Assembly (NCBI GenBank): GCA_023954745.1
Contig: JAGSHC010000006.1
Span: forward strand, 508-64,507
Length of the DNA stretch: 64,000 nt
DNA from: Deltaproteobacteria bacterium
GTDB taxonomy: Bacteria > Myxococcota_A > UBA796 > UBA9615
Reading direction: 5' to 3'
In this document: positions 1-64,000 of the stretch, piece by piece
Layout: each line of letters begins with the position of its first letter
Position numbering within the stretch: the stretch's first letter is position 1
Notes under the pieces: model-generated
Database searches by the model: none
What the model was told of the DNA's origin: nothing
Seen by the model: the letters and a program-made list of their open reading frames with translations, nothing else
Program-made: the position numbers and the translations under genes

Positions 1-1357
1 CCAGCAGGAGCTGCCCATCCTCGGCGACACCCCGGACGGACACGGACACCGAGCGGCCCTCATGCTCGCCGATGCGTTCGACCAGGGCCTTCCGGTCCCC
101 CCGACGCGCCTCGACCCAGGTGTTCTTCTTCTCTCCGCGCAGGAGGGCGGTGGCCAACCGCTGGTGGGCGGCACGGTCGAGCCGGCCCTCGATCCCTCCT
201 CCAAGGGTCACGACGACAGACTCCTTCTCGGCGTCCGCCTCCCCCAGGAGGCCGCGATGAAAGGTCAGCGGGGCGACGTCGTCCTTGGCCAAGGGGGGAA
301 GCTCCCGGGGCTCCCCGAACAGCGAGGCGAGCTCGGGGCTCTCGAGCCAGAGCCCGGCGTCCGAGAGGTGGTGCCGGAGCGAATACACCGCCTCCCGCTG
401 CACATCGGCCTGCAAGGTGGTCACGATCTGCAACCCAGCGCGCCCCGGGTCTTCCACTCCGTGGGCCAGCAGCGTGGCCCGAAACTCGTCAGAGTTGAGC
501 TCCTGCTCCACGAAGTCGAGTACCACCGAGCGCTCGAACCGGAAGCGCCCCCGCTGGAACGGGATGTCGCGGGCCACCTCGCGGTCGTAGGCCTCCGCGT
601 CGATCCACCCGTCCTCGAGCATCCGGCGGAGCACGTACTCCACGCGCTCTTCGCTCTTCGCGATGGCCCGCGCCTGGCGCTCCTCGTCGGCGACGAAGGG
701 GTTGTACCGGTTTGGGGACTTCACGACCCCAGCCAGGAACGCGCACTGGAGCAAGTCCAGATCGGCCACGTCGGCGTCGAAGAAGAACCGCGCGGCGATC
801 CCGAGACCACGCCCGTTGCCGTTGACGTAGAACTGGTTGCTGTAGAACTCGAGGATCTCGTCCTTGTCGTACTCACGCTCGAGGCGAAGGGCGTTGGCCA
901 GCTCCCGCAGCTTCTCGCTGTAGGTGCGGCCCCGGCGTTCGAAGAGGTTCTTCGCGGTCTGTTGGGTCAGCGTCGACCCGCCCGCCACCGTGCGCCCGGC
1001 CTTCAGGTTCTGGATCATCGCCCGCGTGATGCCCTTCGGTGAGAAGCCGAAGTGGTCATAGAAGCTCCGGTCCTCGGCGCTCACCAGGGCCTGCACGAAG
1101 GCGGGAGGCAGCTCGGCGGCGGGCACGTACTGACGGTGCTCCTCGCTGAAGAAGACGCCGATCTTGGTCTCGCCGTCGGCGTAGAACACCGGGGACTCCT
1201 GGGCGATGACCGAGAGGATGTACTCCCGCTGGAGATGCGGGGCCTCCGTTCCGATGACGAACCACCAGTAGATGCCCGCAAGGGCACCGACGCCCAACAC
1301 GACGAGCAGGACTCCCAAGAACAAGAGCCGCTTCAGCCAGCGGCGTCCTCGCGACAC
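1..1357 (-). CDS. Class A penicillin-binding protein (PBP1A-like, GT51 transglycosylase end); C-terminal part lies outside the window
   Basis: Missing from the ORF track because it has no stop in the window. My minus-strand translation from GTG at 1357 gives VSRGRRWLKRLLFLGVLLVVLGVGALAGIYWW (TM anchor), then SAEDRSFYDHFGFSPKGITRA, GGSTLTQQTAKNLF and EKLRELANALRLEREYDKDEILEFYSNQ, which are canonical GT51 motifs. The frame is GC3-rich. The + ORF 62..1042 is its antisense shadow. Confidence 0.85.
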   Translation of the reverse strand, partial: MSRGRRWLKRLLFLGVLLVVLGVGALAGIYWWFVIGTEAPHLQREYILSVIAQESPVFYADGETKIGVFFSEEHRQYVPAAELPPAFVQALVSAEDRSFYDHFGFSPKGITRAMIQNLKAGRTVAGGSTLTQQTAKNLFERRGRTYSEKLRELANALRLEREYDKDEILEFYSNQFYVNGNGRGLGIAARFFFDADVADLDLLQCAFLAGVVKSPNRYNPFVADEERQARAIAKSEERVEYVLRRMLEDGWIDAEAYDREVARDIPFQRGRFRFERSVVLDFVEQELNSDEFRATLLAHGVEDPGRAGLQIVTTLQADVQREAVYSLRHHLSDAGLWLESPELASLFGEPRELPPLAKDDVAPLTFHRGLLGEADAEKESVVVTLGGGIEGRLDRAAHQRLATALLRGEKKNTWVEARRGDRKALVERIGEHEGRSVSVSVRGVAEDGQLLL

Positions 1358-1394
1358 CCCAGTCGGTCGCGGCCACGCCCGCGTCTCACTGACA

Positions 1395-2543
1395 TCAGGC
1401 ATCGTCAGCCGCCAGCTGCGTGAGCAGAGCTTCCCAGCGTGCGACGAACACGGGCTCGCCGAAGCGCTCTGCCTGCTCTCGGGCCGCTCGACGCAAGGCG
1501 GGCACGAGATCGGGCTGGAGCATCCTCTGCATGTGCGCGGCGAGCTCGTCGGCGTCGTCGTCGTCCTCGAGAATCGCGAGGGCGCTGGAGGGTCCCAGCG
1601 TCGACCCCGCTCCGTTGACCGACGACGTGACGACGGGGACACCACAAGCCAACGCCTCGAGGGTCACGTTCGCGAAGGGGTCATAGCGTGTGGGCAGCAC
1701 GAGCAGGTCCGCGGCGGCGAACAGCTTCTCGGGCGCGTCGTGCGCGTTGAGGAAGGCGACGCGGTCTCTCACCGCAAGTCGCTCCGCCTCCGCCTCCCAA
1801 AAGGCGCGACGGCGATCATCTCCGAGTACCAAGAGGCGCAGCTCCTCTCGTGGGGCGAGACGCGCGAGCGCGGACAACACCCTGTCCAACCCCTTGCGCC
1901 ACAGATCACTTCCCACGAACAGCACGACGAGCTCCTCGGGACCGATTCCGAGCGCGTCTCGCTGATCACCGAAATAGAGCTGTCGGGTCTTCGGATGGAA
2001 ACGGTCGAGGTCCACGCCGTTGGGGATCACCTGGACCTGCTCGCCCAGCTCGCCGTACGCGGCCACGAGGTCGGCGCGCGCTTGCTCCGAGGGCACGACG
2101 ACCGTCCCCGGACCGGTGAGAGACCGCTTCTCGTGCCAGAGGATGAAACGGTGACGAAGGGAGACCGCCAGACGGAACCGCCGCCACCCCGACATGGGCT
2201 GGGACCTCAACAGTCCGAGCCACGTGCGATGACTCCCTCCTCCGGCCCGATAGACATCCCTGGGGCCCGTCCGGCCCATGTGCACGACCACGTCGAACGC
2301 GCTCCGTCGCACCCGGAGCGCGGCGGACAGCCAGAGCCGAAGCGCCCGAAACCCTGCCCCGGGCCCGCCACCGCCGAGCGCGCGAAACGTCGCGAGACGA
2401 GCACGGTGGAATCGAGGGTCCACCTCGGAAGAGAAGACGACGATCTCGTGCCCCTGCTGACGCAGCCCGCGCACCAGCGACTCCATCATTCGCTCGGTTC
2501 CACCTTGGAGACCGAAGCGCTTGTGCACGAAGGCGAGCTTCAC
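1395..2543 (-). CDS. Glycosyltransferase family 1 (GT4-type)
   Basis: ORF 1395..2684. N-terminus VKLAFVHKRFGLQGGTERMMESL and C-terminal VLPTRYDPFANVTLEALACGVPVV (E-x7-E region). I prefer the GTG start at 2543, which forms a GTGA overlap with the stop of the upstream GT2 gene. Confidence 0.8.
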   Translation of the reverse strand: MKLAFVHKRFGLQGGTERMMESLVRGLRQQGHEIVVFSSEVDPRFHRARLATFRALGGGGPGAGFRALRLWLSAALRVRRSAFDVVVHMGRTGPRDVYRAGGGSHRTWLGLLRSQPMSGWRRFRLAVSLRHRFILWHEKRSLTGPGTVVVPSEQARADLVAAYGELGEQVQVIPNGVDLDRFHPKTRQLYFGDQRDALGIGPEELVVLFVGSDLWRKGLDRVLSALARLAPREELRLLVLGDDRRRAFWEAEAERLAVRDRVAFLNAHDAPEKLFAAADLLVLPTRYDPFANVTLEALACGVPVVTSSVNGAGSTLGPSSALAILEDDDDADELAAHMQRMLQPDLVPALRRAAREQAERFGEPVFVARWEALLTQLAADDA

Positions 2544-3286
2544 CGGGGAAGCCTCCGAGCGAGTCGGTACTTCCGGGCGACGCCCTTGGCCCCGACCCAG
2601 GCCACCGTCATTCCCCGCCGTCCTTGCAGCGGGGCACCGCCCAGGACCACCTTCCGAGCGAAGTGTGCGGCCGCGTGGAGCCATGGCGCCGCAGGGCCTG
2701 GGCGTCCCGCGCGGGCGATGCTCTCCGAAGCCCTTCGCGCGTGGGAGACGGTCGCGCGCACGTACGCGCGCGTGCTTCGATCGGGGTCGTGATGGAGGAC
2801 CCCAGGGAGGACGGGAGCAAACCCTTCGACCTCGACCCGATCATGAGGGTCGACGCCCGCGACCTCGCCCGTCCGACGGTCGAACACGCGCACCGGCCGG
2901 TCGGCTCCCCAGCCGGCGCCGCGGACTGCAGCTCCATCGAGGTAGTTCCACCGATGCACGCGGAACCCCCCGGTCTCGGCAGGCCAGTCTCGCCGCACCC
3001 GCAGGATGGACGCCCCAAGGCGCGGCCCGATCCGCTCGTCCGAGTCCACGATCACGACGTGGTCGTGAGCCGCGAGGGCGACAGCCCGCCGCTTCTGGGA
3101 GACGAAGCCGTCGAAGGGGTGGTGCACCACGCGGGCTCCGGCCGCCTTCGCCTGCCCCACCGTACCGTCGGTCGAGCCTCCATCGAGGACGAGCACCTCG
3201 CTGACCCAGGGCAGCGCCGAGGCAACGGCGGCGCCGATCTTCGACTCCTCGTCGCGCGCGATAATGACGGCAGAAAGGGGTCGCAT
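2540..3286 (-). CDS. Glycosyltransferase family 2
   Basis: ORF 2540..3307. MRPLSAVIIARDEESKIGAAV...LVLDGGSTDGT and a DSDE (DXD-like) motif. ATG at 3286 preferred; the GTG at 3307 is possible. Confidence 0.8.
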   Translation of the reverse strand: MRPLSAVIIARDEESKIGAAVASALPWVSEVLVLDGGSTDGTVGQAKAAGARVVHHPFDGFVSQKRRAVALAAHDHVVIVDSDERIGPRLGASILRVRRDWPAETGGFRVHRWNYLDGAAVRGAGWGADRPVRVFDRRTGEVAGVDPHDRVEVEGFAPVLPGVLHHDPDRSTRAYVRATVSHARRASESIARAGRPGPAAPWLHAAAHFARKVVLGGAPLQGRRGMTVAWVGAKGVARKYRLARRLPR

Positions 3287-3350
3287 CGGCGGCGGATGAT
3301 GGCACACCCCGGAGCCTCTGCGGCGCTTGACGCAACTGCGACGGGGCGGG

Positions 3351-3378
3351 TTGACAGCAAGACCCCCTCACCTACAAT
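3351..3378 (+). promoter_or_regulatory. Sigma70-type promoter for tRNA-Cys
   Basis: TTGACA (3351-3356), 16 nt spacer, TACAAT (3373-3378). The mature tRNA 5' end lies 15 nt downstream. Confidence 0.6.
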
Positions 3379-3392
3379 CCCGGCCCCTTTGT

Positions 3393-3467
3393 GGCGACAT
3401 GGCCAAGTGGTAAGGCAAGGGATTGCAAATCCCTGATTCCCCGGTTCGAATCCGGGTGTCGCCTCCA
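3393..3467 (+). tRNA. tRNA-Cys (anticodon GCA), CCA encoded
   Basis: GGCGACA...TGTCGCC acceptor stem, anticodon loop TTGCAAA, T-arm GGTTCGAATCC, and 3' T-CCA at 3464-3467. Confidence 0.95.
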
Positions 3468-3474
3468 AATTTCA

Positions 3475-3510
3475 GTAGAGCGGGCTCCCGGATTCGGGAG
3501 CCCGCTCTAC
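3475..3510 (+). terminator. Hairpin terminator after tRNA-Cys
   Basis: Perfect 16-bp stem GTAGAGCGGGCTCCCG / CGGGAGCCCGCTCTAC with loop GATT. The trailing U-tract is weak (TCCTTGG). Confidence 0.6.
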
Positions 3511-3676
3511 TCCTTGGGGCTCCGAGAAAAGATTCGACCGAACCGTCCAAGTAAGAGCGGCTCGCTTTGCCCGGAGGCAGGTTGCAGCCCGCAAACGAGT
3601 CCTTACACTTGTCTCCGGCTCAGACCGTGAGCTGTCCAACAACTGGCTTCTTGCCACTCCCAATGGAACTCCAGCC

Positions 3677-4333
3677 ATGCCCCACAGCGGTGGAAACAAC
3701 ATCGTCGAGACCTTCATGGAGAGCAACCTGCTCCAGGCGGAGTGGGTGCTTTGGTTCCTCCTCGTGCTCTTCGTGGCCTGCATCATCGTGATGCTCGTGA
3801 AGTTCGCCTGGTTCGGCATCAACAAGGTGCGCGCCGGCAAGCTCCAGGCGCGGGTGGGGGAGCTCCTCGCCGATGGCAACGTCGACACCTTCCGCAAGGA
3901 TGTCGAAGACCTCGAGGGCACCGAGGCGTGGGTGCTTCGCCACGCCCTCCGCTACACCGAGAGCGGCACGGACGTCGTCGAGACGCAGATGGACGTGGCG
4001 ATGGTGTCCCGCAAGGCACGGATGGAGCGCGGCATCGTGTTCCTCGGCACCGTCGGAGCCAACGCCCCCTTCGTCGGCCTGTTCGGCACGGTGCTGGGCG
4101 TCATCAAGGCGTTCCGAGACATGTCCCTGGAGAGCGAGGCCGGAGCCGCCGCGGTCATGGCCGGCATCTCCGAGGCCCTCGTGGCCACCGCCGTCGGCCT
4201 GATGGTCGCCATCCCCGCTGTCGTTGCATACAACTACCTGTCGCGACAGGTGAAGTCGGTGATGAGCAACTCGGGCTCCCTGAACGAACAGGTGCTGCTG
4301 CGGCTTCGGTCGCCTGACGCACCCAGCGCTTAG
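3677..4333 (+). CDS. exbB: MotA/TolQ/ExbB-family proton channel
   Basis: ORF 3677..4333 with three TM segments and GTVGANAPFVGLFGTVLGVIKAF. Followed by exbD and tonB. An alternative ATG lies at 3716. Confidence 0.85.
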   Translation: MPHSGGNNIVETFMESNLLQAEWVLWFLLVLFVACIIVMLVKFAWFGINKVRAGKLQARVGELLADGNVDTFRKDVEDLEGTEAWVLRHALRYTESGTDVVETQMDVAMVSRKARMERGIVFLGTVGANAPFVGLFGTVLGVIKAFRDMSLESEAGAAAVMAGISEALVATAVGLMVAIPAVVAYNYLSRQVKSVMSNSGSLNEQVLLRLRSPDAPSA

Positions 4334-4344
4334 GAGGCATAGCC

Positions 4345-4821
4345 ATGGGCGCGAAGATGGGAGGCGACGATGACGATGTCATGGCGGACATCAACATCAC
4401 GCCGATGGTCGACATCATCCTGGTCCTGCTCATCATCTTCATGGTGACGGCCTCGGTCATCAACAAGGAGGCCATCGAGGTGGAGCTGCCGTCGGCAGCC
4501 ACCGGCGGGCCCACCGAGACCACATCGCTCGGGATTCACATCGACAAGGATGGTGCCTGGTACCTCAACGGCGAGCCCACCGGCAAGGAGGCCGTGCGGG
4601 CGTTCATCCGCCAGGAGAAGGCTGCTGGGGCAGACCTCATGGCGCTCATCGCGGCCGACAAGACCGCGTCGCACGGCGAGGTGGTGGGCGCCATCGACCT
4701 GGTAAAGCAGGAAGGCGTGCTCAAGTTCGCCATCAACATCGACCCTGTCCCGCCGCCGGCTGCAGCCGCGAAGGCGGGAGGAGTTGCCCCGGTCCCCGCC
4801 CCCCCTGGGGACCAGGAGTAG
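4345..4821 (+). CDS. exbD: ExbD/TolR-family protein
   Basis: DINITPMVDIILVLLIIFMV motif. AGGAGG sits 7 nt upstream of the ATG. Confidence 0.85.
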   Translation: MGAKMGGDDDDVMADINITPMVDIILVLLIIFMVTASVINKEAIEVELPSAATGGPTETTSLGIHIDKDGAWYLNGEPTGKEAVRAFIRQEKAAGADLMALIAADKTASHGEVVGAIDLVKQEGVLKFAINIDPVPPPAAAAKAGGVAPVPAPPGDQE

Positions 4822-4822
4822 C

Positions 4823-5656
4823 GTGTCCGAAGCGCCCGATCTCCGGCTCCTCGACGGCGGCAAGGAAGCCCCTCCTGCTCCCGTTGAGGAGGAGGAGGAG
4901 AGGGTCTTCGTTCCGGTCGTTCCGCTCGCTGAGGAGCCCTTCCTCAGCGGCTCGCTCGGGATCGGACTGTTCCTCGCAGGCGTCGTCTTTGCCGGTCTGG
5001 TGTGGGTATCGAACCGTCCCCCCGAGCCCGAGAAGCCCGAGGAACAGGTCATCGAGTTCGTGGTCATCGAGCCGGAACCCGAGCCCGAGCCAGAGCCGGA
5101 ACCCGAGCCCGAGCCCGAGCCAGAGCCAGAGCCGCCGAAGGTCGTGGACATCGAGCAGGTCAACGAGCCTGTTCCCACCGACACGAGCGCAGAGCCCCCT
5201 CCCCCAGACGCCGCGCCCCCGAAGCCAGTCTTCGGGGTGAGCATGAACTCGACTGTGGCGGGGGACACCGGACTCTCGGTGCGGGTCGGGAACACGATCG
5301 GCGTGAAGCCCTCGGACGAGATCGTGGATCCGGGCGACGTGAAACCGCTCCGCTCCGTCAGCTTCAGCAAGCTGGAGACTCCTCCGAAGATCATCAAGGA
5401 CTTCGTGTGGGATCAGTCCGACTACCCGCCCGATGCCCTCGCCGAAGGCATCCAGGGCACGGTGATGCTCAAGCTCACCATCGACGAGACCGGCAAGGTC
5501 ACCAAGGCGAAGGTGATTCGTGGCCTCCACCCGGAGCTGGACCGCCTCGCGCAAGAGGCCTGTTACAAGTTCAAGTGGAAGCCCGGCATGTCTGGGGGCG
5601 AGCCCGTGATCACGACGAACTATGTCTGGCGCTATACCTGGGTCATCGTGGATTGA
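4823..5656 (+). CDS. tonB: TonB-family energy transducer
   Basis: ORF 4784..5656. One TM segment, an (EP)11 spacer encoded at 5069-5137, and a C-terminal TonB-C motif DYPPDALAEGIQGTVMLKLTIDETGKV. The GTG at 4823 directly follows the exbD stop; ATG 4784 is possible. Confidence 0.8.
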   Translation: MSEAPDLRLLDGGKEAPPAPVEEEEERVFVPVVPLAEEPFLSGSLGIGLFLAGVVFAGLVWVSNRPPEPEKPEEQVIEFVVIEPEPEPEPEPEPEPEPEPEPEPPKVVDIEQVNEPVPTDTSAEPPPPDAAPPKPVFGVSMNSTVAGDTGLSVRVGNTIGVKPSDEIVDPGDVKPLRSVSFSKLETPPKIIKDFVWDQSDYPPDALAEGIQGTVMLKLTIDETGKVTKAKVIRGLHPELDRLAQEACYKFKWKPGMSGGEPVITTNYVWRYTWVIVD

Positions 5657-8600
5657 TGTACCGAGTCGCCCTCGCTTCGCTGCTCCTCGCCCTCCTCGGG
5701 CCGACGTGGGCTGCAGCCGAGGAGCCCGAGGTCTCCGAGCAGCCACCTGCCGCGGACGCCCCTGACGAGCCGGCCGCCGCAGAGCTCCCCGACGAGCCAG
5801 GGTCCACCGAGGTCTCCGACCAGCCGGTGCCAAGCACGCCGGTGCGGGTGCCGAGTCCACCCCCAGGAGTCTTGGACGCCCCCGAGCCGGCCTACCCCCA
5901 GGAGGCCCTCGAGGCTGCCATCGAGGGAGGCGTGGTCCTCGAGTTTGGCCTGACTTCCGATGGGGTCGTGACCGACATCGAGGTGCTCAGGAGCCCCAGC
6001 GAGGCGCTGGCCACCGCCGCAAAGGCTGCTCTTCAGGACACGTTCTTCGAGGACCCTCCCGAGGGACCGGTGCCCCACGAGCTACGACGCTACTTCCGGC
6101 TGACGAGGTTCGTCCTGCCCGAGGCCCACCGCCCCCCGCCGCCGGAGCCGGACCCGGATGCCCCCGAGCCAGAGATGGCCGACGAGCTCACCAAGCTCCC
6201 GGTGCTCTCGAGTCAAGTGGGGGCGCAGTATCCGGCCGAGGCCAAGGAGCTCGTCATCGAGGGGCTGGTCAACCTCGAGCTCGATGTCTCGGACACCGGA
6301 GAGCTGGAGGGGGTGCGCCTGGTCGAAGAGGAGCCAACGGGCTGGGGATTCGGGTACCAGGCCATCCGCGCCGTGTGGCAGTTCAGCTTCGAGCCCGCCT
6401 ACGCGGGTGAGGTGCCGGTCCCGGTCCGCATCACCTACACCTATGGCTTCGAGCTCGAAGAGGTGGTGGTGGAGTCCGCCCCCGACACCCCCGACGTGGG
6501 GGAAGGAATCGACCCCGACGGGCCCGTCAACTTCACGGGCATCGTGAGGGAGCGCGGAACCCGCCGCACCCTCGGGGGCGTCGACGTCTACATCGACAAC
6601 CTCGACCACGGAGCCCTCACCGACGACTTCGGCGCATTCACCTTCCGCGGAATTCCCGCCGGTCTCCACCGCGTGATCGTCGCGGTCCCGGGGTTCGAGA
6701 AGTTCGAGACCGAGGAGGAGATCGTCCTGGGCGAAGCCACGGACGTCGTCTACTTCCTCAAGGAGAGCCCCCTCGGCGTGGGCGAGACCATCGTCCGCGT
6801 GAAGCGGCAGGAGAAGGAGGTGGCGCGGCGCTCCATCTCCATCGAGACCATCGAGCGGATCCCCGGCACGTTCGGCGACCCGGTCAAGGTGGTGCAGAAC
6901 CTCCCGGGGGTGGCGCGGAGCCCCTTCGACTTCGGCCTCCTGATCGTTCGCGGAAGCGGCCCCGAAGACAGCGGAGTCCACATCGACGGCATCCGGGTGC
7001 CCCAGCTGTTTCACTTCGGCGGGCTGCGCTCCATCGTGACGCCCATCCTCCTCGAGGGAGTCGACTTCTACCCAGGGGGGTACGGCGGAACCTACGGGCG
7101 ACTCACGGGCGGAGTGCTCGATGTGCGCACGCGCACGACCTACGAGCCCGAGATCCACGGGATGGTGCAGGCCGACCTCATCGACGCCAGCGCCGCGGTC
7201 ATCGGCCCCATCAAGAAGAAGGGGGAGAAGTACCCCATCGGCGGCTTCGTGCTGGCGGCCAGGCGCAGCTACCTCGACATCGTCCTCCCCGCGCTCATCC
7301 CCAACACCATCGATGCATCGCAGTTCGTGTTCCCTCAGTGGACGGACATTCAGGGGAAGATCACGCTGCGGCCCACCCCGAAGGACAGCCTCTCGCTGCT
7401 CGCGTACTACAGCCAGGATCGTGTCGCCACCCGCCTCGACGACCCGGGCGCCGCCTCCCAGCGAGCGAGCCAGGGAGAGTTTTCGCTCAAGAACGACTTC
7501 TGGCGGGTGAACTTCGACTGGACCGCACGGCCCGGCCCGAAGGTCGAGAACCGCTTGCTGTTCGCCGTGGGTCAGGACGACGCCCGCGTGGGCGTGGGCC
7601 AGTTCGGACGGCTCTCGACCCGAGCCTGGTGGATCATGCTGCGCGACCACCTCACCCTTCAGGTGGACGACAAGCTCGAGTTGTTCTTCGGGACCGACAT
7701 CATCGCGTCGCCGTTCAGCTTCGACTTCGAGTTCTTCTCGCTCAACTTCAGCGACGACCCCAACGCTGAGCCCGAGGAGTACCAGTTCGAGGAGACGAAC
7801 TTCGGAATCGGCCCGGGGTTCTTCGCCGAAGCCCGCGTCAAGCTTCTCGATGAGCGGATTCGCATGACGCCTGCGCTGAGGGTCGACGGCTACGCGGTGC
7901 CCGGTCAGTTCAGCTCCGGATGGCTCGATCCTCGCTTCTCGTTCCAGATCTCACCGGATCCCGGCAAGCGGATCGACCTCAAGGGGTCCGTGGGCATCTA
8001 CCACCAGAACCCCCAGCCTTTCGAGATCCTCGATGTGACCGGAAACCCCGATCTCAAACCCGAGGAGAGCTACCAGTTCAGCTTCGGCACGGAGCTCCGG
8101 TTCACCGACTTCTTCAGCCTCGACGTCCAGGGCTTCTACAAGCGACTCGACAAGCTGGTGGTGTTCACCACGAATGGGGCACAGGACGGCGGGAGTGACA
8201 GTGCCTGGAACAACGGTGGTGACGGGCAGATCTGGGGTGTCGAGGCCTTCCTGCGCCTGCAGGAGTGGAAGAACCTCGAAGGGTGGGTCTCGTTCACCTA
8301 CCAGCGCAGTCGGCGGCGCGATCGGCCGGACTGGGACTACTACTGGTTCGACTTCGATCAGCCGATCATCCTCGACGTGGTGCTGTCCTATGGCCTCCCC
8401 TTCGGCTTCCGCATCGGCGGCCGGTGGCGCTATGTGAGCGGCAATCCTGACACCCCGATCACCAACGCGATCTACGACTCCGACAGCGACAGCTACATCC
8501 CGCTGCAGGGCCCTTACAACAGCAGTCGGCTGCCCTCGTTCCACGCCTTGGACATCCGCATCGACAAGGACATCAACTTCAGGCGCTGGAAGCTGACCTT

Positions 8601-8733
8601 CTATCTGGACATCCAGAACGTCTACAACCGGAAGAACCCGGAGTCGGTCGTCTACAACTTCGACTACACCGAGAAGATCTTCCTGTACTCACTCCCGATC
8701 CTCCCCAACATCGGCTTCAAGGCTCAGTTCTGA
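5656..8733 (+). CDS. TonB-dependent-receptor-type outer-membrane protein with two N-terminal TonB-C-like domains and a CarboxypepD_reg-like domain
   Basis: In-frame part of ORF 5002..8733. ATG 5656 overlaps the tonB stop (TGATG). Signal peptide MYRVALASLLLALLGPTWAAA. TonB-C-like segments YPQEALEAAIEGGVVLEF..DGVVTDIEVL and YPAEAKELVIEGLVNLEL..GELEGVRLV. Then FTGIVRE..VYID, a plug (ERIPGTFGDPVKVVQNLPGV), a long barrel, and a terminal ...GFKAQF. Confidence 0.8.
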   Translation: MYRVALASLLLALLGPTWAAAEEPEVSEQPPAADAPDEPAAAELPDEPGSTEVSDQPVPSTPVRVPSPPPGVLDAPEPAYPQEALEAAIEGGVVLEFGLTSDGVVTDIEVLRSPSEALATAAKAALQDTFFEDPPEGPVPHELRRYFRLTRFVLPEAHRPPPPEPDPDAPEPEMADELTKLPVLSSQVGAQYPAEAKELVIEGLVNLELDVSDTGELEGVRLVEEEPTGWGFGYQAIRAVWQFSFEPAYAGEVPVPVRITYTYGFELEEVVVESAPDTPDVGEGIDPDGPVNFTGIVRERGTRRTLGGVDVYIDNLDHGALTDDFGAFTFRGIPAGLHRVIVAVPGFEKFETEEEIVLGEATDVVYFLKESPLGVGETIVRVKRQEKEVARRSISIETIERIPGTFGDPVKVVQNLPGVARSPFDFGLLIVRGSGPEDSGVHIDGIRVPQLFHFGGLRSIVTPILLEGVDFYPGGYGGTYGRLTGGVLDVRTRTTYEPEIHGMVQADLIDASAAVIGPIKKKGEKYPIGGFVLAARRSYLDIVLPALIPNTIDASQFVFPQWTDIQGKITLRPTPKDSLSLLAYYSQDRVATRLDDPGAASQRASQGEFSLKNDFWRVNFDWTARPGPKVENRLLFAVGQDDARVGVGQFGRLSTRAWWIMLRDHLTLQVDDKLELFFGTDIIASPFSFDFEFFSLNFSDDPNAEPEEYQFEETNFGIGPGFFAEARVKLLDERIRMTPALRVDGYAVPGQFSSGWLDPRFSFQISPDPGKRIDLKGSVGIYHQNPQPFEILDVTGNPDLKPEESYQFSFGTELRFTDFFSLDVQGFYKRLDKLVVFTTNGAQDGGSDSAWNNGGDGQIWGVEAFLRLQEWKNLEGWVSFTYQRSRRRDRPDWDYYWFDFDQPIILDVVLSYGLPFGFRIGGRWRYVSGNPDTPITNAIYDSDSDSYIPLQGPYNSSRLPSFHALDIRIDKDINFRRWKLTFYLDIQNVYNRKNPESVVYNFDYTEKIFLYSLPILPNIGFKAQF

Positions 8734-9824
8734 TGCGTCACTTGCTGACACTCCCCCTGCTCCTCGCCCTGACGGGATGCAACCTGCTCGAGCTCACTCC
8801 CACGAGCCAGGTGGTGCGCGCGCGGGTCGCAGGGGTCGAGGCGGAGCCCGCGGAGATCGGTCTGGGCGAGAGCACTACGCTCCGATCGCTCCTGGTCCAC
8901 CCCCCAGCGCAGACCCCAGCCCTGGGGCAGATCTGGTTTGCGTGCCTGGAGACGGAGAGCGCTGGGGGATGTCTGGGATTCGACCTCGCGGGGGCCATTG
9001 ACGGAGAAGGCGACGACGATGACGACGCGACGGACCCGCCCGACCTGCAGAGTGGCGACGTGCAGTTCGGCATCGGCGAGACCTTCGAGTACACCGCCGA
9101 GGGCCCTCTGCTCGAGGAGGCCTGGGCAGCGCTCGACCCGGCGGACCGGGTAGAAGGCCTCACCCTGCTCGTCGCAGTGAACTACGTCGAACGCTCCAAC
9201 GAGGAGCTGACGTCTCTTCTGATCGCGCTCGGCACGGCCCTCCAGACGGGAAACCAGGAAAACCTCGACCTACTCGTCGACGAGTTCACCGGCCTGCTCG
9301 ACAACTCCATCACTGCGGCCCGGCGCGTCGTGATCTCGGACAAGTCCGCTGGGGCGCCGAGCCCCGTGGAGTGCCCGGTGTCCGAGCTTGCTCCGAACCA
9401 GAACCCCGAATTCGTCGGGCTGACCGTGCACGCCGACCGGTCGGGCTTCGATGAGGGCTTTCCCCTGGGGCCCGTGACCTTCGTCCGTCCCGAGGAGTCA
9501 CTCACTCTGCGGCCTCAGCTGGGGGAGGACGCCCGCGAGAACTACCTGTTCATCGACCGCAACGCCGTGACCCACTGTCGACGCGAGGACCCATACTTTG
9601 CGTGGGTCGCCAGCGGAGGCGCCTCGATGTCGAGCGACTACAGCTTCGTTGCCGAGGAGGGCGATCTCGAGGAGGTCGAGGGACGTCCAAAGGTGAATCG
9701 GATCACGATGCCACCGGCCGAGGAGTTCCCCGCGGAGGGAGTCGACTTGTGGGTGGTCCTCCGCGATCGGCGGGGCGGCCTCGTCTGGACCGAGCGGCGC
9801 TTCCTTCAGTACGACACACCCTGA
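8733..9824 (+). CDS. Hypothetical lipoprotein, translationally coupled to the receptor gene
   Basis: Lipobox LLLALTGC. ATG overlaps the upstream stop (TGATG). No recognisable catalytic motifs. Confidence 0.6.
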   Translation: MRHLLTLPLLLALTGCNLLELTPTSQVVRARVAGVEAEPAEIGLGESTTLRSLLVHPPAQTPALGQIWFACLETESAGGCLGFDLAGAIDGEGDDDDDATDPPDLQSGDVQFGIGETFEYTAEGPLLEEAWAALDPADRVEGLTLLVAVNYVERSNEELTSLLIALGTALQTGNQENLDLLVDEFTGLLDNSITAARRVVISDKSAGAPSPVECPVSELAPNQNPEFVGLTVHADRSGFDEGFPLGPVTFVRPEESLTLRPQLGEDARENYLFIDRNAVTHCRREDPYFAWVASGGASMSSDYSFVAEEGDLEEVEGRPKVNRITMPPAEEFPAEGVDLWVVLRDRRGGLVWTERRFLQYDTP

Positions 9825-9847
9825 GGAGCCGTCGCCCGACGCCGTGA

Positions 9848-10321
9848 CTACTTCTTGCCACCACGACCGACCCGGAACGAGGCGGAGTAGACCGTCTTGA
9901 AGTCGGCGCATCGCGCCTGGCTGAGCTCCCGGTCTGCTTCACAGCCCCAACCGTAGGAGAGGCCGACGCGGAGAATCTGGCCCGCCTGCTTGCTCTCGGT
10001 TCCGAAGCTCAGGGTGTGGGTGCCGGGCGGGATCGCGACCGCCATCCCCTCAGCGACGCAGGTCGCTGCGGGAACCGGAACGTAGGTCTCGGACTCGAAG
10101 TGCTGGAGCTGCAGAGCGCCACAGCCGGCGATGAAGATCGGCTTCGCGGTGTCGTTGGTGACGGTGAACTCGGCGTTCTCCCCCACCCCATACATGGACC
10201 TGGAGGCCTCAATCGAAACGGATTCGCCTTCAGAGTGAGCGATTCCGGCCGTCGTGAGCACGATGGCGAAGAGACCTGCGCCCAGAGGACGACATAGTTT
10301 GGCGAGAATTCCTTCAGCCAT
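9848..10321 (-). CDS. Small secreted Cys-containing hypothetical protein
   Basis: ORF 9848..10483. The signal peptide starts at internal MAEGILAKLCRPLGAGLFAIVLTTAGIAHS (ATG 10321). The upstream extension is R/G-rich junk. Confidence 0.55.
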   Translation of the reverse strand: MAEGILAKLCRPLGAGLFAIVLTTAGIAHSEGESVSIEASRSMYGVGENAEFTVTNDTAKPIFIAGCGALQLQHFESETYVPVPAATCVAEGMAVAIPPGTHTLSFGTESKQAGQILRVGLSYGWGCEADRELSQARCADFKTVYSASFRVGRGGKK

Positions 10322-10621
10322 TGCGCTTCGGCTCCCCGAGACCCCCCACCAGCTCGGTGGGGCGTCGACGAACCATGTTAGGGGATCCGCCGCCGGAGCC
10401 CCAAACCGACCACCCGAGACTCGCGAACGCTGTCGGCCGTTGCATTCCCGCAGCACCACCCGTCTTGACACCCCAGAAACCACGCTGGTAGAAACGCGCG
10501 GTCATCCTGACCCCCTCGCACACGTTGAGGTCGGGCCCCCCGGTGTCGGGCGATGGAGCATCGACGATTGCCCCGGCAACCTGAGTTCACCCTGGCGAAC
10601 GATCCTGCCCTGGAGCCGCGA

Positions 10622-11503
10622 ATGAACCGCTGGCCTGCTCTGCTGACGTGCCTTGCCGTCGCGCTGTCCCTTCTGGGGGCGCCGACCGCCGCGCAAGCCG
10701 CTGACGACGATGTCGTCGCGACCCGCGCCCCGACGGACAAGCGCCAGACGCTCGTCCGAAACAAGTTCTTCTACAAACGCGGGCGTTTCGAGATCACGCC
10801 CCAGTTCGGCTACATCAGCAGCAGCCCGCTGAACAACGAAGTCCTGGCCGGCTTGTCGCTGACCTACCACGTGACCGACAAGTTCGGTGTGGAGCTCAAC
10901 GGCAGCTACGCCTTCCTCGGCGGCCAGGCAAACACGAAGCAGTTGGCCATCGCCGTGCTTCGGTTGCTCGACACGAGCCTGCGCCTCGAGTCGGTGGACC
11001 CTGGCGCGTTCGTCAGCCTGTCCGCCGTCTTCTCGCCGATGTACGGGAAGCTCAACCCGTTCGGTCTCGCAGTGATCAACCTCGACTTCTTCTTCGTCGC
11101 CGGCGTCGGCTACGGGAACGAGCAAATCGAGATGCTCAACTACACGGTCGACGAGTTCAACCGTGAAGGCGCCGCGCTCGCCGTGGACCCCGTGACCAAC
11201 CACATGCTCATGTTCCATCTCGGCTTCGGAGCCAAGATCTTCGTAAGCAAGTGGTTCAGCCTGAAGCTCGAAGGCCGCCTCTACCTGACCTGGGACGAGG
11301 TCCTCTCCTACGACGACGACGCGTCTGCAGCGGCGAACCGCAACCTCGACGCTCTCGAGTCGAACCGGCTGGCCTGTCACGACAGTTCGAACACCGGCGC
11401 TGTCTGCAAGACCGTCTTCCCCACCACCCTCGTTCTCGGCGTAGGCGGCAGCTTCTGGCTGCCAGGCGACAAAGTCGTCCGCGCCCGCATGAACCGCCGC
11501 TAG
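10622..11503 (+). CDS. Outer-membrane beta-barrel protein, GltA/GltB (NfsA/B)-like
   Basis: ORF 10553..11503. Signal peptide from ATG 10622 (MNRWPALLTCLAVALSLLGAPTAAQA). Alternating beta-strand pattern. Paralog of the next gene (NKFFYKRGRFEITPQFGY vs KKFFLKYRRLELTPHIGY). First gene of an A-H ordered cluster. Confidence 0.7.
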   Translation: MNRWPALLTCLAVALSLLGAPTAAQAADDDVVATRAPTDKRQTLVRNKFFYKRGRFEITPQFGYISSSPLNNEVLAGLSLTYHVTDKFGVELNGSYAFLGGQANTKQLAIAVLRLLDTSLRLESVDPGAFVSLSAVFSPMYGKLNPFGLAVINLDFFFVAGVGYGNEQIEMLNYTVDEFNREGAALAVDPVTNHMLMFHLGFGAKIFVSKWFSLKLEGRLYLTWDEVLSYDDDASAAANRNLDALESNRLACHDSSNTGAVCKTVFPTTLVLGVGGSFWLPGDKVVRARMNRR

Positions 11504-11514
11504 GAGCCGCGAGC

Positions 11515-12720
11515 ATGACCCGCACGCTGCGCCATTTGTTGCTGCTCCTTCTTCTCCTCGGCCTCGCCGTGCCGACTGCCTACGCCGCCCCTGGCGACGC
11601 GGCTCCCGATTTCGGCGATGACGACGATGATGACGACGACGAGGAAGAGGACTCCGGGCCCACCTTCGACGAAGAGTACGAAGAGGAGACCGAAAACGAA
11701 GAGTCCGAGGAGGCTGTCGAAGAGGACGTCGCCGAAGACGAGTCGGACGAGGCCGCCGAAGAAGAGGCCGCCGAGGACGAGTCCACGGACGAGGAAGCCA
11801 CCGAGGACGAGGAAGCCGATGAGGCTGCCGAGGAGGACGACTACGATCCTCTGGAGGGGCTGAACCTTCCCCCGTCGGAGACCGAAGAGGCCTCCGAAGA
11901 CGAGGACGCAGAATCCGACGAGGACGAGCGACCGGCTCGCGAAGAGGACGACGAGGACGAAGTCGAAGAGGCCTCTTCCTCCAGCAAGCGGGCCGACAAG
12001 GCTGCGGACCGCCGCGAGCGCAAGAAGCGCATCGTCAAGGTCATCCAGAAGAAGTTCTTCCTGAAGTACCGCCGCCTCGAGCTGACCCCCCACATCGGCT
12101 ACATCGGCAACGACAACTTCATCACCCGCCTGCACATCGGCCTCGCGGCGACGTACCACATCAACGACATCCTCGGCATCGAGCTGATGGTGGCGGGGAT
12201 GCCGAACCTCGGTGACACCGACTACAAGCCGCTGACTCGGCGCTTCCAGGCGGAGTCCGAGGTCGTGCCGGACATCACGCGCGTCACCTTCTCGGCCATG
12301 CTCGGCGGGGCGGTCTCGCCCATCTACGGCAAGGTCGAGCTCGGCGCGAGCCGCATCATCAACTACGACATCTACTTCATCGCGGGGGCCGGCATGGTCC
12401 ACACCCGCGACGACACGGCGATCATCCGCTCGCCCTGTGATGACCTTCCGACGGTCCGCGAGCGCAATGACCGGTCAAACTCCGTCGTGGCCGAGAACGG
12501 CTGCTGGCTGGTCGACCAGGAGCACTTCGCCAGCTACTTCGGCGGCGGACTGCGCATCGTCTTCAACAAGTGGATTGGGATTCGCCTCGACGTGCGAAAC
12601 ATCACCCACATCGAGCAGGCCTGGCGCAACGGCGATGTCGGACTAGAGATGAAGCAGTCGCTGGTGATCAACATCGGTGCCTCCTTCTTCATCCCGCCCG
12701 AGCCCCGTCGGTTGAACTGA
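11515..12720 (+). CDS. Outer-membrane beta-barrel protein, GltA/GltB (NfsA/B)-like, with a ~150-aa D/E-rich N-terminal extension
   Basis: In-frame part of ORF 11251..12720. Signal peptide MTRTLRHLLLLLLLLGLAVPTAYA at ATG 11515, an acidic low-complexity tract, a basic patch, then a barrel paralogous to 10622..11503. Confidence 0.7.
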   Translation: MTRTLRHLLLLLLLLGLAVPTAYAAPGDAAPDFGDDDDDDDDEEEDSGPTFDEEYEEETENEESEEAVEEDVAEDESDEAAEEEAAEDESTDEEATEDEEADEAAEEDDYDPLEGLNLPPSETEEASEDEDAESDEDERPAREEDDEDEVEEASSSSKRADKAADRRERKKRIVKVIQKKFFLKYRRLELTPHIGYIGNDNFITRLHIGLAATYHINDILGIELMVAGMPNLGDTDYKPLTRRFQAESEVVPDITRVTFSAMLGGAVSPIYGKVELGASRIINYDIYFIAGAGMVHTRDDTAIIRSPCDDLPTVRERNDRSNSVVAENGCWLVDQEHFASYFGGGLRIVFNKWIGIRLDVRNITHIEQAWRNGDVGLEMKQSLVINIGASFFIPPEPRRLN

Positions 12721-12902
12721 GATTGTGAACTCTTTGATCTCTCGAACGCCCCTGTCGCACTGCATCAGGTGTCCATACTCTGCGAAGCAGCGTGTTGGCG
12801 TGTGTGAATCGAGAGCGCCCCACTTTCCGTCGGCCTCGGGCCGGCAACACGCACACGGGACGGCGGAGTTGGTATCGACGTCCCGTGCCACGGGATAAAC
12901 CC

Positions 12903-14972
12903 ATGATGCGACGACTCTTCCTGGCTCCACTGGCCGGACTGTTCTTCCTGATGGCGATGGCCAGCCCCGCGCTGGCACTCACCCTCGACGATGTGAAGCA
13001 GATGGTGTCTGTCGGTGTCCCCGACAACATCATCGTCTCCACCGTTGGGAACAGTGAAGAAGTCTTCAACCTCACCCCCGAGCAGATCATCGATCTGAAG
13101 GGTGCGGGCGTCTCCGACAAGGTCATCGAGGCTCTCCAAGCCACCGCCGGCAGCCAAAGCCGCACGACGGAGACCCGCGAGGAGGAGCCGCGCCGCCGTG
13201 GAGACGACGAGGATGGCTCGGCCAGCTCGCGCGGCGACGACGACGAGGACCGCAGTTCCCGCCGCTCCAGCCGCGACGAGGACGACGACGGCTACAGCCG
13301 CCGCTCGAGTCGCGACGACGACGACGAGGGCAGCTCCCGTCGCCGCTCCAGCCGAGACGACGACGACGAGGGCAGCTCCCGTCGCCGCTCCAGCCGAGAC
13401 GACGACGAGGGCAGCTCCCGTCGCCGCTCCAGCCGAGACGACGACGAGGGCAGCTCCCGTCGCCGCTCCAGCCGCTCCAGCCGGAAGAAGAGCTCGAGCA
13501 AGGTGAAGAAGACTCCCAAGGAGATCAAGGAGCTCATCGGTCGCTACAAGGACAAGAAGTACCTGGGCGCGTCCCTCGGCTTCTACCGCATCCTCGACGA
13601 GGGCAAGTACCCCGAGCAGGATCACAAGAGCCAGTACTACCTGGCGGACAGCCTCTACAAGCTGGGGCTCCTGCACTCGGCGCAGGTCTACTTCCAGAAG
13701 GTCGTGAAGGCCGGCCCCGACACGGGCTCCTACTTCAGCAACGCGCTGCTTCGGCTCGTCACCATCGCTGACAAGACCAAGGACCCCATCTACCTCATCA
13801 AGACGATCCACAAGATCGACGCTGATGACTACCCGGGCAAGGTCAAGGACGACCTCTACTACTACGCCGGCGTCGCCGACTTCGAGCGTCAGGACTACAA
13901 GGCCGCGAAGCGCAGCTTCGCCCGCCTCAGCAAGTCGTCCACGCACTACTACAAGGCGCGGTACTACATCGGCGTCATCCAGAACGAGCAGAACAAGAAG
14001 GCCGCTGCGGCGAAGACCTTCCAGTCCGTGCTCAAGGGTGACTTCATCGGTGACCCCGACGAGATCAGCTCGGTGAAGCAGCTCGCGATGATCAACATCG
14101 CGCGCATCTACTACGCGGCCGAGCGCTTCCCGCGCGCCGCCGACCTCTACGAGAACATCGGGAAGTCCGCGCGCGGCGGCGAGTACTGGGGCACCGCACT
14201 CTACGAGTCGGCCTGGGCCTACTTCATGAGTGAGAACAAGGAGCACAAGGCCCTCGGGCACCTCCTCACCCTCAGCTCCCCCTTCTTCGAGCGTGACTTC
14301 GTGCCGGACGCGATGATCCTCGAGGCCCTCACCTACTACCGGATCTGCGAGTTCAAGAAGGTCGAGGGACTCCTCGACGACTTCAAGGGCAAGTACGCCC
14401 CGATGCAGGAAGCCATCACCGGCATGCTGCCCGAGGACGCGAGCGACCTGAACGCCGCCCGGGACCTCTACGTGGATCTGTACGGCCGCAAGAGCAAGAA
14501 GTACCGCAAGCTGCCCGTGGCCATCTTCTCGCGCATCGAGTCGGACCGCAGCTTCGCGGGACCACACAACCGCGTGCTGCAGATTCAGAACGAGCTCAAC
14601 CGCATCAAGGCGATGAAGTCGCAGTGGCGCGAGGCTGAGATCGGCAAGGGGCTGACCAAGCAGCTCGCTTCGCAGGCCAAGGCCTACAAGAAGTTCGCGG
14701 GAGCCGCCCTGGCCAACAAGCTGGGCTCCCTCAAGGACCAGATTGCTGACCTGATGGGCCAGGAGGCCCTCCTCCGCTTCGAGATGGTGTCCGGTGAGTA
14801 CCGGACGTACCTCGAGAAGTTCCGTAACCCCGAGACGGCCGAGACCGAGGAGGGTGTGGAGTTCGACTTCGCGACGAACCCCGACCTCATCTACTGGCCG
14901 TTCAACGGGGAGTTCTGGCAGGACGAGCTCGGCTACTACGAGCGTGTCGAGCCGGGCGCGTGCACGGAGTAA
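12903..14972 (+). CDS. Periplasmic TPR protein, GltC/NfsC-like, with an RS/D-rich repeat region
   Basis: In-frame part of ORF 12792..14972. Signal peptide MMRRLFLAPLAGLFFLMAMASPALA, (RRSSRDDDDEGSS)n repeats, then TPR-like helices. Third position in the cluster. Confidence 0.65.
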   Translation: MMRRLFLAPLAGLFFLMAMASPALALTLDDVKQMVSVGVPDNIIVSTVGNSEEVFNLTPEQIIDLKGAGVSDKVIEALQATAGSQSRTTETREEEPRRRGDDEDGSASSRGDDDEDRSSRRSSRDEDDDGYSRRSSRDDDDEGSSRRRSSRDDDDEGSSRRRSSRDDDEGSSRRRSSRDDDEGSSRRRSSRSSRKKSSSKVKKTPKEIKELIGRYKDKKYLGASLGFYRILDEGKYPEQDHKSQYYLADSLYKLGLLHSAQVYFQKVVKAGPDTGSYFSNALLRLVTIADKTKDPIYLIKTIHKIDADDYPGKVKDDLYYYAGVADFERQDYKAAKRSFARLSKSSTHYYKARYYIGVIQNEQNKKAAAAKTFQSVLKGDFIGDPDEISSVKQLAMINIARIYYAAERFPRAADLYENIGKSARGGEYWGTALYESAWAYFMSENKEHKALGHLLTLSSPFFERDFVPDAMILEALTYYRICEFKKVEGLLDDFKGKYAPMQEAITGMLPEDASDLNAARDLYVDLYGRKSKKYRKLPVAIFSRIESDRSFAGPHNRVLQIQNELNRIKAMKSQWREAEIGKGLTKQLASQAKAYKKFAGAALANKLGSLKDQIADLMGQEALLRFEMVSGEYRTYLEKFRNPETAETEEGVEFDFATNPDLIYWPFNGEFWQDELGYYERVEPGACTE
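13260..13484 (+). repeat. In-frame tandem repeat (39/42-bp units, about 5.5 copies)
   Basis: Units begin at 13260, 13299, 13341, 13383 and 13422, with a partial copy at 13461. Units 13341-13382, 13383-13421 and 13422-13460 are identical apart from one GAC codon. They encode RRSSRDDD(D)EGSS. Confidence 0.9.
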
Positions 14973-14977
14973 TTGGA

Positions 14978-17900
14978 ATGATCATGAACCAACGCCTTCG
15001 TATCTTCGCCCTGGCCATCTCCATTGGCCTCGGAAGTCTCACTGTCCCCGTCCTGGTGGACGAGGCCGTCGCGCAGTCCTCCCGCCGGGAGGAAAAGAAG
15101 CGTGAGGTCCTCGACTACAAGCAGTTCGAGCGGGAGCAGAACCGTGCGCAGTACGGCGAGCTGGCCAACGAGAAGCGCCAGGAAGCCATCGCGCAGCTGA
15201 AGAAGATCCTCGCCGAGCAGACGCTCCCGCCCGACACGAAGGCGGAGATGCTGATGCGCCTCGCGGAGCTGTACTGGGAGCAATCCAAGTACGAGTTCAA
15301 CACCGAGATGAAGGCGTTCGACAAGGAATACGAGAAGTGGTTCGACCTGAGCGACGCTCAGCAGAAGAAGACGCCGGAGCCCAAGGTCGAGACGACGCGC
15401 TCCTCGGCCTTCACCCGCAAGGCGATCGAGAACTACCGCATCATCCTGCAGAACTACCCGAACTACCCGCGGGTGGACGAGGCGTTGTTCTTCCTGGCCT
15501 TCTCGCTCAACGACATCGGTGAGAACCAGGACGCGCTGTCCATGTACAGCAAGCTGGTGAAGTCGTACCCGAAGTCAGACTTCGTGCCCGACAGCTACAA
15601 CGCCATCGGCGAGTACTACTTCAACAACAACAACGCGTTCAAGGCACTGCAGGCGTACAAGCGCGCGGCGCAGTTCCCGGACAGCAAGATCTACACGTTC
15701 GCTCTCTACAAGATGGCCTGGTGCTACTACAACGTCGGCGAGTTCGGCGAGGCCATCGAAACGATGAAGGAGCTGGTCGCAGAGACGGACCGGCGCCTCG
15801 AGGCGAACCCCGAGCAGGCCGGCATCTCTCTCAAGGAGGAGGCCCTGCGCGATCTGGTTCTCTTCTTCTCCGAGGAAGGCGACCTGGAGGCGGCCAAGGA
15901 GTACTTCACCCGCTACGGCGAGAAGCGCTACTACCGCAAGATGCTGAGCCGCCTCGGCAACATCTACATGGACCAGGGCAAGAACGAGCTGGGCATCCAG
16001 ACGTATCGCACGCTCATCGCCGAGCAGCCCTTCGCTTCGGACAACCCGGCGCACCAGAACGCAATCATCAAGGCGTACTGGGACCGGGATCGCTTCGACG
16101 AGGCGAACGAGGAGATCGACAAGCTGGTCGTCACCTATGGCAAGGAGTCCCGCTGGAACTCCGAGAACGCCGACGACAAGGGCGCCCTCAAGGAGAGCAA
16201 GCGGCTCATCGAGAAGAACCTGCGGAATGTGGCCATCGACAGTCACCAGCAGGCTCTCAAGCGGCGCTCCGCCAAGCTCCTGCTCCTCGCCGAGGAGAAC
16301 TACAAGCGCTACCTCGACTACTTCCCCAAGGGCGGCAAGTCGTACGAGATGCGTTACTGGTACGCCGAGGTTCTGTACAAGCTGAAGAAGTACGACCTGG
16401 CGACCAACGAGTACGAGATGACCGTCGAGTCCGATGCGAAGGGCAAGTTCCTCAAGGACGCGGCGATCAACACCATCTTCTCCATCGAGAAGTACATCGG
16501 GAACCAGAAGAAGATCTGGGACCGGGAGACCAAGGCCGAGCGGAACCGCCGCAAGAAGCTCAAGGATCCCAAGGAGAAGTACGCGCCCATCGAGCTCCGC
16601 GAGTGGGAGTCCCGCCTCATCAAGGCGTGCGATGCGTACTCCAAGAACCTGCCCGATGACGAGAAGACCCTCAACATCCTCTACAAGGCGGCGTACCTGC
16701 TCTACGAGCACAACGAGTTCAACCTCGCGAACGACCGCTTCCTGCAGATCATCCGCGGCAACCCGAAGTCCGAGCTGGCGCAGTTCTCCGTCAACATCAT
16801 TCTCGACAGCTACGCGCTCATCGAGAACTGGGATGACCTGAACAAGGTGGCTCGCGAGTTCCACGCCAACCCCGACGTGGGCAAGACCACGAAGTTCAAG
16901 GCCGACCTCAAGTCCATCTACCAGAACGCCACGTTCAAGATCGCTGAGGGCTACGCGGCGGGTGAGAAGAAGAAGGACGCCAGCAAGGCGTTCGAGGACT
17001 TCTACCGCGAGTTCGAGGACGCGAAGATTCGCGACCTTGCGCTGTACAACGCGTCCTTCTGGGCCGGACAGAGCGGGGACAAGGCCCGCATGGTTGCTCT
17101 GCGCACCGAGTTCGTGGAGAACTTCCCGGAGCCCCTGGGCAAGGAGACGAAGACCCGTCAGCTCTTCGAGAAGAGCGTGAGCCAGCTCGGCGACCACTAC
17201 CAGTCGATGGCTGCCTACGGGAAGGCCGGGACCTACTACCGGACGCTGTTCGACGCGGACAAGGCGTTCGAGGTCGAGGGCTTCACCACCGCCCAGGACG
17301 CGCTCTACAACGCGGCCCTCTTCGCTGAGGCTCTCGGCGACATCGACGGTGCCACCCAGCACTTCCGCGACTACCTCGCGACGTGGCCTGACGGCGACGA
17401 CGTGCTTTCCACCAAGATGCGCGTCGCGCGCATGCTGACCACCGCGGGCAAGACTGACGCGGCCAAGAACGAGTGGAAGGCCATCTACGGCGACGCCGGT
17501 ACTCCCCCGGCCGAGTCCATGGAGGCCCGTCAGCAGTACGGACTCCTGATCGGCGAGCGGAAGGACCAGCTCTCCCACTTCAAGAGCTCGTTGAAGTACT
17601 TCGATGGGGTCAAGGCCAACATCGATGGTGGTGACCTGTCCCGCCTCTACGCGGCGGAGATGCAGTTCGAGCTGCTCGAGCCCGAGTGGGCGGAGTTCGC
17701 GGCCATTTCGATGCCCGCCGACAAGACCGCCGGCAAGATCCTCAAGAAGAAGATCGAGGGCCTCGCCGGACTCGAGAAGAAGTACGTCGGCGTCCTGGAG
17801 CTGAAGGCGGGCGAGTGGGGCATCGCGGCCCTGTACCGCATCGGCACCCTGTACGCAGACTTCGCCGCGAAGCTGCGAGGGGCTCCCTGCCCCGACCGCC

Positions 17901-18154
17901 TCGATGAAGACCAGTGCTTCCTCTACAAGGCTGGCCTCGAAGACCGCGCCTACCCCGTCTCCGACAAGGCGGTCGACGCGTTCCAGAAGGCTCGTGAGAA
18001 GAGCTACGAACTGAAGCTGTACACGGACTACACCGCGAAGGCCATCGCGGGGTTGAGCGACATCCGGCCTGAGGAGTTCCCTCCCGGCGCCGAGGAGTAC
18101 GCGAAGCCTGAGTACAGCAGCAATCCCTACGTGACCGCAGACCTCGCTCGGTAA
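14978..18154 (+). CDS. Large TPR protein, GltD(AgmU)/NfsD-like
   Basis: ORF 14960..18154. ATG 14978 lies 8 nt after GGAG. Signal/anchor MIMNQRLRIFALAISIGLGSLTV, then about 1050 aa of TPR-like repeats. Fourth position in the cluster. Confidence 0.65.
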   Translation: MIMNQRLRIFALAISIGLGSLTVPVLVDEAVAQSSRREEKKREVLDYKQFEREQNRAQYGELANEKRQEAIAQLKKILAEQTLPPDTKAEMLMRLAELYWEQSKYEFNTEMKAFDKEYEKWFDLSDAQQKKTPEPKVETTRSSAFTRKAIENYRIILQNYPNYPRVDEALFFLAFSLNDIGENQDALSMYSKLVKSYPKSDFVPDSYNAIGEYYFNNNNAFKALQAYKRAAQFPDSKIYTFALYKMAWCYYNVGEFGEAIETMKELVAETDRRLEANPEQAGISLKEEALRDLVLFFSEEGDLEAAKEYFTRYGEKRYYRKMLSRLGNIYMDQGKNELGIQTYRTLIAEQPFASDNPAHQNAIIKAYWDRDRFDEANEEIDKLVVTYGKESRWNSENADDKGALKESKRLIEKNLRNVAIDSHQQALKRRSAKLLLLAEENYKRYLDYFPKGGKSYEMRYWYAEVLYKLKKYDLATNEYEMTVESDAKGKFLKDAAINTIFSIEKYIGNQKKIWDRETKAERNRRKKLKDPKEKYAPIELREWESRLIKACDAYSKNLPDDEKTLNILYKAAYLLYEHNEFNLANDRFLQIIRGNPKSELAQFSVNIILDSYALIENWDDLNKVAREFHANPDVGKTTKFKADLKSIYQNATFKIAEGYAAGEKKKDASKAFEDFYREFEDAKIRDLALYNASFWAGQSGDKARMVALRTEFVENFPEPLGKETKTRQLFEKSVSQLGDHYQSMAAYGKAGTYYRTLFDADKAFEVEGFTTAQDALYNAALFAEALGDIDGATQHFRDYLATWPDGDDVLSTKMRVARMLTTAGKTDAAKNEWKAIYGDAGTPPAESMEARQQYGLLIGERKDQLSHFKSSLKYFDGVKANIDGGDLSRLYAAEMQFELLEPEWAEFAAISMPADKTAGKILKKKIEGLAGLEKKYVGVLELKAGEWGIAALYRIGTLYADFAAKLRGAPCPDRLDEDQCFLYKAGLEDRAYPVSDKAVDAFQKAREKSYELKLYTDYTAKAIAGLSDIRPEEFPPGAEEYAKPEYSSNPYVTADLAR

Positions 18155-18176
18155 GCAGAGAGCAGGAGTGCAGAAG

Positions 18177-19874
18177 ATGATTTCGATGAGGCACAGCTCC
18201 CGAGTCCAGTGGGTAGCGCTGATTGCAGCGCTGGCCCTGCCGCTCGCCGGGTGCACCAAGAAGAAGCCGGTGGTCGAAGATGGCGATGGCCCTCCCGATC
18301 CCCAGAAGTACGTTCAAGCGGCCCTCACCGCGATGGATGAAGGCAGCAAGCTCGAGGACGTGCACTCCACGTTCCAGGAGGGCTGCGACCTTCACAAGTC
18401 GGAGGAGTTCCAGATCCCGATTCACGTCAAGGCGTGCTTCAACACCGGGGTCACGGCGGCCAAGCTCGGCGACAACAACAAGGCGATCGCGTACTACAAG
18501 ACCGCGCTGAAGGGCGACTCGACCTTCAAGCCGGCCGTGCAAAACCTGACGTACAGCCTCCTCCAGGCGGGCAAGGCGTCTGACGCCCTCCCCTACTACG
18601 AGTCGTACATCAAGGCGAACCCCACCGACGCGGAGATGGTGAACAACTACGCGGGCACCCTGGGCGAGTCCGGCAAGTTCGACGAGGGTGTCAAGGTCAT
18701 CGAGGACCTGCTCTTCAAGGACCCCAAGGACACTGGCGCCTACAAGACCCTCGCGCGGATCTACTTCCTCCAGGGGAACTACCGCATGAGCCAGCTCGCC
18801 TCGGCGAACGCGCTCAAGTTCACCCCCGAGGATGGCGACATCCACAACAACATCGGCCTCACCTTCCTCAAGGAAGGCAAGGAGGGCGAAGCCGTCGCCG
18901 CCTTCAAGGAGGCACTGAAGCTCGACGAGAACAACATCCAGGCGAACATGAACCTGGGTCTCATCGCGCTGAAGGCCGCCGACTGGCAGCAGGCAGCTGA
19001 GTCCTTCAACCGGGTCCTCTCCCAGGAGCCGGGCAATGCAGACGCCCGCATCGGCCTCGCCGTTGCCTACCGGGGCATCGCCGAGTTCGACAGCGCCATT
19101 GAGGAGTACGACAAGATCCTCAAGGTGAACAGCTGCAACCGCCTCGCTCTGATGAACAAGGCCGTCGTGCAGGGCCTCTTCCTCGACGACTACAAGTCGT
19201 CGCTGAAGACCTACGACGCGCATCGCAAGTGCCACCCCGACGTCAACATCGACGACCGGGTCGCCGTGGTCGCCAAGGCTCAGGAAGAGGAAGACGAGAT
19301 GCGCCGCCAGCAGGCGGAGCTCGAGAAGCAGCTCGAGGAGCTCGAGCGCCAGGCCAAGGAGTACAAGCCCAAGCTTCAGGCGAAGGCTGAGCGCGCACGC
19401 CGTGTGTTCGCGAAGTACGCCGAGGTGGAGCAGGACCCCTCCTGGGCTGAAGCCCTCGAGGACCAGATCGAGCAGATTCAGTTCGCGCTGGAGTCCGAGG
19501 ACTTCTCGTTCATGCAGGAGGCCGCCCTCTACCTCGACGAGTTCATCGTCAGCTACTACGAGTACGCCCTCGAGAAGTCCCCGGAGGAGTGGACGGACGA
19601 GAGCAACGTCATCGAGGCGCCCAAGGCTGCTGAGGAAGGTGCTCCCGCTGAAGGTAGTGAGGCCCCGGCCGACGGCGCGGAGGCTGCTCCGGCTGACGGA
19701 GGCGAGGGCGAGGCCGCTCCCGCCGAAGAAGGCGCTGCGACCGAAGAGGCCGCTCCCGCCGAGGAAGGCGCTGCGACCGAAGAGGCCGCTCCCGCCGAGG
19801 AAGGCGCTGCGACCGAAGAGGCCGCTCCCGCCGAAGAAGAGGCTGCTCCGGCAGCGGAAGAAGCATCGGAATAG
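18177..19874 (+). CDS. TPR lipoprotein, GltE(AglT)/NfsE-like
   Basis: ORF 18168..19874. ATG 18177 lies 8 nt after AGGAG. Lipobox LALPLAGC, TPR repeats, coiled coil, and an A/E/P-rich C-terminal repeat. Confidence 0.65.
   Translation: MISMRHSSRVQWVALIAALALPLAGCTKKKPVVEDGDGPPDPQKYVQAALTAMDEGSKLEDVHSTFQEGCDLHKSEEFQIPIHVKACFNTGVTAAKLGDNNKAIAYYKTALKGDSTFKPAVQNLTYSLLQAGKASDALPYYESYIKANPTDAEMVNNYAGTLGESGKFDEGVKVIEDLLFKDPKDTGAYKTLARIYFLQGNYRMSQLASANALKFTPEDGDIHNNIGLTFLKEGKEGEAVAAFKEALKLDENNIQANMNLGLIALKAADWQQAAESFNRVLSQEPGNADARIGLAVAYRGIAEFDSAIEEYDKILKVNSCNRLALMNKAVVQGLFLDDYKSSLKTYDAHRKCHPDVNIDDRVAVVAKAQEEEDEMRRQQAELEKQLEELERQAKEYKPKLQAKAERARRVFAKYAEVEQDPSWAEALEDQIEQIQFALESEDFSFMQEAALYLDEFIVSYYEYALEKSPEEWTDESNVIEAPKAAEEGAPAEGSEAPADGAEAAPADGGEGEAAPAEEGAATEEAAPAEEGAATEEAAPAEEGAATEEAAPAEEEAAPAAEEASE
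19713..19841 (+). repeat. In-frame 36-bp tandem repeat (3 full copies plus a partial one)
   Basis: GCCGCTCCCGCCGA(A/G)GAAGGCGCTGCGACCGAAGAG at 19713, 19749 and 19785. Encodes AAPAEEGAATEE. Confidence 0.9.
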
Positions 19875-19980
19875 AGATTGCTGGAACCTTCGCGGTCACG
19901 CGGAGGTCCCAGAGACCGAAGTTGATTGCTCAGGGCAAGATGCCTGTGCAGAATGTGCCACCTAGAAGGAGGCCCTCTCG

Positions 19981-20247
19981 ATGAGAAAGCACCTGATCGC
20001 ATTGCTCGCCGCAGTCCTCACCCTCGGGGTGGCCATGCCCGTCATGGCCCAGGACGACGACGACGACAGCGTCCGATACAAGAAGAAGACTGAGATCGAC
20101 TTCGAGGACGTGTCTGTCGACGGCGAGCTCAAGAAGCCCCACGGCGCCTACCTTCTCGACAAGCGCCAGTCGAGCTTCAACCCACTCATCAAGCTCAAGG
20201 CCGACTTCAACAAGGAGATGATCGAGTCAGTGACCCAAATTCGCTGA
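19981..20247 (+). CDS. Small secreted protein, GltF/NfsF-like by position
   Basis: 88 aa. AGGAGG sits 8 nt upstream. Signal peptide ...VAMPVMA, then QDDDDDSVRYKKK. Fifth-to-sixth position in the cluster. Confidence 0.55.
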   Translation: MRKHLIALLAAVLTLGVAMPVMAQDDDDDSVRYKKKTEIDFEDVSVDGELKKPHGAYLLDKRQSSFNPLIKLKADFNKEMIESVTQIR

Positions 20248-20436
20248 CCCGACCCCACTCCTCCGGGCGCCCCTGCGCCCATCCGAGCCACCGCGAGTGT
20301 GCCGGCATTGGCCGGCAAGAGCGATGAGGGCCTCCCCCACGGGGCCTCCAGAGTTCTGTAGTATCTCGCGGTTCCCGACTCGGGGCCCCGGAGCACCTAG
20401 CCCCCACATCCCGCGCAAGACCGAGGACCGACCCCA

Positions 20437-23400
20437 ATGGCAGAGCAGGACACGCTGACGCTCGCCTTCACGATCTCCGTGGACGGCCAAGATGCCGGCA
20501 CACAGGAGTTCGAAGACGAGATGGTCACGATCGGGAAGGGCGCCGCCGCCGTTCTCCAGATCAACGACCCCGACCTCGCCGACCTTCACGCTGCAGTTCA
20601 GCTCGCCGACGATGGTTCGGTGACGTTGCTGGACCTCGGCAGTGAAGGTGGCACTCTCCTCAACGGGGAGAAGATCAACAACTCCCCCGTGGCTGACGGT
20701 GACGAGATTCGTCTCGGCAAGACCGTGATCAAGCTTGGCTTGATCAAGCCGCAGGCCGAAGAGCCTGAGGAGGACGCAGACGGGTCCGCTGCTACGCAGC
20801 AGGACGCGGCAGGATCGGACCCCCACGACCACACCGCAGAGGAGGAGATCGCCGAGGCGGAGAACGTCATCGACTTCATCCTCCGCTCGGGCACCGCCGA
20901 CTCCGATCTCGGTATCGACCGCAAGGCACCACCGGTGCTTGAGGTCGCTGAGATCTGGTCTGGAACGGTGATGAACGTCCGGCACTACGCCAAGGACGTC
21001 CCAGCCGTCTGGGTTGGGGATCGGCGCGAGCGCCAGATCCGGGTCCTCAGCAGCATCTTCACCGCGATCCTCGTCTTCGGCGTGGGCTTCTTCGCGCTGA
21101 AGCACGCCAACCTGCCCGAGCCCCCGAAGTTCCCCGAGGGGGATGAGGCGCTCCTCGAGCAGTGGAACCAGCGTGACATCGCTGCCAAGGAGAAGGCCGC
21201 CGCTGAGCGAAAGGCGAAGCGCGAGGCCGAAAAGAAGGTCATCGAGGACGCCGCGGACAAGCGGATCTCCGAGAACCAGCGCAAGTACGACCGCGAGGCG
21301 TCGACGCAGCTGGAAGACGAGAAGAAGGAAGACCCCGAGACGACGAAGACGCTCGCCGATTTCGTCGAGAAGGTCCGTGACGACGTCATCTCCGAGGTCA
21401 CCTCCGAGATGGAAGAGGAAGCGGAGATCGAGCGCGAGAAGAACGCGCCGCCGAATCCTTACCGCGACGCGCGTGACGAGTGGATCGCCGCGAAGACCAA
21501 GGAGTTCGAGGCTCTCTCCAAGAAGGCCAACCGCCCCCTCCTGCGCCCGCAGTACGAGCTGTACGAGCAGCCGAACTACGAGGCAATGGTCATCGGCCAG
21601 ATGCTTCCCCTCGCGAAGGAAGCCGTAAAGACCGGCGCGCTCAAGAAGAGTTGGCAGGACGAGTTCGACAAGTGGACCAAGGAGTACGACGTCCTCGATG
21701 ATCTCGACGTCAAGCGCGTCGCTGAGGACCTGGTCCTCGGCACTCGCGTCCTGATGGACGACAAGGTCATCACCCTCGTCGCCGGCGCAGACCCGAACAA
21801 GGTCTACGGCATCGACGAAGAGGGCAAGGAGTTCGACATCGAGAACGAGACCGAGCTGCAGCTCTGGGAGCCCTCCCAGGAGCAGGTCGACGCTCGCCTC
21901 GCAGCGTTCAAGGACATTCAGCAGGTCCTCTTCACCCAGCACAAGGCGAAGAAGTCCAGCCGTGGCCAGTGCGACGCTGTCAAGGAGCTCCTGGAGTTCG
22001 ACGAGTTCAAGCCGGGCTTCGAGTACAACGCGCGATACAGCAAGTGCCTTGCCGACAAGAGCAAGTTCGATGCGAGTCGCGAGTACTTCGAGCGTGCGCT
22101 CGAGAACCTGCCGGGCGCGGTGGCCGACCTCTCCGAGGATGACGCCAACTCCTACCAGACTGCTCTGACCGTCAAGGCTCGCACGCTCCTGCGTGATGCC
22201 TACGGTGGAGACCCCGCCAAGGCCGGCAACGACCTCCTCCCCCTCGACAAGCGCGAGCGTGGCATGGAGGCCTGGCAGGACCTGCGCGGCTTCATCCTCG
22301 CGAACACCCAGCAGGTGAACGACCTCAAGCAGGCCGACTTCCACATCAACATGCTCGAGAAGGAGCGGTTGAAGGAGAAGCAGCAGCAGCAGGTGTGGAA
22401 CGCCATGCGGCTGGGGCTCGTCATCCTCTTCCTGTTGCCCATTGGCTTCGGACTGGACGAGATTCGCTCCCGCAAGATGGCTCAGGACTTCTTCGTGAGT
22501 TCCGAGAACCTGCCCAGCGACCACTGGGCGATCGTCGAACAGGACGCTGCAGGCGTGAAGGTGAACTTCACGACGGAGTCGGTCGGGTTCCTCGAGTCCG
22601 GGGGTGAACGCACCTCCACGGCTGACCTTGTCAGCTCGGGCCGAGCAAAGGACTCGGGTGGCTACTACCAGCTCGAGCTGAAGGACGATGAGCGTTTCGT
22701 CAACGACATCGGCCACATGGTCTTCTTCATCCACCGCGTGCACAAGGCGAAGGTCTTGGCCGCTCCGGTCGGTCAGAACATCGACTGGCTCTACTTCGGC
22801 ATCCTGACCGCCCTGCTCTTCGTGGGTGCTGGCCTCGGAGTGCGGCTTCTGACGATGCCCTACGACCCGAGCCAGGAGGTCATCACCATCCCCGACCGTT
22901 TCGTCGAGTTGATGGTGCAGGACATCGAAAAGGAGAAGGACAAGAAGAAGCCTGCGGGCAACCCCGACGCCGGGGAAGGTGCCAAGGCCAAGGACGAGGA
23001 AGGCAAGACCGGGAAGAAGGAGGCCAAGCTCAAGAAGGCCAAGGGCTCCAAGGTCGCCATCCAGAAGTCCGAGCTCGACAAGAAGATTGCTGAGTCCACG
23101 GGTCTCCTCGCGGACCTCAACAACATGACCGACACGTCGATCTTCGGCACCGGCGGTCTCGACAACAGCGTCTCCAACGCGGTTGGCGGTCTCATCGGCT
23201 CGCAGTACGGCAACCAGATGGGTGCCGGCGGTCTCGGCTCGCGCGGCTCTGGCTACGGCGGCGGCGGCACGGCGGAGGGTCTTGGCGGACTCGGCACCAA
23301 GGGTCGTGGGAGTGGTGCCTCCGGCTACGGCCGCGGCGGTGGCTACTACGGTCAGAAGGGCGGCGGCGCCCCGGGCGTTGGCGCGGGCGATCCCATCGTC

Positions 23401-23703
23401 CTCGGTGCTCTGGACAAGTCCATCATCGACCGCATCGTCAAGAAGCACCTCCCGCAGATTCGCTACTGCTACCAGAAGGAGCTGAACAAGAACCCGAAGC
23501 TGTTCGGCAAGATGGTGGTCAAGTTCGTCATCGCCAAGGATGGTTCGGTTTCGAGTTCCTCGACGAAGACTTCGACTCTGAAGGCCCCCATCGTTGAGAA
23601 CTGCGTGCACTCCCGCTTCATGCGGATGAGGTTCCCCTCGCCCAAGGGCGGCGGCATCGTCATCGTCTCCTACCCGTTCGTGTTCAACAGCCAGGGTGGC
23701 TGA
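20437..23703 (+). CDS. FHA-domain / TM / TonB-C-like (AgmX/PglI C-terminal) protein, GltG(PglI)/NfsG-like
   Basis: N-terminal FHA (VTIGKG...LLDLGSEGGTLLNGEKI...IRLGKTVIKL), charged coiled regions, TM segments, a Gly-rich linker, and C-terminal KKHLPQIRYCYQKELNKNPKLFGKMVVKFVIAKDGSV...PKGGGIVIVSYPFVF. Confidence 0.7.
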   Translation: MAEQDTLTLAFTISVDGQDAGTQEFEDEMVTIGKGAAAVLQINDPDLADLHAAVQLADDGSVTLLDLGSEGGTLLNGEKINNSPVADGDEIRLGKTVIKLGLIKPQAEEPEEDADGSAATQQDAAGSDPHDHTAEEEIAEAENVIDFILRSGTADSDLGIDRKAPPVLEVAEIWSGTVMNVRHYAKDVPAVWVGDRRERQIRVLSSIFTAILVFGVGFFALKHANLPEPPKFPEGDEALLEQWNQRDIAAKEKAAAERKAKREAEKKVIEDAADKRISENQRKYDREASTQLEDEKKEDPETTKTLADFVEKVRDDVISEVTSEMEEEAEIEREKNAPPNPYRDARDEWIAAKTKEFEALSKKANRPLLRPQYELYEQPNYEAMVIGQMLPLAKEAVKTGALKKSWQDEFDKWTKEYDVLDDLDVKRVAEDLVLGTRVLMDDKVITLVAGADPNKVYGIDEEGKEFDIENETELQLWEPSQEQVDARLAAFKDIQQVLFTQHKAKKSSRGQCDAVKELLEFDEFKPGFEYNARYSKCLADKSKFDASREYFERALENLPGAVADLSEDDANSYQTALTVKARTLLRDAYGGDPAKAGNDLLPLDKRERGMEAWQDLRGFILANTQQVNDLKQADFHINMLEKERLKEKQQQQVWNAMRLGLVILFLLPIGFGLDEIRSRKMAQDFFVSSENLPSDHWAIVEQDAAGVKVNFTTESVGFLESGGERTSTADLVSSGRAKDSGGYYQLELKDDERFVNDIGHMVFFIHRVHKAKVLAAPVGQNIDWLYFGILTALLFVGAGLGVRLLTMPYDPSQEVITIPDRFVELMVQDIEKEKDKKKPAGNPDAGEGAKAKDEEGKTGKKEAKLKKAKGSKVAIQKSELDKKIAESTGLLADLNNMTDTSIFGTGGLDNSVSNAVGGLIGSQYGNQMGAGGLGSRGSGYGGGGTAEGLGGLGTKGRGSGASGYGRGGGYYGQKGGGAPGVGAGDPIVLGALDKSIIDRIVKKHLPQIRYCYQKELNKNPKLFGKMVVKFVIAKDGSVSSSSTKTSTLKAPIVENCVHSRFMRMRFPSPKGGGIVIVSYPFVFNSQGG

Positions 23704-23729
23704 GAACCCAACGCGCCCGGAATAGAACA

Positions 23730-24632
23730 ATGAGTGATCAACTGCGGTTCCTCCGCACCCTTCTCCTCAGTCTCGCCGTCGGCGCCCTCGTCGTCTCCCC
23801 TGCCTATGCGCAGGATGACGACGACGAGGACGACGACGACATCGAGATCCCCGAGGAAGAGGAAGACATCCCAGAGGAGGATGAGGAGGAAGAAGAAGAC
23901 GTCCCGACCGAAGAAGAAGAGCGCGAACGGCGTGACCGTGATGGGGCGGACGACATCGACGCCCCTGACGATGTCGAGCCTGAGCGTCGCCAGGGCACCA
24001 AGAAGAAGAAGCGTCGCCGCAAGGCTCGCGAGGTCGTCAAGGGTGCCTACCTGAAGATCAACGTCGGTCCGCAGTTCTGGCTCCCGCCGATCAGCGCACA
24101 GACGTCGACCTCGGCGACGGAGCTCGACTTCAGCTTCGGCTACGACATCATCGACCGGCTCCCCTTCACCCTCACGGTGGAAGGCAGCTTCACGACCCTG
24201 GTCGCCAACGGCACGGGCGTAAACGATGAGGCGGCGTTCCAGCAGCTGCTGGCGCTGGGGATCGCGCCGACGATTCAGGGTGACTTCCGGCTCTACGGCG
24301 GAACGGTGAACCTGCGCTTCGGTCCGAACTTCGGCGGCAAGAAGACGAAGCGCGGGAACTTCTCCATCCAGGTGGGTGGCGGCGGGGCGTACTCCCCTGC
24401 CCTCATTGACTTGAAGGACCCGATCATCATCAACCGGATGAACGCCAACGGCTTCGGCTACCTGATGCAGGGACGGTTCCTCGGAATCATCACTCCCGGC
24501 ATTGGACTGGAGTACTACACGAAGCTGTCCCACTTCTCGCTGGGACTCGACGTGGACGCCAACATCATCATCGGTGGCCCCAGCATCGCCATCGGCGTCG
24601 GCACCAACTTCTTCGCGAAGTACACCTTCTAA
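23730..24632 (+). CDS. Outer-membrane beta-barrel protein, GltH/NfsH-like
   Basis: Signal peptide ...SPAYA, an acidic tract (QDDDDEDDDDIEIPEEEED...), a basic patch KKKKRRRKAR, beta-strand pattern, and terminal ...FAKYTF. Confidence 0.65.
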   Translation: MSDQLRFLRTLLLSLAVGALVVSPAYAQDDDDEDDDDIEIPEEEEDIPEEDEEEEEDVPTEEEERERRDRDGADDIDAPDDVEPERRQGTKKKKRRRKAREVVKGAYLKINVGPQFWLPPISAQTSTSATELDFSFGYDIIDRLPFTLTVEGSFTTLVANGTGVNDEAAFQQLLALGIAPTIQGDFRLYGGTVNLRFGPNFGGKKTKRGNFSIQVGGGGAYSPALIDLKDPIIINRMNANGFGYLMQGRFLGIITPGIGLEYYTKLSHFSLGLDVDANIIIGGPSIAIGVGTNFFAKYTF

Positions 24633-24657
24633 GCAAGTCCTCGGCTTGTTGCTGCGG

Positions 24658-24685
24658 CGCCCGTCTTCGGACGGGCGTTGTTGCT
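24658..24685 (+). terminator. Intrinsic terminator ending the glt/nfs-like cluster
   Basis: CGCCCGTC-TTCG-GACGGGCG (8-bp stem, UUCG loop), followed by TTGTTGCTT. Confidence 0.6.
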
Positions 24686-24861
24686 TGGGGGCATTCGACG
24701 CCGCCCGGCAAGGCACCGATGAGGCCGCGGTAGCGCATCAATGCGGGCGTGATCTCAATCGCCCTTTGCGCTTTGGTCCTCATCGATATAATCCGCCGCG
24801 CTCTAGGGACCCCCGCCGTGCGCTGCGCGCGGGTCCTTCAGCCAGAAGTGGAAACCAAACG

Positions 24862-26106
24862 ATGTTCCGACGCTCTCTGCTCCTCCCCGCATTCGCCGCC
24901 CTCGCCATGTCCGCCTGCTACGTCGGGCCTGGGGACGACGACGACGCCACCTCGTTCCACGCGGACCCCTCCTCCATCGACTTTGGCTACATCGCGCCGG
25001 CGGACTTCTCGGAGTTCATCTCGGTTGAGTTGATCAACAACACGGGCTCCACCGTGTCCATCGAGGTCATCCGGATGAGCGAGGACAGCGACGCGGCGTT
25101 CAGCCTCGGAGCGGTCCCGGCGACGCTGCCGGCCTCGGTTTCTTCGGGGAGCTCGGAGACCATCACGGTGGCGTTCGCACCTCCCGTGTCCGGCGAGTTT
25201 CTCGGCGCCATCGAAGTTCTCACGGACTCGAGCACCTACGACCAGATTCTGGTGAACCTCGGCGGTTGCTCCACGGGCGAGGACTGCACCGTGGACGTCG
25301 GCGACGACGACGACGCGGCCGACGACGACGACGTCGCGAACGATGACGACGCGGCCGACGACGACGACGACGACGGCGCGGGGGATGGAGACATCGACGT
25401 CAACGAGACCGCCGTCGAGTTCGGCGACGTACCGCAGAACCAGAACCCGCCTGGCGACGTCGTCCAGGTCTCCAACGTGGGCAACGGCCCCCTCGTGATC
25501 TCCTCCGTCGAGGTCTCCGGCACCGACGCGAGCCTCTTCGTCGTCGGTGGATTCGCAGGCGGAACTCTCCCCGCGGGCGGAGCGCCGGCCAACCTGAACA
25601 TCTCCTTCAACGCTGCCGGTGCCTCGGTCGGCGCCAAGACCGCGAGCCTCGTCATCAGCTCGGACGACCCCGACGAGGGCACTGTCACGCTGCCGATGAG
25701 CGCCAACGTCACGCAGCCCTGCCTCGACGGCCCGGTGCTCGAGATCGTGGGCGGAACGCTGACGCCGAACCCCCTGGGTTCCCCTCCGAATCTCGTCTAC
25801 AAGCTGCTCACGACGAACAGCACCACCGACATCGTCGTCACGAACTCCGGCTGCGACGTCCTGAACGTCACCAGCATCGCCGACGACAGCGGCACCATCG
25901 TGGGCCCCAACGCGGACATCACCATCAGCGGCCAGGATGCCCTCCCCTGGGCCCTCGGCGGCGGGGACGAGGCCACCGTGACCTTCACGGTTGGCGCGAC
26001 CGGCGGCTGCGATGTGGTGAACGTGAACGGCGCCTACGGCTTCACCGTGGGCACCGAGGCCGACATCACCGCCTGCCTCCTCGGTGGCGGCGGACTGCCT
26101 TTCTAG
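24862..26106 (+). CDS. Lipoprotein with two Ig-like (choice-of-anchor-D / HYDIN-like) domains and a poly-Asp linker
   Basis: In-frame part of ORF 24502..26106. Lipobox AALAMSAC at ATG 24862. IDFGYI...VELINNTGSTVSI and VEFGDVP...VSNVGNGPLVISSVEVSG repeats. A TATAAT at 24787-24792 lies upstream. Confidence 0.6.
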   Translation: MFRRSLLLPAFAALAMSACYVGPGDDDDATSFHADPSSIDFGYIAPADFSEFISVELINNTGSTVSIEVIRMSEDSDAAFSLGAVPATLPASVSSGSSETITVAFAPPVSGEFLGAIEVLTDSSTYDQILVNLGGCSTGEDCTVDVGDDDDAADDDDVANDDDAADDDDDDGAGDGDIDVNETAVEFGDVPQNQNPPGDVVQVSNVGNGPLVISSVEVSGTDASLFVVGGFAGGTLPAGGAPANLNISFNAAGASVGAKTASLVISSDDPDEGTVTLPMSANVTQPCLDGPVLEIVGGTLTPNPLGSPPNLVYKLLTTNSTTDIVVTNSGCDVLNVTSIADDSGTIVGPNADITISGQDALPWALGGGDEATVTFTVGATGGCDVVNVNGAYGFTVGTEADITACLLGGGGLPF

Positions 26107-26159
26107 AGTCTTCTAGAGCGCCCGGTCACAGCGACTGCTTTGCCTACGTTCTCGCGTGG

Positions 26160-26187
26160 TTGACAGCACCCTTGCGCTCAGTAACAT
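26160..26187 (+). promoter_or_regulatory. Sigma70-type promoter for rplC
   Basis: TTGACA (26160-26165), 16 nt spacer, TAACAT (26182-26187). Confidence 0.45.
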
Positions 26188-26263
26188 GCGCGCCCTCGCA
26201 TCCAGCGAGACACAGCTTCCTCTGACGCGAAACGTCGCGTGAACCGAAGCAGGAGAGATTGAT

Positions 26264-26941
26264 ATGGCCCTCGGAATTCTCGGTACCAAAGAAGGAATGA
26301 CCCAGGTCTTCGACGAAGAGACTCGCAAGGTCGTCCCGGTCACCATCATTCACGCCGCTCCCAACGTGATTCTCAAGCAGATCACCGCGGACAAGAACGG
26401 CTACAGCGCCATTCAGGTTGCCGTGGGCGACAAGAAGGCCACGCGCATGAACCGCCCCGACGCGGGCCAGTTCACCGCCGCCTCCGAGGCCTCTGGCAAG
26501 ACCATTGGGCCCAAGGCTGTGGTCCGCGAGTTCCGCCTCTCCGAGGACCCGGGCGCCGACCTCGCCGTGGGCAACGAGCTCACCGTGGGCCTGCTCGACG
26601 GGGTGAAGCTCGTCGACGTCACCGGCATCAGCAAGGGCAAGGGCACCCAGGGCGTCATGAAGCGCTACAACTTCAAGGGCTTCATCCGCAGCCACGGTAC
26701 TCACGAGTTCTTCCGTCACGGTGGCTCCATCGGTACCCGCCTGACGCCTGGCCACGTGCTCAAGGGCAAGAAGATGCCGGGCCGCATGGGCAACGAGCAG
26801 GTCACCACCCAGAACCTCACGCTCTTCCGCGTGGACGCCGAGCGCAACCTCCTCTTCATCCGTGGCGCAGTCCCCGGTGCCAAGGGCGGCGTCGTCTCGG
26901 TGCGCCCTGCCGTCAAGAAGACCGGCGGCAAGAAGTGGTAG
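26264..26941 (+). CDS. rplC: 50S ribosomal protein L3
   Basis: MALGILGTKEGMTQVFDE...VDVTGISKGKGTQGVMKRYNF...GSIGTRLTPGHVLKGKKMPGRMGNEQVTTQNL..VDAERNLLFIRGAVPG. Collinear with E. coli and Thermus L3 as I recall them. Confidence 0.95.
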   Translation: MALGILGTKEGMTQVFDEETRKVVPVTIIHAAPNVILKQITADKNGYSAIQVAVGDKKATRMNRPDAGQFTAASEASGKTIGPKAVVREFRLSEDPGADLAVGNELTVGLLDGVKLVDVTGISKGKGTQGVMKRYNFKGFIRSHGTHEFFRHGGSIGTRLTPGHVLKGKKMPGRMGNEQVTTQNLTLFRVDAERNLLFIRGAVPGAKGGVVSVRPAVKKTGGKKW

Positions 26942-26986
26942 CGACTCTCTGAGCCTCGGCTCAGTAGTACGCCGAAAGAATCGAAC

Positions 26987-27014
26987 AAAGGCCGCGTCGT
27001 GAGACGCGGCCTTT
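26987..27014. terminator. Bidirectional intrinsic terminator between the convergent rplC and RecQ-like genes
   Basis: AAAGGCCGCGTC-GTGA-GACGCGGCCTTT (12-bp stem). T-rich flanks on both strands. Confidence 0.75.
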
Positions 27015-27063
27015 GTTCGTTCTGACTCGAGCAGCCTCGGAGGCCTCCGAGGGGACACTCGGG

Positions 27064-30000
27064 CTAGCCCCGCAGCGTGGCGATCAGCTTGCCGTAGAAC
27101 GGGCTGCGCGTGCCTTCGAGCACGGCCGCAAGCTCAGCTCGGCGATCGGCGGGAACGACTCCCTCGTCCACGAGACTCGCCACGTGGGGGACGAGCACCT
27201 GGTGCCACGGCACCTCGAGGGCACGGCCCAGCCAGCGCAGCGCCCGGGAGCTCTCCCCGTCTTCGAAGGCCATGAAGATGCCCTCGAACTCGGTCGCGAC
27301 CCGCGCGTTGGGATCGGAGCGGAGACCTGCCGCGATGCCGTAGACACGCTCGCCCTCTGCCCACTCACCCGACATGCACTGCGCTCGGGCCAGCCAGAGC
27401 GCCCGCACCGGATCACCCGGAGTGCGCCGATGTTGCCGCGAGAGCAGCGCCACCAGCGCGGCCCCGAACCCCTCGGCGATCGCGTCTTCGAGGGCGGCGA
27501 AGCCTGCGTCCTCGGCCTCGTCTCCGCTCAACCCCGCGAGCACGGCTGCGACGGGACCGACAAGCTGCTGCTGCCGCTCCACCGCGCGGCGACGCACATC
27601 GGCCAGAGAGGCGGCAAGCTCAGGCTCCAGCGCTTCTTCTGGCAGCTCAGCGAGCCGAGACGCTGCCTCCCCGAGCCTGCCCTGCTCAGCGAGAACGAGG
27701 ACCTCCTGACGCGCCGCAGCCCTCTGCTCTCGCGCCTCGGCGGCAGAGGCGATGGACTGCGCCAGGGCGGCAGCCACTGCGCCGGGGAGCTCCGCGAACG
27801 CGGCTCCCAGCTCCCCTTCGTCGACGCCACGCAGCCCTTCGGAGAGTTCGGCCCAGAGCCGCCGCGCTCGCCGGGCATCGGGGGAGGCCGCCACGAGCAC
27901 CTGCGCGATGCGCTTGGGGTCGGCGCCAACCAGGGCCTCCACCACGAACTCCCGCGGCAGGGCCTTCAGGCGCAGCGCAGCTTCCAGGAGGGCGGGAGCA
28001 AAGGGCTCTCCCACCTGGACGCGCAGGGCAGCGATGTCCGACCGGCGGGCCGAGCTGAGGTTCTCGATGATGGGGCCCAGCACTTCGTCGGCCAGGGCAG
28101 CGCGGTCACGCTCCCACCATCTCAGGAGCTCGGAGGCGGAGAGGGTCCCTCCCCCCGAGGCGAGCCACGCGCGCGCTGCGAGGCGCCCCGCCGTGACGGT
28201 AGAGCCCTTCTTCGAGAAGAACTCCTTCGCCAGCAGCTCCAGCGACTCAGCGTCCCGGTCGAGGGCGCGAATCAACTCCGGTGCTTTGGGACACGGCGAG
28301 TCGAGAATCGCGCCGAGGCTGGCTAGCGCCGCCCGGGCGGCATCGATGGACTCAGGGGCGTCGGGTACCCCCGGCCCCATGTTCAGGGCCGCGACCAGAG
28401 CGGAGTCCGCCTTCTTGAGCGCGTCGTTGAGGGCACCTCGGAAGGCTCTCGCCGCTGCATACCGAGCCAGGTCGTCGTCTTCGATGCCCGCGAGGCTCTG
28501 GAGCAAGCGAGCTTCGACCTTCGCGCCTCCGCGGCGGCGGACGAACGTCCAGCGCCCTTCCGTGGCGTCGACCGTCCAGGTCCCCGGACGCGGCTGGGCC
28601 ACTCCCTCGGGTAGGCCGACCCATGGGGCCTGCCCATTGGACAGAGCCTTGACGAGGGCCGTGGCCTCACCGGCGCCGGGCGCGGCGTTTCGGTTGGGGC
28701 CTTGATGACGGAACACCGAGAGGACGAAGCTCACCGCCGCACCGCCGAGGACGCGCACGCGTTCAGCGATCGCTTCGGGTTCTGCCGCCAGAAGCTCGGC
28801 CGAAAGCTCCTCTCCGGTGGGGATCACGAGCCGCGGTGCAGCCGGCGCCGACGCCGACTCCGCAGATCCCAGGCCGGTAAAGAGCGCATCGAGCGACGCC
28901 TGGCCACGGCGCGGCGCATCGGTGGCAGGCATCGTCATCGCGAGCGAAGAGGCTCCGGCCGCCCGCTTCGACGCGAGCACCATGCCGGTCGGGTCGCAGA
29001 ACTCACAGGCGCCACAAGGCTCCTCCGTCGCAAAGCCTGCGGCCCCGAGCCACGCCACCGTGCGGCAGCCGTCGGAGGACATCCAGTCGATGGTTCCCTC
29101 GTGACTGGCCGCGATCGCTGTGGCCAGGTCCTCGGGGCTGGCGTCCCAGCGGGGCCCAGGTCGCGCCTCGATGAGGGGGCGCTCGAGCCGCGCGGCGACG
29201 AGGTCGGCAGCATCGAGGTCCATGAGCACCTCTCCCACCAAGGAAGGACGCACGTTCAATGCCTGCGCCAGCGCGATGAGGTCCCGCGGGGACTGGTCGT
29301 TGAGTCCCAGCTTCGTCCGCTCAGCCAGGGACCACTCGGGCAGGGCGGCCGCGTACTGCTCGGCCAGGGCCCGCCAAGCACCGTGGGCATCGACAAACGG
29401 ACTGCGGAACCGGTGGGCGTCGGCGACGAGCGCGACCCCCCAGGCGGGTCGCACGTGTTCGATGGCTCCCACGGCCACCAGGTCACCGACGAGATCAGGA
29501 GCGTCAGCAGAGCCGATCACCCAGGCGCCGTCTGCATCCTCGCCGTGTGCCAGCGAACCGATGAACGCGCCGATCTCCTCCGCCGTGGGCAGGTCCCGCG
29601 TGGACGCATCGGTGACGAGGAGCGAGGTGCCCTCCGGCGCGAACAGCGCTCCTCGCGAGACACCCACGCTGCGCAACGACGACCCCGTCGCGACACCGAC
29701 CCATGGGCGTAGGACGTCGATGCCTGGCTCGGGGACGCGAATCGCAGTCTCCGCGAGAGCCCAGAGGCGTGTCAGAGGCCGGCCGAGATCGTGATCACGG
29801 ACCGGGACGCCGCCGAGGGACTCCCGTCCGGGCCCCGGTCCGAGCAGCAGACCGCCGCCGAGACCCACCATCTCGAGCGCGAGGTCATCCACCCGACGCA
29901 CGACGCCGGGCGCTCCAGCGACACGTTCGGCCTGCGCCGGGGCGTGGGAGGCAGAGCCATACACATGCAGGGCTGGACCGAGCAGTTCTCCGAGCCAGGG

Positions 30001-30348
30001 GGCGCGCCCGAGGCTCCGCGCAGCATCGGCGCCCCACACGACCCGGGGCCAGCCCGCGAGCGCATCGGTCAGCAGCTCAGCGTACGACGGCAAGTGCAAG
30101 CAGTCTGCGGCCGTCACCAGGAGTGGCGACGCCCCTGCGAGCGCCTTGTTGCGCTCTCTGGTGCCTGTGGAGCGCAGCAGGACGGGCGCGGCCGAGCTGG
30201 CCGCAAGGACGAGGGCAGATCCTTCGTCGGGGGCGACGACGAGAACACGTCGGCCTTCGACTTGAAGGGCGGAGGGGGGCAGCGTGGGGCCGACAACAGC
30301 GACGTCCTCGCCGGCGAGCCATCGCTCGCATACGTGGTCAGGTAGCAA
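27064..30348 (-). CDS. RecQ-derived protein with degenerate ATPase motifs plus a ~600-aa Ala-rich helical/TPR-like C-terminal region
   Basis: 1094 aa. LAGEDVAVVGPTLPPSAL sits at the motif I position, LLVTAADCL at the IAPERL position, and VVWGADAARSLG at the DEAH position. The Zn-finger-like CRTVAWLGAAGFATEEPCGACEFCDP is retained. Confidence 0.6.
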   Translation of the reverse strand: MLPDHVCERWLAGEDVAVVGPTLPPSALQVEGRRVLVVAPDEGSALVLAASSAAPVLLRSTGTRERNKALAGASPLLVTAADCLHLPSYAELLTDALAGWPRVVWGADAARSLGRAPWLGELLGPALHVYGSASHAPAQAERVAGAPGVVRRVDDLALEMVGLGGGLLLGPGPGRESLGGVPVRDHDLGRPLTRLWALAETAIRVPEPGIDVLRPWVGVATGSSLRSVGVSRGALFAPEGTSLLVTDASTRDLPTAEEIGAFIGSLAHGEDADGAWVIGSADAPDLVGDLVAVGAIEHVRPAWGVALVADAHRFRSPFVDAHGAWRALAEQYAAALPEWSLAERTKLGLNDQSPRDLIALAQALNVRPSLVGEVLMDLDAADLVAARLERPLIEARPGPRWDASPEDLATAIAASHEGTIDWMSSDGCRTVAWLGAAGFATEEPCGACEFCDPTGMVLASKRAAGASSLAMTMPATDAPRRGQASLDALFTGLGSAESASAPAAPRLVIPTGEELSAELLAAEPEAIAERVRVLGGAAVSFVLSVFRHQGPNRNAAPGAGEATALVKALSNGQAPWVGLPEGVAQPRPGTWTVDATEGRWTFVRRRGGAKVEARLLQSLAGIEDDDLARYAAARAFRGALNDALKKADSALVAALNMGPGVPDAPESIDAARAALASLGAILDSPCPKAPELIRALDRDAESLELLAKEFFSKKGSTVTAGRLAARAWLASGGGTLSASELLRWWERDRAALADEVLGPIIENLSSARRSDIAALRVQVGEPFAPALLEAALRLKALPREFVVEALVGADPKRIAQVLVAASPDARRARRLWAELSEGLRGVDEGELGAAFAELPGAVAAALAQSIASAAEAREQRAAARQEVLVLAEQGRLGEAASRLAELPEEALEPELAASLADVRRRAVERQQQLVGPVAAVLAGLSGDEAEDAGFAALEDAIAEGFGAALVALLSRQHRRTPGDPVRALWLARAQCMSGEWAEGERVYGIAAGLRSDPNARVATEFEGIFMAFEDGESSRALRWLGRALEVPWHQVLVPHVASLVDEGVVPADRRAELAAVLEGTRSPFYGKLIATLRG

Positions 30349-30372
30349 CGTGCTGTGCCTCGAGGGGTCTGG

Positions 30373-31029
30373 TCAGACCGCGATGATGCTCAAGGTCGTC
30401 GAGACCTTGAAGGAGGTGCCCGTACGGGCCTTCACGTCCTCGACCTTGGTGTCGGGGGCGATCTCGATGAGCTCGAGGCCCTCCGAAGAGACCTCGAACA
30501 CTGCGATGTCGGTGATGATGAGGTCCACGACGCCCACTCCGGTGAGGGGGAGGGTGCAACGGTCCAGAATCTTGGGGTCCCCGGCCTTGCTGTTGTGCGT
30601 CATGGTCACGACGACCCGCCGCGCGCCGGCCACGAGGTCCATCGCCCCGCCCATGCCCTTGACCATCTTGCCCGGGATCATCCAGTTGGCGATGTCCCCC
30701 TCGTTGCTCACCTGCATGGCGCCGAGAATGGTCAGGTCCACGTGGCCGCCCCGCACCATGGCGAACGAGGTGCCACTGTCGAAGAAGGAGCTGCCAGGCA
30801 TTGTGCTGACGGTCTGCTTGCCGGCGTTGATCAGGTCCGCGTCGACTTGGTCGTCCGTAGGGAACGGCCCAATGCCCAGCAGGCCGTTCTCACTGTGGAG
30901 GATGATCTCCATGTCCTCAGGAACATGGTTCGCCGCCAGCGTCGGCATGCCGATGCCGAGGTTGACGTAAAAGCCGTCCTCGAACTCCTGGGCCGCGCGC
31001 TTCACGATCTGGTCTCGGGTGAGTGCCAT
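30373..31029 (-). CDS. scoB: 3-oxoacid CoA-transferase subunit B
   Basis: [30 protein letters not shown]...[12 protein letters not shown]. Confidence 0.9.
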
Positions 31030-31038
31030 GCTCGACTC

Positions 31039-31734
31039 CTAAGCCTGCCGGGTGGTGCGCTGCTCGATGCGCTTCTCGTAGTCGCGCCCTTGCAGGATGC
31101 GCTGCACGAAGATGCCAGGGGTGTGCACGTGGTCCGGGTCGATCTCACCCACCTCTACCAGCTCCTCCACCTCGGCGATGGTGACCTTGCCGGCCATGGC
31201 CATGAGCGGGTTGAAGTTGCGCGCCGTCTTGCGGAACACGAGGTTGCCGTGGCGGTCGCCCTTCCACGCCTTCACGATGGCGAAGTCCGCGTGGAGAGGC
31301 CTCTCAAAGACGTACGTGCGACCGTCGATCTGTCGAGTCTCCTTGCCCTCGGCGACCCGCGTCCCGACCCCAGTGGGGGTGAAGAAGCCGCCGAGCCCAG
31401 CGGATGCGGCCCGAATACGCTCCGCGAGGGTTCCCTGAGGGGTCAGCTCTACCTCGAGTTCGCCAGCGAGGAACTGCCGCTCGAACTCCTTGTTCTCGCC
31501 GACGTAGCTGCTGATCATCTTCTTGACCTGGCGCGTCGCGAGGAGGAGCCCCAGTCCGAAGTCATCCACGCCAGCGTTGTTGCTCACGAAGGTGAGGTCC
31601 TTCGTGCCACGGTCGCGCAACGAGGTGATGAGGTTCTCGGGAATGCCGCAGAGCCCGAAGCCGCCGGCCATGACGACCGCGCCGTCCTGCACGTCGTGCA
31701 GCGCTGCGGCCGCGTCGGGGAAGACCTTGTTCAT
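31039..31734 (-). CDS. scoA: 3-oxoacid CoA-transferase subunit A
   Basis: MNKVFPDAAAALHDVQDGAVVMAGGFGLCGIPENLI... Confidence 0.9.
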   Translation of the reverse strand: MNKVFPDAAAALHDVQDGAVVMAGGFGLCGIPENLITSLRDRGTKDLTFVSNNAGVDDFGLGLLLATRQVKKMISSYVGENKEFERQFLAGELEVELTPQGTLAERIRAASAGLGGFFTPTGVGTRVAEGKETRQIDGRTYVFERPLHADFAIVKAWKGDRHGNLVFRKTARNFNPLMAMAGKVTIAEVEELVEVGEIDPDHVHTPGIFVQRILQGRDYEKRIEQRTTRQA

Positions 31735-31752
31735 GGGGGTCGCTCCAGTCGC

Positions 31753-33357
<1,605 letters not shown>

Positions 33358-33376
33358 TCACTGGAGAGCTTCTTCG

Positions 33377-34267
33377 ATGTCGATGTCCCGCACTTCCCTC
33401 CTTCTCGCCGCCTGCCTGATGGCTCCTCTGACGCTCGTCAGCGGCTGCAAGACCTACACCTCCGGCCTCAGTGGCGCTGCCACGTCGGGAGCCGCCACCG
33501 CCGAGGCCGGCTCCTTCGAGGAGATTCAGGGGATGTGGGACACCGCCCGCGACTCCGCCGAGAAGCTCGACGCGATCATCGGCAAGCTCGAGGCGCTGAC
33601 CGCTGCGAGCCCCGACAACCAGGAAGCCCTGGTGCTGCTCGCCCGGGCCCTCTACTTCCGCGCCGACGGGTTCACGACGGACGTCGAGGAGAAGAAGGCC
33701 ATCTGGGAGCGCGGCGTGACCGTCGGCGAGGCCGCCATGGCCGCCGACGCCGCCTTCAAGGCGCGCATCGACAAGGGCGACAAGCCCTCCGACGCCGTCG
33801 TCGCCTTGCAGAAGGACGACCAGATGGCCATCTACTGGACGGCCACCAACCTCGGCAAGTGGGCCCGCGCCAGCGGCTTCTCCACCTTGGTGAAGTACAA
33901 GGGCTACGTCGCGAAGATGATGACTCACTGCCTCGCCCTCGACGAGACGTCGTACTACGCGGGCCCCGTCCGCTACTGGGGCGCGTTCTACGCCGTCGCC
34001 CCTGGCTTCGCCGGTGGAGACATGGACAAGAGCCGTGAGTTCTTCGAGAAGGCCAAGGGCATGAACCCCGAGGCGTTCTCGACCTACGTGCTCTACGCCG
34101 ACACCTACGCGGTGAAGACCCAGGACCGCGAGCTCTTCGACAGCCTGTTGAAGTACGTCATCGACACGCCCAGCGACATCATCCCCGAGTTGGTGCCGGA
34201 GCAGGACGTGGAGAAGGCCAAGGCCAAGGCCCTGATCGAGGGCGCCAGCGAGAAGTTCGCCAACTAG
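33377..34267 (+). CDS. TPR lipoprotein, TRAP-transporter TatT-component family (by motif recall and context)
   Basis: Lipobox LTLVSGC and an all-helical TPR-like sequence. Sits directly upstream of a fused TRAP permease. Confidence 0.6.
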   Translation: MSMSRTSLLLAACLMAPLTLVSGCKTYTSGLSGAATSGAATAEAGSFEEIQGMWDTARDSAEKLDAIIGKLEALTAASPDNQEALVLLARALYFRADGFTTDVEEKKAIWERGVTVGEAAMAADAAFKARIDKGDKPSDAVVALQKDDQMAIYWTATNLGKWARASGFSTLVKYKGYVAKMMTHCLALDETSYYAGPVRYWGAFYAVAPGFAGGDMDKSREFFEKAKGMNPEAFSTYVLYADTYAVKTQDRELFDSLLKYVIDTPSDIIPELVPEQDVEKAKAKALIEGASEKFAN

Positions 34268-34283
34268 CCGGAGCGCGCCCGTC

Positions 34284-36569
34284 ATGGCTGAGCGCTCCAA
34301 GCTCGATCTCGTCTTCGCCCCGTTCGACCTCGCCGCCCGGGCGTGGGACGGAGCGTGGTCGGGGATTCGCGACTTCCTTCGCGACACCATCCTCCTCAAG
34401 GTCATCTTCGCGCTGATCCTGGTCATCACCGGGATCTACGACGTGCTCGCGCGCGTCCTGTCGTTCGTCGACAAGGCGGTCGACAAGGTCGAGACGACGC
34501 TGATCTTCGTCTTCACCTTGTTGATGACGGGGCTGGTGTTCCTCGACTTCCTCGACCGGGAGCTCGCGAGCATCGACCTCGGGCTTCAGGGGGCTCTCAA
34601 GCTCTCACTGATCTTGATGATCTGGGTCGCGTTCCTCGGAGCGTCCCTGGCGACGAAGGACGACCGGCACCTCACGATCGACGCAGCGGACCGGGCTCTG
34701 TCGCCGGCGGGCTCTGCGCGGCTCTACCGCATCTCCATGGGCATCGCGGCCGTCTTCTGCTGGAAGCTGGCCACGGCGTCCGTGACGATGATCAAGAAGG
34801 CCTTCGACCTCGAGAGCCTCGCGAAGCTCACGGTCCCCGAGTCCATCGGAGTCAAGCTCAACGCGTGGACCGCGGCGATCCTGGAAGGGCGCCTCGATCC
34901 CGAGGACTACCAGTACTTCCTGGAGGAGGGTGGCTTCGCCGTCGCCCTCGGCCAGAACGTGCTCAAGCTCTGGGTGGCGGAGCTCATCTTCCCCATCGCC
35001 TTCTTCCTCATGGCCGCGCGCTTCGCTGCCCGCTTCTTCGGCGGGAAGCCCGACGTCGTGGACGTCGAAGGCATCGCCATGCCGGCGCAGCGCACCTTCC
35101 TGCCCAACGCATCCACCCGGGACATCCTCCTGGCCGGGCTCATCCCGGGCCTCCTTCTCGGCATGCTCGGCGGACTGTGGTTCGGACAGGGCACGTTCAT
35201 TCTGATCTGCGCGATCCTGCTTGTGCTTGCGGGGGCGCCCCTGTTCGTCGTCATCGGCATCGCCGCCGCGCTCTGCGTGGCTCTCCTCGAAGGGCGAGAC
35301 CTCGGCTTCGTCGTCAAGGAGATGTACAAGGCGACTGACAAGGAGGCCCTGCTCGCCATTCCGTTCTTCGTGATGGCTGGCGCGCTGATGACCGAAGGCT
35401 CCATCGCCCGGCGCCTCATCGAGATGGCCCGAGCGGCCCTCGGCTGGATCCCCGGCGGCCTGGCCGTCGCCGGCGTGGTCGCCTGCATGATCTTCGCTGC
35501 CATCTCCGGCAGCTCCCCAGTCACGGTCATCGCGATCGGGTCCATCATGGTGCCCGCCCTGGTGAACGCCGGGTACGACGAGGAGTTCAGCCTCGGGCTC
35601 CTCACCTCAGCAGGATCTCTGGGCATCCTCATCCCGCCGTCGATCCCGATGATCATCTTCGCGGTGGTGGCCTTCGCGGACCCGTCCATCACCTACTCGG
35701 CCTCGGACCTGTTCATCGCCGGCGTGGGTCCCGGCCTCCTCATCGGGGGCATCCTCATCGGGTGGTCCATCTTCAAGGAGCGGGACAAGATCCTGACCCG
35801 CGAGGAGACCCTGGGGCAGCTTCCGCGCGCCATGATCGACGGGATCTGGGCCGCCGGGCTGCCGATTCTCATTCTCTGGGGCATCTACTCGGGCACGTTC
35901 ACGGCCACCGAAGCCGCCGCCGTGTCGGTGGTCTACGCCCTGGTGGTGGAGTTCGTCATCCACCCCATCACACGCCTCGTGGAGCGCAAGGTCGAAGGCC
36001 CCGCCCCAGCGCCCGCGCCCGACTCCATGCCGCGCGAGGACCGGCCCCCGGTCTTCGACCTCACCCCCATGGATCTCCCACGCGTCTTCCGAGACAGCGC
36101 CGTAATCATGGGTTCGCTGCTGCTCATCGTGGTGCTCGCCATCGCGTTCAACCAGTTCCTGGTCTTCCAGGAGGTCCCCGCGAAGGCCGCCGCCTGGGTC
36201 CAGGCCCACGTGGACAGCAAGGTGCAGTTCCTCATCCTGGTGAACATCTTCCTGCTCATCCTGGGCTGCATGATGGACATCATGAGCGCCATCCTCATCG
36301 TGGGACCGCTGCTCACTCCCATCGCTCTGGCCTATGGGGTGCACCCGGTGCACTTCGGGATCATCTTCATCGTCAACCTCGAGATCGGGTACCTGACGCC
36401 GCCGCTGGGGCTGAACCTCTTCGTCGCGAGCTCGGTGTTCAACCAGCCGATCCTGAAGGTCATCAAGAGCGTGATCCCGTTCACGCTGCTCATGCTCATT
36501 GCCCTGGCGATCATCACCGGCTTCGAGCCACTGAGCACCGCGCTGCTCACTGAGGACCCTGCTCCATGA
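34284..36569 (+). CDS. TRAP transporter fused small/large permease (DctQ-DctM fusion)
   Basis: 761 aa and highly hydrophobic. LLAIPFFVMAGALMTEGSIARRLIEMA and ISGSSPVTVIAIGSIM are DctM-type motifs. Confidence 0.85.
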   Translation: MAERSKLDLVFAPFDLAARAWDGAWSGIRDFLRDTILLKVIFALILVITGIYDVLARVLSFVDKAVDKVETTLIFVFTLLMTGLVFLDFLDRELASIDLGLQGALKLSLILMIWVAFLGASLATKDDRHLTIDAADRALSPAGSARLYRISMGIAAVFCWKLATASVTMIKKAFDLESLAKLTVPESIGVKLNAWTAAILEGRLDPEDYQYFLEEGGFAVALGQNVLKLWVAELIFPIAFFLMAARFAARFFGGKPDVVDVEGIAMPAQRTFLPNASTRDILLAGLIPGLLLGMLGGLWFGQGTFILICAILLVLAGAPLFVVIGIAAALCVALLEGRDLGFVVKEMYKATDKEALLAIPFFVMAGALMTEGSIARRLIEMARAALGWIPGGLAVAGVVACMIFAAISGSSPVTVIAIGSIMVPALVNAGYDEEFSLGLLTSAGSLGILIPPSIPMIIFAVVAFADPSITYSASDLFIAGVGPGLLIGGILIGWSIFKERDKILTREETLGQLPRAMIDGIWAAGLPILILWGIYSGTFTATEAAAVSVVYALVVEFVIHPITRLVERKVEGPAPAPAPDSMPREDRPPVFDLTPMDLPRVFRDSAVIMGSLLLIVVLAIAFNQFLVFQEVPAKAAAWVQAHVDSKVQFLILVNIFLLILGCMMDIMSAILIVGPLLTPIALAYGVHPVHFGIIFIVNLEIGYLTPPLGLNLFVASSVFNQPILKVIKSVIPFTLLMLIALAIITGFEPLSTALLTEDPAP

Positions 36570-37414
36570 CCCGACGCACCGAGACGACGATGCAGGCCGC
36601 CGATGGCCTCTCTCTACGGCGAGTCACCTGGCTCCCCGCCGAAGGCGTACAGACCACCGGACTCGTGGTCCTGAGCCACGGGCTGGGCGAGCACGTAGGG
36701 CGATACGACCATGTGGCCGAGGCCCTGAACGCCGCAGGCATCGCCATGACCGGGGCCGACCACCGTGGACACGGACGAAGCGAAGGCTTGCGCGGGCATG
36801 CGGACGGGTTCGTGGAGTACTCCCGCGACGTGCACCTCGTGGTGCAGGCGTTCATGGCGGAGCACCCCGGGCTGAAGTGCATCTTGTACGGGCACAGCAT
36901 GGGCGGTCTCATCGCGCTGAGCTACAACCTCGACATCGCGAACCACCCGGTCGCGGGCTTCGCGGTCAGCAACCCCCAGCTCGGGTTGGCGTTCGAGCCC
37001 CCGAAGGTCAAGGCGTTCGCTGGACGGGTCCTGAGCCGCATCCTCCCGCGGGTGCGCCTCGACAACGAACTCAAGACCGCGGACATCTCTCGCGACCCGG
37101 TCGAGGTCAGCAAGTACGAGAACGACCCCCTCGTCTCCCGGCTGGTGAGCACTCGCTGGTTCACCTCCATGAACAAGGCCACCGACGCGGTGAATGCAGC
37201 CCCCGAACGACTGACGACGCCCGCGCTGTTTCTGCTGGGCGGCAGCGACCGCATCTGCTCGGCCAAGGCGAGCCAGGCCTTTGCAGAGAGGCTCGAGGCG
37301 TCGAAGACCACGGTGCGCCTGTGGCCGGACTCCTATCATGAGCCCCACAACGACCTGGATCGCGACGAGGTGATCTCCACGCTCGTCGGCTGGGTCACGG
37401 AGCAGACTGCGTAA
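36566..37414 (+). CDS. Alpha/beta hydrolase (lysophospholipase / monoacylglycerol-lipase type)
   Basis: GHSMGG nucleophile elbow and C-terminal SYHEPHND. ATGA overlap with the permease stop. Confidence 0.8.
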   Translation: MTRRTETTMQAADGLSLRRVTWLPAEGVQTTGLVVLSHGLGEHVGRYDHVAEALNAAGIAMTGADHRGHGRSEGLRGHADGFVEYSRDVHLVVQAFMAEHPGLKCILYGHSMGGLIALSYNLDIANHPVAGFAVSNPQLGLAFEPPKVKAFAGRVLSRILPRVRLDNELKTADISRDPVEVSKYENDPLVSRLVSTRWFTSMNKATDAVNAAPERLTTPALFLLGGSDRICSAKASQAFAERLEASKTTVRLWPDSYHEPHNDLDRDEVISTLVGWVTEQTA

Positions 37415-38433
37415 TGCCTCAGCGCACCACGGTCATCGGCACCAACATGCGGGTGGACGGGAACCTCGCCGGCGACGGCGACGTGGTGGTGCGCGGTCAC
37501 TTCGAGGGCGCCGTGCACATCGGCGGGAAGCTCACCGTCTCTTCGGGCGGCGTCGTGCGTGCAGACGTCGTCGCCGGGCAGGTGGTGGTCGACGGCTGCC
37601 TTGATGGCTCGGTTCGCTCGGGCGGGGTCGTGCATGTCACCTCACGCGGATTGCTCTCGGCAGACGTCGAGGGGACCGTCGATGTAGACCCAGGCGGGGT
37701 GCATCGCGGGAACACACGACCGGTGCGAGAGATCCCGAGGACCCGGGTGAGCAGCGAGGTTCCTGCAGTCCCTGAGACCGATCCGCTCGGACGCCTCCCC
37801 GCGACGAAGTCCTCCCTGCGCGGTCCAGCAGCGGCGTTTGCCACCCACCAAGAGAGCGTGCGCTACTACGGCGGGCCCGGGCTCTCCCGGATGGAGGAGC
37901 CCCTCCGCGCCGAGAGCGGCCCCATCGACTTCACCATCACCACCGGCGAGCCGAAGGCCATCTTGTCGAGCGACCAGATCCCGGTTCCGCGCCCCCCGGG
38001 GCCGACGCCTCCCCCTGCGTGGATGCTCGAAGGCCATCACCCCGATGAGCCTGGGGTAGACCCGAGCGATGAGCTCACGACCGGCGAAGCTCGCACGAGT
38101 CCGTCGGGTCCACTCCGGTTCACGGCGGCTGATCTCGTCCATGACTCGGAGCCACCACCTGTGCAGACCGCCTCCGGGCTGCCGTCGGTGCCCAACGCCG
38201 AGACTGACGCCGCCGGGTCCACCTCGGTTCCGCCCCGCCCCCCTCGGAAGCCTGTACCTCGAGGCCTCTCGATCGACCCCACGGATCTGCCACGGGGGAG
38301 GACGGAGCTCCTCATCATGAATCCGCCGGTGCGGCGGACCACGAGCCCAGGCGTCTCTCCGGTTCGGAAGACCTTCGGGCAGAACACCGCCAAGATGCAG
38401 GCCCTCGATACCGAGGACGAAGGCGAGAGCTAA
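37414..38433 (+). CDS. Bactofilin-domain protein with a long Pro-rich C-terminal tail
   Basis: N-terminal beta-helix repeats (VDGNLAGDGDVVVRGHFEGAVHIGGKLTVSSGGVVRADVVAGQVVVDG...). TAATG overlap with the upstream stop. Confidence 0.8.
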   Translation: MPQRTTVIGTNMRVDGNLAGDGDVVVRGHFEGAVHIGGKLTVSSGGVVRADVVAGQVVVDGCLDGSVRSGGVVHVTSRGLLSADVEGTVDVDPGGVHRGNTRPVREIPRTRVSSEVPAVPETDPLGRLPATKSSLRGPAAAFATHQESVRYYGGPGLSRMEEPLRAESGPIDFTITTGEPKAILSSDQIPVPRPPGPTPPPAWMLEGHHPDEPGVDPSDELTTGEARTSPSGPLRFTAADLVHDSEPPPVQTASGLPSVPNAETDAAGSTSVPPRPPRKPVPRGLSIDPTDLPRGRTELLIMNPPVRRTTSPGVSPVRKTFGQNTAKMQALDTEDEGES

Positions 38434-38461
38434 CCCTCTCGGGGTGGCCTCAACGCAGTGC

Positions 38462-40222
38462 TCACCACTCTCGGCGCAGCAGCGTGTTCCGGCGCCAGTT
38501 GGCGTCATCGGTCTCGGGGCAGTCGAGGTTGTAGTGCAGCCCTCTTGACTCCCGCCGGCCCAAGGCCGACCGGATGACGACCTCAGCCACTGTCACCAGG
38601 TTCCGGAGCTCGATGAGGTCTGCGCTGATGGTGGAGTCCCAGTAGTACGTGCGGATCTCCTCCCGGATGAGGTCGATGCGGCTGAGGGCGCGCTCCAGCC
38701 GCCGGTCCGTGCGGACGATGCCCACGTAGTCCCACATCAAGCGACGAATCTCGTCCCATGTGTGGTTGATCACCACCAACTCGTCGGAGTCCCGAGCCTC
38801 GCCCGAGTCCCACTTCGGGACGTCGGGCTGGCCCTCCAGGCGCGCGGCCGCGAGGAGGTCGGGCGCCACGCGGGCGCAGCGCCGAGCGGTGACACAAGCC
38901 TCAAGGAGGGAGTTCGACGCAAGGCGGTTTGCCCCGTGCAGGCCGGTGCATGTCACCTCACCCGCGGCGAGCAGCCCCTCGATGAGGGTGCGCCCCGATG
39001 TGTCCACCTGGACCCCACCACAGAAGTAGTGCGCCGCGGGGACGACGGGAATGGGTCCCGCGGTCATGTCGTGGCCGTACTTCATCAGCGTCTTGTGAAT
39101 CCCCGGGAAGCGGGCGCGCACGAACTCGTCGTCCTTGTCGCTGACATCGAGGAGGACGTGCTCGAGTCCTCGACGCTTGATCTGCGCGTCGATCTCGCGC
39201 GCGACGATGTCACGCGGCGCGAGGCTGCCCATCGGATGCACGGCGTCCATGAATGGCGTGCCGTCGGGCAGCCTGAGGATGCCGCCTTCCCCCCGCACCG
39301 CCTCGGAGACCAGGAAGCTCTTCGCGGACGCGTCGTACAAGCACGTGGGGTGGAACTGAACGAACTCCATGTTCTCGAGGACCGCGCCGGCCCGGTAGGC
39401 CATGGCCATCCCGTCCCCCGTGGCGACGTCGGGGTTCGAGGTGTAGCGATAGAGTTTGCCGGCGCCTCCGGTGGCCAGCAGGGTCACCCCGGCGAGGAAC
39501 CGGTGGACCTGCCCCGAGGTGGTGTCCAGGCCGTAGGCCCCGTAGCAGCGGTCCTCGGTGTTGGGCATCCAACCCTCGGGTCCTCCCGGGCCGTACCGCT
39601 TCTCGACTTCGGGCCCGTACAAGCCCAAGCGTCGCTTGGCGAGGTGCCGCAGGACCTTGCGCTTCGTGACGAGGTCGATGGCGATGTGGTGGTCGAGCAG
39701 GGTGATCCGGGGGTGCTGGTCGACGGCCGCGAGCAAGGCGCGCTGGATCTCAGCGCCGGTCATGTCTCCGGCGTGGAGTATCCGGCGGGTGCTGTGCCCG
39801 CCCTCGCGCGTCAGGTGATAGTCCGCTTGCTCATGGGCCGCGAGGGGGCCGTGTTCCTCGCCCTCCTCGCCCTCCTCGTCGGTGCCGGGCTCCCCTTCCC
39901 TCGTGAAGCGGACCCCCCACTCGATGAGCCGCTCGACCGCCTCGGGCCCCTCCCGGAGGATGTCACGGACCAGCTCCTCGCCCGCCAGGTTTGCGCCCGC
40001 TTCGATGGTGTCTGCCACGTGGGCTTCGAGGCTGTCTTCCTCGTCCCACACCGCAGCGATGCCGCCCTGGGCCCAGGCGGTGTTGGCCACCTCGGGGCGC
40101 CGCTTCGTGAGCACGGTCACCCTCCCGTGCCTCGCTGCTTCGAGCGCGAACGAGAGGCCCGCAAGGCCCGAGCCGATCACGAGGAAGTCAGTCACCATCG
40201 GGGAGTTGTCGTCGGAGGGCAT
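38462..40222 (-). CDS. nadB: L-aspartate oxidase
   Basis: [19 protein letters not shown]...[13 protein letters not shown]...[15 protein letters not shown]. Confidence 0.9.
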
Positions 40223-40262
40223 CGGCGCATCCTACCGCTGCCTTCAGCCCCGGTGGGGTAGG

Positions 40263-40913
40263 ATGGAGCCGATGAACTCCATCCCTCTCACCCGCGCCAT
40301 CTTGCTGTTGGTGCTGCTCGTGACCCCCGCGAGTCCGGCGCTCGCGGGCGGAGACATCTACATCGGCACGGACGCCAACGGCGTCGTGACCTTCACGGAC
40401 ACCCCGCCGGCGGACCTCGATGGGTTCGATGTGTTCATCCAGGAGCTCGACGCCGACCGCCCCGGTGATTGGGCACAGATCGACGCAGCGTTGCTGAAGC
40501 GCAACCTGGACAACTACGACCGCGAGATCCTCGCTGCCGCCGAGACCTACCGGGTCGCGCCGGAGCTGGTCAAAGCAGTCGTCCTCGTGGAGTCGGGGAT
40601 GAACCCCCGCGCCAAGAGCCCGGTGGGCGCGCAAGGACTGATGCAGCTCATGCCGGGGACGGCGGACGAGGTCGGCGTCGCCGACAGCTACGACCCGAAA
40701 GACAACATCCAAGGCGGCACCCGCTACTTGCGCCGCATGCTCGACAGCTTCCAGGGCGACCGCACTCTCGCGCTTGCGGCCTACAACGCGGGCCCGGGCA
40801 ACGTGCGCAAGTACAACGGAGTACCTCCCTTCAAGGAGACGCAGTACTACGTCGGCAAGGTCCTCAAGTACTACCGCTACTTCCTCGCTGAGCGCCCCCT
40901 CCGCCGCACCTGA
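40263..40913 (+). CDS. Lytic transglycosylase (SLT domain) with a DUF4124-like N-terminus
   Basis: In-frame part of ORF 39882..40913. Has a signal peptide. [26 protein letters not shown] and AYNAGPGNV. The start is ATG 40263 or 40272. Confidence 0.8.
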
Positions 40914-41473
40914 TGTCGTCGTTCTGGAACCTCCCAAACACCATCACGGTGGTGCGCATCCTCGCGATCCCTCTGATCGTGTGGCTGATGATGGACGGCT
41001 CGTGGGGCCGGTCCTGGGGCGCCGGCTGGGTCTTCATCTTCGCCATCATCGGCGACTTCCTGGACGGGTACTTCGCCCGTAAGCTCAACCTCCAGAGCAA
41101 GATGGGCGCGTTTCTCGACCCGTTGGCGGACAAGCTCATTGTCTGCACGGTCCTCATCATGCTCATCCCCCTTGGCCGAGTGGAGGCCTGGCTCGTCGCC
41201 CTCCTGATCTGCCGCGAGCTCACCATCACCGCCCTGCGGGCCGTGGCGGCCAACGACGGCGTCGTCATCGCGGCCAGCAAGTGGGGCAAGTACAAGACCG
41301 CCTTTCAGGGCACGGCGCTCTCTCTGCTTTGCCTGCACTACCCCTTCGTTGGGGTGGACCTGCATCGCGTCGGGTACGGGACCCTCTGGGTCGCGACGCT
41401 CTTCAGCATGTGGAGCGCGCTCGACTACCTCGTGGGCTACGCCCGCGTCGCCGAGAGCGCCGCTGCGAGCTAG
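40913..41473 (+). CDS. pgsA: CDP-diacylglycerol--glycerol-3-phosphate 3-phosphatidyltransferase
   Basis: NLPNTITVVRILAIPLIV...GDFLDGYFARKLNLQSKMGAFLDPLADK. Confidence 0.9.
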   Translation: MSSFWNLPNTITVVRILAIPLIVWLMMDGSWGRSWGAGWVFIFAIIGDFLDGYFARKLNLQSKMGAFLDPLADKLIVCTVLIMLIPLGRVEAWLVALLICRELTITALRAVAANDGVVIAASKWGKYKTAFQGTALSLLCLHYPFVGVDLHRVGYGTLWVATLFSMWSALDYLVGYARVAESAAAS

Positions 41474-41543
41474 ACGGCCTCTGATTCAACCGAGGCGCAG
41501 CTCGGGGTGAGACGCCAAACGACCTCCCCGGAGCGCGGGTCTC

Positions 41544-42005
41544 TCAGTAGACGTTGTTCGCGGTGAGCATCTCGGCCTTCTCGGCCCGATTGCTCGAATA
41601 CTCCACGAAACCCGTGTCCGCATCGACGTCACACGCGGCGGTGGCGGTGAAGTCGTCGGTCTGGAACGTCACGCCGCCCGTCGCCTGTACCTGGTACTGC
41701 CCACGTACGAGGCCGTCGGGGTACCAGCCCAGCATGGTGAACTGCGCGTACCCGCCGCCGGTGAAGGTGGTCATGCTCGCCCCGGGCATGGTGAGCGGGG
41801 TCAGCGGCGCGGACGTGTATTCGTCCCACTCGGAGTGATACGCCAGCTCCGAGAGCCGCAAGGTGTTGATGTTGACGGGCAGCTCGGCGCGCTTCGCCCG
41901 CATCTGCATCATCATGAAGTTCGGTATCGCGATGCTCGCGAGAATGCTGATGATCGCCACGACGATCATCAGTTCGATAAGCGTGAATCCTCGGCTGTCG
42001 TGCAT
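41544..42005 (-). CDS. Type IV pilin paralog
   Basis: Prepilin leader MHDSRG/FTLIELMIVVAIISILASIAIPNF. Collinear with the pilin at 44646..45110. Confidence 0.85.
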   Translation of the reverse strand: MHDSRGFTLIELMIVVAIISILASIAIPNFMMMQMRAKRAELPVNINTLRLSELAYHSEWDEYTSAPLTPLTMPGASMTTFTGGGYAQFTMLGWYPDGLVRGQYQVQATGGVTFQTDDFTATAACDVDADTGFVEYSSNRAEKAEMLTANNVY

Positions 42006-42060
42006 GTGCAGGCCCCGTCCTCGCCCTCGATCGATTCCGATTCCGCGCCAGAAACGCGGA

Positions 42061-44490
42061 CTACCACTCCGAAGGCCTCGTGGGCCCTCGCATCTCCCGG
42101 GCGTTGGGCAAGAGCCCCGCCCCCAGTTCCCTCACCAGGCGAAATCCTACCGAGGGGAAGACCTCCCGGGGAAGATGGCCGGTGCGGGTACACACCCGGC
42201 TGTATCGCATGGGCTGGGCCCAGGACCCCCCACGCACCGGCCGCAAGGTCATCTCGTCATCGAACCAACCGTCGCACCACTCCGCAACAGAGCCACCGAC
42301 ATCCTGGACACCGTACGGCGAGACATCGGTGGAGTAGGCGCCCACCGGCGCGGGGGCCGGTCGTGACTGTTGGCTCTCCGACGTCTTACAGAAGCCGCCA
42401 TCCCCGTGGTCCCCCCACGGATAGAAGCGGCCATCCACACCGCGGGCCGCCTTCTCCCACTCCGCCTCGGTCGGCAACCGGAACAGAACGTCTTCCCGAC
42501 GTCCCTTCCATTCGGCGTACGCGCGAGCGTCCTCCCAGGAGATGCCGAAGACCGGAAGGTCCACCCCGAGGGAGTCGCCATCGCGGGTCACCTCGGGGAG
42601 GTGGTAGCGGCCGGACGCGTCGCGATGCACGTAGGCGCCAGCCTCGTCACGCTCGCGAGGGGCCCGGAACCGAGCAAGCAGGGGGTCCTGGACCGCGAGG
42701 TCGTTGATGAACTCGAGGTACTCCCCCATCGTGACGGGGGAGCGGGCGACGGCAAAGTCCGGCACCTCGACCTGCTGCCGCGGCAGCGAGCCGAACGCGT
42801 GGGGATCGCCACCCATCCAGAACGAGCCCGCTGGGACATGCACGTAGTCCTCGGACAGCGTGCCCTCGGGCAACAGGTGGAGATGCAAGCGCACGTGCTC
42901 CATGCGGTCGATGTACAGCGGCACCCGCGCTGCGCGGTGTCCTGGCCGGCTCAGCTCCAGCTGGTAGCTGCCCATGGCCACGCCCACCTGCATCAGGGGG
43001 CTCTCACCGAGGTCCTTGCCATCCACGGGCGACAGGATCCGGTCCGACTCCTCCAGCCGATAGAGGCGCACATGGGTGCCTTCGGGGGTCGTCTCGAGGG
43101 AGAGCCGACCGGTGCCGGCGAGGAAGTTGCTGTAGGTGCCGTCGTCGTACTGTTCGACGAGGGCGCGGTAGGTGCGTTGCCCCTTGTGGTCACGCCTCGC
43201 TTCCGCGTCCCGGAACTGGTTCCAGTACAGGGCCGCGAGCCCCAGCCGCGCCTCGCGATTCTCGGGGTCGTAGGCGAGCGCCTGGCCGTAGCTCGTCAGG
43301 GCAGAGCCGAAGACATCGATGGCCTCCGACTCGGCTGCCTCGAGGCGCTCTTCGGCGGCCCAGAGCTCGCGCCGCCGCTCGATGGGGTCCCAGGCCTTGA
43401 CCCGGGCTCGAAGCTTGCGGACTTCACGCTGCAGCTCCTGCGCCTGGGCCTGAAGCTCTTCGTAGCGCGACGCAGCCATCACGCCCTGATGCACACGAAT
43501 GCCCGCCTCCTGGCGGCGCTTCGTGCCCTCGAGGTAGTTCTCGATCTCCTTGTAGAGCGCCATGGCGCTCTGGGGGCGCCGCGAGATGTCCTTGCTCAGG
43601 CAACGCACGGCGAGGTCGTCGAGCTCGACGGGGATGTTGCGGTGGGGGGCGCGCTTGCGGGGCGGAACGACCTGATCGTAGGCGACGGAACGGACCACTT
43701 TGCGCGGGTCCTTGCCTGAGAAGGGTCTGCGATGAGTCAGGACCTCGTAGAGGATGACTCCCAGCGAGTACACGTCCGACTGGACCCCGACCTCGTCCAC
43801 GAGACCGCGGGCCTGCTCCGGCGACATGTAGGCGGGGGTGCCCTTGACGGTCCCGACCTGGGTGACCATCTCCGGCGCGGAGCCCGTGGCAGTGAGGACC
43901 GGGTCCGGCTCGACGACGGGGTTCTCGCCCGTGTCCTCGTGACTGGTACCGATGACCTTCGCCAAGCCCCAATCCATCACCTGCACTTCACCGAAGTCGC
44001 CGAGCATGATGTTGCTCGGCTTCAGGTCCCGGTGGATGACGCCCTTGCTGTGCGCATAGGCGACGGCCTGGCAACACGCTTGAAGCACCTGGAGGAGGCG
44101 AACCCGGCCGAACTCCTTGCGGGTCGCCGGGTCTCCACGCTTGAGCGCCTTCAGGGTGTCCTCGAGGGTGCGCCCCTCGACGAGCTTCATCGTGAAGAAG
44201 GTCTCGTCGTTGTCGAAGAGACCCAGGTCGTGCACGGGCACGATGTTGGGGTGCTCGAGTTGACCCGTGATCTGGACTTCTTCGAGGAAGCGAGCCACTT
44301 CGCGCTTGCTCGCGCTGCTCCCCTTGCGAAGCCGCTTCAGCGCGACCCGCCTCCCGATCCACGAGTCATAGGCGACGGTGACACGGCCGTGCCCCCCCTT
44401 GCCTACTTCTTCTCCAAAGCGATAGCGGGGCTCTCGGCCCTCCGAAATGCGCTGGATCAGTCTCTGGGCGCCTTCAGCCTCGTCGGCCAT
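42061..44490 (-). CDS. Ser/Thr protein kinase fused to a C-terminal FGE-sulfatase (SUMF1-like) domain
   Basis: GKGGHGRV..ALKRL, HRDLKPSNIM, DFGLAK-like DWGLAK, SPEQ. A coiled coil, and a C-terminal ...PVTMGEYLEF...RGGSW motif set. Confidence 0.85.
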   Translation of the reverse strand: MADEAEGAQRLIQRISEGREPRYRFGEEVGKGGHGRVTVAYDSWIGRRVALKRLRKGSSASKREVARFLEEVQITGQLEHPNIVPVHDLGLFDNDETFFTMKLVEGRTLEDTLKALKRGDPATRKEFGRVRLLQVLQACCQAVAYAHSKGVIHRDLKPSNIMLGDFGEVQVMDWGLAKVIGTSHEDTGENPVVEPDPVLTATGSAPEMVTQVGTVKGTPAYMSPEQARGLVDEVGVQSDVYSLGVILYEVLTHRRPFSGKDPRKVVRSVAYDQVVPPRKRAPHRNIPVELDDLAVRCLSKDISRRPQSAMALYKEIENYLEGTKRRQEAGIRVHQGVMAASRYEELQAQAQELQREVRKLRARVKAWDPIERRRELWAAEERLEAAESEAIDVFGSALTSYGQALAYDPENREARLGLAALYWNQFRDAEARRDHKGQRTYRALVEQYDDGTYSNFLAGTGRLSLETTPEGTHVRLYRLEESDRILSPVDGKDLGESPLMQVGVAMGSYQLELSRPGHRAARVPLYIDRMEHVRLHLHLLPEGTLSEDYVHVPAGSFWMGGDPHAFGSLPRQQVEVPDFAVARSPVTMGEYLEFINDLAVQDPLLARFRAPRERDEAGAYVHRDASGRYHLPEVTRDGDSLGVDLPVFGISWEDARAYAEWKGRREDVLFRLPTEAEWEKAARGVDGRFYPWGDHGDGGFCKTSESQQSRPAPAPVGAYSTDVSPYGVQDVGGSVAEWCDGWFDDEMTLRPVRGGSWAQPMRYSRVCTRTGHLPREVFPSVGFRLVRELGAGLLPNAREMRGPTRPSEW

Positions 44491-44580
44491 AGTCAGATTC
44501 TACCGGAGCGAGCCCCACGAATGCGCGAGGCAGAGGAGGGGCGAGGACTCAGAAGGGACAGGGTCGAGCCCCCAAGCAGG

Positions 44581-44608
44581 AAACCCGGCGGGAAGACCCG
44601 CCGGGTTT
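44581..44608 (-). terminator. Intrinsic terminator after pilA
   Basis: Minus-strand RNA AAACCCGGCGG-GUCUUC-CCGCCGGGUUU (11-bp stem), followed by CCUGCUU. Confidence 0.7.
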
Positions 44609-44645
44609 CGCTGTGATTCGTCGAGCGGGCGAGCCGCTCAATGAC

Positions 44646-45110
44646 TCAGTACAGGTTGTTCGCGGTGACCATGCCGGCCTTCTGCGCCCGGTTGCACGAG
44701 TACACGGCGTTGGCGGAGTCGCCATCGACGTCGGACTGCGCGGTCGCGGTGAAGTCGTCCAGGGAGAAGTTCGCACCCTGAGCGGCGTTGCCGACCTCGT
44801 AGGAGCCGCGCACGAGGCCATCAGCGGTCCAACCGAGGTTGGCGAAGCTGTCGTAGCCGGTGCCCGTGAACGTCGTCTGGTTACGACCGCTGGGGGTCGC
44901 GGCGGGGGTACCACCGGCGTTCGTGAACGCGTCCCACTCAGCGATGTACGCCTTCTCTGCGGTGCGGATGCCGTCGAGGTTCGAGGGGAGCTCAGCCCGC
45001 TTCGCCCGCAGCTGCATCGCGAGGAAGTTGGGGATGGCGATGGCGGCGAGGATGCCGATGATCGCGACGACGATCATGAGCTCGATGAGGGTAAAGCCCT
45101 TGCGGTTCAT
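44646..45110 (-). CDS. pilA: Major type IV pilin
   Basis: MNRKG/FTLIELMIVVAIIGILAAIAIPNF. It has its own sigma54 promoter and terminator. GGAGAG SD. Confidence 0.9.
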   Translation of the reverse strand: MNRKGFTLIELMIVVAIIGILAAIAIPNFLAMQLRAKRAELPSNLDGIRTAEKAYIAEWDAFTNAGGTPAATPSGRNQTTFTGTGYDSFANLGWTADGLVRGSYEVGNAAQGANFSLDDFTATAQSDVDGDSANAVYSCNRAQKAGMVTANNLY

Positions 45111-45158
45111 TCTGTATCTCTCCAGAGAGTGTTGGGGAAAACGAGTGGTCCTTGGCTA

Positions 45159-45174
45159 TGCGATGGCCGTGCCA
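45159..45174 (-). promoter_or_regulatory. Sigma54 (-24/-12) promoter of pilA
   Basis: Minus strand reads TGGCAC-GGCCA-TCGCA (consensus TGGCAC-N5-TTGCA) with exact spacing. It lies about 50 nt upstream of the pilA ATG, and pilR (a sigma54 activator) is adjacent. Confidence 0.7.
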
Positions 45175-45282
45175 ACTCTGGCGATGCGGGCAAAGAACTG
45201 CCGACAAAGCAGGCGTCATCTATGTCTGCGGGATTCTCCACCGCGATTTGACTTTCGTGGAGTCCCATCAGTCCAGAGACCT

Positions 45283-45322
45283 GGGTGACGTTTTTTGTCA
45301 CCGATCCGCGGAGCGGGTGACG
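45283..45322. promoter_or_regulatory. Candidate PilR upstream activating sites
   Basis: GGGTGACG at 45283-45290 and 45315-45322 (32 bp apart), plus an inverted GTCACC at 45297-45302 that forms the palindrome GGTGAC-N7-GTCACC. They lie 110-160 bp upstream of the sigma54 promoter. Confidence 0.35.
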
Positions 45323-45383
45323 AACTACGGCACCCGCCCGGAGAAATCTGATGGCGCGGCGTTTGTCCAGCCGCCGGCCAGGA

Positions 45384-46775
45384 TCATCCCCGCGTGGGGG
45401 GCTCCTCGATACCGATCTTCTGCAGTCGGTACCTCAGTGATCGGAAGGTGATCCGAAGGAGCTTCGCGGCCTCCGTCTTCACGCCGCCGGATACCTCGAG
45501 GGCGCTCTCGATCAGCATCAGTTCGTACCGCTCGAGGGCGCCGTCCAGGTCCATCCCCTCCGGCGGCACCGACGAGGGCAGGGCACCGACGTCGCCGGCC
45601 GGGCCGACCACCTCGGGCGGAAGCGCATCGGGGGTCACCACGTCTCCCCGGCTCAGAGCCACCCCGCGCTGGACCGCGTTCTCGAGCTCCCGCACGTTGC
45701 CGGGCCAGGTGTGTCCCGCGAGGGCGCGCAAAGCCTCGGCCCCCACGGAGATGCCCGGCCGCCCGAACTGCTCGCCGTACTTCTCCACGAAGTGTTCGAC
45801 GAGCATCGGCAGGTCGCCCAGGCGCTCGCGCAGGGCCGGCAAGGCGATGGTGACTACGTTGAGCCGGTAGTAGAGGTCTTCGCGAAAGCGTCCCGCGGCT
45901 ACCTCGGCCGGGAGGTCGCGGTTGGTCGCTGCCACCAGCCGAACGTCGACCGACACCTCCTCGGACCCTCCGACGGGTCGGACCTTGCGCTCCTGGAGGG
46001 CGCGCAGGACCTTCACCTGAGTCGCCAAGGGCATCTCACCGATCTCGTCGAGGAAGAGCGTGCCGCCGTCGGCGCTGGCGAAGAGGCCCGGGTGGTCCTT
46101 GTTGGCCCCGGTGAACGCGCCCTTCTTGTAGCCGAAGAGCTCCGACTCGATGAGGTTCTCGGGGATGGCGCCGCAGTTGATCGAGCGGAACGGAGCCTCC
46201 CGGCGCTCGCCCTCATAGTGGAGCGCGCGCGCGACGAGCTCCTTGCCCGTGCCGCTCTCCCCGGTCACGAGGACGCTCACCGGGGTGTCCTTCACCCGGT
46301 CCATCAGGTCGTATACGGCGGCCATCGGGGCGGATCGGCCCACCATGCTCCCGTAGCCGAAGCGGTCCACGAGCAATCTGCGCAGCGCCGTGTTCTCGGT
46401 GCGCATCGCCTGCTTCTCGAAGCACTTGTCGAGGACCAGCTTGAGCTCGTCCACGTTGAAGGGCTTCGTGATGTAGTCGTAGGCCCCGTGCCGCATCGCC
46501 TGCACTGCGTTCTCCGTGGTGCCGTATGCCGTGATCATCACGACCTCGGTGTCCGGCCAGTGCTCCTTGACGCCGGTCAACACTCCCATCCCGTCGATGC
46601 CCTCCATTGTGAGGTCCGTCAGCACGACGTCTGCGGGATCGCGCGTCATCTCGTGGAGCCCGTCGCGCCCGCTGGCGGCGGCCCGGACGGCGTAGCCCTC
46701 CCGCTTGAGCCAGATCGACAAGAACTGCCTCAGCGAACGGTCGTCGTCGACGACGAGCACCTTGCCCTTGCTCAT
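45384..46775 (-). CDS. pilR: Sigma54-dependent response regulator (NtrC family)
   Basis: Receiver domain (VLVVDDD), AAA+ domain GESGTGKELVARALH and ESELFGYKKGAFTGA, and a C-terminal HTH. Confidence 0.9.
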   Translation of the reverse strand: MSKGKVLVVDDDRSLRQFLSIWLKREGYAVRAAASGRDGLHEMTRDPADVVLTDLTMEGIDGMGVLTGVKEHWPDTEVVMITAYGTTENAVQAMRHGAYDYITKPFNVDELKLVLDKCFEKQAMRTENTALRRLLVDRFGYGSMVGRSAPMAAVYDLMDRVKDTPVSVLVTGESGTGKELVARALHYEGERREAPFRSINCGAIPENLIESELFGYKKGAFTGANKDHPGLFASADGGTLFLDEIGEMPLATQVKVLRALQERKVRPVGGSEEVSVDVRLVAATNRDLPAEVAAGRFREDLYYRLNVVTIALPALRERLGDLPMLVEHFVEKYGEQFGRPGISVGAEALRALAGHTWPGNVRELENAVQRGVALSRGDVVTPDALPPEVVGPAGDVGALPSSVPPEGMDLDGALERYELMLIESALEVSGGVKTEAAKLLRITFRSLRYRLQKIGIEEPPTRG

Positions 46776-48652
46776 CGGAAACCTCGGAGGACCTGGGGTG
46801 GAGGACGGATGGAGCCCATGCTCTCGGTGGTCAGATCCGTCGCTGACCGCACCGGCAGCCAGATGGCGAATGTCGTTCCTTGTCCAACCTTGCTGCGCAC
46901 GCTGATGACGCCTCCATGGGACTGCACGATTCGCTGGACGATGGCCAGACCGAGCCCGGTCCCGCCCGAACGGGTCGTGTAGAACGGATCAAAGATGCTC
47001 GCCAGGGACTCGTCGGGGATTCCCTCGCCCTGGTCCGTGACCGTAAGGCGGATCGCATCGACGCCGTGGTCGAAGATGCCCTCCTCCGTCGCGGCCGCTC
47101 CCACCTCGTTGAACTCCCAGTACCCCGAGTCTCCCTGACCCGTCGCGATGAGTCCGAGGTGCTCGGGGGTGATGCGCTCACTCTTCACGCGGATGGTTCC
47201 ACCCGCCGGCATCGCCAGCGATGCGTTGTTGAACAGGTTCCAGAACACCTGACGCATGCGCGCACCATCGAGGAGGATCTCGGGGTCGTACTCCAGCTCG
47301 AGGTCGACCTTGAGCTGGCCCTCGACCCGGCGCTCGAGCAGAGCGACTGTCTCCCGGAGGAGAAGCCCCAGCTGACCGGGCTGCAGCTTCGGCACCTCGT
47401 CGCGGGCGAGGGCGAGGAAGTCGGTCACGAGGTCGTTGAGACGCGCCGCCTCCCGTTGCACGAGACCGAGGAGTTCGGCGTCCTCCTCCTGGAGACCCGC
47501 CCCCGCGCGCAGAACCTGAACCGAACCGGTGATGGACGAGAGGGGGTTGCGAATCTCGTGCGCGATGGCCGCGGACAGACGGCCGACCGCCGCGAGTCGC
47601 TCCTCCCGCTGGAGACGCTCCTCCATCAACAGCAAGCGCGTCCGGTCCTCGAACACCAGGATGTACCCCTCGACCTCGCCAGACATGGCCCTCATCGCCG
47701 AGAGCGAGGTGCGGAGGAACACGCGCTTGCCGTCCTTGCGCGTGGCCCAACGCTCGAACGTGTGGCCGTGCACCGGGAGGGACGTACCGTCCAGAACCTT
47801 GCGCACCCGGCGCTCGACCCCGGGCATCACGGCGCCGATCTCCTGGCCGAGCACGTCTCCGCCCTCGTGCCGCGTGATCTCCTCCGCCGCCCGGTTGAAG
47901 CTGGTGATCCGGGAGTCGCCATCGATGGTGACGAGGCCGACGTCGATGTTCTGCACGATGCGGCCATGCATGTCCCGGAGTCGAAGCAGCGAATCGGACG
48001 CGCGCGCGAGGGCCTGGCCCGTCTCGGTCTGCTTGCGCGACAGGGAGCCGGCGAGCATTCCGAGCAGGTGGAAACCCAGAAAGTGGAAGCCCACCGTGAA
48101 GTAGGTACTCAGCGCCTCCGCAGAGCCCGCCTGCCAGGGAGGCGGCCGCACGAAACCCGCGGAGTCCATCTGCGGAGCCACTCCGTTCCAGGCCAGGACG
48201 AGGCACAACGCGTACACGAAGGCGTCGAGGCTGGCGACGATGAGTCCCCCCGGGACCAGGAGGAGGTATCCAGCGCCGAGGACGTTGAACACGAAGAGCA
48301 GGATGAACGCCGACTCCTCTGCGCCGGTGAAGAGCACGACGAGCCCGATGCAGAGCGCGTCTACGGCGAACTGGAGGTAGGTGAAGAGCTCGAGGCTCTT
48401 GGTTCGCTTCGCGGCGAACGCGTAGATCCCCGAGAACGCGTAGGCAGCGATGATGATCGGATAGAGATTCGTGGCTGGCTGCGCCGAGGGGTTCCCCTCG
48501 GCCTCCAGCAGCATCGACAGCGCAAACAACGCAGTGACGATGAAGATCCGAACGAACATCAGGCGCTGAAGCCGAGCCGCCAGCAATTCGCGCTCGCCCA
48601 CCTGGGGAGCTTTGAACTCCTCCGCAGCGCTCGCTTCGACTGCTTCTGTCAC
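46772..48652 (-). CDS. pilS: Multi-TM PAS sensor histidine kinase
   Basis: Six or so N-terminal TM segments, a PAS domain, H-box AHEIRNPLSSITGS, and G-box GTGLGLAIVQ. 4-bp overlap with pilR. Confidence 0.8.
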   Translation of the reverse strand: MTEAVEASAAEEFKAPQVGERELLAARLQRLMFVRIFIVTALFALSMLLEAEGNPSAQPATNLYPIIIAAYAFSGIYAFAAKRTKSLELFTYLQFAVDALCIGLVVLFTGAEESAFILLFVFNVLGAGYLLLVPGGLIVASLDAFVYALCLVLAWNGVAPQMDSAGFVRPPPWQAGSAEALSTYFTVGFHFLGFHLLGMLAGSLSRKQTETGQALARASDSLLRLRDMHGRIVQNIDVGLVTIDGDSRITSFNRAAEEITRHEGGDVLGQEIGAVMPGVERRVRKVLDGTSLPVHGHTFERWATRKDGKRVFLRTSLSAMRAMSGEVEGYILVFEDRTRLLLMEERLQREERLAAVGRLSAAIAHEIRNPLSSITGSVQVLRAGAGLQEEDAELLGLVQREAARLNDLVTDFLALARDEVPKLQPGQLGLLLRETVALLERRVEGQLKVDLELEYDPEILLDGARMRQVFWNLFNNASLAMPAGGTIRVKSERITPEHLGLIATGQGDSGYWEFNEVGAAATEEGIFDHGVDAIRLTVTDQGEGIPDESLASIFDPFYTTRSGGTGLGLAIVQRIVQSHGGVISVRSKVGQGTTFAIWLPVRSATDLTTESMGSIRPPPQVLRGFR

Positions 48653-48721
48653 TGGGAATCCTGCGAGTTCCCTACGAAACCCTTTGGCTCCATCGCACCA
48701 GCGTGGCGCGCGCGACCGCCA

Positions 48722-49948
48722 TCAACCAACGGCGCCGGCCATGCCGAAGATCGGCAGGTAGAGCGCCACCACGAGGCCACCGACGACCACGCCGAGGAAC
48801 ACGATGATGAACGGCTCGATGAGGGAGGTGATGCCGTTGACGGCCACCTCCACCTCGTCGTCGTAGAAGTCCGCGATCTTGTTGAGCATCGTGTCGAGGG
48901 CGCCCGTGGCCTCACCCACGTTGATCATCTGACAGACCATCCCGGGGAACACACCCGACTCCGCGAGAGGTTCGGCGATGGTGCGCCCCTCGGAGATGGA
49001 GTCGCGCGTCTTCATGATCGCGTCCTCGACCACGTAGTTGCCCGCGGAGCGTGAGCAGATCTCAAGAGCATCGAGGATGGGCACGCCGGAGCTGATCATC
49101 GTGCCGAGGGTGCGGCAGAAGCGCGCCACCGCCACCTTGCGGAGGAGGTCGCCGAAGATGGGCATCTTCAGCAGGAACGAATCCCACAACCTTCGGCCCG
49201 TCTCCGTCTCCAGCGCGCGCCGGAATACGTAGAAGAAGATGACCAGGCCCACGATGGCGTAGAGGCCGTAGTTCACGACGAAGTTCGACATCGTGATGAG
49301 GATCTGGGTCGGGACCGGCAGCTCGGCGCCGACTTCGGAGAACATCTGGTCGAAGGTCGGAACGACGAACCGCATGATGACCCAGAGGATGATCACCATC
49401 ACGGAGAGGATGGCGATCGGGTACACCATCGCGCCCTTCACCTGGCGCTTGAGCTTGTTGTTCTTCTCGATGTACGCCGCGAGGCGGTTCAGAATCGTGT
49501 CGAGAATACCGCCGACCTCGCCCGCAGCGACGAGGTTCACGTAGAGCGGGTCGAAGGTCTTGGGGAACTTCTTGAGGGCGTCCGCGAAGGTCGCCCCGCC
49601 CTCCACGGTCTCCTTGATCTCGGTCAATTGCTTCTGGAACGTCGGGTTCTCGACGTTGTTCGCCTGAATCTCCAAGCACTGCACCAGCGGCAGGCCAGAG
49701 TCGATCATCGTGGCGAACTGGCGGGTGAAGACGACGAGGTCCTTCTCGCCCACCTTTGGCTGGAGGAACGCCGGCATCGGAATGTTGATGTCGGCGCTGA
49801 GGTCGATTCCGCCCTTCTTCTTCACGGAGGTGGGCTTGATCTTCATCTCGCGAAGCTTGGTCATGACCGCAGCCTGATTGGCTGCTTCGATCTCACCCTT
49901 GCGCATGTCCCCTTGGGAGGTGCGACCTTCGTATACGAACATGGGCAT
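48722..49948 (-). CDS. pilC: Type IV pilus platform protein (GspF family)
   Basis: MPMFVYEGRTSQGDMRKGEIEAANQAAVMTKLREMKIKP and duplicated T2SF domains. Confidence 0.9.
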   Translation of the reverse strand: MPMFVYEGRTSQGDMRKGEIEAANQAAVMTKLREMKIKPTSVKKKGGIDLSADINIPMPAFLQPKVGEKDLVVFTRQFATMIDSGLPLVQCLEIQANNVENPTFQKQLTEIKETVEGGATFADALKKFPKTFDPLYVNLVAAGEVGGILDTILNRLAAYIEKNNKLKRQVKGAMVYPIAILSVMVIILWVIMRFVVPTFDQMFSEVGAELPVPTQILITMSNFVVNYGLYAIVGLVIFFYVFRRALETETGRRLWDSFLLKMPIFGDLLRKVAVARFCRTLGTMISSGVPILDALEICSRSAGNYVVEDAIMKTRDSISEGRTIAEPLAESGVFPGMVCQMINVGEATGALDTMLNKIADFYDDEVEVAVNGITSLIEPFIIVFLGVVVGGLVVALYLPIFGMAGAVG

Positions 49949-50185
49949 GAACTGACCTCCGAGCCGGCTCTGGCCGTGGTTTCCCCGCTCCCACGCCCGG
50001 GGAGCAAGATCGGCGCTCCCCTAGTTATACGCGAGTTCCACACGAAGAGGGAGCCGAAGCCAGCGGGCGCGGAGCCATGAGCCGGGGCCCACGGTTTGCC
50101 CGGGCAGATAGGCCCTGCTAGCCTCAAGCGCTGCACGGCACCGCTACGCGCGCGTTCTTCGCCAGCAATCGGAGGCTCCCCAACC

Positions 50186-51889
50186 GTGAGTGCAACCCAG
50201 TTGCCGCGTGTCTTTTCCCTTCTCCTCTCTGCCGCCTTCGGGGCGGCGCTGTTCCTTATGGGCGCTCCGGCTGCTGACGCAGCAGAAGTACTCGAGGTCC
50301 GGCTCGACGAAAAGACGGGAGGAGGGCTACTCGTCGGCGTTCGAGATGCCGGGGGCAAGGCCCCCACTGTGACCATCAGCGACACAGTCGTCCCCATGAC
50401 CGCAAGCGCGCCGGACCCCTCCGTGCGTTGGCAGCCGCTGCTGGTGGTCGTCGACACCGCCAACGTGTCGCCGGAGATCCTCGACCGGATCAAGACCAAC
50501 GTCACGAGCGTGGTGAAGCGTCAGTTCGACAGCGGATCACAGTTGGTGATCGTCGCGGACCAGTTCGGCAACCTCTTCGAGTTGAAGAAGTCCGAGACGG
50601 CCATGTCGAACCTCAACGACTTCATGGCCCGCTGGGCGCCGGTGGAGCCGGACAAGAAGCTCAAGTTCATTCCCAGCGAGGTCATCACCTCGGTGGATCG
50701 CGGTCTGTCGGCGCTCCTGGTGCCGCGCGGGCGCCCGTGGGCGCTCGTCTACTCCAGTCTCTGTGTGGACGGCGAGGCCAAGGCGGGAGACTTCTCTCGC
50801 TTCAAGGGCCCCATCTCCTTCCTCACCTGGGACTCCGGGGTGGATGGTTCGTGCGTCGCCAACCGCGACAAGTGGCTGGCCGCGAGCAAGGGCGAGAACG
50901 TCACTGCCCTACAGATCGACAAGGCGGAACAGAAGGATGCGCTGAACAAGGCGCTCCTCGGCCCCGAAGTCGATGACGCCCGCATCAAGCTCTCCGGTTG
51001 GGAGTACAACGGCGGGAACTTCAACATCTCCGTCGGCTTCGACGGAGAAGCCGAGCCCTGGAGGGGATCCTTCACCGAAGAGGTGGTGCCCCAGAGCTGG
51101 CTCGACGATGCCGCGAAGCGCCGTCAGGGTCGGAGCAAGATGCTCGCCGCCGGAGGCCTCGCCGTCCTGGTCGCCATCCTGCTGATGGTCGCCCTCGCGA
51201 AGGCCCGCAGCGGTGCCGCCGAGGTCGCAAAGTGGGAAGCCGTCGGTGAAGCCGAGGACCTCTCCGTCGAGATGGACCCCGACGCGTGGAACGCCACGAT
51301 CTTCCAACTCACCGGAGCGATGCCGGTCCTCAAGGACATCAAGGCATCCGCAGCGCAGCTCGGGCCCGCGAAGAAGGCCGATCCAGCGACGCGCCAGCAG
51401 ACCCCCGAAGAGTTGATGGGCCAGTCCGTGCCGAAGCCGGCCAAGCTCGCCACTCCCGACGGTACCAAAGAGACGGTGCCCGCCCCCGGCGGCAAGCCTG
51501 GCGGCAAGAAGACCGGGATGACCGTCGCGATGCCCGTCCTCGACGACGGCACCGCGTACGAGGCGCAAAAGCCTTTCGAGGTCGGCGTGCTCCTCAGCGG
51601 CAAGCCGGTGGCACGCAAGACGAAGAAGTTCCGCAAGGTCTTCTCCATTGGCCGTGCGACCGACAACCGCGTGGTCATCCAGAAGGACGACACGGTGCAC
51701 CGCTACCACGTGGTGATTCGCCCGGCCCTCGAGGGCAAGGAGTGGTGGCTCGAGGTCTCGCCGACGGCGAGCAACCGCACCAACCTCAACGGCAAGGATC
51801 TTCGGGCTGGCGGTCGCTACCGCCTCCCGGCGCGGTTCCGCCTCCAGCTCGGTGAGGCCACCGAGGTCCGAGGCCGCCTGACCGACTGA
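50186..51889 (+). CDS. Bitopic membrane protein: periplasmic alpha/beta domain, TM segment, cytoplasmic C-terminal FHA domain
   Basis: In-frame part of ORF 50096..51889. GTG 50186 lies 10 nt after GGAGG. Signal peptide VSATQLPRVFSLLLSAAFGAALFLMGAPAADA, TM segment LAAGGLAVLVAILLMVALA, and FHA domain FSIGRATDNRVVIQKDDTVHRYHVVI...NLNGKDL. Confidence 0.7.
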   Translation: MSATQLPRVFSLLLSAAFGAALFLMGAPAADAAEVLEVRLDEKTGGGLLVGVRDAGGKAPTVTISDTVVPMTASAPDPSVRWQPLLVVVDTANVSPEILDRIKTNVTSVVKRQFDSGSQLVIVADQFGNLFELKKSETAMSNLNDFMARWAPVEPDKKLKFIPSEVITSVDRGLSALLVPRGRPWALVYSSLCVDGEAKAGDFSRFKGPISFLTWDSGVDGSCVANRDKWLAASKGENVTALQIDKAEQKDALNKALLGPEVDDARIKLSGWEYNGGNFNISVGFDGEAEPWRGSFTEEVVPQSWLDDAAKRRQGRSKMLAAGGLAVLVAILLMVALAKARSGAAEVAKWEAVGEAEDLSVEMDPDAWNATIFQLTGAMPVLKDIKASAAQLGPAKKADPATRQQTPEELMGQSVPKPAKLATPDGTKETVPAPGGKPGGKKTGMTVAMPVLDDGTAYEAQKPFEVGVLLSGKPVARKTKKFRKVFSIGRATDNRVVIQKDDTVHRYHVVIRPALEGKEWWLEVSPTASNRTNLNGKDLRAGGRYRLPARFRLQLGEATEVRGRLTD

Positions 51890-51911
51890 GTCCGGCGCGG
51901 GTCTCGAGGAC

Positions 51912-53327
51912 CTACTCCACCAGTTGCGCTCTCAGTTCCAGCAGTCCCGGGTCCCCGGGGACGTGCGTCAGGCCTTGAGCCACGTCTCGGAGCGCTCCTT
52001 CGCGGTCCCCCGATTGCAGACGCACGGCCGCGAGCCGGCCCCAGGTCTGTGGGAGCGTCGGGCCAGCCTCCACTGCGCGAACGAGCCATGGGATTGCCTC
52101 GGTCGGGAGACCGCTCTCTGCCAACGAGTGCCCCAGGTAGAAGTTGGTTTGGGGTGCGTCCGGCCACACCTCGACCTCCCAGGCGAAGAAGGCCACGTCG
52201 TCCTGCCAGCGCGCGGATTGCGACAGGTCTGCTGCGCCAAAGAGCAGGAGGACCACTCCCGCGGCCAGGGCCCCGACCCGTCTCACCTGCTCACGGGCCG
52301 ACAGAAGGCTCCCGAACAGCAGGGCCGAGAGGCCGGGAGAGCCCGTATACACGTAGCGGTCCGGCAGCAGCTCGAAGGCCGCTCCGGCCACGGCGCCGAG
52401 GGCGAGTCCGCCGCCGATCAGCGCGACGCCTCCCACCACGAGTCGTCCCTCGATCCGCGCCCGACCCCGGAGTCCGACCACCACCGCCCCGAGCAAGACG
52501 ACGCAAGTCACTCCCTCAGCGACCCCGATCGATGTGGGGAGCGGGCGCATGAGTGACCGCTCCGCCGGCGCCAAGGTCATCCGTACGAGCTCGGCGAAGG
52601 CCAGCGCCACCGAGGCGAGGCTCCCATCCCCCACGGCCTCGGGGGAGCCGATGCCCACCACCGCGCGCAGCCCTCGTACGGCGAGGAGCCCCGCGAGGGA
52701 CGCGCCAGCGCCCTCCTTCCAGCGAACCGCCCCGCTCCCCTGGATGAGCGCGAGGCCCAGCGGGAGTCCGAGGGCCAGAGGCGCAAAGGACTCCTTGCAG
52801 AGCACCGCCGCGCAGGCGAGCGACGCTCCAGTCACTGCTCCTCGTCGCGTCCCCCGCAGAATCAGCCCGGCCCCGCAGAGCACGAAGAGCAGCGCCCACG
52901 CATCGAACTGCGCCGACGGCCACTGCACCACCTCCGCCTGGGCGGGATGCCAGGCAAACAGCAGCGCGGCCAGAACCGCGGGAACCAGGGATGCCCTCCC
53001 CGGGACGATGCGCCGCAGGAGCAACGCGATGAGGGCTGCGTTGATTCCGTGCACCACCAGCGAGACGGTCCGAAACACCACCGGTGACGCGGGCGTGGTC
53101 AGCGACCCCTGCAAGGCCAGGAGCGTCCAGCCCACGGGGTTGTAGCGGGAGACCCGGCCTACTCCCGACCAGCGATGCTCACCCTGGGTCCAGAAGCCCC
53201 CAATGCCGTCGAGAGCGAGGCGGACGTTGTATTGAAGCTGGGAGTGGTCGTCCCACACCCAACCTCCCGAGAGGCCAGCTAGCCAGGGCAGGCAAGCGAG
53301 CAGCGCCACGATGAGACCCATGAGCAC
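51912..53327 (-). CDS. Polytopic membrane protein (TMTC/PMT-like) with C-terminal TPR repeats
   Basis: N-terminal ...LSGGWVWDDHSQLQYN motif, 9 or more TM segments, and a C-terminal TPR region. Lies 25 nt downstream of pilT on the same strand. Confidence 0.6.
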   Translation of the reverse strand: MLMGLIVALLACLPWLAGLSGGWVWDDHSQLQYNVRLALDGIGGFWTQGEHRWSGVGRVSRYNPVGWTLLALQGSLTTPASPVVFRTVSLVVHGINAALIALLLRRIVPGRASLVPAVLAALLFAWHPAQAEVVQWPSAQFDAWALLFVLCGAGLILRGTRRGAVTGASLACAAVLCKESFAPLALGLPLGLALIQGSGAVRWKEGAGASLAGLLAVRGLRAVVGIGSPEAVGDGSLASVALAFAELVRMTLAPAERSLMRPLPTSIGVAEGVTCVVLLGAVVVGLRGRARIEGRLVVGGVALIGGGLALGAVAGAAFELLPDRYVYTGSPGLSALLFGSLLSAREQVRRVGALAAGVVLLLFGAADLSQSARWQDDVAFFAWEVEVWPDAPQTNFYLGHSLAESGLPTEAIPWLVRAVEAGPTLPQTWGRLAAVRLQSGDREGALRDVAQGLTHVPGDPGLLELRAQLVE

Positions 53328-53352
53328 GGGCCGCCGCTCTCGCGAGGTGACG

Positions 53353-54456
53353 TCAGTAACGCGGAGTCCGCATGGCCCGCGCGTTGCGGCTCTTGTTGGA
53401 GATCATCGAGCGTAGCTCTGCCGGCTCCGAGCTCCGCGCCAGCGCGATCTCGAGGCTGATGAGGCCGGCGTCGTGCAGGTCGAAGAGCGACTGATTCAGG
53501 GTCTGCATGCCAGTCTGACCCTGGCCGATCTGCATCTGCGAGTAGATCTGGTGGTTCTTGTCCTCGCGGATGAGGTTGCGCACCGCGGTGTTCGGCACGA
53601 GCACCTCGCAGGCGGCGACGCGGCCCGGGCCGTCCGCCCTCGGCAGCAGAATCTGCGAGCACACGCCCTCCAGCACGAAGCTGAGCTGGTTGCGCACGAA
53701 CGACCGCTGGTGCGACGGAAAGACGTCGGTGATCCGGTTGATCGTCTGCACGGCCGAGTTCGTATGCAGGGTCGCCAGGACGAGGTGCCCAGTCTCCGCC
53801 ACGTTCATCGCCGCTTCGATCGTCTCGAGGTCGCGAAGCTCCCCGATGAGCACGATGTCGGGGTCTTCGCGCAGGACGTACTTCAGTGCCGCCGCGAACG
53901 ACCGGGTGTCGGTTCCCACTTCCCGCTGGTTCACCAGGGCCCGCTTGTTGGGGTGCAGGTACTCGATGGGGTCTTCGACCGTGAGGATGTGGACCGGCTG
54001 CTCTTGATTGATCTGGTCGATCATCGAGGCGAGCGTGGTGCTCTTGCCGGACCCCGTGGGGCCCGTGACGAGGATCAGGCCCCTCGGCCGCCGCGCCAGC
54101 TCCGTCAGAATCGACGGCAGACCCAGCTCGTCGATCCCGGGAACCGCGTAGGAGATCACGCGGAAGGCGCCCCCGATGGCGCCGCGCTGCCAGTACAGGT
54201 TGGCCCGGAAGCGGGACAGTCCCTTGGCGTCGATGGAGAAGTCGAGCTCGCGCTCCTCGTAGAAGCGCGCCCTCTGCTCCTCACTGATGACGGACAGGCA
54301 GAGCTGCTCGGTCTGCTCCGCCGTCATGGGCTGCATGTCGGTGTGGACCAACTCGCCATCCACCCGAAGAATGGGCGGAGCGTCGCGCGCGATGTGCAGA
54401 TCCGACGCACCCTCCCGCAGCATGGTGCTCAGGAGTCGGCGGAGGAGAGGGTCCAC
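53353..54456 (-). CDS. pilT: Type IV pilus retraction ATPase
   Basis: GASDLHI...LRVDG, GPTGSGKSTT, HLVLATLHTNSAVQTINRITDVFP, AIRNLIREDK. Confidence 0.92.
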   Translation of the reverse strand: MDPLLRRLLSTMLREGASDLHIARDAPPILRVDGELVHTDMQPMTAEQTEQLCLSVISEEQRARFYEERELDFSIDAKGLSRFRANLYWQRGAIGGAFRVISYAVPGIDELGLPSILTELARRPRGLILVTGPTGSGKSTTLASMIDQINQEQPVHILTVEDPIEYLHPNKRALVNQREVGTDTRSFAAALKYVLREDPDIVLIGELRDLETIEAAMNVAETGHLVLATLHTNSAVQTINRITDVFPSHQRSFVRNQLSFVLEGVCSQILLPRADGPGRVAACEVLVPNTAVRNLIREDKNHQIYSQMQIGQGQTGMQTLNQSLFDLHDAGLISLEIALARSSEPAELRSMISNKSRNARAMRTPRY

Positions 54457-54463
54457 TGCGGGC

Positions 54464-56164
54464 TCAGTCGGCCGCAGTCACGCGGCTGACCTCGTCGAGG
54501 GTCGTCGTCCCCTCGGAGAGCTTCGTCACAGCCGACATCCGGAGGCTCTTCATGCCCTGGCGAATGGCCTCACGCTTGAGCTCCAGCGTGGAGGCACCGT
54601 TGAGGACGAACTCCCGGAGCTCTTCGCTCATGGCCATGATTTCGTAGACCGCGATGCGGCCCTTGTACCCGGTGTTGTTGCACACCCGGCACCCGGCGCC
54701 GCGCTGGACGACGAAGTCCTCGACCTCGTCGGGGTGCACGCCAAGGTCGATGAGGACCTGACGCGGAACCTCCACCGGCTCGCGACACTCGACGCACAGC
54801 TTGCGCAGCAGACGCTGGGCACCGATGAGAATGACCGCGGACGCAACGAGGAACGGCTCGATCCCCATGTTGAGCAGGCGAGACACCGAGCTCGGCGCGT
54901 CGTTGGTGTGCAGGGTCGAGAGCACGAGGTGGCCGGTGAGGGCTGCCTTGATCCCGATCTCCGCGGTCTCGAAGTCGCGAATCTCGCCGACAAGGATGAT
55001 GTCCGGGTCCTGACGCAGGAACGAGCGCAGCGAGCTGGAGAAGTTCAGCCCGATGTCGTCATGCATCTGCACCTGGTTGATGCCGAAGAGGTTGTACTCG
55101 ACCGGGTCCTCGGCGGTGGAGATGTTGGTCTCCGTGGTGTTCAGCTCCGAGAGCACCGAGTACAGCGTCGTGGTCTTGCCGGATCCGGTGGGCCCGGTGA
55201 TGAGGATCATCCCGTAGGGCTGGTGGATGGAGACCTTGAAGCTCTCGAGGGTCTTCTCCTCGAACCCCAGCTTCGTCATGTCGAGCTGCAGGTTCGACTT
55301 GTCGAGGAGCCGGAGGACGATCTTCTCGCCCCAGATGACGGGCAACACCGAGACGCGGAAGTCCATCTCTTTGTTGCGGCCCATCTTGAGCTTGATGCGA
55401 CCATCCTGCGGGAGCCGCCGCTCTGCGATGTCCAGCTGGCTCATGATCTTGATGCGACTGGTGATCGCGTGCTTGAGCTTCACCGGCGGCTTCATGACCT
55501 CGTAGAGCATGCCGTCGATGCGGTACCGAACCCGAAGCTGCTTCTCGAAGGGCTCGACGTGGATGTCGGAGGCGCCCTTGCGGATGGCATCCAGCAGGAT
55601 GAGGTTCACGAGCTTGATGACAGGAGCGTCGCCGGCCGACTTCTCCAGGTCGAGCTCGTTCATGTCCTCTTCGGCGTCGATGACGTCGACGTCATCCTCG
55701 TCGAAGTCGAGCATCACGTCGTCGAAGGTGACGTTGGACGTGTAGTACTTCTCGACGGCGCCTTCGATGGCCTGCTCAGACGCGACCACCACCTCGACGT
55801 TGTATCCGGTGAGGAACTTGATGTCGTCGATGGCGAAGATGTTGGACGGGTCCGCCATCGCCACGATGAGCGTGCTGCCCGTGCGGTTCACGGGGATGAC
55901 CTGGTGCTTGAGCACGACCTCCTTCGGGATCAGCTTGATGATCTCCGGCTCGATGTCGAACTCGTTCAGATCGATGGAGGGGACGCCGTACTGCTTGCTG
56001 AGGAAAGCAGTGAGCTCGTTCTCCTCGATGAAGCCCATCTTGGTCAGCTGGTAGCCGAGTCGACCTCCACCGCTGCGTTGCTCTTCCACCGCCTGCTGCA
56101 ACTGCAGGGGGGTGATCAGACGCTCGCGGACCAGCAACTCTCCGAGTCGGGCTCCACTGCTCAT
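54464..56164 (-). CDS. pilB: Type IV pilus assembly ATPase
   Basis: ORF 54464..56284. True start MSSGARLGELLVRERLITPLQLQQA (ATG 56164, GGAGAG SD). GPTGSGKTTT, and a CxxC...CxxC tetracysteine (CVECR...CRVCNNTG). Confidence 0.92.
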   Translation of the reverse strand: MSSGARLGELLVRERLITPLQLQQAVEEQRSGGGRLGYQLTKMGFIEENELTAFLSKQYGVPSIDLNEFDIEPEIIKLIPKEVVLKHQVIPVNRTGSTLIVAMADPSNIFAIDDIKFLTGYNVEVVVASEQAIEGAVEKYYTSNVTFDDVMLDFDEDDVDVIDAEEDMNELDLEKSAGDAPVIKLVNLILLDAIRKGASDIHVEPFEKQLRVRYRIDGMLYEVMKPPVKLKHAITSRIKIMSQLDIAERRLPQDGRIKLKMGRNKEMDFRVSVLPVIWGEKIVLRLLDKSNLQLDMTKLGFEEKTLESFKVSIHQPYGMILITGPTGSGKTTTLYSVLSELNTTETNISTAEDPVEYNLFGINQVQMHDDIGLNFSSSLRSFLRQDPDIILVGEIRDFETAEIGIKAALTGHLVLSTLHTNDAPSSVSRLLNMGIEPFLVASAVILIGAQRLLRKLCVECREPVEVPRQVLIDLGVHPDEVEDFVVQRGAGCRVCNNTGYKGRIAVYEIMAMSEELREFVLNGASTLELKREAIRQGMKSLRMSAVTKLSEGTTTLDEVSRVTAAD

Positions 56165-56237
56165 GCGTAGTCTCTCCAGGGCTTGATGGGGGTCGCCGTC
56201 ATCTCCGTCACGGGGATTCTGCGAGCTACTAAGCCTA

Positions 56238-57305
56238 TCACGCGTCCGGCGGGCCTTCGTAGACCGCCACCAAGCGCCGAGCATGCTCCGAGGGCCCGTA
56301 TTCCCCCTCCAGGGCGTTACGCGACTGCCTCAGGGCCTCCGCTCGAAGACCCGGTTCGCGCACGAGGGCCACGGCGGTGTCCACGAGGGCGGTGACGTTG
56401 CCGTCCGGGGTGGTGACCGCGAGGCCGCTGTCTGCGAGGCCTCCCGCCGGGAACCCCACGCAAGGAACCCCCACGGCCGCCGCTTCGAGAGCCGTCATGG
56501 GCAAGCCCTCCCGACGAGAAGGCATGACGACCGCATCGGCCGCGGCGAGCACCGCAGCGGGGTCCGAGCGCTCTCCGAGAAAGCGCACGTCCGTCATGGC
56601 GTCGACGCCGGGGAGCAGAGGACCGCTGCCCGCCACGAAAAGCCTTGCCGCTGCAGAGCTCGACTGCAGGCGCGACTGGATGAGGGCGAGCCGGTCGGCC
56701 CCCTTCTCCTCGCTCAGGCGGCCCAGGAAGAGATACACGCGATCTCCGGGGGAGAGCCCCCAGTGGCGGCGCAAGGTCTCCGGGTCGCCGGTGTCCCGGG
56801 CAAAGCGACGTGGGTCGAGGGTGTTGGGGATGTGGATCCCAGAAGCGTGCACGCTTGGGTGGACCGCGACCACGGCGTCGACCGCAGCGAGCAGCTTGCG
56901 GACCCGATCGTTCCGCCGACGATCCAGGAGATCGTTGTCGATCCAGCCATGCAGCGTGTGCACGTGCCGCGCTCCGGTGAGTCGCGCCGCGACACTCCCC
57001 CAGAGCAGGGCGCGATCCCCATGGGTGTGCAGGACGGCGCCTTTGCCCAGTCGGCGCAGAGCCCGCGTGAGGCGGATCACGCCGCGAGGGTCGGCCCACG
57101 TGTTCGCGTGAGAGACCTCGGTGGGCACTCCCCGTCGTTCGAACCGGGCAGGGACAGGGCTGGTCATCACGCGGTCGTCAGAACACAGCCACGCGTGCGC
57201 GTCGACGCCCGCCCGGAGCAACGCGGCGCAGGACTCCTCAACGGAGCGGGGCATTCCGGCGAGACCACCGGGCCAGGCGAGGGCATGAAGGACGGGCGCA
57301 GTCAC
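56238..57305 (-). CDS. Glycosyltransferase family 1 (GT4-type)
   Basis: C-terminal part of ORF 56238..58487. VTAPVLHALAWPGGLAG...PSRREGLPMTALEAAAVGVPCVG. The start is uncertain (GTG 57305 or 57311). The long upstream extension is R-rich and overlaps the next gene. Confidence 0.75.
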   Translation of the reverse strand: MTAPVLHALAWPGGLAGMPRSVEESCAALLRAGVDAHAWLCSDDRVMTSPVPARFERRGVPTEVSHANTWADPRGVIRLTRALRRLGKGAVLHTHGDRALLWGSVAARLTGARHVHTLHGWIDNDLLDRRRNDRVRKLLAAVDAVVAVHPSVHASGIHIPNTLDPRRFARDTGDPETLRRHWGLSPGDRVYLFLGRLSEEKGADRLALIQSRLQSSSAAARLFVAGSGPLLPGVDAMTDVRFLGERSDPAAVLAAADAVVMPSRREGLPMTALEAAAVGVPCVGFPAGGLADSGLAVTTPDGNVTALVDTAVALVREPGLRAEALRQSRNALEGEYGPSEHARRLVAVYEGPPDA

Positions 57306-57316
57306 GGGCACGGAGA

Positions 57317-58510
57317 TTAGACGGGTCTCGGCCCGTTCGCCCCCTCGCCGAGGATGCGCGCGACGAACGCCTCCAGTGCACGAGCTCGCGAGCTCCAGGT
57401 CATGGAGCGGGTCGCCTCGGTGCGGGCCCGTCGCGCGGAGGCGGGCTCGTCCAAGGCGCGGCGCAGCGCGTCTGGAGTCTGCCGCGAGTTGGCGAGCTGC
57501 AGGAGCGGCGTCACCTCGGGATCGCCCGCGGTGCCTCGGAGCGGGGTGGCGAGGACCGGACGTCCCGTGGCGATGAGCTCCCGGGTCTTCAGAGGCGCCA
57601 GGCTGTGCCCCAATGGGGAGTCCGCGTAGGGGACCAGCAGCACGTCTGCAGCGTGCAACCACCTCGGGAGGTCGGCGTAGGCGACGGGTGGACGAACGTG
57701 AACGCGCCGGTGTGCAAGGAGTTCCGGGGCAATCGCCACGGGTTCCCCCAGCAACACGAGGTGCAGTCCTGGCACGTCGAGACACGCCGTCAGCACGTCG
57801 GCATCGAGCCGCTCGTCGAGCCGGCCCGCCACCAGAGCGCGGGGGTGCGGGACTCCATCCAGGGGGTCCCCCCCAGGCCCTGGCGCGGCGAAGTGCTCGA
57901 CGTCCACACCGTGGCGTGACAGTCCGCTCCGGGACGGGTTCAGGCCCCGGAGCAGCTCTTCGGAGGGCGCGAGGACCGCGTCGGCGGTGGAAATGAGCTT
58001 CGCCTCCCGCTCGGCGATGGCGGCGTGGTCGTAGCCCGGCCACAGGGAGAAGTCGTCCATGCGGAGATAGATCGAGGCGCGCTCCCCCAGGCTGCCCAGG
58101 ACCCCCGCCATGGTGGGGATCGTCGTGAGAACCAGCGGACGCTCGATGCCGCGCTCCACCATCGCACTGCGCACCGCCCGCGTCATCAGCGCATCGTTGG
58201 CAGCCCGCACCGGCGAGAGCCCGTACGCGGGGACCACCGGGGGGACCAGGCGCGTCAGCGTGGGCGGGGTCGGCAACCATGGAGAACCCGGCGCGGGGGC
58301 TCCGCCAGGCGCGAAGCCGCGCAGCTTCTCCAGCCCTCGGATCAGATCGGCCCTGTTGGCGCGGGGACGGCGCAGACCCGCGGGCTCGACCCAGAGCACC
58401 TTGCGGCCCTCGGCCAGATGAAGCCCGAGGTGCTGGGGGGCTGAGGGACGCCGTCCCCAGTCGTCGGAGAAGACAACGAGGTCCCACGGGGCGATGGTCG
58501 GTCCGGTCAC
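57317..58510 (-). CDS. Glycosyltransferase (TuaH-like / GT1-fold)
   Basis: ORF 57317..58621. WDLVVFSDDWGRRPSAPQHL N-terminus and PLKTRELIATGRPVLATP. GTG 58510 preferred, because ATG 58621 would overlap the divergent kdsA. Confidence 0.65.
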   Translation of the reverse strand: MTGPTIAPWDLVVFSDDWGRRPSAPQHLGLHLAEGRKVLWVEPAGLRRPRANRADLIRGLEKLRGFAPGGAPAPGSPWLPTPPTLTRLVPPVVPAYGLSPVRAANDALMTRAVRSAMVERGIERPLVLTTIPTMAGVLGSLGERASIYLRMDDFSLWPGYDHAAIAEREAKLISTADAVLAPSEELLRGLNPSRSGLSRHGVDVEHFAAPGPGGDPLDGVPHPRALVAGRLDERLDADVLTACLDVPGLHLVLLGEPVAIAPELLAHRRVHVRPPVAYADLPRWLHAADVLLVPYADSPLGHSLAPLKTRELIATGRPVLATPLRGTAGDPEVTPLLQLANSRQTPDALRRALDEPASARRARTEATRSMTWSSRARALEAFVARILGEGANGPRPV

Positions 58511-58524
58511 GCTACGATCCTGCC

Positions 58525-59337
58525 GTGTACGCGCCCGCTTCGCTCTGGCCTCCGGGGGGACCGCTGCTCGTCGCGGGCCCCTGCGCCCTCGAGAGCGAGG
58601 CCATGGCTGTGCGTGTGGCATCCGAACTGGCCGCCCAGTGCGCCAGCCGAAACCTGCCCTTCGTGTTCAAGGCGAGCTTCGACAAGGCCAACCGGACCGC
58701 CGGCAGCTCGTACCGAGGCCCGGGATTGGACGAGGGGTTGAGGTGGCTGGACGCGGCCCGGGGCGCCGCTGACGTGCCGATCCTCACGGACGTACACCTC
58801 CCGTCGCAGTGCGCCATCGCCGCCGAGGTGGCCGACGTGCTTCAGATTCCCGCGTTCCTCAGCCGCCAGACCGACCTCCTCGCCGCCGCGGCGGCGACCG
58901 GGCGCGCCGTCAACCTCAAGAAGGGGCAGTTCCTGGCGCCCTGGCAGGTGAAGCCGGCGCTGACGAAGCTCTCCGCAGCGCCCCAGGTGTGGGTGACGGA
59001 GCGCGGTACGTCGTTCGGCCACGGAGACCTCGTCGTCGACTTCCGCTCGTTCGTCACGATGTCCGAGGCCACCTCGCGCCTGATCTTCGACGCCTCTCAC
59101 TCCGCCCAGACTCCTGGCGGAGGCGGGGACCGCTCGGCGGGGGACCGCCGGTGGATTCCCGTCCTCTCGCGTGCAGCCGCCGGCGCGGGGTACGACGGGC
59201 TCTATCTCGAGGTCCACCCCGACCCCGCCACGGCGCGCTCAGACCGCGATACCCAGTGGCCGCTCCACGAGGTGGGTCCGCTGCTCGATGCCTTCCTCGC
59301 GGTCCGCGCCGCCCGACTGAGCACCGCCTCCGCGTGA
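58525..59337 (+). CDS. kdsA: 3-deoxy-8-phosphooctulonate (KDO-8-P) synthase
   Basis: In-frame part of ORF 58279..59337. GTG 58525. LLVAGPCALES...FVFKASFDKANRTAGSSYRGPG...LTDVH...QIPAFLSRQTDL...FDASHS. Confidence 0.9.
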   Translation: MYAPASLWPPGGPLLVAGPCALESEAMAVRVASELAAQCASRNLPFVFKASFDKANRTAGSSYRGPGLDEGLRWLDAARGAADVPILTDVHLPSQCAIAAEVADVLQIPAFLSRQTDLLAAAAATGRAVNLKKGQFLAPWQVKPALTKLSAAPQVWVTERGTSFGHGDLVVDFRSFVTMSEATSRLIFDASHSAQTPGGGGDRSAGDRRWIPVLSRAAAGAGYDGLYLEVHPDPATARSDRDTQWPLHEVGPLLDAFLAVRAARLSTASA

Positions 59338-60518
59338 GCCCGCGCATCCTCTTCCTCGCCACGCGCGCCCCGTGGCCGCCCATCGGTGGAGACCGTCTCC
59401 GCACCTATCAGCTCTGCCGCGCCCTCGCTGGCCGCGGCCATCTCACCATCGTCTGCCTGGGAGATCCCGCAGAGCAGTCGAGCCTCGAGAGGGGTCTCCC
59501 CTTCGCGTCCTCCATCCGCGTGGTCCCCCTCCGGCGACCCGCCGCCGCGTGGAGAGTGGGGAGGGCGCTCCTCTCGGATGCTCCCATGCAGCAGGCTCTC
59601 TATGCCTCCCCTGCCGCGCGGGCCGCCGTCGCCGAAGAGTGTGCGCGGACCGACGTCGTGGTCGCCCACCTCCTCCGGACCCTGCCCTGGTTGCCAGCCC
59701 TCCACCCACCGTTGGTCCTCTGCCTGCAAGACGCCCTGGCAGCCCAGGCGAAGGAGGCGAGCCGAGCCCCCGGCCTCAGCGGAGGTTGGCGACGGGCCGC
59801 CCTGACCGTCGAACGACCACGTCTCGCGCAGGCGGAGATCGCTGGCGCCGCCCAGGCCCAACGGGTCACCGCCATCACCGAGCGAGACAGGGACGAGCTG
59901 ATCGCGGGCGGCGTGCCAGCCCACAAGCTCGTCGTCGTCCACGCCAGGGTCGAGCGGGTCGCCGACACGCCGAGTACGCCCGAGCCAGGGCGTATCGTCT
60001 TCTTCGGCAACCTGAGGACTGCCTCCAACCGGGACATGGCGCGGTGGCTCGCCCAGCGGGTGATTCCGATGGTGCGCACCCAGGAGCGCGATGCAGCGCT
60101 GCATATCTACGGCGTGGACGCCCCCCCGGAGGTGCGCCGGCTCGACGCCCTGGCGGGGGTCCATGTACACGGCGAGGTCGACGACATGAGCGTCGAAGTC
60201 GCCCGGGCATGGGTGACCGCCTGCCCCCTGCGCTTCGGGAGCGGTGTCCAGAACAAGGTCCTGGAGTCCCTCGCGGTCGGCACGCCCGTGGTGGCGACCC
60301 CCAGGGTGCTCCAGACCCTGCACCCCGATGCAGCCGCGGCCATGGACACCGGCACCCACGAGCGCTCCTTGGCCGTGGCCCTCGTGGAGCTCCTCCGCGA
60401 CAGAGCACGGCGTGACTCCCTCGGAGCGGCGGGCATCGCGTTCGTGCGGCGTCATCACGGCGAGGAGGTGTTCTCGCCCTTGCTCGATGCGGTGAGCCAG
60501 CTCGCGCCGAGGAGATGA
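59334..60518 (+). CDS. Glycosyltransferase family 1 (GT4-type)
   Basis: In-frame part of ORF 58809..60518. GTG 59334 forms a GTGA overlap with the kdsA stop. VSPRILFLATRAPWPPIGGDRLR...GSGVQNKVLESLAVGTPVVATP. Confidence 0.75.
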   Translation: MSPRILFLATRAPWPPIGGDRLRTYQLCRALAGRGHLTIVCLGDPAEQSSLERGLPFASSIRVVPLRRPAAAWRVGRALLSDAPMQQALYASPAARAAVAEECARTDVVVAHLLRTLPWLPALHPPLVLCLQDALAAQAKEASRAPGLSGGWRRAALTVERPRLAQAEIAGAAQAQRVTAITERDRDELIAGGVPAHKLVVVHARVERVADTPSTPEPGRIVFFGNLRTASNRDMARWLAQRVIPMVRTQERDAALHIYGVDAPPEVRRLDALAGVHVHGEVDDMSVEVARAWVTACPLRFGSGVQNKVLESLAVGTPVVATPRVLQTLHPDAAAAMDTGTHERSLAVALVELLRDRARRDSLGAAGIAFVRRHHGEEVFSPLLDAVSQLAPRR

Positions 60519-60536
60519 GCCCCAGGGGCTGCCTCC

Positions 60537-61439
60537 TCAGAGTTCCGTCGCGACCGCCTTGGGAGGAGGGGCATCGAGGGCGCCTGCGTCGGCCTTTCGG
60601 AGCACGGGGAGTCCCACGAGGGAGTTGCCGGCCACGAGCATCAGCCCGCTGAGAGTGGCCCCGTGCACGAGGACCGCTGTCTCCTGCCGGCTGAGCAGCA
60701 CCACGACGAGCACGCCAACCGCAGTGGCTGGGAGGGAGGCCAGGCACGCCACCACGAACAGGCGGCTCGGCGAGGGAGAACCGAGGCGCCGTCCGAACAG
60801 GACGCGATACAGGCCCACCAGGACGCCGATGAGCACAAGCTCCCAGAGCAGCAGGCCCGCCGTGATGAGCGCGCCGATGGTCAGGACCGTGCGGGGCATG
60901 GTGCGGCGAAACGCACTCACGAGCTCGGGACCGTCCACCGAGACCCTCGGTCCCAGAGCCTGGGTGACCTGACCCCACGGCAAGGCGAGGGGTACCGACC
61001 GGTCCTCGGTGTAGAGGAGCAACGCGCGGTCCCCGACCAGGACACGCGGGCGCTGGTCCTCGCCGGTCGCGGCTGGCGGCGCGGACGGCTCGGGGCGGGT
61101 GTCGAACAAGATGACGACCCGATCCGTCTCGATCAGACGGCCCGGAGCAGCCTCCACAGTCGCCCACCCATTCTCGATGTTCACCCGAGGCATGAACGAG
61201 ATGGCGCTGTCTTCCATCGCGTCGATGGTCCGTGAGAAGGACATCATCTGGACGGTGGCCACGAGGGCCGCCCCGAGAAGCAGTCCCAGCAGAAGCACCA
61301 CGAGGGCGAGCCCGCGGCTCGCGTCGGCGGCCCGCCGGTAGATCGAGAAACCGCGGAAGGGCCCAGCAAGCATTTCGAACACCCCCGGAGGCGCCGGTGG
61401 CGACGGGGTCGTGGGTCGGGTCGGCTCAGCGTCGGACAC
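60537..61439 (-). CDS. Hypothetical polytopic membrane protein
   Basis: 300 aa with several TM segments (LALVVLLLGLLLGAALVATV; LTIGALITAGLLLWELVLIGVLVGL; ...). No catalytic motif recognised. Confidence 0.55.
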   Translation of the reverse strand: MSDAEPTRPTTPSPPAPPGVFEMLAGPFRGFSIYRRAADASRGLALVVLLLGLLLGAALVATVQMMSFSRTIDAMEDSAISFMPRVNIENGWATVEAAPGRLIETDRVVILFDTRPEPSAPPAATGEDQRPRVLVGDRALLLYTEDRSVPLALPWGQVTQALGPRVSVDGPELVSAFRRTMPRTVLTIGALITAGLLLWELVLIGVLVGLYRVLFGRRLGSPSPSRLFVVACLASLPATAVGVLVVVLLSRQETAVLVHGATLSGLMLVAGNSLVGLPVLRKADAGALDAPPPKAVATEL

Positions 61440-61471
61440 GGGCGAAACCTAGCAGGACGAGTGGGGAGTGT

Positions 61472-61499
61472 TTGACATCGCAGGAGCGCCGGTTATGTT
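61472..61499 (+). promoter_or_regulatory. Sigma70-type promoter driving a near-leaderless transcript
   Basis: TTGACA (61472-61477), 16 nt spacer, TATGTT (61494-61499). The ATG of the mini-ORF lies 9 nt after the -10 element. Confidence 0.5.
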
Positions 61500-61508
61500 G
61501 CCCCGCAG

Positions 61509-61595
61509 ATGGCCATGCACGTCCACAACACCACCCTCCTCGCCGGCAACTGCGCTTGTTGTCGCTGCGCGTGTCTTTCGACCGGGGTGTGTTGA
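61509..61595 (+). CDS. 28-codon poly-Cys mini-ORF (putative leader peptide)
   Basis: ATG GCC ATG CAC ... TGT TGA encodes MAMHVHNTTLLAGNCACCRCACLSTGVC. The frame is GC3-rich while the other two frames are not. No SD. It is too short to appear in the ORF track. Confidence 0.55.
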   Translation: MAMHVHNTTLLAGNCACCRCACLSTGVC

Positions 61596-61659
61596 CGTTC
61601 GCTAGCTGAAAAGCGCGATTGTTTCGAGCCCGCCCCGGTCTGACCAGGGCGGGCTTTTT
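61582..61659 (+). terminator. Antiterminator arm (61582-61589) plus intrinsic terminator (61628-61659) in the 5' leader of the ATP-grasp gene
   Basis: Terminator GCCCGCCCCGG / CCAGGGCGGGC (10 bp, one mismatch) plus TTTTT (61655-61659). CCGGGGTG (61582-61589) is complementary to CGCCCCGG (61631-61638) in the terminator's 5' arm. Confidence 0.7.
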
Positions 61660-61719
61660 CGTGTCTGCCGTAACGACTCCTCCTCTCTTCTGACATCAAT
61701 CCTCCGATACGGAGACACC

Positions 61720-62703
61720 ATGACCCTTCCCACCGTCCACATCCTCTTCGAGAACCCCGCCTGGAACCCGCCCCTCACGGACGCGCTGGATGCCGCCGGA
61801 TTCCCTTACGAGCTCCACTACCTCGACGACGGCATCATCGACCCGTCCGTCCCCCCCGCCGAAGGCATCTGGATCAACCGCATCAGCCCAAGCTCGCACA
61901 CCCGTGAGCACGGCAGCACCGTGGCCATGGCCCGCGAGTGGCTCTTCTGGCTCGGCGTGCACGGCCGCGAGGTCATCAACGGCAGCCACGCCTTCGAGCT
62001 CGAGATGAGCAAGCTCCGCCAGGAGCTGGTGCTCCGCAAGTACGGCGTCAGGACCCCCCGCACGGTGCTGGCGACCGGCAAGGACAACCTCCTGCGTCTG
62101 GCGCGGACCTTCGAGGGTCCCTTCATCACGAAGCACAACCAGGGCGGCAAGGGCCTCGGGATCATGCTGTTCAACGATGCGGACGTCTTCGCGGACTACA
62201 TCGACAGCCCTGACTTCGACTGGGGGCCGGACGGAAAGATCATCCTCCAGCAGTACATCCAGCCGCCGGAGCCGTTCATCACGCGCGTCGAGCTGGTCGG
62301 AGACCGCTTCCTCTTCGCGATGCGCTCCCGCACCGACGACGGCTTCCAGCTGTGCCCGTCGGATGCCTGCCAGGTCCCGGCGACCAACCCCGCGGTGTGC
62401 CCCATCGACGGTGAGGCCGACGAGATGGCCGCCAACGACAGCAAGTTCTCGCTCGCGCCCATCGCCGCCGACGACCCCCTCGTTCAGCAGCTGCTCGCCC
62501 TCGTTCGTGGGGAGGACCTGCAGATCGCCGGCATCGAGTTCGTCGAAGACGCCAACGGCAACCGATACGTCTACGACATCAACGGCACGACGAACTACTC
62601 GGGCGTTCTCGGTCGCCAGATCGACGTGGACGGCATGACGGAGGTCGTGCGGTACCTCCGCGAGGTGATCGTGCCGCGCATGTCGCGCCGGGTCGCGGCC
62701 TAG
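61720..62703 (+). CDS. ATP-grasp family ligase (RimK-like), function unknown
   Basis: GPFITKHNQGGKGLGIMLF...IILQQYIQ...ITRVELVGDRF...IAGIEFVEDANGNRYVYDINGTTN. GGAGA SD. Confidence 0.75.
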   Translation: MTLPTVHILFENPAWNPPLTDALDAAGFPYELHYLDDGIIDPSVPPAEGIWINRISPSSHTREHGSTVAMAREWLFWLGVHGREVINGSHAFELEMSKLRQELVLRKYGVRTPRTVLATGKDNLLRLARTFEGPFITKHNQGGKGLGIMLFNDADVFADYIDSPDFDWGPDGKIILQQYIQPPEPFITRVELVGDRFLFAMRSRTDDGFQLCPSDACQVPATNPAVCPIDGEADEMAANDSKFSLAPIAADDPLVQQLLALVRGEDLQIAGIEFVEDANGNRYVYDINGTTNYSGVLGRQIDVDGMTEVVRYLREVIVPRMSRRVAA

Positions 62704-62749
62704 CGCGTCCCGGGAGCAGGGCGTGCCCCCCGCCTCTATGGTGGCCCGC

Positions 62750-63706
62750 ATGGACCGTGCCCTCTTCATCCTCCTCGCTCTGCTCCTCGGGGGTTGCCTC
62801 TCGCCGTTCGGTCTCGGTGACGACGACGACGTCGCAGCCAACGACGACGACGCCACGGGGGACGACGACGACGCGGCCGATGACGACGACGCGGCCGATG
62901 ACGACGACGCGTCCGATGACGACGACTCCGCCAGCGACGATGACGACGCCAGCGACGATGACGACGCCAGCGACGATGACGACGCCACCGCCGACGACGA
63001 CGACGCCACCGGGGACGACGACGACGCCACCGCCACGCCCCTGGCGTTCATCTACGCGCACACGGCGGACACGCTCTACACGGTGGACCCGACGACCTTC
63101 GCCACCACCGCGGTGGGCGCATTCACCGGGGCAAACTTCCTCAGCCCGGACATCACCGACATCGCCATCGACCCAGCCGGGAACATGTACGCCATCGGCT
63201 TCAGCGATGTGTACACCGTCGATCCAGTGACCGCGGCCCTTACGCATCTCGGCACGTACTTCGACTTCGGACCCAGCGTCAATGCGGCCACCTGCCTGCC
63301 CGACGGCACCCTCATCATCGGCGGCGCGGGGAACCTGTACGAAGCCAGCACGACCGCCGCCACGCGCACCCTCATCGGCACGGTGACAGGAGACTGGATC
63401 TACGCGGGCGACACCGTGGGGCTCCCCGATGGACTGCTCTACAACCTGATGGCGCAGACGGACCCGAGCAACCCAACGTCGCTGCTGACCATCGACGCCG
63501 CCACGATGGCCACGAACGTGCTCGGCGCGACGGGCCAGGGAGCGATGTTCGGCCTCGCGTATCACGCGGGGAACGACCTCGTGTACGGCTTCAACGAGAG
63601 CGGGGAGATCTTCACCATCGACCCTCTCACGGGCGCCGCGACACTCCAGGCGTCCACCGGCCTCGCCTTTTGGGGCGCCACTACGAACCCCGCGCGGTGG
63701 CAGTAG
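62750..63706 (+). CDS. Lipoprotein with a ~70-aa poly-Asp repeat region and a beta-rich C-terminal domain
   Basis: In-frame part of ORF 62723..63706. Lipobox LLALLLGGC at ATG 62750, (DDDDA[AST])n repeats, then repeated ...LYTVDP / VYTVDP / IFTIDP blades. Confidence 0.65.
   Translation: MDRALFILLALLLGGCLSPFGLGDDDDVAANDDDATGDDDDAADDDDAADDDDASDDDDSASDDDDASDDDDASDDDDATADDDDATGDDDDATATPLAFIYAHTADTLYTVDPTTFATTAVGAFTGANFLSPDITDIAIDPAGNMYAIGFSDVYTVDPVTAALTHLGTYFDFGPSVNAATCLPDGTLIIGGAGNLYEASTTAATRTLIGTVTGDWIYAGDTVGLPDGLLYNLMAQTDPSNPTSLLTIDAATMATNVLGATGQGAMFGLAYHAGNDLVYGFNESGEIFTIDPLTGAATLQASTGLAFWGATTNPARWQ
62819..63025 (+). repeat. In-frame 18-bp-type tandem repeats encoding poly-Asp (DDDDAx)
   Basis: GAC/GAT runs interrupted by GCx-xxx codons, about 11 units. 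Several adjacent units are identical (GACGATGACGACGCCAGC three times; GATGACGACGACGCGGCC twice). Confidence 0.9.
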
Positions 63707-63759
63707 TGACCGACGGACTCGCCACCAGCGGCGACGCGCAGCGTCGAGGCCCTCTTCTC

Positions 63760-64000
63760 GTGTCCGACCTCATGACGCGGGGGGTGCGCACCCTCGGCCC
63801 CACGGGAAACCTCGCCGAGGTGAGTGACCTCATGAGCACCTACCGCATTCGGCACGTGCCCGTGGTCGACAGCGAGTGCCGCATCCTGGGAATCGTGAGC
63901 CAGCGGGACCTGCTCCGCGGCGCCCTCGGTGGGGGGAGCGACTTGCCCGCGAGCATCCAGCGCGCCTATCTGCGCAGCATTCCCATCGACGAGGTCATGG
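63760..64000 (+). CDS. CBS-domain protein (5' part; continues beyond the window)
   Basis: My translation gives VSDLMTRGVRTLGPTGNLAEVSDLMSTYRIRHVPVVDSECRILGIVSQRDLL... The start may instead be GTG 63706, which overlaps the upstream TAG. Confidence 0.7.
   Translation, partial: MSDLMTRGVRTLGPTGNLAEVSDLMSTYRIRHVPVVDSECRILGIVSQRDLLRGALGGGSDLPASIQRAYLRSIPIDEVM

Follow-up and report, generated by a model that had tools for sequence, protein, structure and literature searches.

Mycobacteria possess a 'Cys ribulon', in which ribosome stalling on polycysteine leaderless small ORFs (sORFs) regulates downstream genes, the targets being annotated cysteine-metabolism genes; in Ms5788A, the one case that has been dissected, the Shine-Dalgarno (SD) sequence of the next gene is unmasked, which amounts to translational attenuation with no terminator involved (Canestrari et al., 2020, 10.1101/834739). 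In its account of cysS, a study of Deinococcus deserti describes a leaderless leader peptide of 10 aa with two Cys residues, whose start codon coincides with the mapped transcription start and which possibly has a role in attenuation (de Groot et al., 2014, PMC4007540). The leader peptides of actinobacterial cys/cbs genes have no recognisable terminator (Seliverstov et al., 2005, PMC1262725). As Cys-rich leaders are known in mycobacteria and have been proposed for Deinococcus cysS, the element analyzed here adds a member to an established class. Its novelty lies in the lineage, in the presence of both a terminator and an antiterminator, and in the gene that it precedes, which belongs to an orphan family of RimK/LysX-like ATP-grasp enzymes. 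The literature searched contained nothing relevant on a Cys attenuator in Myxococcota, or on an ATP-grasp gene induced by cysteine or sulfur starvation. A preliminary description of this DNA, made from the letters alone, had referred to polycysteine leaderless attenuators from mycobacteria; these are indeed reported, but they act by SD sequestration and not by termination (10.1101/834739).

Comparison with the Cys ribulon yields a likeness of description, with no homology claimed. In both cases, the Cys run is located toward the C-terminal end of the sORF, which holds for the leader in the window (the whole 64-kb stretch of DNA that was analyzed) as well as for its relatives, and in both cases a stall at low cysteine relieves repression, as we propose for our element. 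However, Ms5788A unmasks an SD, whereas in the window an antiterminator that covaries is combined with an intrinsic terminator, the SD has no part in conserved pairings, and an uncharacterised ATP-grasp gene takes the place of the cysteine-metabolism targets. The Deinococcus and actinobacterial leaders are, as far as the cysS account of the former goes, likewise short Cys-containing peptides upstream of a gene for which attenuation has been proposed. They precede cysS or cysteine-synthesis genes, whereas the element described here precedes an ATP-grasp gene, has 5-8 Cys codons, and is coupled to a covarying terminator/antiterminator pair.

The classical enterobacterial attenuators (trpL, hisL, leuL, pheL, thrL, and ilvL) share with our element the short ORF in which codons for the amino acid to be sensed are clustered, a stop that adjoins the antiterminator arm, the mutually exclusive antiterminator and terminator, and the use of rare codons. 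In these attenuators, untranslated RNA terminates, and the MFE fold of the window suggests that this may apply to our element as well. In leuL, the rare codon is CUA. Enterobacterial leaders have SDs, whereas the leader in the window has none and starts at or near the predicted 5' end. In further contrast to the enterobacterial systems, the amino acid proposed to be sensed is cysteine, the target is an orphan ATP-grasp ligase and no recognised biosynthetic operon, and the lineage consists of Myxococcota-like MAGs and Nitrospirota.

All leader elements are on the plus strand. The promoter TTGACA-16-TATGTT, with the -35 hexamer at 61472-61477 and the -10 hexamer at 61494-61499, was found as initially described, and it is the sole sigma-70-like site in the region 60400-62800, where shuffled sequences average 0.1 sites and no other promoter-like site lies ahead of the ATP-grasp gene. 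As the -10 hexamer ends 9 nt before the ATG at 61509, the predicted 5' UTR has a length of ~0-3 nt, and transcription probably starts within a few nucleotides of this ATG. The predicted near-leaderless layout without SD, which had also been noted before, is kept in relatives. Those with 73-87% ATP-grasp identity have TTGACA, 16 nt, TAnnTT, 9-10 nt, and then ATG or GTG, the TTGACA of the window being conserved in L081-L084, L089, and L092. In distant loci, inspection by eye revealed TTGC or TTGAC, 16-18 nt, a TAnnnT-like -10 element, and 6-10 nt to a start codon without SD; by the same inspection, the start codon is 6-10 nt past the -10 hexamer in ~30 loci.

The leader-peptide ORF (61509-61595) comprises 28 codons plus TGA, lacks an SD, encodes MAMHVHNTTLLAGNCACCRCACLSTGVC, and is presumably translated. 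Five of the eight codons 15-22 (61551-61574; TGC GCT TGT TGT CGC TGC GCG TGT) specify Cys, three of them by the rare TGT, and the GC3 bias is specific to this frame (0.79, compared with 0.52 and 0.63 for the remaining frames), which confirms both of the initial observations on this ORF. In total, the ORF contains six Cys codons, of which four are TGT. The sixth Cys (codon 28), to which attention had been drawn due to its position before the stop, is present in the window, but it is retained in the closest relatives only.

The antiterminator arm (region 2, 61580-61589, GACCGGGGTG) is embedded in leader codons 24-27, and the leader stop TGA (61593-61595) follows 3 nt past it. Region 3 (61627-61640) is the 5' arm and region 4 (61643-61655) the 3' arm of a hairpin that was identified by folding and as a conserved helix; this hairpin (61627-61655) has ~12-13 bp and -23 to -24 kcal/mol and is followed by the U-tract TTTTT (61655-61659), thus constituting an intrinsic terminator. 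The claim of a strong terminator before the ATP-grasp ATG is therefore correct, with a distance of 60 nt to the ATG at 61720. The gene (61720-62703) encodes a RimK/LysX-like protein of 327 aa from an uncharacterised family, and its SD (GGAG, 61711-61714) is 52 nt beyond the terminator. Part of region 3 (61631-61640, CGCCCCGGTC) also pairs with region 2. The pairing proposed initially, CCGGGGTG (61582-61589) with CGCCCCGG (61631-61638), is thus valid, but the helix is longer, as it comprises 10 bp between 61580-61589 and 61631-61640, with 61581-61589 being paired in the masked fold described below. In ribosome-free RNA, MFE folds give region 2 a partner at 61526-61542, which we tentatively term region 1 (anti-antiterminator). 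The region 1-2 helix is part of the window MFE fold, but inspection of the relatives by eye indicates partial or weak conservation, and the RNAalifold consensus does not contain it.

As the upstream neighbor (60537-61439) is divergently oriented on the minus strand, the terminator ends no other gene. A covariance model of the leader matched this site only, with no second leader element in the whole 64-kb window. Rfam searches of window positions 60000-64000 at permissive thresholds gave no meaningful match: the 'mir-598' matches correspond to the poly-Asp coding repeat, and an anti-hemB match reached 18 bits against a cut-off of 49.5.

To assess conservation, we compared 85 ATP-grasp loci having upstream sequence and searched the 300 nt ahead of each ATP-grasp homologue for stretches of 8 residues containing 4 or more Cys. 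A poly-Cys short ORF was present in 41 of these 85 loci, with ~1.6 expected by chance, given a background rate of 0.019 per 300 nt in other parts of these loci. For the 36 ORF-carrying genome loci, the leader stop codon precedes the ATP-grasp match by 76-166 nt. The lineages named among 80 relatives are Myxococcota, Deltaproteobacteria, Bradymonadia, and Nitrospira, with two Nitrospirota loci (L069 and L079) having a poly-Cys leader; there are no Actinobacteria among the 80, in agreement with the earlier view that the lineage is non-actinobacterial. The search upstream of orthologous ATP-grasp genes, which had been suggested initially, shows that both the Cys run and the terminator helix are conserved in relatives. 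About half of the related loci have no leader. In 20 such loci, no riboswitch or T-box replaces it, as Rfam found tRNAs only. A 'CPCPCPCPCP' frame in one further locus (L034) is a (GTGCCC)5 hexamer repeat and was not accepted as a leader.

The alternative helices are conserved at the level of pairing. In alignment A2 (columns 13-22 with 77-86), the antiterminator is 88.4% paired, and 6 of its 10 pairs have changed on both sides in a compensatory manner, examples being CCAGGG/CCCTGG in L008, CCAAGG/CCTTGG in L041, and TCGGGG/CCCCGA in L019. Its covariation of 0.267, compared with 0.138 in shuffles, was reached by none of 500 shuffles, and controls in which the helix was slid along the alignment were 37-54% paired. 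For the terminator helix, pairing amounts to 88.6%, and both sides have changed in 21 cells, which again was reached by 0/500 shuffles. The position of the stop codon just past the antiterminator arm is fixed across A2, and the antiterminator is able to extend into the last Cys codons. Matches of the covariance model lie upstream of ATP-grasp genes, except for a few weak reverse-strand matches and one weak match downstream of the gene in L022.

We then mimicked the ribosome position by masking leader RNA and folding the remainder, and this masked folding of the competing structures reproduced the attenuator switch. With the ribosome masked at Cys15, Cys17, or Cys18 of the window leader, the antiterminator was formed, whereas with the ribosome at Cys20, Cys22, or the stop, the terminator was formed. 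The initial model, according to which stalling on the Cys codons frees the arm, therefore needs refinement: it is at the first three Cys codons alone that a stalled ribosome would leave the antiterminator free. In contrast, its assumption that a ribosome at the stop covers the arm agrees with the 3-nt distance between region 2 and the stop and with the masked fold. Ribosome-free window RNA folded into region 1 with region 2 plus the terminator. When the equilibrium MFE was calculated for full-length RNA with the ribosome on the first Cys codon, the antiterminator was obtained in only 10/23 loci. The model therefore relies on co-transcriptional kinetics, and equilibrium switching was rejected as the sole test and replaced by truncation of the RNA before the terminator 3' arm. 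In the truncated RNA, the terminator 5' arm paired with the 3' end of the ORF in 19/19 loci, with duplexes of -13 to -24 kcal/mol; in 15 of the 19, no more than 5 of 200 shuffles attained the duplex energy.

Judged from sequence and folding models, it is probable that the element is a ribosome-mediated transcription attenuator of the classical type with Cys as the regulatory codons, and the ATP-grasp gene is most likely switched on by a shortage of charged cysteine tRNA. In such an attenuator, a 70S ribosome would load onto the leaderless or near-leaderless mRNA and trail the polymerase. With plentiful Cys-tRNA(Cys), it would reach the TGA at 61593 and cover region 2 (61580-61589), so that regions 3 and 4 could form the terminator (61627-61655 plus U5), with release of a ~150-nt transcript. 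With scarce charged tRNA(Cys), the ribosome would stall at the first Cys codons 15, 17, and 18, which are mostly wobble-read TGT, leaving region 2 free to pair with the terminator 5' arm once this is made. The resulting antiterminator would permit polymerase read-through into the ATP-grasp gene and, in this clade, probably further into the DUF4394 lipoprotein and CBS genes. Untranslated RNA would adopt the pairings of region 1 with 2 and of region 3 with 4, resulting in termination.

If this is true, amino-acid-specific leader attenuation of the complete classical type, including terminator and antiterminator, extends to cysteine, the device exists in Myxococcota-like marine bacteria and Nitrospirota, for which none was described in the literature searched, and its leaderless version is not peculiar to Actinobacteria and Deinococcus. 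It would also make an orphan ATP-grasp family of ~1800 detected members approachable through its regulation, by linking the family to cysteine supply, and searches of uncultured lineages for a Cys-run ORF followed by a terminator could define a cysteine regulon there.

Some leader-bearing loci deviate from this scheme. L003, L005, L007, L016, L027, and others have a hairpin without U-tract or no clear terminator, and the mechanism may be different there. Their lack of a U-tract could be taken to mean that the leader is translated and regulatory but does not act via Cys-specific intrinsic termination, responding instead to general translation or thiol/oxidative stress, or acting via Rho or via translation initiation of the ATP-grasp gene. 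It would be in line with this that the spacer after the terminator is pyrimidine-rich, G-poor, and rut-like in all relatives, that mycobacterial Cys leaders act on translation (10.1101/834739), and that actinobacterial Cys leaders have no terminators (PMC1262725). However, textbook intrinsic terminators in which the antiterminator targets the 5' arm occur in the window and ~20 other loci, hairpins with a T-tail having been located at the position seen in the window in ~20 loci, and the codon enrichment is specific to Cys. Moreover, no conserved structure was found between terminator and ATG in 9 relatives, and the ATP-grasp SD is in no conserved pairing; SD sequestration, the mycobacterial mechanism, was rejected for this gene on these grounds. 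We therefore regard a regulatory leader of this other type as improbable.

The Cys codons of the leaders differ from those of the genes that they precede. Across loci, leaders contain 157 TGT and 94 TGC codons (63% TGT), whereas the adjacent ATP-grasp genes contain 15 TGT and 146 TGC codons (9% TGT), which corresponds to a Fisher p of ~3e-29, with the loci not being independent of one another. As U-G pairs form with region 4, an RNA-structure constraint could account for part of the TGT excess.

The rare-codon bias points to slow decoding and not to yield, which is relevant to the alternative, already considered in the preliminary description, that the Cys-rich peptide is itself the product. 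Candidate roles are those of a RiPP precursor, of a mini-protein that binds metal, or of a carrier resembling LysW on which the ATP-grasp enzyme acts, with the terminator setting only the peptide-to-enzyme ratio. The peptide gene is indeed tightly linked to the ATP-grasp gene over many lineages, the closest structural relatives of the enzyme, LysX and ArgX, act on LysW, and the graspetide ligase PsnB is among the fold matches. The small protein LysW has an acidic C-terminal tail and binds zinc at a site of four Cys, and graspetide cores contain Thr/Ser/Lys and Asp/Glu. The leader peptides have neither an acidic tail nor a graspetide-type core, and in those compared, no residues are conserved outside the Cys run of 3-8 Cys; N-termini and length (~17-40 aa) are free to vary, and so are the C-termini (GVC, GV, AGVR, CCCC, PAAA, TSTPW, and CVCS). 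Divergence is much faster in the N-terminal part of the peptide than in the enzyme, as the N-termini of L081 and L084 are almost unrelated despite an ATP-grasp identity of 86-87%. The recurring (T/A)GV(C/R) tail is explained at the nucleotide level, as its coding sequence is CCGGGGTG, for which the covarying partner is non-coding. A peptide that serves as the product is thus disfavored, and we assign it a small chance. The chance is very small that the poly-Cys mini-ORF is dual, serving as sensor in cis and also providing a Cys-rich partner or substrate (a thiol- or metal-bearing carrier) for the LysX/RimK-like ATP-grasp enzyme; if this were true, peptide and ligase would together represent a new type of system, with cysteine or thiol stress as the inducer.

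Very improbable, finally, is a conditional terminator with a non-translational sensor, in which the UGY-rich tract and the helices bind a protein (TRAP-like) or a ligand and the ORF is incidental: the RNA helices are conserved, and repeated triplets can serve as protein-binding sites, such as the (G/U)AG repeats bound by B. subtilis TRAP, but the Cys frame is open in nearly every locus from a start placed 6-10 nt after the -10 to a fixed stop beside the antiterminator arm, the frame is never broken by the interrupting codons (GCT, CGC, GCG, and others), 14/14 codons preceding the Cys run of the window end in G or C as in the genome's genes, and no Rfam family matches.

Under the preferred attenuator, the ATP-grasp gene would be on when Cys-tRNA charging falls, and its product should therefore have a part in supplying, salvaging, or sparing cysteine or in the defence against thiol stress. 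We infer the response to cysteine supply as well as the physiological role of the enzyme from sequence, and this role is expected to be something helpful under cysteine or thiol limitation. It is possible, if somewhat short of probable, that the ATP-grasp family carries out some step in cysteine/thiol economy, with the attenuator as the first functional clue; a 'hypothetical alpha-L-glutamate ligase' thereby becomes a directly testable hypothesis.

The enzyme itself belongs to a family of which 1813 homologues were found. Only the generic RimK domain of Pfam (PF08443, RimK-type) passes, with E = 1e-7, and there is no NCBIfam equivalog membership, as every match is far below the cut-off (rimK_fam 61.1 vs 143.4, LysX 46.2 vs 275.6, S6-Glu ligase 21.3 vs 331). 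A PDB sequence search and Foldseek with the AF2 model indicate the generic RimK, LysX, and Ddl fold and no specific function, and homologue cluster names indicate none either. The closest Foldseek matches are LysX, ArgX, and RimK (TM 0.64-0.69, E 4.5e-17 to 1e-14). The enzyme thus shares the fold and the RimK-type domain with these ligases but differs from them by the ~16% identity, the sub-cut-off NCBIfam scores, and the invariant motifs of its own family (NRISPSSHTR, ITKHNQGGKGLGI, and LCPSDACQ), to which a further invariant Cys, C227, can be added; Cys212 and Cys217 are invariant as well.

In the gene neighborhood, no LysW-like or S6-related partner was seen near the ATP-grasp gene. Neither tblastn with the window neighbors nor all-against-all ORF clustering revealed shared neighbors beyond the ATP-grasp gene, and Pfam assigned unrelated genes to the surroundings of the Clostridia and Nitrospira loci, so that no consistent hint on the role of the enzyme came from neighbors. 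As the other neighbors are not conserved, the leader and the ATP-grasp gene constitute a unit. That the poly-Asp lipoprotein and CBS genes are co-regulated, as had been suggested, is plausible only in the closest clade. One neighbor is recurrent, an SGL-like beta-propeller protein that is encoded at 13 loci on either strand.

The preliminary description had placed a promoter, a poly-Cys mini-ORF and a terminator/antiterminator pair at 61472-61722, and on re-reading the window we could confirm each of these elements, with an exact match to the sequence described. The promoter TTGACA-16-TATGTT (61472-61499, plus strand) is the single sigma-70-like site in 60400-62800, a scan for which shuffled sequence gave a mean of 0.1 sites. 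Its -10 hexamer lies 9 nt before ATG 61509, which lacks a Shine-Dalgarno (SD) sequence and opens the leader ORF (61509-61595, plus strand; product MAMHVHNTTLLAGNCACCRCACLSTGVC). GC3 is 0.79 in this frame and 0.52 and 0.63 in the other two; all 14 codons ahead of the Cys run have G or C in third position, and T-ending codons are concentrated in the run itself (TGC GCT TGT TGT CGC TGC GCG TGT). Downstream, a terminator hairpin of 12-13 bp (61627-61655, plus strand; -23 to -24 kcal/mol on folding) is directly followed by the U-tract TTTTT (61655-61659), 60 nt upstream of the ATP-grasp gene, whose ATG 61720 has its own SD, GGAG (61711-61714). As the upstream gene (60537-61439) is on the minus strand, opposite to the leader, the leader terminator ends no other gene. 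An Rfam search of the leader region matched no family; sub-threshold 'mir-598' and 'MIR4374' matches at 62819-63031 (minus strand) are artefacts of a GAC/GAT coding repeat.

An alignment of 19 leaders, spanning the last Cys codons to the terminator tail, shows antiterminator and terminator helices that are mutually exclusive and both covary. The antiterminator joins region 2 to region 3 (61580-61589 with 61631-61640, plus strand), and the terminator joins region 3 to region 4 (the 9-bp core of the 61627-61655 hairpin, plus strand). Paired cells amounted to 88.4% for the antiterminator and 88.6% for the terminator, and fell to 37-54% and 33-55%, respectively, when the partner was slid by 1-3 columns as a control. 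Both sides had changed in 6 of 10 antiterminator pairs (13 cells) and in 21 terminator cells, with compensatory changes such as CCAGGG/CCCTGG (L008), CCAAGG/CCTTGG (L041) and TCGGGG/CCCCGA (L019) in individual fetched loci. The covariation scores of 0.267 (antiterminator; shuffle mean 0.138) and 0.302 (terminator; shuffle mean 0.128) were each reached by none of 500 shuffles. The leader stop codon is at a constant position immediately 3' of region 2, and the recurrent peptide tail (T/A)GV(C/R) is just the translation of the conserved CCGGGGTG arm. For seven close relatives, RNAalifold returned the antiterminator as consensus, with a helix that reaches into the last Cys codons, paired with region 4.

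A covariance model built from this alignment and run on the 64-kb window and the fetched loci gave a single match in the window (61571-61664, 71.9 bits). Matches elsewhere were upstream of ATP-grasp genes, except for a few weak reverse-strand ones and one in L022. This weak L022 match (3916-3982, minus strand; 22 bits) lies just beyond the 3' end of ATP-grasp, on the opposite strand, and probably reflects nothing more than a GC-rich terminator hairpin similar to regions 3 and 4. Hairpins with a T-tail at a window-like position occurred in about 20 loci; some others kept a strong hairpin, GCCGCCCC...GGGCGGC, but their U-tract was poor, and a group including L003, L005, L007, L016 and L027 had no clear intrinsic terminator.

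To follow ribosome geometry, we folded the window leader with a ribosome-sized mask, the footprint size being an assumption. Free RNA formed the pairing of a tentative region 1 (61526-61542) with region 2 together with the terminator. With the A site at Cys15, Cys17 or Cys18, the antiterminator formed (61581-61589 with 61631-61639), and with the A site at Cys20, Cys22 or the stop codon, the terminator. According to these folds, only Cys15, Cys17 and Cys18 are positioned to relieve termination, a spacing comparable to that of the trp leader. Equilibrium folds of full-length RNA showed the switch in only 10 of 23 loci. When the RNA was cut before the 3' arm, the terminator 5' arm paired with the ORF 3' end in all 19 loci tested (-13 to -24 kcal/mol); in 15 of them, no more than 5 of 200 shuffles matched the duplex energy.

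A total of 1813 homologues of the ATP-grasp protein were detected, and we fetched 80 species-level genome loci, 8 metagenome loci and 5 more close relatives. Among those with at least 300 nt upstream, 41 of 85 had a poly-Cys segment (at least 4 Cys per 8 residues, coding strand, 300 nt upstream) ahead of the ATP-grasp gene; given a background of 0.019 per 300 nt elsewhere in these loci, about 1.6 were expected. The ORF stop lies 76-166 nt ahead of the ATP-grasp match in the 36 leader-bearing genome loci; examples of the peptides are MATHVTHQHLLAGNCLCCCCACRKTGV (L039), MISTVNIQMTAGNCACCCCCSTAPQAS (L036), VFNANNNVALANNCTCCCCCCCC (L014), MMSLNVITTDVSGNGTCCCCCCCTSTPW (L077) and MGVPPGCCRCACSTGNVG (L079, a Nitrospiraceae MAG). 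No neighbor gene other than ATP-grasp was conserved across the fetched loci, so that leader and ATP-grasp gene form an evolutionary unit. According to their record titles, the relatives include Myxococcota, Myxococcales, Bradymonadia, Deltaproteobacteria, Polyangiaceae and Nitrospira; the titles of the 80 genome loci name no Actinobacteria.

Some individual loci are worth noting. The L079 leader (~2820-2874, …GCCRCACSTGNVG) resembles window 61557-61595 (CCRCACLSTGVC) in nucleotides with an ATP-grasp protein only 43% identical, which suggests joint transfer of leader and gene, or an old leader. The low-GC L085 (GC3 0.39) has a leader with alternating Cys codons (MTCKLNIRDLHTHGAKCICRCSCSCSIIDLGVLMR) and a perfect 13-bp terminator, and a putative tRNA gene 3' end (~1671-1705) immediately ahead of the leader promoter. 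Two leader-less loci carry repeats upstream of the ATP-grasp gene: (GTGCCC)5 in L034 (2835-2866), one frame of which reads CPCPCPCPCP, and four tandem copies of a ~24-nt unit (catggctgcatcgagcgaccgcg) in L035 (~2840-2960).

Leaders contain 157 TGT and 94 TGC codons, whereas the adjacent ATP-grasp genes contain 15 TGT and 146 TGC (odds ratio 16; Fisher p ~3e-29, which overstates independence because the loci are phylogenetically related). A search of the window detected a single tRNA gene, for a tRNA-Cys with anticodon GCA (3393-3467, plus strand); this tRNA has to decode TGC as well as TGT, and TGT is therefore read by wobble. The preference for the rare, slower TGT is consistent with a sensor that acts by stalling; U-G pairing may, alternatively, account for part of the bias.

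Six close relatives (L081-L084, L089 and L092; ATP-grasp identity 73-87%) share the layout TTGACA, 16 nt, TAnnTT, 9-10 nt, ATG/GTG. Reading the upstream sequences of about 30 more distant loci by eye, we found TTGC/TTGAC, 16-18 nt, a TAnnnT-like -10, 6-10 nt and a start codon; an automatic scan with the strict requirement of at least 9 of 12 consensus positions scored only 14 of 43 loci. No SD preceded the leader start codon in the loci examined. That the start codon is kept at the predicted transcription start despite such divergence supports translation from a leaderless or near-leaderless mRNA.

The Cys-rich peptide could in principle itself be the product, a RiPP or a carrier, as the nearest folds of the enzyme, LysX and ArgX, act on a small carrier protein. 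However, the peptides are not conserved outside the Cys run, and their length and C-terminus vary freely; L081 and L084, with ATP-grasp proteins 86-87% identical to that of the window, have almost unrelated leader N-termini. The acidic tail of LysW and the Thr/Ser/Lys plus Asp/Glu core of graspetides are also absent, and we therefore consider a peptide product very improbable.

Comparative and thermodynamic evidence thus favors the attenuator proposed in the preliminary description, and supports the prediction of a Cys-codon leader-peptide transcription attenuator that is mechanistically classical, of the trp/his/leu/phe type. Upstream Cys-specific leader peptides without terminators were predicted for actinobacterial cys and cbs genes (PMC1262725), and experiments in M. 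smegmatis established such peptides as leaderless polycysteine sORFs, with unmasking of an SD as the mechanism of the one dissected case (10.1101/834739). For Deinococcus deserti cysS, a leaderless 10-aa leader peptide with two Cys was proposed (PMC4007540). The window element shares the Cys-run design, and probably the leaderless start, with these leaders, but differs in its complete covarying terminator/antiterminator pair, in having no conserved structure at the ATP-grasp SD, and in its predicted target, an uncharacterised ligase in other phyla. No description of this element was found in the literature searched. The spacer between terminator and SD (61660-61706, 60 nt) is pyrimidine-rich and G-poor with recurrent CUCC/CCUCC motifs, as are the spacers of all the relatives compared (L001, L039, L081-L084, L089 and L092). 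No conserved structure was found in it in the window and relatives, and it may serve for Rho loading or as a weak mask of the SD.

The chief value of the leader is as a functional clue to a large orphan ATP-grasp family. A generic RimK ATP-grasp domain was the sole domain detected, and all curated NCBIfam families scored far under their cut-offs. The best PDB sequence matches were RimK (E = 3e-9) and LysX (3vpd, 3e-7; 1uc8, 4e-4), and the AF2 model (pLDDT 83) was nearest to LysX, ArgX and RimK (TM 0.65-0.69, ~16% identity). The family has invariant motifs of its own, including three invariant cysteines (LCPSDACQ, C227). By the attenuator logic, induction is expected as Cys-tRNA charging falls, and we infer a role of the enzyme in thiol stress or in the supply, salvage or sparing of cysteine.

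The gene that follows ATP-grasp (61720-62703) occupies 62723-63706 on the plus strand; its lipoprotein-like product combines a long DDDDA(T/S/A) repeat with a DUF4394 match at the C-terminus. Only in the closest clade is ATP-grasp followed at short distance by the DUF4394 lipoprotein and CBS protein genes, in that order, and there the three genes probably form one operon, as the gaps are just 10-57 nt. L089-L093 and window 58279-64000 share the order kdsA-like DAHP_synth_1, glycosyltransferase, DUF1189-like membrane protein (minus), leader, ATP-grasp, DUF4394, CBS and Exo_endo_phos (minus). In L092 (3739-5736) and L093 (2409-4406), with ATP-grasp identity of 80%, a same-strand OPT oligopeptide-transporter gene (PF03169, 665 aa) lies directly upstream of the leader promoter. 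Some OPT proteins transport glutathione or peptides, so this neighbor may be a thiol-related hint. A Thermotalea homologue is flanked by genes for a Na+:dicarboxylate-family symporter and a heavy-metal P-type ATPase; as pointers to function, these neighbors and the OPT gene are weak.
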